Shown here: one piece after another, positions 1 through 10,201 of the stretch
Layout of the letters: the number at the start of each line of letters is the position of its first letter
Numbering within the stretch: position 1 is the first letter of the stretch
From: a virus
Lineage: Duplodnaviria; Heunggongvirae; Uroviricota; Caudoviricetes
Virus record (IMG/VR): IMGVR_UViG_2558860904_000026
Coordinates: 1 to 10,201 of that record
Reading direction: 5' to 3' (one strand)
DNA length: 10,201 nucleotides
Program-made: the position numbers and the translations under genes
The notes under the pieces: model-generated
Database searches by the model: none
The model's input: the letters and a program-made list of their open reading frames with translations, nothing else
Told to the model about the DNA's origin: nothing

Positions 1-957
1 ATGTTAAAGATAATACCCGGTGCAACAGGATACTTTAATAAAACACTCAATTCAAATCAATTCGATAATGAAGATGCAATCAAAGGTAAAGTAAATAGTA
101 TATATGGTAAATCTATTGATTATTCAACGATGCGTCATCGGGATATAATTATTGCAAAAATAGATTTATTTATTCAAAGAATCACTCATAATTTATGGAC
201 TGCACGTGAAAAAAATGTGACGTTAATTAAGCAAATAAACGATCTCAAAATGTGTGTCAATGAGTATATTGGAGATTGTACTGATGAGGAATTAAACGAT
301 CGTGAATTTATTGCATCAGTTGTTGACAGGGCTATTTTTCATTTCGCGATTAATAGTATATGTAATCCCGAGGATAATAAAGATGCGACACTCATAGAAC
401 GATGTACTTTTGATGTAGAAACCAAGAATGGTCTTCCCTCCACGGTTCAGCTATTTTATGAGGAATCTAAAGATAATGAACCTTTAGCGAATATACATTT
501 GCAAGCAATAGGTTCTGGTTTCTTAACGTTTGTTAATGCCTGCCAGGAACATGATGACAACAGCTTAAAATTATTTGCTTCGCTGTTAATTTCCCTTTCA
601 TATTCTAGTGTCTACTCAGATTTTGCAGGAAGAGTGAATATTAATGAATATAATGATAACTACCTGAAAGCTCAGTTTGAAGAATTATCTCAACGTGATA
701 TGAAGAAGTACCTGGGAGAGATGAAGCGTCTGGCAGATGGGGGAGAAATGAATTTTGATGGCTATCTGGATAAGATGTCACATCTGGTGAATGAAGGAAC
801 GCTCGCCCCTGATATTTTAAGCAAAATGCGAGATGCTGCACCGAAATTAATTGACTTTGCTAAGTCGTTTGACCCAAACTCAAAGGAAAAGATTAAAATA
901 TATACAGGCACTTCTAAATTAATTTATGATTTATTCGGGGTTAAATCGGAGAAATAA
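1..957 (+). CDS. Hypothetical protein, 318 aa, strongly AT-rich; no family recognised. Sits upstream of the dusA 5' fragment, so probably host flank or an older island.
   Basis: Uninterrupted 957-nt ORF ending TAA, followed by a rho-independent terminator. Composition is visibly AT-rich with Lys/Asn/Asp/Ile-rich codons, unlike the tail genes. Begins with ATG at position 1, so the true start may lie upstream of the window; an internal ATG at 250 would give a 235-aa product. Any correspondence to the K-12 gene upstream of dusA (yjbM-like) is unverified recall. Confidence 0.55.
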
Positions 958-998
958 TATGTGAAGTTCTTCGATGGTATGAAAGGTATTACATAAAA

Positions 999-1027
999 GA
1001 ACCCAATGTTTATTGGGTTCTTTTTTT
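999..1027 (+). terminator. Rho-independent terminator after the 318-aa gene
   Basis: Inverted repeat agaacccaat / attgggttc with a 4-nt loop, followed directly by a T7 run (1021-1027). Confidence 0.7.
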
Positions 1028-1318
1028 CTCTATCAGTGCTATTAGCAGGGAGAGATATCACCGGAGTTTAATGTGTGATTTTTATTTATCGTCGAATCTG
1101 TATTGTTTATCATTGCTTTTCACAACGCTAACATCTAATAAGATTAGATATTCACTTCGTGAGAGCTTCATGCCTTGAGAGGATCTCAATTTTCTTTTGC
1201 AATGAGACAGGCGCTTCCTGTTGTTATGGTATAGTACCCCGTTATTGAGCCTCCTGAACAGTGATGCTGAATAACATAACCACATGATATATCGATAAAA
1301 TAATCTCTACATTTGAAA

Positions 1319-1441
1319 ATGCACGGTAATTCTGAAATGCAAAAAATCAACCAAACCAGCGCAATGCCTGAAAAAACTGACGTTCACTGGAGTGGTCGGT
1401 TTAGCGTTGCACCAATGCTCGATAGGATGTACCGTTTTTGA
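1319..1441 (+). pseudogene. dusA: Orphan 5' fragment of dusA (tRNA-dihydrouridine synthase A): about 35 native N-terminal codons, then unrelated sequence and a stop
   Basis: Translation MHGNSEMQKINQTSAMPEKTDVHWSGRFSVAPMLD matches the E. coli DusA N-terminus as I recall it (native continues WTDRHCRYF). Here the frame continues RMYRF-stop, so homology ends after codon GAT at 1421-1423. Confidence 0.7.
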
Positions 1442-1531
1442 AAAACAAATAGTTATATACTTTGTGGGAGCCTATTGGGAACCCGGCGTTTTCATTTCAA
1501 GGTGTAATCCATACGCGGCTTAAGAATGAGA

Positions 1532-1537
1532 TATAAT
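1532..1537 (+). promoter_or_regulatory. Candidate -10 hexamer (TATAAT) about 30 nt upstream of the GNAT-like gene
   Basis: Perfect TATAAT at 1532-1537; no convincing -35 at 17-bp spacing (ccatac). Weak call. Confidence 0.25.
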
Positions 1538-1566
1538 GCGACTTTTAGTGTTCCGCTTGAGAGGCC

Positions 1567-2103
1567 ATGATGCTTACCCTGGACGAGATAGGTCAATCAG
1601 TACGTAACAATATCCAGTTGATTATTGATCATGTCGGCTTACCTCTTGCTGTTGGTCCGCTCAGTGATGATGATTACAAGATTCTGTGTGGTGGCTATGG
1701 TGAGCTTGAATGGGACTATGCGTTAAGTACCTATGGCAACTCCAGAGAAAAGTATGAGTTCTGCATAAAACTTGTTCAGCAAGGTCGGGTTCAGGGAATA
1801 CCATCAGGAGCAGCAATTTGTGTTTATGGGGTTGAAGAAAACATCTTTCGTATCCATATGATCGAAAGGTTTTCTAGAGAAGATGAATCTCACCCATTGA
1901 AAGGGCGCATGGTTTTACTCACTCTTATGAGTGCTTTTATATTTTGTAAAGCTGTTGAATGTAAAGTTGTCCACATTGTAGAGCCAGTACCAGAACTGGT
2001 GCAGTATTACGAGTCTTTTGGTTTCCGCATGGAACAGTGCGGTTATGTGATGTCGGCAGTCATTGATGAGCTGCAGGATATCTTTCTTAAATTTGCTCAG
2101 TAG
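1567..2103 (+). CDS. GNAT-fold (N-acetyltransferase-like) protein, 178 aa, first gene inside the element after the dusA junction
   Basis: ORF with SD-like GAGAGG (1559-1564); tandem ATGs at 1567 and 1570, and 1570 has the better spacing. C-terminal half has GNAT-like layout: beta strand ICVYGVEENIFRIHMIERF, then HPLKGRMVLLTLMSAF, then YYESFGF resembling the Y-x-x-GF motif. No canonical Q/R-x-x-G-x-G/A acetyl-CoA motif, so the fold assignment is tentative. Confidence 0.6.
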   Translation: MMLTLDEIGQSVRNNIQLIIDHVGLPLAVGPLSDDDYKILCGGYGELEWDYALSTYGNSREKYEFCIKLVQQGRVQGIPSGAAICVYGVEENIFRIHMIERFSREDESHPLKGRMVLLTLMSAFIFCKAVECKVVHIVEPVPELVQYYESFGFRMEQCGYVMSAVIDELQDIFLKFAQ

Positions 2104-2120
2104 GTATAGACGAGAAGGGT

Positions 2121-2133
2121 CTACAAATTGTAG
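2121..2133. promoter_or_regulatory. Short palindrome ctacaa-a-ttgtag immediately after the GNAT-like gene stop
   Basis: 6-bp perfect inverted repeat around a single central base, embedded in a longer imperfect palindrome (gggtctacaaattgtaggataccc). No T-run follows, so not a classic terminator. Confidence 0.25.
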
Positions 2134-2208
2134 GATACCCGTCCAGATTACCTTAAAGGTACATCTATGGCAGTCGTTTTGTGCTTAAACTACTAAGAAA
2201 CGATGTCA

Positions 2209-2229
2209 CCAATCGACATGATCGATTGG
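2209..2229. promoter_or_regulatory. Operator-like inverted repeat ccaatcga-N5-tcgattgg upstream of the 57-aa gene
   Basis: Perfect 8-bp arms with a 5-bp spacer, about 70 bp upstream of the ATG at 2300; overlaps a TTGGCA hexamer. Confidence 0.3.
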
Positions 2230-2299
2230 CATAAGTTAGCGAAACAAGCTAGCTTTAAAGAAAGGGTTAGAGACGCCTTTACTGTCTCGGGAGTTTTCT

Positions 2300-2473
2300 A
2301 TGAAAGATCAAAAAGCAACCAAGCCACAGGTTAAGTTCGACACAATGAAAGCATTCGCAGGTATGGGTGCTGCTGTTGAAGTTCTGATGAAGGCTGCTCC
2401 TAATGCGTTCACTCACGCTACTGTCTCTGGTAAAGAGCAGCAGGGTAAGCTTCGTCGTCGCAAAGCAGCATGA
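2300..2473 (+). CDS. Small hypothetical protein, 57 aa, basic C-terminus (MKDQKATKPQVKFDTMKAFAGMGAAVEVLMKAAPNAFTHATVSGKEQQGKLRRRKAA)
   Basis: Not in the supplied ORF track (below its size cut-off). Found by hand: SD GGGAG at 2289-2293, 6-nt spacer, ATG at 2300, stop TGA at 2471-2473, then a strong terminator. Confidence 0.5.
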   Translation: MKDQKATKPQVKFDTMKAFAGMGAAVEVLMKAAPNAFTHATVSGKEQQGKLRRRKAA

Positions 2474-2492
2474 TCATAGCTGGTGCTTTTTG

Positions 2493-2518
2493 AAAACCCG
2501 CCTTCAGGCGGGTTTTTT
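2493..2518. terminator. Bidirectional rho-independent terminator between the converging 57-aa gene (+) and PrtN-like gene (-)
   Basis: aaaa-cccgcc-ttca-ggcggg-tttttt: GC-rich 6-bp stem with 4-nt loop, A-run on one side and T-run on the other, so it can terminate both strands. Confidence 0.75.
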
Positions 2519-2520
2519 CT

Positions 2521-2802
2521 TTAGTGATGTTCTTTGTCCTTCTGTTTGACTGTTCTGACCTGTTCCCACTCGATACGTCCTTCTTCTCGCCTTTTGTCTA
2601 TGTATTCCGCAAGATCTTGAATATTGATGCAACGTTTTGCTTTTTGTGATGTGCCGATGCGATATGTTGGAACGGGCAACTTACAAGCGTTTGCTTTTGC
2701 TTCTGCCGTGGCTGGACTCATACCAAAGTACTTTTGGCTAACTGCTGAGAGTTCAATGTTTGGGGTATTGAATTCAGCCATCAGTAAAAACAAGGTGTTC
2801 AT
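2521..2802 (-). CDS. PrtN-like small DNA-binding protein (putative phage transcriptional activator or excisionase-like), about 93 aa
   Basis: Minus-strand ORF; the track start at 2829 is GTG. The ATG at 2802 has SD GGAG with a 6-nt spacer and gives MNTLFLLMAEFNTPNIELSAVSQKYFGMSPATAEAKANACKLPVPTYRIG..., which I recognise as the PrtN/pyocin-activator-like family common in enterobacterial prophage early regions. Recall only. Confidence 0.6.
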   Translation of the reverse strand: MNTLFLLMAEFNTPNIELSAVSQKYFGMSPATAEAKANACKLPVPTYRIGTSQKAKRCINIQDLAEYIDKRREEGRIEWEQVRTVKQKDKEHH

Positions 2803-2838
2803 AATTTTCTCCATCAAAACCGGCTGCACCCGGGAAAA

Positions 2839-3213
2839 TCATAATTCTGTGCTGGTGGCAGGAATTAATTTCTGCCAGATAGCGGAAACATATTTTGCCT
2901 GATGACGGGCATCAGCCAGGGCGTTGTGCCGTTCGCCATCGAAAGGCATGTCCATTTTGGGGTCGAATCCGATGGAACGCCCAAGCGTAACGATCGTGCG
3001 TACATCGTGGTCATTCCAGTACGCCCACGGGCAGATTTGTCCTGCTCGCTCGTAAGCTCCACGTAAAATTACGTTGTCGAAGGTGGCCCCGTTACCCCAG
3101 ACTTTTAAATATTTCGTATTGTCTGCGTGCCGGTTAATGAAATGGTTTAGTTCTGAGAGAGCATCGCTGATCGACAAAGTATCATCAATACTTCCAGCGA
3201 TACCAGCGCGACT
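2839..3213 (-). pseudogene. DnaQ-like (DEDDh) 3'-5' exonuclease, C-terminal part only; N-terminus lost or frameshifted
   Basis: Translation ...WGNGATFDNVILRGAYERAG...HNALADARHQAKYVSAIWQKL carries Exo II-like (FDN) and Exo III-like (H-x-A-x-x-DA) motifs. The frame is open upstream only to a stop at 3214-3216, has no ATG and starts at TTG in the track. No Exo I (D-x-E) segment is present in this frame. Confidence 0.6.
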
Positions 3214-3344
3214 TTAAATGCGGTAAGTACGTTTTTAACCACATCGATTTTGAATACTATTTCATCACATACAAACGATTTATCGTCTACTACCGTTTCA
3301 ATTCCGGTAATCGTGTTTTGTAGCCATTTGGTTAATTCAGCCAT
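3147..3344 (-). CDS. 65-aa ORF overlapping the exonuclease fragment in the +1 frame; possibly a displaced or replaced N-terminal segment
   Basis: ATG at 3344, stop at 3147. Overlaps the exonuclease frame by about 65 nt one frame off; a single-nucleotide indel between about 3180 and 3250 would fuse them. No recognisable motif; weak SD. Confidence 0.3.
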   Translation of the reverse strand: MAELTKWLQNTITGIETVVDDKSFVCDEIVFKIDVVKNVLTAFKVALVSLEVLMILCRSAMLSQN

Positions 3345-3352
3345 TTTTCATT

Positions 3353-3369
3353 ACCGCCCTTTCGGGCGG
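3353..3369 (-). promoter_or_regulatory. GC-rich hairpin (accgccc-tttc-gggcggt) in the leader 9 nt upstream of the 65-aa ORF start
   Basis: 7-bp perfect stem with tetraloop; no U-run on either strand, so not a terminator. Possible RNA structure in a 5' UTR. Confidence 0.25.
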
Positions 3370-3490
3370 TCTCCTGATGTTCTGAGGGTGCAGGAATCCC
3401 TCCGGTTAAGGATTAAATTTTATTTACAGAACTGAATTTAATTATTCAGATATACGTATCTGTAACCTTACGAACCTACTCACTGGATGC

Positions 3491-3997
3491 CTATTTCATA
3501 AAAATAATCCAGTGGGTTTTATCGTTTTTTCCTGTTCGTTGACCGATAACAGGTTTTCTGTCGGTCAGTACCAATATCTGGCGAACAGGTATTTGCGTTT
3601 CATTCCATTTAAAAATCAGAACGCCGGATGGACGCAACACACGAAAGGCTTCTTTAAATCCCTGCCGCAAATCATCACGCTAGGTATCTTTATTCAGCCG
3701 TCCATATTTCTTTCCCATCCAGGCGTTATCACCAACACGCTCAAGATGCGGAGGGTCGAATATAACCATCGAAAAAGATGCGTCTGCAAATGGTAGTGCA
3801 CGAAAATCAGCTATCAGATCAGGACTGATAATCAGGCGTCGTCCATCACACAATGTGTGCTCTTCCTTTCTGATATCGCTAAATATCGCCCGGTCGTCAT
3901 TCTTATCGAACCAGAACATGCGACTGCCACAGCACATGTCGAGGATTGCTGCATGTCCAGTCACTGGCTGCCTCCTTTGCGAAGCCGTTCCGCCCAT
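3491..3997 (-). pseudogene. Class I SAM-dependent methyltransferase (about 167 aa) interrupted by an in-frame amber (TAG) codon at 3680-3682
   Basis: N-terminal 105 aa contain motif I-like ILDMCCGS, an acidic loop, and LPFADASFSMVIFDPPH. After the TAG the same frame stays open for 62 more codons (RDDLRQGFKEAFRVLRPSGVLIFKWN...) including an RVL-x-P-G-G-like methyltransferase motif, and ends at a stop at 3491-3493. I translated the downstream segment by hand. Confidence 0.6.
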
Positions 3998-4311
3998 TCT
4001 TCAAGGGATTTCTCTGCATATTCACCGGACAGGCCATCAATCGGATGCGATTCATTAGCTAACTCTTCTTTTGCTGACAGAATCATGCGTGTAACGTCGA
4101 AAACTTCAGCCAAAGGCTTATTGATAAATCCGTGATTGAAAGCAGCAGCAAGACGGCTTGCGGTATAGTTAATACCCTCGTTGCGAGCCTCAGCACGTAC
4201 TTCATCGAATTTACGCACCAGATACTCAGCATTTGTTTCATTCACTTTCAGATCTCGCGGTACACATTTCCCGCGAAGAAACCCTTCCATTTCGAAAACA
4301 TTCATGCGCAT
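3961..4311 (-). CDS. Hypothetical prophage early-region protein, 116 aa
   Basis: ATG at 4311 preceded by SD GGAG with an 8-nt spacer. Its start overlaps the HD gene stop (ATGCGCATGA) and its 3' end overlaps the methyltransferase start by 37 nt, which suggests translational coupling. No motif recognised. Confidence 0.55.
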   Translation of the reverse strand: MRMNVFEMEGFLRGKCVPRDLKVNETNAEYLVRKFDEVRAEARNEGINYTASRLAAAFNHGFINKPLAEVFDVTRMILSAKEELANESHPIDGLSGEYAEKSLEEWAERLRKGGSQ

Positions 4312-4838
4312 TTGTGTAACTCCGATAACTCGTTAAAACGTTCCATAAACATCCCGTAGGCATGGCTAGGTGCCAGTGGAATCACGTTGAACATCTCTGT
4401 TGCCGGGATGCCTTCCAGTACAGGCCAGAAAGAGCCATCATCAAGCCCGAGATCGCGGCGTTCGGTTGCCAGCATGATAAGATCGGCATATTTCACGGGC
4501 GTACTCATAACTGGGGGTAACCCGTATTTCTCACGGATTACGGCGTCAATTTTTTCTTCCATCCGTTTATAGTCAGGAAGAAGGCGTTTCAGTGGAGCGG
4601 GGATGTCCTGGCAATACGCTTCTGTTGCATCATGCATTAATGCTTCAAAAGCAAATTCCTGCGGTACCAGCTGGCTGCAAAGAACCGCATGTTGGGCGAC
4701 GCTGTAGAAGTGCGAAAGATGACCGGCAAAGCGACAGATATTTGAAAGGGAAACCGCGATATCGTTAATATCGATGTCGTCTTTATTTATCCTGTCATAA
4801 TAAAAATGCTTCCCGGAAAAAGTTTTAATAAATGACAT
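4302..4838 (-). CDS. HD-domain phosphohydrolase (YfdR-like 5'-deoxynucleotidase family), 178 aa
   Basis: Translation contains H...HD metal-binding signature (SVAQHAV ... LMHDATEAY) typical of HD hydrolases. The track start at 4865 is GTG; the ATG at 4838 has SD GGAG with a 6-nt spacer and gives 178 aa, the length I recall for E. coli YfdR. Confidence 0.7.
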   Translation of the reverse strand: MSFIKTFSGKHFYYDRINKDDIDINDIAVSLSNICRFAGHLSHFYSVAQHAVLCSQLVPQEFAFEALMHDATEAYCQDIPAPLKRLLPDYKRMEEKIDAVIREKYGLPPVMSTPVKYADLIMLATERRDLGLDDGSFWPVLEGIPATEMFNVIPLAPSHAYGMFMERFNELSELHKCA

Positions 4839-4931
4839 TTTGTTCTCCACGTATATGCGCTGCACCGCGCTGAATTCTGGTAAAAAGAATCCCTCACCAT
4901 CCGGCGATTATTGAGTAAATTACGTTTCCAT

Positions 4932-4953
4932 AAATGCCCCCTCAGGGGCATTT
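4932..4953 (-). terminator. Perfect 9-bp hairpin (aaatgcccc-ctca-ggggcattt) 13 nt downstream of the 128-aa ORF stop; weak terminator or RNA stability element
   Basis: Perfect inverted repeat with 4-nt loop; the only U residues are those within the stem, so intrinsic termination is uncertain. Confidence 0.3.
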
Positions 4954-4965
4954 GCAGTAATGAAA

Positions 4966-5352
4966 TCAGGCGGTGAAAGTACCAATAAAGGTTTCTACTT
5001 TGCTGTCCTTGAATTTCTCAACAAGCAGATCACGAAATTCGTTAGCCATTTCTTCCTGCACCGCCTCCAGCTGAATAATGCGCAGAACCAGTACCGGACG
5101 ATCGCCAGTGATAATGCTGAGGCGTAATTTAAACGGACGTTCTTTCAGACCTTCAAACGGAATGCATTTAAATTCAAATGCCACTGGCATAATGTCTTTG
5201 GTCTTCGCTTCGACAGACTCCATCAGGGAGCGTTTGCCGCTGAAGTCATTATCTTCAAAATCAGCGGTCTGGTTTGCTTCAATCGTGATTTTACGGACCG
5301 CCGCAGCCGCTTTTGTTGCCTGAATGGTGTCACCATTAGCATCAAAGCCCAC
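4966..5352 (-). pseudogene. Hypothetical early-region protein, probably 5'-truncated at the deletion junction with the J fragment
   Basis: Frame is open from 5406 down to the stop at 4966 but has no ATG; the first possible start is GTG at 5352. The upstream end abuts and overlaps sequence that encodes J-like protein on the opposite strand. Confidence 0.45.
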
Positions 5353-6110
5353 AAGGTAGTCGGCCCAGTCTTCAATCCATTCTGGTTGCCGCCAATCGTA
5401 TCGCGTTTATTGACCCGGCAAACGGGAATGAAACGCCGATGTTTGTGGCGCAGGGCAACCAGATATTCATGAACGACGTGTTCCTGAAGCGCCTGACGGC
5501 CCCCACCATTACCAGCGGTGGAAATCCACCGGTATTTTCCCTGACATCAGACGGAAAGCTGACCGCTAAAAATGCGGATATCAGTGGCAGTGTGAATGCG
5601 AACTCCGGGACGCTCAACAACGTCACGGTAAATGAAAACTGTACGATTAAGGGCATGCTGGAGGCGACTCAGGTCAGAGGTGACTTCGTTAAAGCTGTAT
5701 CCAAATCATTTCCGAAACAGGCTGGTACGTGGGGTAACACGGAAACACCAAACGGGACGGTTACAGTCACCATCAGCGATGATCATAACTTTGACCGTCA
5801 AATCATTATTCCGCCCATTATCTTTAACGGAATAGCGTATAGCGATCCGGGAAGTGGTAATAACCCGGGAGGTACAAGATACACGGGTTATGGTTTTGAA
5901 GTTCGCAAAAACGGTGTATTAATCGCATCCAGAGAAACTAAAGGGGCCATTCCCGGTAGCTACAGTGCGGTTATTGATATGCCGAGTGGCAGGGGAAGCG
6001 TCACTCTGGAGTTTAAGGTTTTCCATAAAGGCAATCAGCGGGCAGGTAATATCACCGACTGTACGGTGATTGTGACCAAAAAAGCGGCTTCCGGCATCAG
6101 TATCCGTTGA
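5340..6110 (+). pseudogene. J: C-terminal (receptor-binding) fragment of a lambda J-like central tail fibre / host specificity protein
   Basis: Translation ...[74 protein letters not shown]... matches what I recall of the lambda J C-terminus, and it sits directly upstream of lom-stf-tfa as in lambda. Frame opens only at 5340; lambda J is over 1100 aa, so roughly the first 900 codons are missing. Confidence 0.7.
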
Positions 6111-6132
6111 AATATTTATAACCCTAATAACG

Positions 6133-6156
6133 GGCGCCAGAAATGGCGCCTTTTTT
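6133..6156 (+). terminator. Rho-independent terminator between the J fragment and lom
   Basis: ggcgcca-gaaa-tggcgcc stem with GNRA-type tetraloop, followed by T6 (6151-6156). Confidence 0.75.
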
Positions 6157-6180
6157 ATTGCAGAAAATCGGGAGGTAATT

Positions 6181-6780
6181 ATGCGTAAAGTTTGTGCAGC
6201 AATTTTGTCCGCAGCCATTTGTCTGGCCGTATCCGGTGTGCCTGCATGGGCGTCTGAGCATCAGTCCACGCTGAGCGCAGGATATCTTCATGCCAGTACG
6301 GACGCTCCCGGCAGCGATGATCTGAACGGGATTAACGTGAAATACCGTTATGAGTTTACGGACACACTGGGGCTGATTACGTCCTTCAGTTATGCCAACG
6401 CCGAAGATGAGCAAAAAACGCATTACAGCGATACCCGCTGGCATGAGGATTACGTGCGTAACCGCTGGTTCAGCGTGATGGCAGGGCCGTCTGTGCGTGT
6501 GAATGAATGGTTCAGTGCGTATGCGATGGCGGGTGTGGCTTACAGCCGTGTGTCGACTTTTTCCGGGGATTATTTCCGCGTAACTGACAACAAGAGGAAA
6601 ACGCACGACGTGCTGACCGGAAGTGATGACGCTCGCTACAGCAACACATCTCTGGCGTGGGGGGCTGGCGTGCAGTTTAACCCGACCGAATCAGTGGCCG
6701 TTGATGTCGCTTATGAAGGCTCCGGCAGCGGTGACTGGCGCACTGACGGTTTCATCGTGGGTGTCGGTTATAAATTTTGA
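6181..6780 (+). CDS. lom: Lom-family outer-membrane beta-barrel protein (Ail/Lom/OmpX family), 199 aa
   Basis: SD GGAGG (6171-6175), ATG at 6181. N-terminal signal peptide MRKVCAAILSAAICLAVSGVPAWA. C-terminus ...VDVAYEGSGSGDWRTDGFIVGVGYKF matches the lambda Lom C-terminus as recalled. Canonical position between J and stf. Confidence 0.9.
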   Translation: MRKVCAAILSAAICLAVSGVPAWASEHQSTLSAGYLHASTDAPGSDDLNGINVKYRYEFTDTLGLITSFSYANAEDEQKTHYSDTRWHEDYVRNRWFSVMAGPSVRVNEWFSAYAMAGVAYSRVSTFSGDYFRVTDNKRKTHDVLTGSDDARYSNTSLAWGAGVQFNPTESVAVDVAYEGSGSGDWRTDGFIVGVGYKF

Positions 6781-6801
6781 TTAGTAACACAGCGTTATGA
6801 C

Positions 6802-6829
6802 AGCCCGCCGGTTCAGGCGGGCTTTTTTG
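6802..6829 (+). terminator. Rho-independent terminator after lom
   Basis: agcccgcc-ggttca-ggcgggct stem-loop followed by T6 (6824-6829). Confidence 0.75.
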
Positions 6830-6839
6830 TGGAGTGGGT

Positions 6840-9758
6840 ATGGCAGCAGTACAAATATCAGGCGTGCTGAAAGATGGTGCGGGAAAACCAATACAGAACT
6901 GCACCATTCAACTGAAAGCCAGACGTAACAGCACCACGGTGGTGGTGAACACGGTGGCCTCTGAAAATCCGGATGAGGCAGGGCGTTACAGCATGGACGT
7001 CGAGTATGGTCAGTACAGCGTCATTCTGTTGGTGGAAGGGTTCCCGCCGTCACATGCCGGGACCATCACCGTGTATGAAGATTCTCAACCCGGTACGCTG
7101 AATGATTTTCTTGGTGCCATGACTGAGGATGATGTCCGTCCGGAGGCACTGCGCCGTTTTGAGCTGATGGTGGAAGAGGTGGCGCGTAACGCGTCCGCGG
7201 TGGCACAGAACACGGCAGCCGCGAAGAAGTCAGCCAGCGATGCCAGCACATCAGCCCGTGAGGCGGCAACCCATGCGACTGATGCTGCGGACTCAGCACG
7301 CGCAGCCAGCACGTCAGCCGGACAGGCCGCGTCGTCGGCTCAGTCAGCGTCTTCCAGCGCAGGAACGGCATCAACAAAGGCTACTGAAGCATCAAAAAGT
7401 GCTGCCGCTGCAGAGTCCTCAAAAAGCGCGGCGGCTACCAGTGCCGGTGCGGCGAAAACGTCAGAAACGAATGCGGCAGTGTCACAACAATCAGCCGCCA
7501 CTTCTGCATCCACCGCGACCACGAAAGCGTCAGAAGCTGCCTCCTCAGCCAGGGATGCGTCGGCTTCAAAAGAGGCGGCAAAATCATCAGAAACGAGCGC
7601 AGCCTCGAGCGCCAGTAGTGCAGCCTCCTCGGCAACGGCGGCAGGCAATTCCGCGAAGGCGGCCAAAACGTCTGAGACAAACGCTAAGTCCTCTGAAACG
7701 GCAGCAGAACAGAGTGCCTCCGCAGCAGCAGGCTCAAAAACAGCGGCTGCATTATCTGCCAGTGCCGCGTCAACAAGTGCCGGGCAGGCCTCAGCCAGTG
7801 CCACCGCCGCCGGAAAATCGGCAGAAAGTGCCGCATCGTCTGCTTCAACAGCCACAACGAAGGCTGGCGAAGCCACTGAACAGGCCAGCGCAGCAGCGAG
7901 TTCTGCTTCCGCAGCGAAGACATCCGAAACGAACGCGAAAGCGTCGGAAACCAGCGCAGAATCCTCAAAAACGGCTGCCGCATCGTCAGCCAGTTCGGCG
8001 GCGTCATCGGCATCATCTGCGTCTGCTTCAAAAGATGAGGCGACCAGACAAGCGTCAGCAGCGAAGAGCAGCGCCACGACGGCATCCACGAAGGCGACAG
8101 AGGCAGCTGGTAGTGCGACGGCAGCAGCTCAGAGCAAAAGTACGGCGGAATCTGCAGCAACGCGCGCTGAGACAGCGGCAAAACGGGCAGAGGATATTGC
8201 ATCCGCCGTGGCGCTTGAGGATGCGAGCACGACGAAAAAGGGGATAGTACAGCTCAGCAGTGCGACTAACAGCACTTCCGAGTCACTGGCGGCAACGCCA
8301 AAAGCCGTTAAGGCCGCGTATGAGCTGGCTAACGGGAAATACACCGCACAGGATGCAACGACAGCACAGAAAGGGATAGTTCAGCTTAGCAACGCGACCA
8401 ACAGCACATCTGAAATGCTGGCGGCAACGCCAAAGTCGGTAAAGGCAGCCTATGACCTTGCTAACGGGAAATATACTGCTCAGGACGCTACGACAGCACA
8501 AAAAGGAATTGTCCAGCTCAGTAGTGCAACCAACAGCGCATCTGAAACGCTTGCCGCGACACCGAAAGCAGTGAAAGCAGCTAATGATAATGCGAATGGT
8601 CGGGTACCTTCTGCCCGTAAGGTGAATGGTAAGGCGCTTTCATCGGATATAACACTGACGCCGAAAGATATTGGTACGCTTAACTCAACAACAATGTCAT
8701 TCAGCGGTGGTGCTGGTTGGTTCAAATTAGCAACGGTAACCATGCCACAGGCGAGTTCTGTTGTTTCAATTACGTTGATTGGTGGCGCGGGATTTAACGT
8801 GGGGTCACCTCAACAGGCAGGTATATCTGAACTTGTTTTGCGTGCAGGTAATGGTAATCCGAAGGGGATTACTGGTGCTTTATGGCAGCGCACATCGACA
8901 GGGTTTACAAATTTTGCCTGGGTCAATACATCTGGTGATACTTACGATATTTACGTTGCAATCGGAAATTATGCGACTGGTGTAAATATTCAATGGGATT
9001 ATACCAGTAATGCCAGCGTGACGATTCATACGTCACCAGCATATTCTGCTAATAAGCCGGAAGGGTTAACGGACGGTACAGTTTATTCACTCTATACGCC
9101 ATCAGAGCAGTTTTATCCGCCTGGCGCACCAATCCCGTGGCCATCAGATACCGTTCCGTCTGGCTATGCCCTGATGCAGGGGCAGACTTTTGACAAATCT
9201 GCATACCCGAAACTTGCAGCCGCTTATCCGTCAGGCGTGATCCCTGATATGCGTGGCTGGACGATTAAGGGCAAACCTGCCAGTGGTCGGGCCGTATTGT
9301 CTCAGGAACAGGACGGCATTAAATCGCACACCCACAGCGCCAGCGCATCCAGTACGGATTTGGGGACGAAAACCACATCGTCGTTTGATTACGGCACTAA
9401 ATCCACGAATAACACCGGGGCGCACACGCACAGTGTGAGCGGTACAGCCGCAAGTGCCGGAAACCATACTCATAGTGTCACAGGCGCATCAGCAGTCAGC
9501 CAGTGGTCACAAAATGGGTCAGTACATAAGGTAGTGTCTGCGGCCAGTGTGAATACAAGTGCTGCAGGAGCGCACACTCATAGTGTCAGCGGCACAGCTG
9601 CATCTGCAGGTGCTCACGCACATACTGTCGGTATTGGTGCTCATACGCACTCTGTTGCGATTGGCTCACATGGACACACCATCACCGTTAACGCTGCGGG
9701 TAACGCGGAAAACACTGTCAAAAACATCGCATTTAACTACATTGTGAGGCTTGCATAA
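6840..9758 (+). CDS. stf: Side tail fibre protein Stf, 972 aa, with lambda-like N-terminus, long Ala/Ser/Thr-rich low-complexity region, three tandem 44-aa repeats and His-rich C-terminal tip
   Basis: ATG at 6840 with SD GGAG (6831-6834); the track start at 6834 is GTG with no spacer. N-terminus [39 protein letters not shown]... matches the lambda Stf N-terminus as recalled. C-terminal repeats [15 protein letters not shown] with H-x-H motifs are typical of phage fibre tips. Stop TAA at 9756-9758. Confidence 0.9.
8236..8631 (+). repeat. Three tandem 132-bp (44-codon) repeats inside stf
   Basis: Units begin at about 8241, 8373 and 8505 (gggatagtac / gggatagttc / ggaattgtcc). They encode [45 protein letters not shown] and two variants; the third copy diverges at its end. 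Confidence 0.8.
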
Positions 9759-10201
9759 TGGCATTCAGAATGAGTGAACAACCACGGACCATAAAAATTT
9801 ATAATCTGCTGACCGGAACTAATGAATTTATTGGTGAAGGTGACGCATATATTCCGCCTCATACAGGTCTGCCAGCAAACAGTACCTATATTGCACCGCC
9901 AGATATTCCGGCTGGCTTCGTGGCTGTTTTCAACAGTGATGAGTCATCGTGGCATCTCGTTGAAGATCATCGGGGTAAAACGGTTTATGACGTGGCTTCC
10001 GGCGACGCGTTATTTATTTCTGAACTCGGCTCATTACCGGAAAATGTTACCTGGTTATCGCCGGAAGGGGAGTTTCAGAAGTGGAACGGCACAGCCTGGG
10101 TGAAAGATGCAGAAGCAGAAAAACTGTTCCGGATCCGGGAGGCGGAAGAAACAAAAAACAGCCTGATGCAGGTAGCCAGTGAGCATATTGCGCCACTTCA
10201 G
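9758..10201 (+). CDS. tfa: Tail fibre assembly chaperone Tfa, N-terminal 148 codons; gene runs off the window end
   Basis: ATG at 9758-9760 overlaps the stf stop (TAATG); SD GAGG at 9746-9749. Translation [78 protein letters not shown]... matches lambda Tfa as recalled. No stop within the window, so it is absent from the ORF track. Confidence 0.9.

Follow-up and report, generated by a model that had tools for sequence, protein, structure and literature searches.

The window analysed here, a stretch of 10,201 nucleotides of viral DNA, raises the question of why it holds the beginning of a bacterial gene, dusA, cut off from the remainder. The fragment lies in an orphan ORF of 40 codons on the + strand (1319-1441), whose translation is MHGNSEMQKINQTSAMPEKTDVHWSGRFSVAPMLDRMYRF followed by a stop. 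A reading made from the sequence alone had taken this ORF to contain the first ~35 codons of DusA together with their upstream region, and the point at which it leaves DusA to be the edge of an integrated element. Sequence comparison establishes the identities of attB, attP, attL and attR, the integrase and uninterrupted dusA of genomes identical to window 1-5515, and a deletion within the element. On the best reading, 1319-1441 is almost certainly the attL of a dusA-specific lambdoid prophage remnant, which imported a new 5' end for the gene and later suffered a central deletion.

The first step is to establish what the fragment is. Bases 1-104 of the native dusA coding sequence, comprising 34 complete codons and the first two bases of the 35th, occupy 1319-1422 (+ strand) and are severed from the gene body. 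In E. coli K-12 DH1, in which dusA is unoccupied, 104 of the 104 bases are identical, and the 119 bases located 5' of position 1319 contain three mismatches (116/119 identical). The match to DusA is therefore a real feature and no chance ORF, and window 1200-1422 covers the promoter region of native dusA as well as coding bases 1-104. The N terminus of DH1 DusA (MHGNSEMQKINQTSAMPEKTDVHWSGRFSVAPMLDWTDRHC) has the same 35 residues and then continues with WTDRHC, whereas in the window host residues 1-35 are joined to a phage-derived RMYRF-stop, so that the frame reads APMLDRMYRF-stop. Both the presence of the DusA codons with their upstream region and the divergence past codon 35 had thus been read correctly. 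In genomes identical here, the RefSeq annotation of this segment is ‘tRNA-dihydrouridine synthase, incomplete, missing C-terminus’ (a partial pseudogene).

The DNA to the left of the fragment is of host origin. A host DUF2713 gene of the yjbL/yjbM region (1-957, + strand; Pfam PF10897, E=1.4e-143) is the native left neighbour of dusA, in unoccupied DH1 and occupied genomes alike. This gene is an intact ORF of 318 codons in the window and in O157, and is annotated by RefSeq as frameshifted in K-12 DH1, FAM21845, and 88_1577. In unoccupied DH1, yjbM, dusA, and pspG follow each other without interruption, and the comparison with an unoccupied strain, which had been suggested as a check, shows homology ending at window 1422.

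The position of the break was determined by megablast of window 900-2200 (a query of 1,301 bases) against 5,426 complete E. coli genomes, of which 4,372 matched. In the genomes with an unoccupied dusA (~4,000), the alignment stops at query base 523, and the last shared base is accordingly window 1422. The boundary had first been placed at 1423/1424; the junction itself holds, and its position moves by one base, because codon 35 is GAT in the window and GAC natively, both encoding Asp. In 335 complete genomes at least 80% of the query is matched, so the attL junction of the window and its first cargo gene are present there. Viewed on its own, the window is a truncated ORF beside foreign DNA, and this is also what would be left by an unrelated disruption of dusA (a random insertion, a deletion, or an IS) that involved no site-specific integration. 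No transposase or IS is present at the dusA junction, and the decision between the two explanations comes from the far end of the element and from free phages.

The far end can be examined in close relatives. O157:H7 strains EC4115 and 2017C-4109 match window 1-5515 with 100% identity, and in EC4115 the junction of the window opens a lambdoid phage remnant of 10,855 bp that is closed by a tyrosine integrase and an intact dusA. The element in O157:H7 is flanked by a perfect direct repeat of 27 bp, TCGGTTTAGCGTTGCACCAATGCTCGA, whose attL copy is located at 1396-1422 and is the one copy in the window. The second copy, which had been anticipated from the sequence, recurs 10,855 bp to the right in both EC4115 and 2017C-4109 and sits within an intact dusA of 345 aa with a full Dus domain (PF01207). 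The partial dusA CDS of EC4115 ends at 5179273 in RefSeq. In both genomes the integrase (WP_000332269.1; 365 aa, PF00589 E=1e-20) is encoded upstream of dusA, at a distance of 88 bp and divergently on the other strand, and in complete O157 genomes a DinI gene flanks this integrase-dusA end. An integrase and an intact dusA to the right of the window had been predicted, and both are found in these complete genomes. The int-dusA' junction occurs in 740 of the 5,426 complete E. coli genomes. In the canonical O157 remnant of complete genomes, the interval from the tail-fibre genes to DinI/int also contains three DUF1076 (NleG-type effector) genes (27621-29618 of the 2017C-4109 locus, L001), which are absent from the window.

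The two dusA 5' ends of an occupied genome are of different origin. The intact dusA at attR starts with MHDNHEAQKINQTSVMPEKTGVYWNSRFSVAPMLD and differs from the native 5' end at 16 of 104 nt and 8 of 35 aa; from the copy carried by phage mEp460 it differs less (11/104 nt). The region upstream of the attR dusA is unrelated to the native upstream region. Given this diverged start and unrelated upstream DNA, it is the native 5' end that lies orphaned in the window, and the intact gene has acquired its 5' end from elsewhere. The opposite polarity, in which the window fragment would be the element's copy and the intact gene would keep its native start, is suggested at a casual look by the similarity of the two 5' ends (88/104 nt shared), which makes them easy to confuse. 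However, the window copy is the one that matches K-12 (0/104 and 3/119 mismatches) and lies beside native yjbM, while the int-proximal copy matches mEp460 and SKA5 and is preceded by unrelated DNA that overlaps the start of int. The K-12 and mEp460 comparisons refute the reversed arrangement, whose probability we regard as negligible.

Free phages supply the remaining half of the comparison. In mEp460 (NC_019716), the gene order is tail fibre, DinI, integrase, a dusA-like ORF of 40 codons ending in APMLDRMYRF-stop, an arm, gp23 (corresponding to the window ORF 1567-2103), gp24, a PrtN-family excisionase, exonuclease, yfdR, and yfdQ. The attP sites of mEp460, mEp460_4F5, and SKA5, all free phages, encode the identical APMLDRMYRF-stop tail, and the mEp460 arm is identical to window 1423-1566 at 144 of 144 bases. 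On these identities, the int-dusA'-core-arm stretch of mEp460 can be read as the attP that matches the attL of the window, and the RMYRF-stop of the orphan ORF as phage sequence that pre-existed in free mEp460. An unrelated disruption would have to break the gene exactly at an att core common to free-phage attP, to acquire a tail that already exists in phage without leaving an IS or transposase at the junction, and to coincide with a second core, an integrase, and a reconstituted dusA in identical genomes. The four-way att comparison refutes it in effect, and we consider it extremely improbable. Site-specific integration thus remains the preferred explanation. The claim that an element entered the 5' end of dusA and brought a replacement agrees with EC4115 and 2017C-4109, which carry int and an intact dusA with a phage-type 5' end. 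In sum, the original observation is confirmed and its interpretation is supported: a reader of the sequence alone correctly recognised a dusA-type attL.

The att sites also allow the crossover to be located. Four attP (mEp460, mEp460_4F5, SKA5, and Lys8385Vzw), one attB, two attL (the window and FAM21845), and four attR were compared. The four attP read ...TCGGTTTAGCATTGCTCC(T/C)ATGCT(C/T)GA up to the switch point and TAGGATG beyond it (in shorter form, GCATTGCTCC(T/C)ATGCT(C/T)GA and TAGG). The attB, contained in the string ...CCAATGCTCGACTGG, reads ...TCGGTTTAGCGTTGCACCAATGCTCGA and then CTGGACG (in shorter form, GCGTTGCACCAATGCTCGA and CTGG). Both attL have host-type bases through ATGCTCGA and phage sequence beyond, and three attR (O111:H8, SOI121, and N39) read GCATTGCTCCTATGCT(C/T)GA and then CTGG, being phage-type up to ATGCT(C/T)GA and host-type thereafter. 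The only stretch adjoining the switch point that is common to attB and three of the four attP is ATGCTCGA; mEp460_4F5 has ATGCTTGA instead. As attL is host-type through ATGCTCGA and the three attR are phage-type up to the core, strand exchange most likely took place inside this 8-bp sequence (window 1415-1422), which the attB and attP comparison marks as the likeliest overlap (crossover) region of attL; the exact positions of exchange we infer. In the attP of Lys8385Vzw (~680-700 of locus L009), the presumed overlap is found as a tandem duplicate, ATGCTCGAATGCTCGA.

The attR of O157 departs from this pattern. At 31352-31378 of the 2017C-4109 locus (L001), it has host-type G, A, and A at three upstream positions where the three other lysogens keep phage-type A, T, and T. 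The perfect 27-bp repeat is for this reason particular to the O157 lineage, and the att sites of the other lysogens share 8 bp with imperfect flanks. A single crossover in ATGCTCGA with an attP of the mEp460 type would not alone yield the O157 attR, which would need either an ancestral attP variant or a later gene conversion.

On the phage side of the junction, 1423-1566 constitutes the P' arm of attL. Its first part, 1423-1483, is conserved across different dusA phages, with homology reaching ~1483 in FAM21845, SKA5, and Lys8385Vzw. The motif TGGGA(A/G)CC occurs twice in the window, against an expectation of 0.39, and both occurrences lie in the arm (TGGGAGCC at 1465-1472 and TGGGAACC at 1476-1483). 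A related doublet and an inverted copy of the motif are found in the int-side arm of mEp460. These two sequences are candidate arm-type sites at which the integrase may bind.

Beyond the arm, the window continues with the genes of an mEp460-like phage in various states of decay. A cargo ORF of 178 aa (1567-2103, + strand; mEp460 gp23, phrog_4350) is followed by a small phage ORF of 57 aa (2300-2473, + strand; mEp460 gp24, phrog_2741). The PrtN-family excisionase gene (2521-2829, - strand) is supported by Pfam PF11112 (E=4e-23) and phrog_1300 ‘excisionase’ (E=8e-40), and its counterpart in mEp460, gp25, is annotated as excisionase; RefSeq calls a shorter form, 2521-2802. The 3'-5' exonuclease gene (2839-3177, - strand) lacks its N terminus, matches only positions 79-177 of the PF16473 profile, and is a RefSeq pseudogene; it is full length in 88_1577 and mEp460. 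A DNA methyltransferase pseudogene with an internal stop (3491-3997, - strand) is intact in 88_1577. A yfdR-like 5'-deoxynucleotidase, a phage early gene (4302-4838, - strand), is followed by a fragment of yfdQ (DUF2303; 4966-5352, - strand) that retains the C-terminal 128 aa (PF10065 profile positions 148-269 of 269) and is likewise a RefSeq pseudogene. An Rfam scan of the window gave no family at the gathering score.

The yfdQ fragment ends at an internal deletion. Blastn against mEp460 and against the NleB2/NleC prophage of O157 places the end of yfdQ homology at 5384 and the start of gpJ homology at 5380, an overlap of 5 bp (5380-5384) at which the last 128 codons of yfdQ abut the last 731 bases of gpJ. 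The deletion took the whole centre of the mEp460-like phage, including regulatory, replication, lysis, head, and most tail genes. With yfdQ' abutting gpJ' and pseudogenes in place of exo and the methyltransferase, the complete lambdoid gene set is missing and the dusA element, judged by its gene content, is a remnant and not a functional phage. Full-length related prophages occupy the dusA site in FAM21845 and 88_1577. Still intact are the integrase (annotated in complete O157 genomes), the excisionase gene 2521-2829 (in O157 and the window), and both att sites, and free phages carry the matching attP; excision of the remnant may be possible. A search of Asadulghani 2009 for a Sakai Sp/SpLE name for the dusA remnant found none.

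The right part of the window presents a different problem. The window agrees with the dusA remnant as far as 5515, and an exact repeat of 136 bp (5380-5515), shared with gpJ of another O157 prophage, marks the place where it departs from the canonical form. Over 5380 to 7192, its identity with the J-lom-tail-fibre module of the NleB2/NleC prophage is 99.1%; in the same complete genomes this prophage is located ~4 Mb from the dusA remnant, and the exact 5380-5515 repeat is present in both. The genes of this part are a C-terminal fragment of gpJ (5439-6110), lom (6181-6780), a tail fibre of 972 aa (6840-9758, with its ATG start at 6840), and a tail-fibre assembly gene truncated where the contig stops (9758-10201), all on the + strand and with Pfam hits. 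Identity is 100% both for window 5440-6180, compared with gpJ at another place in O157, and for window 6169-10201, compared with one contig of another draft assembly. The genes in 5439-10201 are all prophage genes, of a type that complete O157 genomes carry at other prophage loci. The claim that everything to the right of the junction is mobile DNA therefore stands insofar as all of it is prophage DNA; that all of it belongs to this one element is less certain, as from 5380-5515 on the sequence follows the module of another O157 prophage.

Two explanations can account for this switch: from 5516 on, the sequence reflects a chimeric draft contig or else true recombination between prophages in the strain. 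In the latter case, the junction at dusA is genuine and the 5380-5515 repeat has mediated recombination between the dusA remnant and a different lambdoid prophage (by inversion, translocation, or gene conversion), so that the integrase and dusA would not lie directly downstream. The change to the J-lom-tail-fibre module of another prophage inside an exact 136-bp repeat is what such an event would produce, and the combination is seen in none of the 5,426 complete genomes: none has the J-lom-tail-fibre module at dusA, and no complete E. coli genome covering at least 80% of the window was found. The window is, however, 100% identical to contig AVQX01000121.1 of a draft assembly (GCA_000477495.2), and this contig stops one base past the window, inside the multi-copy tail-fibre assembly gene. 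The contig of the second draft assembly breaks at window 6169, in the same module. Such breaks are typical of short-read assembly through repeats, and a chimeric contig is at least as likely; we regard recombination in the strain as unlikely. Since the contig ends with the window, without an integrase or a second att site, the right junction is shown only in relatives. The attL reading is unaffected by whether the contig is chimeric or recombined, and users of this sequence should be aware that its right 4.7 kb may derive from a chimeric draft contig.

The position next to the attL arm merits separate consideration. Between the phage arm and the excisionase lies a slot whose cargo differs among relatives. 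In the window it is the 178-aa phrog_4350 protein (1567-2103, + strand), in FAM21845 a Panacea-domain pair (20663-21711 of locus L005), in PhiR40_1 a YafM/YafO-annotated pair (222-1212 of locus L016), and in 1720a-02 another ORF (2091-2639 of locus L017). The 178-aa protein had no match in Pfam, NCBIfam, PADLOC, or PDB sequences, and Foldseek of its poor single-sequence AlphaFold model (pLDDT 52) against the PDB returned nothing below E=0.1. All four cargo types point away from the att core and are co-oriented with the dusA promoter.

A candidate for the native dusA promoter is an extended -10-like motif, TGGTATAGT, read at 1227-1235 (+ strand), and a similar motif, TGTTATAGT, is found at the equivalent place 5' of the phage-borne dusA copy. 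In mEp460 (4380-4401 of locus L006) and at the 2017C-4109 locus (31165-31186 of L001), the phage-borne TGTTATAGT overlaps the first integrase codons on the opposite strand. TGGTATAGT was not called in a consensus promoter scan, which demands a -35 hexamer. The scan for promoter and terminator consensus gave no more sites than shuffled sequence and none in 1024-1920 on the + strand; the RNA fold of 1400-1580 was no more stable than shuffles, and no terminator was predicted within 1441-1566. As the cargo is co-oriented and this interval has no predicted terminator, lysogen cargo may be expressed from the orphaned host promoter. Integration could then amount to an exchange of promoters, in which the phage-borne one drives host dusA and the orphaned host one reads into the cargo slot, an idea that we hold tentatively and consider somewhat doubtful. 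If it is true, lysogen cargo expression would be tied to a housekeeping promoter, one that comes with a leader ORF of 40 codons.

These results combine into a sequence of events that we hold to be almost certain. A temperate phage similar to mEp460 carries its attP between the integrase gene and a cargo gene, and within this attP the phage's own copy of the dusA 5' region, consisting of upstream DNA and 35 codons, precedes RMYRF-stop. The tyrosine integrase joined attP to attB at a point ~100 bp inside the host gene, most likely in ATGCTCGA (1415-1422). At attR, the phage-borne 5' end was fused to the dusA body beside int, and the gene stayed intact; at attL, the host promoter and the first 35 codons were stranded at the far end and fused to phage DNA. 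A later central deletion (5380-5384) and the decay of several early genes left the 10.9-kb remnant in O157:H7.

Among known systems, viable lambdoid phage mEp460 is one of the closest to the element. The two share the attP structure and the P' arm (144/144), and their genes run in one order from gp23/gp24 through the PrtN-type excisionase and the exonuclease to yfdR and yfdQ, with ~98% identity over window 1316-3191 and ~96% over 4203-5384. In contrast to the complete mEp460 (44.5 kb), the window element lacks the span from yfdQ to the end of gpJ, and its exo and methyltransferase genes are decayed. The Stx2d phage 1720a-02, inserted in dusA of Citrobacter rodentium, has experimentally verified attL and attR sites 100 bp into the gene; its ‘phi-dusA'’ restores the reading frame, its 7-base core lies inside a 21-bp motif, and its int adjoins dusA (Balasubramanian et al. 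2019, PMC6328086). The 1720a-02 arm aligns to the window from 1415, and the 7-base core agrees with ATGCTCGA. Unlike the window element, 1720a-02 is a full Stx-converting phage, resides in another host species, and carries other cargo at the att arm.

Integrases of this kind were defined as dusA-associated integrases (DAI) by Farrugia et al. 2015 (NAR 43:4547, PMC4482086). In that study, the dusA 5' end of occupied strains was described as island-derived, with the original 5' end being rejoined on excision, and the elements were flanked by semi-conserved attL/attR repeats of 21 bp. Like DAI elements, the window element is inserted ~100 bp into dusA, the break falling after CDS base 104 (window 1422), and leaves a native 5' remnant at the int-distal junction (window 1200-1422, then phage DNA). 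In genomes identical to window 1-5515, an element-supplied 5' end keeps dusA intact; a divergent tyrosine integrase adjoins this replacement 5' end in 2017C-4109 and EC4115, the latter listed by Farrugia et al., and semi-conserved direct repeats flank the element, here as the perfect 27-bp repeat of O157. Nothing essential differs from DAI elements, except that the window copy enters another tail module at 5516 and its contig ends before attR. Table S1 of the same study lists E. coli O157:H7 EC4115 (NC_011353.1, 5179273..5190127, 10,855 bp) as ‘Phage remnant’, and this is the same element as window 1423-5515. The match of the RefSeq CDS end at 5179273 and of the 10,855-bp spacing with this entry means that the published element and mechanism were correctly recognised; the mechanism, in which DAI integrases act and the 5' end is replaced, has been in print since 2015, as has this O157:H7 element. 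For annotation, the left boundary of the prophage remnant is now fixed at 1422/1423 and the ‘partial tRNA-dihydrouridine synthase’ pseudogene is explained. To the published description, the present comparison adds a crossover mapped to 8 bp and candidate arm sites.

Follow-up and report, generated by a model that had tools for sequence, protein, structure and literature searches.

The window, that is, the whole stretch of 10,201 nucleotides that was analysed, contains one end of a lambdoid prophage integrated in the E. coli dusA gene, and the first genes inside this element form a pair: one encodes an acidic protein of 177 amino acids with a divergent GNAT fold, the other a basic protein of 57 amino acids. 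The positions of these genes and of the features around them are collected in Table 1. That the pair comes first in the element, as the original prediction had proposed, can be read directly from the junction: identity with dusA of strain K-12 stops around position 1422, and the attP arm of the phage begins at 1423. The host segment differs from K-12 at two positions, both upstream of the dusA reading frame, and the truncated frame, which RefSeq labels a partial tRNA-dihydrouridine synthase, continues to a stop at 1441. A four-way alignment of attL, attP, attR and attB backs this junction.

The prediction also placed the pair on the strand opposite to the phage early genes, and the excisionase-like gene and the truncated exonuclease beyond it are indeed both on the minus strand. 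The two proteins of the pair are identical to their counterparts in phage mEp460 and to the copies found in prophages of E. coli O157:H7.

The host element resembles the described family of DusA-associated-integrase elements (Farrugia et al. 2015, PMC4482086): it inserts at the 5' end of dusA, replaces that end with one of its own, and has its integrase next to the restored dusA, the latter being observed in the O157 strain PV15-279 and in mEp460 since the integrase lies beyond the limits of the window. However, that family describes the vehicle and not the cargo, and the pair studied here is also carried by phages that use other sites.

Table 1. Positions of the two genes, their signals and their neighbours in the window.
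Feature	Position	Strand	Evidence or remark
Host dusA promoter-proximal 5' remnant, attL side	1318..1422	+	almost identical to K-12 dusA and the region before it, then diverges
Phage-side att arm and 5' untranslated region of the cassette	1423..1569	+	identical to mEp460 between int and gp23
-10-like TATAAT	1532-1537	+	TAnAAT about 35 nt before the start, conserved across unrelated contexts, no -35
RBS GAGAGG	1559-1564	+	conserved across unrelated contexts
Gene for 177-aa acidic protein, divergent GNAT fold	1570..2103	+	PHROG 4350; identical to mEp460 gp23
Structured inter-cistronic RNA spacer	2104..2299	+	RNAalifold, pair counts, fold z-score, covariance model
TAGAC/GTCTA stem	2107-2123	+	spacer feature
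Window palindrome	2121-2133	+	elsewhere only the 3' half TTGTAGGAT is conserved as sequence
Conserved motif TTGTAGGAT	2128-2136	+	spacer feature
Hairpin B	2149-2161	+	spacer feature
Hairpin C, core 2209-2229	2207-2231	+	core hairpin conserved across genera
Hairpin D	2233-2255	+	compensatory changes
Hairpin E	2270-2288	+	spacer feature
SD GGGAG of the small gene	2289-2293	+	3' end of the spacer
Gene for 57-aa basic, largely disordered protein	2300..2473	+	PHROG 2741, E 8e-36; identical to mEp460 gp24
Intrinsic terminator, bidirectional, shared with the convergent excisionase gene	2492..2517		11-bp perfect stem AAAACCCGCCT/AGGCGGGTTTT
PrtN-family excisionase-like gene, first leftward early gene	2521..2829	-	Pfam PF11112, E 4e-23; PHROG 1300 excisionase, E 8e-40
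Truncated 3'-5' exonuclease	2839-3177	-	early gene beyond the excisionase

The two proteins

Both open reading frames are real genes. RefSeq annotates each of them, with lengths of 177 and 57 amino acids and the product “hypothetical protein” in both cases, and both evolve under purifying selection, with a dN/dS of about 0.04 for the longer gene and of 0.03 to 0.3 for the shorter one. The start of the longer gene is at 1570 rather than at 1567, since all homologues begin with MLTL or MLSL and the Salmonella gene has a single ATG.

The 177-aa protein has a GNAT fold, with its elements in the order beta1-alpha1-alpha2-beta2-beta3-beta4-alpha3-beta5-alpha4-beta6 of the GNAT core. In fold searches its structural neighbours are generic GNATs, with N-terminal acetyltransferases ranking level with toxins, and the Foldseek matches include the GNAT toxin-peptide complexes 6gtr and 7ak9. 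Searches by sequence yield much less: the window protein has no match at E<=1 in Pfam or NCBIfam, a single one of 55 relatives matches PF00583 (E 0.006), and the best PDB profile match, a nourseothricin acetyltransferase, is below threshold at E 0.069. Asked whether the protein is a characterised housekeeping acetyltransferase, the searches return no characterised acetyltransferase family that matches it. The PDB sequence matches of the cassette proteins were discarded, being either spurious (gp41 or DARPin) or sub-threshold GNATs.

The remark that the canonical acetyl-CoA motif is not obvious in this protein proves accurate: the beta4-alpha3 junction reads P109-L-K-G112-R-M114, which keeps the central glycine alone of motif A, Q/R-x-x-G-x-G/A, and the family carries the signature H-P-L-x-G-R in its place. 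Because of this non-canonical motif, the binding of an acyl-CoA cofactor stays putative. The residues conserved in the family are W48, H96, E99, the HPLxG(R) before helix 3, and Y147-x3-GF in helix 4. The tyrosine Y147 of alpha4 is at least 90% conserved in 55 relatives, down to about 20% identity, and is followed by (F)GF; its position suggests that it may act as the general acid in catalysis. With its fold, its conserved residues and its low dN/dS, the protein looks like an active enzyme.

The 57-aa protein was described as having no recognisable motif, and the databases agree: it has no relative in Pfam, NCBIfam, PADLOC or PDB. Its AlphaFold2 (AF2) model has a pLDDT of 62, with helices only at residues 15-18 and 22-32 and no strand. 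The longest of the predicted helices counts 11 residues, and the sequence lacks a hydrophobic span without interruptions. The two proteins have opposite charges, and this complementarity is conserved: the window copies have net charges of -10 (pI 4.8) and +8 (pI 10.5), and the ranges are -9 to -16 among core relatives of the enzyme versus +2 to +9 among homologues of the partner. Most homologues of the small protein, as far as Shewanella, phage Eeyore and Erwinia, keep a C-terminal Ala-Ala, replaced by AVA in Photorhabdus; this ending is degron-like, and could make the protein labile.

The small protein is also the better conserved of the two, at 89-98% where the GNAT protein is at 66-72%, and its gene has a low synonymous divergence. 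The latter could stem from recombination rather than from function; it is compatible with an antisense sRNA, but not specific to it.

Transcription signals and the RNA between the genes

The prediction of a bidirectional terminator after the pair holds: the 11-bp stem, at 2493-2516, is perfect and GC-rich, with a run of A on one side and a run of T on the other. Most of the aligned contexts have a terminator hairpin behind the small gene, the Photorhabdus locus being without a clear equivalent. The promoter that had been attributed to the pair stays putative: a scan for the sigma-70 consensus upstream of the cassette calls none, and the conserved TAnAAT of Table 1 has no -35. The dusA promoter of the host and the 5' remnant of that gene lie directly upstream of the pair, and no terminator is detected in between; given the location of the pair just behind the displaced promoter, the cassette would be expressible in a lysogen. 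As for the small gene, no convincing internal sigma-70 promoter is found in the main clade, and an extended -10-like TGTTATAGT was spotted by eye in the spacer of one subfamily only, whose proteins have 181 and 53 amino acids (Eeyore, Erwinia).

The spacer between the two genes, 196 nucleotides long in the window, is a conserved structured RNA of the sense strand. Under RNAalifold and pair counts, 86-89% of its cells are paired, versus 24-44% in slid controls; it contains 21-25 cells with double changes, a value reached by 0 of 500 shuffles, and many one-sided changes to G.U. The fold z-score is -3.3 on the plus strand, and the covariance model R1 matches positions 2195-2305, on the plus strand only and once per locus. 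This RNA belongs to no Rfam family: there is no match within 2104-2299, even at E<=1.

Two palindromes in this spacer, at 2121-2133 and 2209-2229, had been described as operator-like, and it is natural to ask whether a repressor of the small gene uses them as operators on the DNA. They do exist as palindromes, they lie upstream of that gene, and the arms of the one at 2209-2229 are well conserved in sequence. However, the one-sided changes in the arms lead to a G.U or U.G pair in the plus-strand RNA only, and to C.A mismatches on the other strand; in one clade the arm sequences are swapped and complementarity is kept; the adjoining helix D has compensatory changes, and the loops vary freely. 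Moreover, the cassette encodes no DNA-binding protein. Since the G.U changes work only in sense-strand RNA, and since one helix is compensatory, we read the palindromes as RNA hairpins, and we hold the operator explanation to be very unlikely.

In minimum-free-energy folds, the Shine-Dalgarno sequence and AUG of the small gene are paired with the upstream spacer in many spacers, but not in all, and the partners differ: this is suggestive of a sequestering of the translation start by the predicted fold. A 43-aa open reading frame at 2203-2334 was rejected as coding, as indels among relatives are not multiples of three, and ARAGORN detects no tRNA-like element in the spacer. An RNA of 193 nucleotides, sRNA-17 of E. 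coli K1 RS218, has been reported inside an mEp460-like prophage (PMC7719688), and its length had been suggestive for the spacer; it was rejected, its primers and its sequence being absent from the window.

Linkage and mobility of the pair

If the two genes form a functional unit, they should be found together elsewhere, a check proposed in the original prediction. At every related locus examined the small gene lies beside the GNAT gene: each GNAT-like homologue, whether at 100% or as low as 36% identity, is followed 93-280 nt downstream, on the same strand, by a homologue of the small gene. The sample comprises 100+ loci, about 23 of them distinct, from E. coli, Salmonella, Citrobacter, Enterobacter, Franconibacter, Edwardsiella, Photorhabdus, Erwinia and Shewanella. 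The subfamily of 181-aa GNAT proteins is always accompanied by a 53-aa variant of the partner. Among E. coli genomes, 358 carry the GNAT gene, and the whole region is present in 356 of these. The linkage is not symmetrical: no GNAT gene without the small gene was found among the loci examined, and the small gene, present in 562 E. coli genomes, is intact in more than 200 of them, as well as in phages, without this GNAT gene.

The two genes stay paired, in the same order and orientation, in five or more unrelated genomic settings and in two bacterial orders. At the dusA end, int/attP and xis flank the pair. Elsewhere it comes after the Q antiterminator or, in Edwardsiella, occupies the equivalent slot ahead of the lysis genes; it is also found within a myovirus tail cluster and, in Erwinia, as a stand-alone unit before an intact dusA. 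More distant relatives lie behind zot in prophages of filamentous phages, and in Vibrio, where a cassette array places them next to ParE/Phd. The slot downstream of Q is the position of stx in Shiga-toxin phages. The cassette thus travels as one unit between unrelated phages.

Phage morons are autonomous promoter-gene-terminator insertions, defined for HK97 and HK022, of which lom and bor of lambda, or stx downstream of Q, are examples. The segment 1530-2517 can be read as such an accessory cassette of temperate phages, complete in itself and moving by horizontal transfer, and the moron-like layout that had been noted for it is supported: its genes have their own terminator and sit between conserved phage modules, at positions that vary over the five or more contexts. 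It differs from the usual moron in having two protein genes with a conserved structured RNA between them, and in that its own promoter is only putative; at the dusA site, the displaced promoter of the host can be used.

The same slot can receive another cargo. In SKA5, Lys8385Vzw, ST131 and ETEC H10407, which are sister phages and prophages, a Panacea-domain gene (PanA) and its partner lie exactly there, directly upstream of the same 57-aa gene; H10407 has an extra CoiA gene downstream in the dusA-end slot. The resemblance is one of position only, as there is no homology between the modules and neither cassette protein matches the Panacea domain. Homology between the two types of loci begins about 12 bp before the ATG of the small gene, and the retention of that gene in Panacea-type phages may merely mark a recombination breakpoint.

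In all, about 6.6% of the complete genomes of E. coli carry the cassette, and these include many strains of O157:H7 and of other STEC. Salmonella prophages integrated in dusA show the same arrangement, and the isolated phage mEp460 has the cassette as well. In the literature on mEp460, on both proteins, on prophage GNAT defence and on recent defence discovery, we found no characterisation of the pair.

What the pair may do

A mobile element that encodes a GNAT-fold protein of about 175 amino acids together with a small partner immediately recalls the GNAT/RHH toxin-antitoxin systems TacA-TacT, AtaR-AtaT, KacA-KacT and ItaR-ItaT, which block translation through acetylation of aminoacyl-tRNA. 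Size and fold are alike, these toxins are among the structures matched by the 177-aa protein, and the toxin-binding C-terminal peptides of AtaR and TacA resemble its disordered, short-helix partner. Nevertheless, membership of the pair in this family is extremely improbable. The antitoxins of the family have an RHH domain, and the 57-aa protein has neither this nor any other DNA-binding domain; their genes lie upstream of the toxin gene and adjoin or overlap it, whereas here the partner is downstream, and nothing is encoded in the 147 nt that lead from the att junction to the GNAT start, in line with the earlier remark that no RHH antitoxin lies upstream. The known tRNA-acetylating toxins present basic tRNA-binding surfaces, in contrast with the acidic protein of the window, which has no sequence similarity to them or to any Pfam GNAT family. 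The non-canonical acetyl-CoA motif and a structured spacer of about 190 nt are further differences. The original prediction warned that a toxin or defence module of this kind would be an atypical one, and so it would, standing outside the GNAT/RHH family. Neither does the partner resemble the small hydrophobic peptides of type I systems, as it has a net charge of +8 and its hydrophobic stretches are all interrupted.

Two other explanations deserve to be weighed, and both seem to us unlikely. The small protein, rich in lysines, could be the substrate of the enzyme, acetylated at its N-terminus or its lysines, or the adaptor that targets it; the modified small protein would then be the effector that acts on the host, in a lysogenic conversion. 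Strict co-occurrence and charge complementarity are in its favour, as is the higher conservation of the small protein, but this explanation would require modification by the GNAT protein, so that the many genomes and phages with an intact small gene and without this GNAT gene are unexpected; the rank order of the structural neighbours does not discriminate. Alternatively, the genes could be two independent morons that are co-transcribed, the enzyme modifying a host protein or a small molecule (polyamine, antibiotic or metabolite, for example), and the small protein doing something unrelated. Most members of the GNAT superfamily are metabolic or resistance enzymes, the spacer between the genes is long, and recombination can part the small gene from the GNAT gene. 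However, independent genes would not be expected to keep order, orientation and pairing over such distances, nor would the partner be expected to diverge along with the enzyme, as its variant in the 181-aa subfamily does.

It is tempting to conjecture that the pair is an effector and its neutraliser, of the toxin-antitoxin, addiction or abortive-infection type and outside the GNAT/RHH family, a conjecture that we favour tentatively and at somewhat less than even chances. The acyltransferase would be the active member of the pair, and a potentially harmful one; the small protein would bind it through its short helix and complementary charge, holding the enzyme inactive, and would be short-lived through its C-terminal tag. 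The folded spacer, finally, might tune the translation of the small protein or couple it to translation of the enzyme, and the neutraliser would thereby be made whenever the enzyme is made.

Several observations count for an effector with its neutraliser: the strict linkage, the mobility as a unit, an enzyme that looks active, the properties of the partner, and the structured spacer. A toxin or defence role of the 177-aa protein is plausible, and gains indirect support from an asymmetry that a toxin and its antitoxin would show: in the loci examined the GNAT gene is never alone, the small gene sometimes is, and the gene that fills the slot in its stead, with its partner, is of the antitoxin-type Panacea family. 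On the other side, the putative toxin gene comes first and a spacer of 93-280 nt separates the genes, where the genes of most type II toxin-antitoxin pairs touch or overlap. A DNA-binding domain is lacking in the small protein, and no PADLOC model matches; the GNAT protein is acidic, has generic structural neighbours and a non-canonical motif; and recombination may explain both the retention of the small gene in Panacea-type phages and its low synonymous divergence.

One can go further, and see in the cassette an undescribed class of toxin-antitoxin or defence module made of two proteins, in which an acidic, protein-targeting GNAT is kept in check by a degron-tagged mini-protein without DNA-binding domain, whose synthesis is controlled or coupled by a new RNA motif of about 190 nt; in Panacea-type phages, the small gene without its GNAT partner would then provide anti-addiction immunity. 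This more specific proposal is doubtful.

Whatever the function, the spacer is a conserved structured RNA that Rfam lacks, and it belongs to a conserved, uncharacterised cassette whose proteins are still annotated as hypothetical. The slot at the dusA end is a cargo hotspot, where two alternative cargoes, the GNAT gene or the Panacea-domain gene with its partner, can be directly compared. If the pair is indeed an effector with its neutraliser, it would extend the acetyltransferase toxin systems to a form that lacks a DNA-binding antitoxin, has its genes in reverse order with a structured RNA as spacer, and probably acts on a target other than tRNA. It would also be a concrete candidate for a prophage gene pair that brings about addiction or phage exclusion in pathogenic E. 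coli.

The element and its dusA end

The window is E. coli chromosome: a DUF2713 gene (yjbL/M region, 1-957) is followed by a 5' remnant of dusA and then by a lambdoid prophage, and identity to K-12 dusA ends at about position 1422. The DUF2713 gene is a single reading frame of 318 aa; at this position K-12 has yjbL (84 aa) and a separate yjbM (235 aa). Many O157:H7 genomes are 100% identical to positions 1250-2600; their RefSeq annotation lists a partial tRNA-dihydrouridine synthase, a PrtN-family protein and, between them, two hypothetical proteins of 177 and 57 aa. Farther along, a tail-fibre reading frame of 974 aa (6834-9758) contains a repeat unit of about 44 aa in three tandem copies (…KGIVQLS.ATNS.SE.LAATPK.VKAA…) and an Ala/Ser-rich low-complexity tract (~7250-8250; GC ~0.60, strong AT skew), and the window edge cuts short a match to the Rfam sRNA family IS009 (10101-10201; 105 bits) that covers positions 1-101 of the 199 in the model.

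The four att sites, aligned with one another (attL from the window, attP from phage mEp460, attR from the restored dusA of O157, attB from K-12), display the classical design of DusA-integrase elements: beside int, mEp460 has its own copy of the 5' end of dusA, and the crossover lies at the end of this copy. In O157 strain PV15-279, the integrase is ~38 kb distant and adjoins the rebuilt dusA. The order in free mEp460 is dinI-int (minus strand), attP, gp23 and gp24 (plus strand), and xis-exo (minus strand), and these two plus-strand genes encode exactly the 177-aa and 57-aa proteins of the window. The alignment and the gene order thus agree with the original prediction that the pair are the first two genes of the element and lie on the other strand from the early genes. 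Since the dusA mimic is beside int, the cassette always has a dusA-type promoter and a truncated 40-codon dusA reading frame directly 5' of it, in free phage and lysogen alike. No terminator was detected between this frame and the cassette, and the displaced host dusA promoter of the lysogen aims straight into the cassette after integration.

Coordinates of features in the window and in related loci
Feature	Position	Remark
dusA 5' end: host remnant (window) and phage mimic (mEp460)	window 1318-1441; mEp460 attP (L004) 5655-6006	mimic adjoins int; ~86% identical
Spacer hairpin	2149-2161	
Spacer hairpin C	2207-2231	includes palindrome 2209-2229
Spacer hairpin D	2233-2255	
Spacer hairpin E	2270-2288	
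Terminator	2492-2517	11-bp perfect stem
Unannotated or uncalled small gene	phage Eeyore (L005) 5795-5956; Shewanella (L028) 4701-4871; L013/L014 6721-6894	
Panacea-type replacement	L015 2973-3961; L117 and L118 2483-3471	sister dusA phages

Two genes and a structured RNA

Both reading frames are, to judge from their substitution patterns, genes, with dN/dS against relatives of ~0.04 for the 177-aa gene (the GNAT gene) and 0.03-0.3 for the 57-aa gene (the small gene). Because all homologues of the 177-aa protein begin with MLTL or MLSL, its start is placed at 1570. A consensus scan found no promoter upstream of the cassette; a -10-like TAnAAT (1532-1537), ~35 nt before the start, and a ribosome-binding site are conserved across contexts, with no recognisable -35. 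The terminator announced by the original prediction is real, and a terminator hairpin also follows the small gene in the other aligned contexts apart from Photorhabdus, where the locus has no clear equivalent. Synonymous divergence is far lower in the small gene than in the adjacent GNAT gene of the same genome pairs: pS is 0.08 versus 0.65 between E. coli and Salmonella, and 0.23-0.43 versus saturation in other pairs. This reflects either a recent recombinational exchange or a constraint at the nucleotide level (for example RNA structure or an antisense RNA).

The 177-aa protein belongs to PHROG 4350 (unknown function) and has no match in Pfam, NCBIfam or PADLOC. Only 80 relatives at E<=0.001 came out of a profile search across 1.84 billion representative proteins, and none has a convincing Pfam GNAT match (one of 55 reaches E 0.006). 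Its acetyl-CoA loop reads P-L-K-G-R-M against the expected Q/R-x-x-G-x-G/A, so that the canonical motif is indeed not obvious, as first noted. The residues conserved family-wide (W48, H96, E99, H-P-L-x-G, and Y147 followed by GF) coincide with GNAT cofactor and catalytic positions, and the protein has a GNAT fold whose catalytic core is apparently intact. It is strongly acidic (net charge -10, pI 4.8; core relatives -9 to -16). Its partner is basic (+8) and, in keeping with the earlier failure to recognise a motif, matches PHROG 2741 (unknown function) and nothing else, with Pfam, NCBIfam and PADLOC among the libraries searched. AlphaFold gives it low overall confidence, with helices at 15-18 and 22-32 only. 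Even the most divergent partners retain FDT, the helix region G-x-A-x3-L-M-x-A-A-P, a basic tail and a C-terminal Ala-Ala. Such an ending is the hallmark of ssrA-type ClpXP degrons, and by this analogy it may be degron-like. A literature search found no paper characterising either protein.

The 196-nt spacer between the genes is conserved across Escherichia, Salmonella, Citrobacter, Enterobacter, Pseudescherichia and Franconibacter, with TTGTAGGAT as an invariant motif. In 20 distinct sequences, 86.5% of the cells are paired, compared with 24-44% when partners are slid, and the 25 double-change cells are reached by none of 500 shuffles; re-alignment with a covariance model gives 89% paired. 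The window spacer also folds better than its shuffles (z -3.3). Helix D has compensatory changes at three pairs, and helices C and E vary mainly on one side, to G.U or U.G, changes that only the sense RNA can pair: this favours an RNA structure of the coding strand against DNA operators, and the palindromes first described as operator-like are RNA hairpins. The covariance model finds one match per locus, on the plus strand only, and none in Panacea-type loci or more divergent cassettes, where the spacers differ. The spacer matches no Rfam family and contains no tRNA-like gene; sRNA-17, a reported prophage sRNA, lies elsewhere.

In minimum-free-energy folds, the Shine-Dalgarno/AUG of the small gene is often paired with TTGTAGGAT or with sequence adjacent to the GNAT stop codon, which hints at translational control or coupling, too inconsistently for a claim. 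Spacers of the 181/53-aa subfamily share an extended -10-like TGTTATAGT (phage Eeyore, L005, ~5580-5590; Erwinia persicina, L109, ~5583-5591), ~200 nt upstream of the small gene, which may there be driven by a promoter of its own and preceded by a long leader.

Linkage and the variable slot

Loci around homologues were taken from genomes, viral contigs and assemblies, and these loci were searched by tblastn. From 100% down to 42% identity of the GNAT-like gene, the small gene lies 93-280 nt downstream on the same strand in every locus; in phage Eeyore (42%) and Erwinia persicina (39%) the partner has diverged along with it and is 53 aa long, and in Shewanella (36%) the partner is an unannotated reading frame of 56 aa. 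The pair thus does occur elsewhere, in every locus down to 36% identity. Since several records leave the small gene unannotated or uncalled, database annotation under-reports the pairing.

The pair turns up in unrelated contexts: at the dusA end in E. coli and Salmonella, immediately behind the antiterminator gene Q in Citrobacter and phage Eeyore, before the lysis genes in Edwardsiella, within a myovirus tail gene cluster in Photorhabdus, and alone before an intact dusA in Erwinia. In Erwinia persicina, the 181-aa and 53-aa genes (L109, 5001-5964), with their own terminator, lie between an outer-membrane protein gene and dusA; there is no prophage and no obvious att duplication, and the pair may be a domesticated remnant. 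GNAT-like relatives at a greater distance (30% identity or less) follow zot in filamentous prophages of Aeromonas, follow the lysis genes in a lambdoid prophage, or lie beside ParE/Phd in a cassette array of Vibrio; the small reading frames downstream of them show no recognisable homology.

Among 5,426 complete E. coli genomes, 562 have the small gene and 358 the GNAT gene: the small gene does occur alone, and an orphan GNAT gene was never seen. In phages SKA5 and Lys8385Vzw, in ST131 and in ETEC H10407, a Panacea-domain gene and a 128/139-aa gene fill this dusA slot in place of the spacer and GNAT gene, directly 5' of the retained small gene, and homology to the window begins ~12 bp before its ATG. 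The Pfam name Panacea refers to a SocA-like antitoxin. ETEC H10407 has an extra CoiA-family gene, placed after the small gene and before xis. The att-proximal slot is a hotspot of varying cargo.

What the cassette may do

The two protein genes and the structured RNA form a conserved mobile cassette, carried as phage cargo. Three defining features of the GNAT/RHH toxin-antitoxin family were looked for and none was found, so the cassette lies outside that family. The likeliest reading, a tentative one, is an effector and its neutraliser, in a toxin-antitoxin-like relationship: the two genes are strictly linked, the GNAT gene is never an orphan, the disordered, basic, degron-like partner complements an acidic enzyme, the alternative occupant of the slot is a Panacea-domain gene with a partner, and distant relatives sit in cassette arrays. 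The reversed gene order, the long spacer, the lack of a DNA-binding domain and the acidic charge count against it. It is rather unlikely that the small protein is a substrate or adaptor of the enzyme, and just as doubtful that the two genes have independent functions.

The original prediction thus holds for the cargo module and not for its operators, and its interpretation is supported in part; the start of the larger gene moves to 1570, and the dedicated promoter stays putative. The cassette is a genuine, uncharacterised cargo module of the GNAT-fold accessory or toxin-antitoxin-like kind, together with an undescribed structured RNA.

Follow-up and report, generated by a model that had tools for sequence, protein, structure and literature searches.

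One described reference point for a very small phage methyltransferase is PamA, a 141-aa orphan adenine methyltransferase of the S. aureus prophage mPhi11, which methylates GATC as judged by a DpnI assay (PMC12435837). Since PamA does so, enzymes of such a small size can methylate DNA (PMC12435837). The family dealt with here consists, in its intact form, of minimal class I methyltransferases of about 155 aa that carry an invariant DPPH motif and are widespread in temperate phages. Our literature search on yfdM, orphan methyltransferases and the DPPH motif found no paper on this family or on an experimental substrate. In phage databases the family is labelled 'DNA methyltransferase' (PHROG 954, 11564 and 6151), a label that is an annotation only.

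The chromosomal site is better described. The dusA gene is a known prophage integration site, and a comparative-genomics paper on strain SS17 described a phage region of about 12 kb between yjbK and dusA. That region is probably the same element as the one analyzed in this study.

The DNA analyzed here is a stretch of 10,201 nucleotides (hereafter the window). Sequence identity and RefSeq annotation place the window at the dusA/zur site of Escherichia coli O157:H7 and show it to be the remnant of a prophage. In this remnant, a gene of the DPPH family is interrupted by an in-frame amber codon. The strain O111:H- 11128 has a more complete form of this prophage in the same place, in which the gene is uninterrupted and encodes 157 aa (WP_000145671.1). 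As argued below, the interrupted gene is very probably a dead copy, produced by a recent TGG-to-TAG nonsense mutation in the methyltransferase gene of a decaying prophage, and not a gene that is expressed by suppressor read-through.

Results

The interrupted gene

At 3680-3682 the letters of the plus strand are cta, and hence TAG on the minus strand. Translation of the minus strand over 3488-3997 gave 105 codons, this stop, exactly 62 further sense codons and then a TAG at 3491-3493. The 62-codon stretch past the stop (minus strand, 3494-3679) starts with RDDLRQGFKEAFRVLRPSGVLIFKW and ends with IFMK; given in a longer form, it reads RDDLRQGFKEAFRVLRPSGVLIFKWNETQ...HWIIFMK. The 157-aa read-through product, in which the stop was masked, matched PHROG 954 over residues 3-157 (E=1.3e-84) and PHROG 6151 over residues 57-157, across the stop (E=2.1e-35). 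On account of these matches, the parts before and after the TAG belong to one protein family. A chance open frame is ruled out, because the E-values are far stronger than those expected by chance.

The start of the gene was placed on the basis of two observations. The RefSeq gene at the equivalent position in strain EC4115 corresponds to 3491-3964 of the window, and the N-termini of the homologues read MTGHAAILD, MSAPATILD or MSQQTILD. The true start is therefore the GTG at 3964. Judged from the sequence, the ATG at 3997 is a spurious over-extension upstream, and the truncated product is predicted to have 94 aa, not 105. A reading made earlier from the letters of the window (hereafter the sequence-only reading) had described the TAG at 3680-3682 as lying in a methyltransferase frame with 62 coding codons beyond it. 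Translation and the PHROG matches bear this out, but the length of 105 aa that it gave for the ORF has to be replaced by 94 aa.

The whole methyltransferase pseudogene spans 3491-3964 on the minus strand, from the GTG (3964-3962) to the terminal TAG (3493-3491). These limits are taken from RefSeq and from alignment with the O111:H- 11128 allele, and the intact allele has 157 codons. The premature amber codon at 3680-3682 is codon 95. The 94 codons that are still translatable (3683-3964, minus strand) encode an N-terminal fragment in which translation and conservation place motif I (LDMCCGS, 3923-3943) and motif IV (DPPH, 3746-3757). The 62 in-frame codons past the stop (3494-3679, minus strand) would stay untranslated; translation, alignment, the AlphaFold2 model described below and the PHROG 6151 match indicate that they encode the invariant residues R108 and W120. 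Upstream lies a 116-aa ORF on the same strand (3961-4311), which encodes the hypothetical protein WP_001242740.1 and occupies the yfdS position of CPS-53. Its TGA stop overlaps the GTG start of the methyltransferase gene as GTGA.

Origin of the stop codon

The window was compared with O111:H- 11128 over 3191-5384 (2,194 bp), and the two differed at a single base, 3681. The plus strand has T at this base in the window and C in O111, so that the coding strand reads TAG and TGG, respectively. Homologues thus carry a sense codon where the window has its stop: TGG stands at codon 95 in O111:H- 11128 and also in E. coli CFSAN004176, KO11FL and O157:H7 NE 1092-2. Tryptophan was found at this position in 144 of the 146 aligned representatives (50%-identity clusters, counting sequences with a residue at the column). 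Both the alignment with O111 and this count point to TGG (Trp95) as the ancestral codon, with 3681 as the mutated base.

The distribution of the two alleles was examined with 61-mers centred on the codon. The TAG 61-mer was found exactly in 202 complete genome records. The 31 exact matches listed were all either labelled O157:H7 or, where a serotype was absent, similar in genome size and in the position of the locus. For the TGG 61-mer, 164 records matched exactly; these span a range of serotypes, O111:H8 and O104:H4 among them. Among the records examined, the TAG allele occurred only in the O157:H7-type remnant, and all other homologues examined have Trp. Since the exact TAG 61-mer is common to 202 independent complete genomes, the TAG is not a sequencing error. 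That possibility, which the sequence-only reading had named as one that would undo its proposal, is ruled out.

By these comparisons the TAG is a genuine allele, which arose by one G-to-A transition and has been inherited clonally. The allele is fixed in the main O157:H7 lineage. The mutation is recent, because no other change has accumulated in the 2.2 kb since the split from the O111 copy. It is due to this recent origin that the downstream codons still look fully coding. In RefSeq, the gene is labelled "SAM-dependent methyltransferase" in both EC4115 and NCCP 13906 and is given there as a pseudogene with an internal stop.

Two further copies were of interest. The strain O157:H7 NE 1092-2 has a far more complete prophage at the dusA site (NZ_CP038328.1, 5242069-5251129) with the intact TGG allele. 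Aligned over 2,194 bp, this prophage and the window disagree at 15 positions. Comparison of the sequences suggests that it is a replacement or a separate acquisition, and not the direct ancestor of the remnant. In the Qin-like prophage of KO11FL, the homologous methyltransferase gene (3116-3472 of the extracted locus) has its own nonsense mutation: codon 119 has changed from AAA to TAA. RefSeq calls this copy an intact 118-aa 'class I SAM-dependent methyltransferase' despite the TAA. Given this independent nonsense mutation, the gene decays repeatedly in cryptic prophages.

Loss of the C-terminal part of the fold

A family set of 148 representatives (50% identity clusters) was obtained from a search of 1.84 billion proteins, and an alignment of 81 sequences (A2) was used for the analysis of conservation. 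The DPPH motif (residues 70-73) was present in 143 of 145 aligned representatives. Eight positions were invariant in the 81-sequence alignment, namely D30, P48, D70, P71, P72, H73, R108 and W120.

An AlphaFold2 model was built on an intact relative (P0001), which is 96% identical and has the same numbering (pLDDT 95.5, pTM 0.90). In the model, the N-terminal 94 residues form strands 7-9, 26-30, 34-37, 43-46 and 64-69 and a helix at 82-87. The part after the stop forms a helix at 95-109, a long strand at 110-121, a helix at 127-131 and two further strands at 140-144 and 150-156. The stop falls on the first residue of helix 95-109. It thus cuts off 63 of the 157 residues, or 40% of the fold, including the invariant R108 and W120 and all three strands of the C-terminal part (110-121, 140-144 and 150-156). 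From the model and the conservation we infer that the 94-aa fragment would be unable to fold into an active enzyme. The N-terminal half of the model is nearly free of helices, which is unusual for a Rossmann-type methyltransferase.

The prophage remnant

The window is 100% identical over 3300-4400 to many E. coli O157:H7 chromosomes, and over 1-5515 it is identical base for base to EC4115. In EC4115 this region has zur/yjbJ/dinF on one side and, on the other, a duplicated piece of the 5' part of dusA. At the position equivalent to 1319-1423 of the window, RefSeq annotates in EC4115 a 105-bp partial tRNA-dihydrouridine synthase gene (the 5' end of dusA), a fragment that shows where one end of the prophage has its attachment site. 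Between the dusA fragment and the remnant genes, the EC4115 annotation contains no integrase gene.

Two deletions were located by blastn and from the junction sequences. At the first junction (3191/3192), 1,464 bp of the O111 prophage are absent, comprising the N-terminus of an exonuclease, the DUF551 genes and a small ORF. At the second junction (5384/5385), the annotation shows two truncated genes side by side in head-to-head orientation, yfdQ (DUF2303) and, on the opposite strand, the tail-tip gene J. Compared with the O111 and NE 1092-2 prophages, the second deletion has removed the repressor and regulatory genes, the replication and lysis genes and most of the structural genes. These two deletions, together with the truncated neighbouring genes, indicate a general decay of the element. 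A promoter search of the minus strand over 3100-5700 yielded no sigma-70-like site, a negative result of little weight, and no tRNA or Rfam RNA family was found in the window.

The right-hand part of the window has a different character. Beyond 5515, mismatches to EC4115 accumulate and homology is lost at about 5642. The right-hand 4.6 kb (5516-10201) contain the end of J, lom, a 974-aa tail-fibre ORF (6834-9758) and tfa. This part had no match of at least 99% in 5,426 complete E. coli genomes, the best being 95.4%, and by its sequence it looks like a recombinant tail-gene mosaic.

The intact family and its possible substrate

The fold of the protein is that of class I methyltransferases, in which a glycine-rich motif I comes after beta-1. 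In the AlphaFold2 model, D70-P71-P72-H73 directly follows strand 64-69 (beta-4). A motif of the DPPH type right after beta-4 is the hallmark position of amino-methyltransferases, whose motif IV has the form (D/N/S)PP(Y/F/W/H) and which act on N6-A, N4-C or N2-G of nucleic acids or on N5-Gln. The sequence searches were less specific. Among the 81 members, the generic Pfam profiles Methyltransf_11 and Methyltransf_25 matched 69 and 50, respectively, and N6_N4_Mtase matched 13 weakly. The NCBIfam profile search gave nothing near a cutoff. Sequence and profile searches of the PDB gave weak matches to PH0226, archaeal Trm11 and the Thermus beta-class DNA methylase 2zie, the last falling around DPPH...W...RVLRPSG. 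A profile search for the subfamily, as the sequence-only reading had proposed, thus places the protein among the class I methyltransferases and goes no further than generic profiles and a weak N6_N4_Mtase match. Neither a dedicated Pfam family nor a solved structure was found for the DPPH methyltransferases of about 155 aa.

The 157 residues form a single compact domain in the AlphaFold2 model, in which no separate target-recognition domain is seen, and some relatives carry additional N- or C-terminal extensions. A tblastn search matched 256 phage genomes, mostly at 45-65% identity. They included phages of Streptococcus, Vibrio, Acinetobacter, Listeria, Enterococcus, Staphylococcus, Corynebacterium and others. 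Phages of Porphyromonas also carry members, and between enterobacterial prophages and the phages of these genera the sequences are 45-60% identical.

The sequence-only reading had considered an amino-methyltransferase acting on nucleic acid instead of a small molecule. The invariant DPPH after beta-4 and the phage family label speak for it, although the fold and profile searches do not separate the family from small-molecule methyltransferases. The suggestion is thus plausible, and a nucleic-acid amino-methyltransferase is the most likely ancestral function, with a probability that we consider fairly good. Of the two nucleic acids, DNA is the likelier target, given that temperate phages carry the gene in their early or replication modules.

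Discussion

The sequence-only reading had offered two explanations for the TAG: either a prophage gene in decay had recently acquired a nonsense mutation, or the amber codon is read through in a suppressor host. The first is well supported by the present analysis: the TGG of O111 is the sole difference in 2,194 bp, the element has undergone two large deletions, and RefSeq gives the gene as a pseudogene. The course of events was very probably as follows. A G-to-A transition at base 3681 in the ancestor of the main O157:H7 lineage changed codon 95 from TGG (Trp) to TAG, so that translation ends after 94 residues. Motif I, which binds SAM, and the loop with DPPH are retained in the resulting fragment. 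What the fragment lacks of the Rossmann-like fold is its long helix, the beta-5 strand at its centre and a beta-hairpin at the C-terminus, and, as the model and the conservation suggest, the fragment would be inactive. The remnant that surrounds the gene at the dusA/zur site is cryptic, and the two deletions have cost it most of its genome. There would be no selection for repair, and the allele would pass on clonally. No observation speaks directly against this account.

The pseudogene is already known, in that the reference annotation flags its internal stop, and the finding is an ordinary one. Its importance is low, as it adds one more point-mutated gene to the many found in the defective prophages of O157:H7.

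There are readings in which the allele would mean more. The TAG allele might have been fixed because the silencing of an orphan methyltransferase was advantageous, and not by drift; an example would be a methyltransferase that perturbs the host epigenome or clashes with host restriction systems. Alternatively, trace read-through might still methylate nucleic acid. We consider this pair of suggestions unlikely. If true, the O111 TGG and O157 TAG alleles would be a natural on/off pair, one base apart, for finding the substrate of the DPPH family, which is conserved in phages of many phyla.

Read-through can also be considered at the level of the codon itself. Low-level natural read-through of UAG-C by near-cognate tRNAs could yield a trace of enzyme, and the allele would then be leaky or attenuated and not null. 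The base after the stop is indeed C, and UAG followed by C is among the weaker, relatively leaky terminators in E. coli. Methyltransferases, moreover, can work at low copy number. Read-through, however, would mostly insert Gln, giving W95Q at a position where 144 of 146 relatives have Trp. The upstream regulatory region has also been deleted, the minus strand shows no sigma-70-like site in 3100-5700 (itself weak evidence), and the remainder of the element is decaying. A leaky allele is thus very unlikely.

A host amber suppressor tRNA that decodes the TAG and so gives a full-length, functional methyltransferase is still less probable, and we regard it as extremely improbable. The downstream frame is wholly intact, as this explanation would have it, but the same is equally expected from a very recent mutation. 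Classical suppressors insert Gln, Ser, Tyr or Leu and not the near-invariant Trp. The stop is not conserved, TGG being found in the homologues examined, and there is no tRNA within the window. The glnV and glnX genes of EC4115, the strain identical to window positions 1-5515, carry wild-type CTG anticodons and no supE. This check covered glnV/glnX (supE) of EC4115, and a suppressor allele of serU, tyrT, leuX or trpT keeps a small residual probability. The supE-type tRNA was found exactly in 155 records, and the 30 listed were all K-12 laboratory strains (C600, DH5alpha, DH1 etc.). Strong amber suppressors are rarely kept by natural isolates. The second explanation of the sequence-only reading, that a suppressor host reads the amber codon, is therefore not upheld; a supE host in particular is excluded for EC4115 by the glnV/glnX anticodons, and the listed carriers of supE are all laboratory derivatives of K-12.

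Two unrelated chromosomal genes near the glnV operon of EC4115, ybeQ and djlC, are also pseudogenes with internal stops (205-1182 and 4848-6299 of the extracted locus). Should these stops be TAG, they would have a bearing on the suppressor question.

An assembly or sequencing artefact concealing a true TGG, which might be suspected from the single base that separates the window from the O111 allele, has a negligible probability in view of the same 61-mer in 202 independently assembled complete genomes and of the internal stop given by RefSeq in the separate assemblies of EC4115 and NCCP 13906.

The TGG/TAG pair can serve to mark the lineage cleanly, and as two natural, isogenic alleles it would allow the function of the methyltransferase to be tested by contrast. 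The intact family might merit study, since its sequence has been kept to a striking degree in phages of both Gram-negative and Gram-positive hosts.

Comparison with known systems

The nearest relative of the window copy is the intact gene of WP_000145671.1 in O111:H- 11128 and NE 1092-2. Gene and chromosomal site are the same, and so are the neighbours, yfdR and the 116-aa ORF. In O111 the intact gene is identical to the window gene at 473 of 474 nucleotides, and it differs in having TGG at codon 95 and hence the full 157 aa. The O111 prophage has also kept the genes for the exonuclease, DUF551 and the repressor as well as yfdQ and yfdP, which the window has lost by deletion. At the level of the family, the members of PHROG 954 (with 11564 and 6151) have the DPPH motif and Trp95 in common with the window gene, whereas the window copy is interrupted by the stop.

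The sequence-only reading had proposed to look for homologues in CPS-53-like prophages. The link holds for the neighbourhood: the CPS-53 prophage of K-12 has yfdQ, yfdR and the ORF at the yfdS position in the same order as the window, and yfdP is also found in the intact O111 copy. It does not hold for the methyltransferase itself, of which CPS-53 has no orthologue. YfdM of K-12 (a 'putative methyltransferase') and YfdT were considered as orthologues and rejected, as neither shows similarity to the window protein.

PamA resembles the window family in being a very small phage-borne orphan enzyme with a (D/N)PP(Y/H) motif at about residue 65-73, a similar position (PMC12435837). The motif of PamA is, however, NPPY, in contrast to the invariant DPPH of the window family, and the comparison is one of analogy and not of membership.

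In the laboratory amber mutants of lambda and T4, too, an in-frame TAG interrupts a phage gene that is intact in all other respects. Such mutants were made in the laboratory and are grown on supE or supF hosts, whereas the TAG described here is found in a lineage with wild-type glnV/glnX and in a remnant that is non-viable.

Follow-up and report, generated by a model that had tools for sequence, protein, structure and literature searches.

A deletion scar, probably formed at short homology, joins yfdQ to the 3′ end of J in a dusA prophage remnant of Escherichia coli O157:H7

In the stretch of DNA analysed here (10,201 nucleotides, called the window), a minus-strand early gene of lambdoid type that lacks its start lies directly against a plus-strand fragment of the tail-tip gene J. 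The original prediction, made from the letters alone, read this adjacency as a deletion scar in a prophage remnant, and the locus therefore raises the questions of whether the join is genuine, how it was made, and what has become of the genes left on its two sides. The window is the last 10.2 kb of draft contig AVQX01000121.1 (63,299 bp), which stops 1 nt past the window, inside tfa. Its features, listed below, were assembled from the open reading frame listing, Pfam scans, and the annotation of identical or near-identical public genomes.

1–957, plus strand: host gene of the DUF2713 family, next to zur in O157:H7 (Pfam DUF2713, E = 1.4e-143; annotated in O157:H7 Z563); chromosomal flank.
1290–1422, plus strand: displaced native dusA 5′ end, the left attachment-site boundary (100% identical to the intact dusA 5′ end of empty-site genomes).
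1567–2103, plus strand: small phage gene resembling mEp460 gp23, intact (mEp460 identity and annotations).
2300–2473, plus strand: small phage gene resembling mEp460 gp24, intact (mEp460 identity and annotations).
2521–2829, minus strand: PrtN-type excisionase gene (xis), intact (Pfam PyocinActivator, E = 4e-23; mEp460 gp25 is annotated as an excisionase).
2839–3191, minus strand: 3′-5′ exonuclease gene lacking the part for its N-terminus (Pfam Rv2179c-like, only profile positions 79–177 of 177).
3491–3964, minus strand: SAM-dependent methyltransferase pseudogene, W95* (T at 3681, C in the O111 prophage).
3961–4311, minus strand: hypothetical gene, intact (annotation, identical O157 sequence).
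4302–4838, minus strand: yfdR-like 5′-deoxynucleotidase gene, intact (annotation, identical O157 sequence; weak Pfam YfbR-like match).
4966–5384, minus strand: C-terminal half of the DUF2303/YfdQ early-left gene (blastn, Pfam, protein alignment); N-terminal half and promoter side deleted.
5380–5384, no strand: deletion junction, TTCTG (three-way alignments, using two or three proxies for each parent).
5385–6110, plus strand: 3′ fragment of tail-tip gene J (Pfam and protein alignment), including the whole C-terminal receptor-binding domain.
6132–6151, plus strand: terminator-like hairpin after J (a rho-independent terminator is annotated at the same place in mEp460).
6181–6780, plus strand: lom, an Ail/Lom outer-membrane beta-barrel gene, intact (Pfam Ail_Lom, E = 1.8e-131, full length).
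6802–6823, plus strand: terminator-like hairpin after lom (mEp460 also has a terminator after lom).
6840–9758, plus strand: side tail fibre gene stf, 972 aa, intact (Pfam phage_tail_N, Phage_fiber_2, Collar).
9758–10201, plus strand: first 148 codons of the tail fibre assembly gene tfa (Pfam Caudo_TAP), running off the window.

The left end of the element is that of a prophage integrated in dusA. The piece at 1290–1422, which is identical to dusA at the empty site, is annotated as a dusA pseudogene fragment in both O157 and O111 genomes, and it is the displaced native 5′ fragment found at the far end of such elements; its positions 1316–1422 are 85% identical (blastn) to the phage-supplied dusA 5′ end at the opposite end of the O157 remnant. 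In complete O157 genomes with the same scar, an intact integrase gene (365 aa) stands beside dusA, and the source contig of the window ends before that position. Integrases specific for dusA, including that of mEp460, have been described, and about half of dusA islands are islands or phage remnants (Farrugia et al. 2015, PMC4482086). The host DUF2713 gene to the left is a single 318-aa open reading frame in the window and in O157:H7, and is annotated as frameshifted in O111:NM 2010C-3053.

The reading frames around the join are as originally described. The plus-strand frame of the J-like ORF opens at 5340, right after a TAG at 5337–5339, and its first start codon, an ATG at 5439, gives 223 aa; the minus-strand frame that ends at 4966 stays open to 5406, with a stop at 5407–5409, no ATG, and only a GTG at 5352 from which a 128-aa ORF could begin. 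By blastn against mEp460, window 4203–5384 corresponds to the early region and ends in the middle of gp34 (DUF2303), and window 5380–7678 corresponds to J from codon ~895 on, so that the two alignments overlap by 5 bp. Homology to yfdQ/DUF2303 stops at 5384 against mEp460, the E. coli B27 prophage and the O111:NM prophage alike, and homology to J starts at 5380 against both mEp460 and the O157 prophage at att-lambda. Mapping against related intact phages, the check that had been proposed, places the join at 5380–5384 (mEp460 and the O111 prophage); as judged from these alignments, the true breakpoint lies there and is neither of the frame boundaries.

Both genes at the join are fragments. YfdQ keeps residues 137–274 of 274 (98% identity by protein alignment) and matches the Pfam DUF2303 profile only at positions 133–269 of 269, and it is for this reason classed as a gene fragment (yfdQ′). 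Compared with a full-length tail-tip protein of ~1,130 aa with its N-terminal tail-tip domains, the J piece holds residues ~896–1137 only, and it too is therefore a fragment (J′): the last ~241 codons of a 1137-residue protein, 95% identical to mEp460 J, with Pfam matches to Phage_Tail_Tip positions 54–138 of 139 and to the complete Ig_GpJ_C. The prediction that this was a C-terminal piece of a protein over 1100 aa long thus stands, but the predicted length of about 220 residues fell short of the measured one. In complete O157 genomes the NCBI pipeline PGAP annotates yfdQ′ and J′ side by side, both as pseudogenes.

Because the window is the end of a draft contig, an artefact had to be excluded. 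A misjoin of an early-region contig with a J-containing contig would be in keeping with a source contig that stops in repetitive tfa, and the stretch right of 5516 does look suspicious (see below). However, window 1–5515 is 100% identical to O157:H7 strain Z563, that is, through the junction and for 131 bp beyond it, and of 5,426 complete E. coli genomes, 202 cover without a break a 400-bp query that has the junction at its centre; those of the 202 that were inspected are O157:H7-type or cattle isolates. Since the same join is spanned in this many finished assemblies, in which PGAP also places the two pseudogene halves next to each other, the junction is not an assembly error, and we regard a misjoin at this point as practically out of the question. 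The predicted adjacency of the two fragments is thereby confirmed. In these complete O157 genomes the element runs in the order dusA′ fragment, gp23, gp24, xis, truncated exonuclease gene, methyltransferase pseudogene, hypothetical gene, yfdR, yfdQ′, J′ and lom, followed by stf (437 aa), fiber_C, tfa′, three NleG genes, a capsid-gene scrap, DinI, int and dusA. The whole is ~11 kb long and has no immunity, replication, lysis or morphogenesis genes.

What is missing can be read from two relatives that continue through both breakpoints. The genome of mEp460, when opened at attP, is collinear with both sides of the scar and holds 32,188 bp (32.2 kb) of its 44,510 bp between the equivalent breakpoints. 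The better comparator of the two is O111:NM strain 2010C-3053 (NZ_CP077526), which carries a near-complete prophage at the same dusA site with ~30.3 kb in the corresponding interval: past the breakpoint it continues with the N-terminal half of yfdQ, yfdP, an XRE/cI-type repressor gene, a cro-like gene, ymfL and Q, and further on with three tRNAs, holin, lysozyme, Rz, terminase, capsid, portal and tail genes, and J. The statement that the immunity, replication, lysis and head genes and most of the tail region are absent is correct, because both relatives carry those genes, 30–32 kb in all, between the breakpoints. By blastn, collinearity with mEp460 and the O111 dusA prophage holds on both sides of the gap, the modules for lytic growth are gone, and yfdQ′ and J′ abut at 5380–5384; these comparisons support the view of the locus as a lambdoid prophage remnant in which an internal deletion fused the early-left block to the 3′ end of J.

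The sequence at the join suggests how this deletion may have arisen. The pentamer TTCTG (5380–5384), which lies within the interval 5350–5400 where microhomology had been expected, is present in both parental sequences and is kept once at the join, and beyond it the far sides are unrelated; the probability that a random join would share at least five bases is ~0.005. The parents are proxies for an ancestor that is unavailable, namely yfdQ of mEp460, the B27 prophage and the O111 prophage on the left (n = 3) and J of mEp460 and the O157 att-lambda prophage on the right (n = 2). mEp460 matches the J side at only ~92% identity, and in the O111 prophage the J C-terminus is a different one, so both the length of the microhomology and the size of the deletion are estimates. 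At the join, the ORF list, annotation and a repeat scan showed neither an IS nor an att-like site nor any long repeat, and nearby repeats are at most 10 nt long. An IS-mediated deletion or a site-specific event is ruled out, as neither an IS nor an att-like repeat is present there. Together, the TTCTG common to both parents and the lack of an IS make illegitimate deletion at short homology the best-supported explanation, either through replication slippage or through microhomology-guided end-joining, with the route suggested by the 5-bp homology. Just past the breakpoint (equivalent to 5385–5398), the yfdQ parents read CCAGTGATTTCTGG or TCAGTGATTTCTGG, which resembles CCAGTTTCTGG ahead of the breakpoint in J, and a longer, imperfect homology around the join may have helped the misalignment.

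The history of the element would then be as follows. Its ancestor was a phage like mEp460, and the defective prophage that descended from it, of which the window holds the left two-thirds, occupies the 5′ end of dusA on a chromosome of E. coli O157:H7 type. The ancestral order would have been the displaced dusA fragment, gp23, gp24, xis, an early-left operon (exo through yfdR, yfdQ and yfdP), repressor, cro and replication genes, then Q, lysis, head and tail genes through J, lom, stf and tfa, and finally cargo, DinI, int and dusA. One illegitimate recombination between two TTCTG pentamers, probably independent of RecA and likely to have proceeded by slipped mispairing in replication or microhomology-guided end-joining, would have joined yfdQ codon 137 to J codon ~896, and the 30–32 kb lost would have included every function for immunity, replication, lysis and virion assembly. 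The event presumably occurred once, in the ancestor of an O157:H7 sublineage, and would have left an inert fossil whose early genes are promoterless and decaying. We give a probability of roughly 90% to this reading, in which a single internal deletion of an mEp460-like prophage at dusA removed 30–32 kb and left an inert fossil. The breakpoints, the microhomology, the lost gene content and the recurrence of the junction in many finished genomes are demonstrated here; that the event was single, its route and its one-time origin are inferred.

One junction alone cannot separate a single deletion from a nested series. It is conceivable that the join was made stepwise, or that two different lambdoid prophages of the same host recombined and the J fragment, for instance, was brought in from another prophage. 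The J C-terminus of the remnant is of another type than that of the otherwise near-identical O111 dusA prophage, segments of J, lom and stf move among O157 prophages (as at the switches at 5516 and 7023 discussed below, and in a hybrid found in two drafts), and a second, independent scar at 3191 means that multiple deletions did occur in this element. Set against these points, a single family of dusA phages is matched at either end of the O157 element (dusA′ with gp23 on one side, DinI-int-dusA on the other) and in its stf region, the mEp460 J C-terminus (95% protein identity) is found in the expected position, and one deletion is the most parsimonious account. We therefore consider the stepwise or inter-prophage origin unlikely and retain the single internal deletion as the preferred reading.

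The scar at window 3191 belongs to a more general decay of the early block. There, 1,463 bp (1.46 kb) of the O111 prophage are absent, with a 1-bp overlap (the blastn alignment jumps from O111 position 21902 to 23366). The lost segment held the exonuclease N-terminus, DUF551 pseudogenes and a portion of a hypothetical gene, and O157:H7 Z563 carries this scar as well. Between 3191 and 5384 (2,194 bp) the sole difference from the O111 prophage is a TGG-to-TAG change at 3681, the W95* of the methyltransferase, which PGAP flags as an internal stop in O157. Three of the seven early genes are thus broken (methyltransferase by the nonsense mutation, exonuclease by truncation, yfdQ by halving), and the promoter-proximal region of the early-left operon is lost. 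The suggestion that early genes were retained by selection for host-beneficial functions finds no support, because the block that would have been selected is decaying. For the same reason any selective retention would concern the cargo of the right arm, for which it is plausible; this cargo is lom, to which complete O157 genomes add three NleG genes, DinI and int. The right-arm genes (lom, the tail-fibre genes and those NleG genes) are intact and lie in their own terminator-bounded units. Outside the window, the right arm of the remnant in O157:H7 Z563 carries three intact NleG (DUF1076) type III effector genes, and a 120-bp capsid-gene scrap between the last NleG and DinI hints at a further rearrangement scar.

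The intactness of int, xis and both att boundaries in complete O157 genomes, along with cargo that includes undamaged lom and NleG genes, might suggest a working mini-element kept by selection, for instance a satellite or a tail-fibre cassette island, in which the yfdQ′-J′ join is a designed module boundary. However, the join interrupts a domain in each of its two genes (DUF2303 133–269 of 269, Phage_Tail_Tip 54–138 of 139) and PGAP calls both pseudogenes, early genes nearby are damaged by a nonsense mutation and a further truncation, and replication and packaging functions are lacking. Moreover, a promoter scan of window 4900–6900 found no promoter-like site and hence offers nothing in favour of the J′ ORF being expressed from the junction. 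Such a design is very improbable, and an inert fossil left by deletion remains the preferred description.

A separate question is whether everything to the right of the scar in this contig belongs to it. The window can be divided into three parts, each identical to a different O157:H7 source. Part A (1–5515) is 100% identical to the O157:H7 dusA remnant, and mismatches to the remnant begin at 5516. Part B (5380–7023), which takes in the J C-terminus, lom and the 5′ end of stf, has its 100% match in the att-lambda prophage of O157:H7 strain 611, a prophage that resembles Sp3/CP-933K and carries nleB2, nleC, nleH1 and nleD. Part C (7023–10201) is 100% identical to stf and tfa of an O157:H7 prophage adjoining Mn-catalase genes. 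The A-to-B join is absent from complete genomes, all 202 junction carriers being 98.5–98.8% identical over 5185–5584, and the B-to-C join is absent from the 5,426 complete E. coli genomes, in which the best match across 7023 is 97.6%.

The hybrid of parts B and C is real. It occurs identically in an independent draft, AOES01000074.1, where the Mn-catalase locus rather than dusA comes next, and the known parents share only 1 bp at the 7023 switch. A simple k-mer misjoin of known O157 parents at 7023 is ruled out, given that no complete genome bridges this position (best match 97.6%) and that the hybrid is present in a second draft. The link from A to B occurs in one draft contig only and runs through a 131-bp stretch (5385–5515) common to the remnant J′ and the att-lambda J; strain-specific gene conversion and a draft misjoin are about equally good explanations of the switch. 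If J′, lom, stf and tfa are truly linked to the scar, to which we tentatively assign slightly under even odds, then gene conversion would have replaced sequence of the remnant with that of two other prophages of the same host, the att-lambda prophage from ~5516 to 7023 and the Mn-catalase-adjacent one from 7023 on. In that event, the prophage fossils of O157:H7 would be live recombination partners that store and shuffle host-range modules (the J C-terminus, stf and tfa). The original prediction also held that the remnant had retained lom-stf-tfa; lom and stf are indeed intact and the start of tfa is in the window, but no complete genome has this particular block joined to the scar. In practice, the tail-fibre portion of contig AVQX01000121.1 calls for caution, since it may not belong to the dusA locus. 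This doubt about linkage to the right of 5516 leaves the scar itself unaffected.

Among the closest known systems is phage mEp460 (NC_019716), which has the same gene order on both sides of the scar and is 98.4% identical over window 1316–3191, 95.8% over 4203–5384 and 92.3% over 5380–7678; it shares the PrtN-type xis, yfdR, DUF2303, J, lom and stf, and the terminators after J and lom. In contrast to the window, which lacks the 32.2 kb between gp34 codon 137 and J codon ~895, mEp460 is complete at 44.5 kb, and it differs further in having another module at the equivalent of window 3329–4202 and no NleG cargo. The O111:NM prophage shares the insertion site, is 100% identical over window 1290–2520 and 99.95% identical over 3191–5384, and has several protein accessions identical to those of the O157 remnant. 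It differs in keeping intact yfdQ, immunity, Q, lysis, head and tail genes, in a different J C-terminus (~71% nucleotide identity), and in its effector cargo of espM2, espW and NleG; it has defects of its own, namely an IS1203 fragment and frameshifted int and portal genes.

The remnant itself lies in a region that has been reported before. A phage region of ~12 kb between yjbK and dusA in O157:H7 SS17, ‘Region 21’, which Sakai and EDL933 lack (Cote et al. 2015, PMC4321836), is the same element. The inspected O157:H7 genomes, including SS17 (CP008805), carry the identical yfdQ′-J′ junction. Like mEp460, the O157 remnant ends in DinI, int and dusA. The genomes of SS17 type differ from the window to the right of the scar. 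Their J′ ORF is 217 aa long and their stf 437 aa (223 aa and 972 aa in the window), their lom differs from the att-lambda-prophage lom that the window carries, and after stf come fiber_C, three NleG genes, DinI and int. Identity with SpLE5 of Sakai was considered as well and is ruled out: SpLE5 lies at 5.35 Mb next to SpLE6, and Region 21 is absent from that strain (PMC4321836). The scar is thus a case of ordinary prophage decay in an already described region, to which the present analysis adds the base-pair breakpoints, the 5-bp microhomology and the likely mechanism, details of little import beyond bookkeeping. The remnant marks an O157:H7 sublineage, and its junction could serve as a lineage marker or PCR target.

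Decay by deletion is textbook behaviour for the cryptic lambdoid prophages of E. coli K-12, such as CPS-53/KpLE1, Rac, Qin and DLP12. These prophages resemble the remnant in having internal deletions that spare int-proximal early genes and tail-fibre genes. CPS-53 in particular carries homologous yfdQ, yfdR and other yfd genes, with 98% identity over window 5185–5384. The K-12 elements differ from the dusA remnant in attachment site, breakpoints and cargo.
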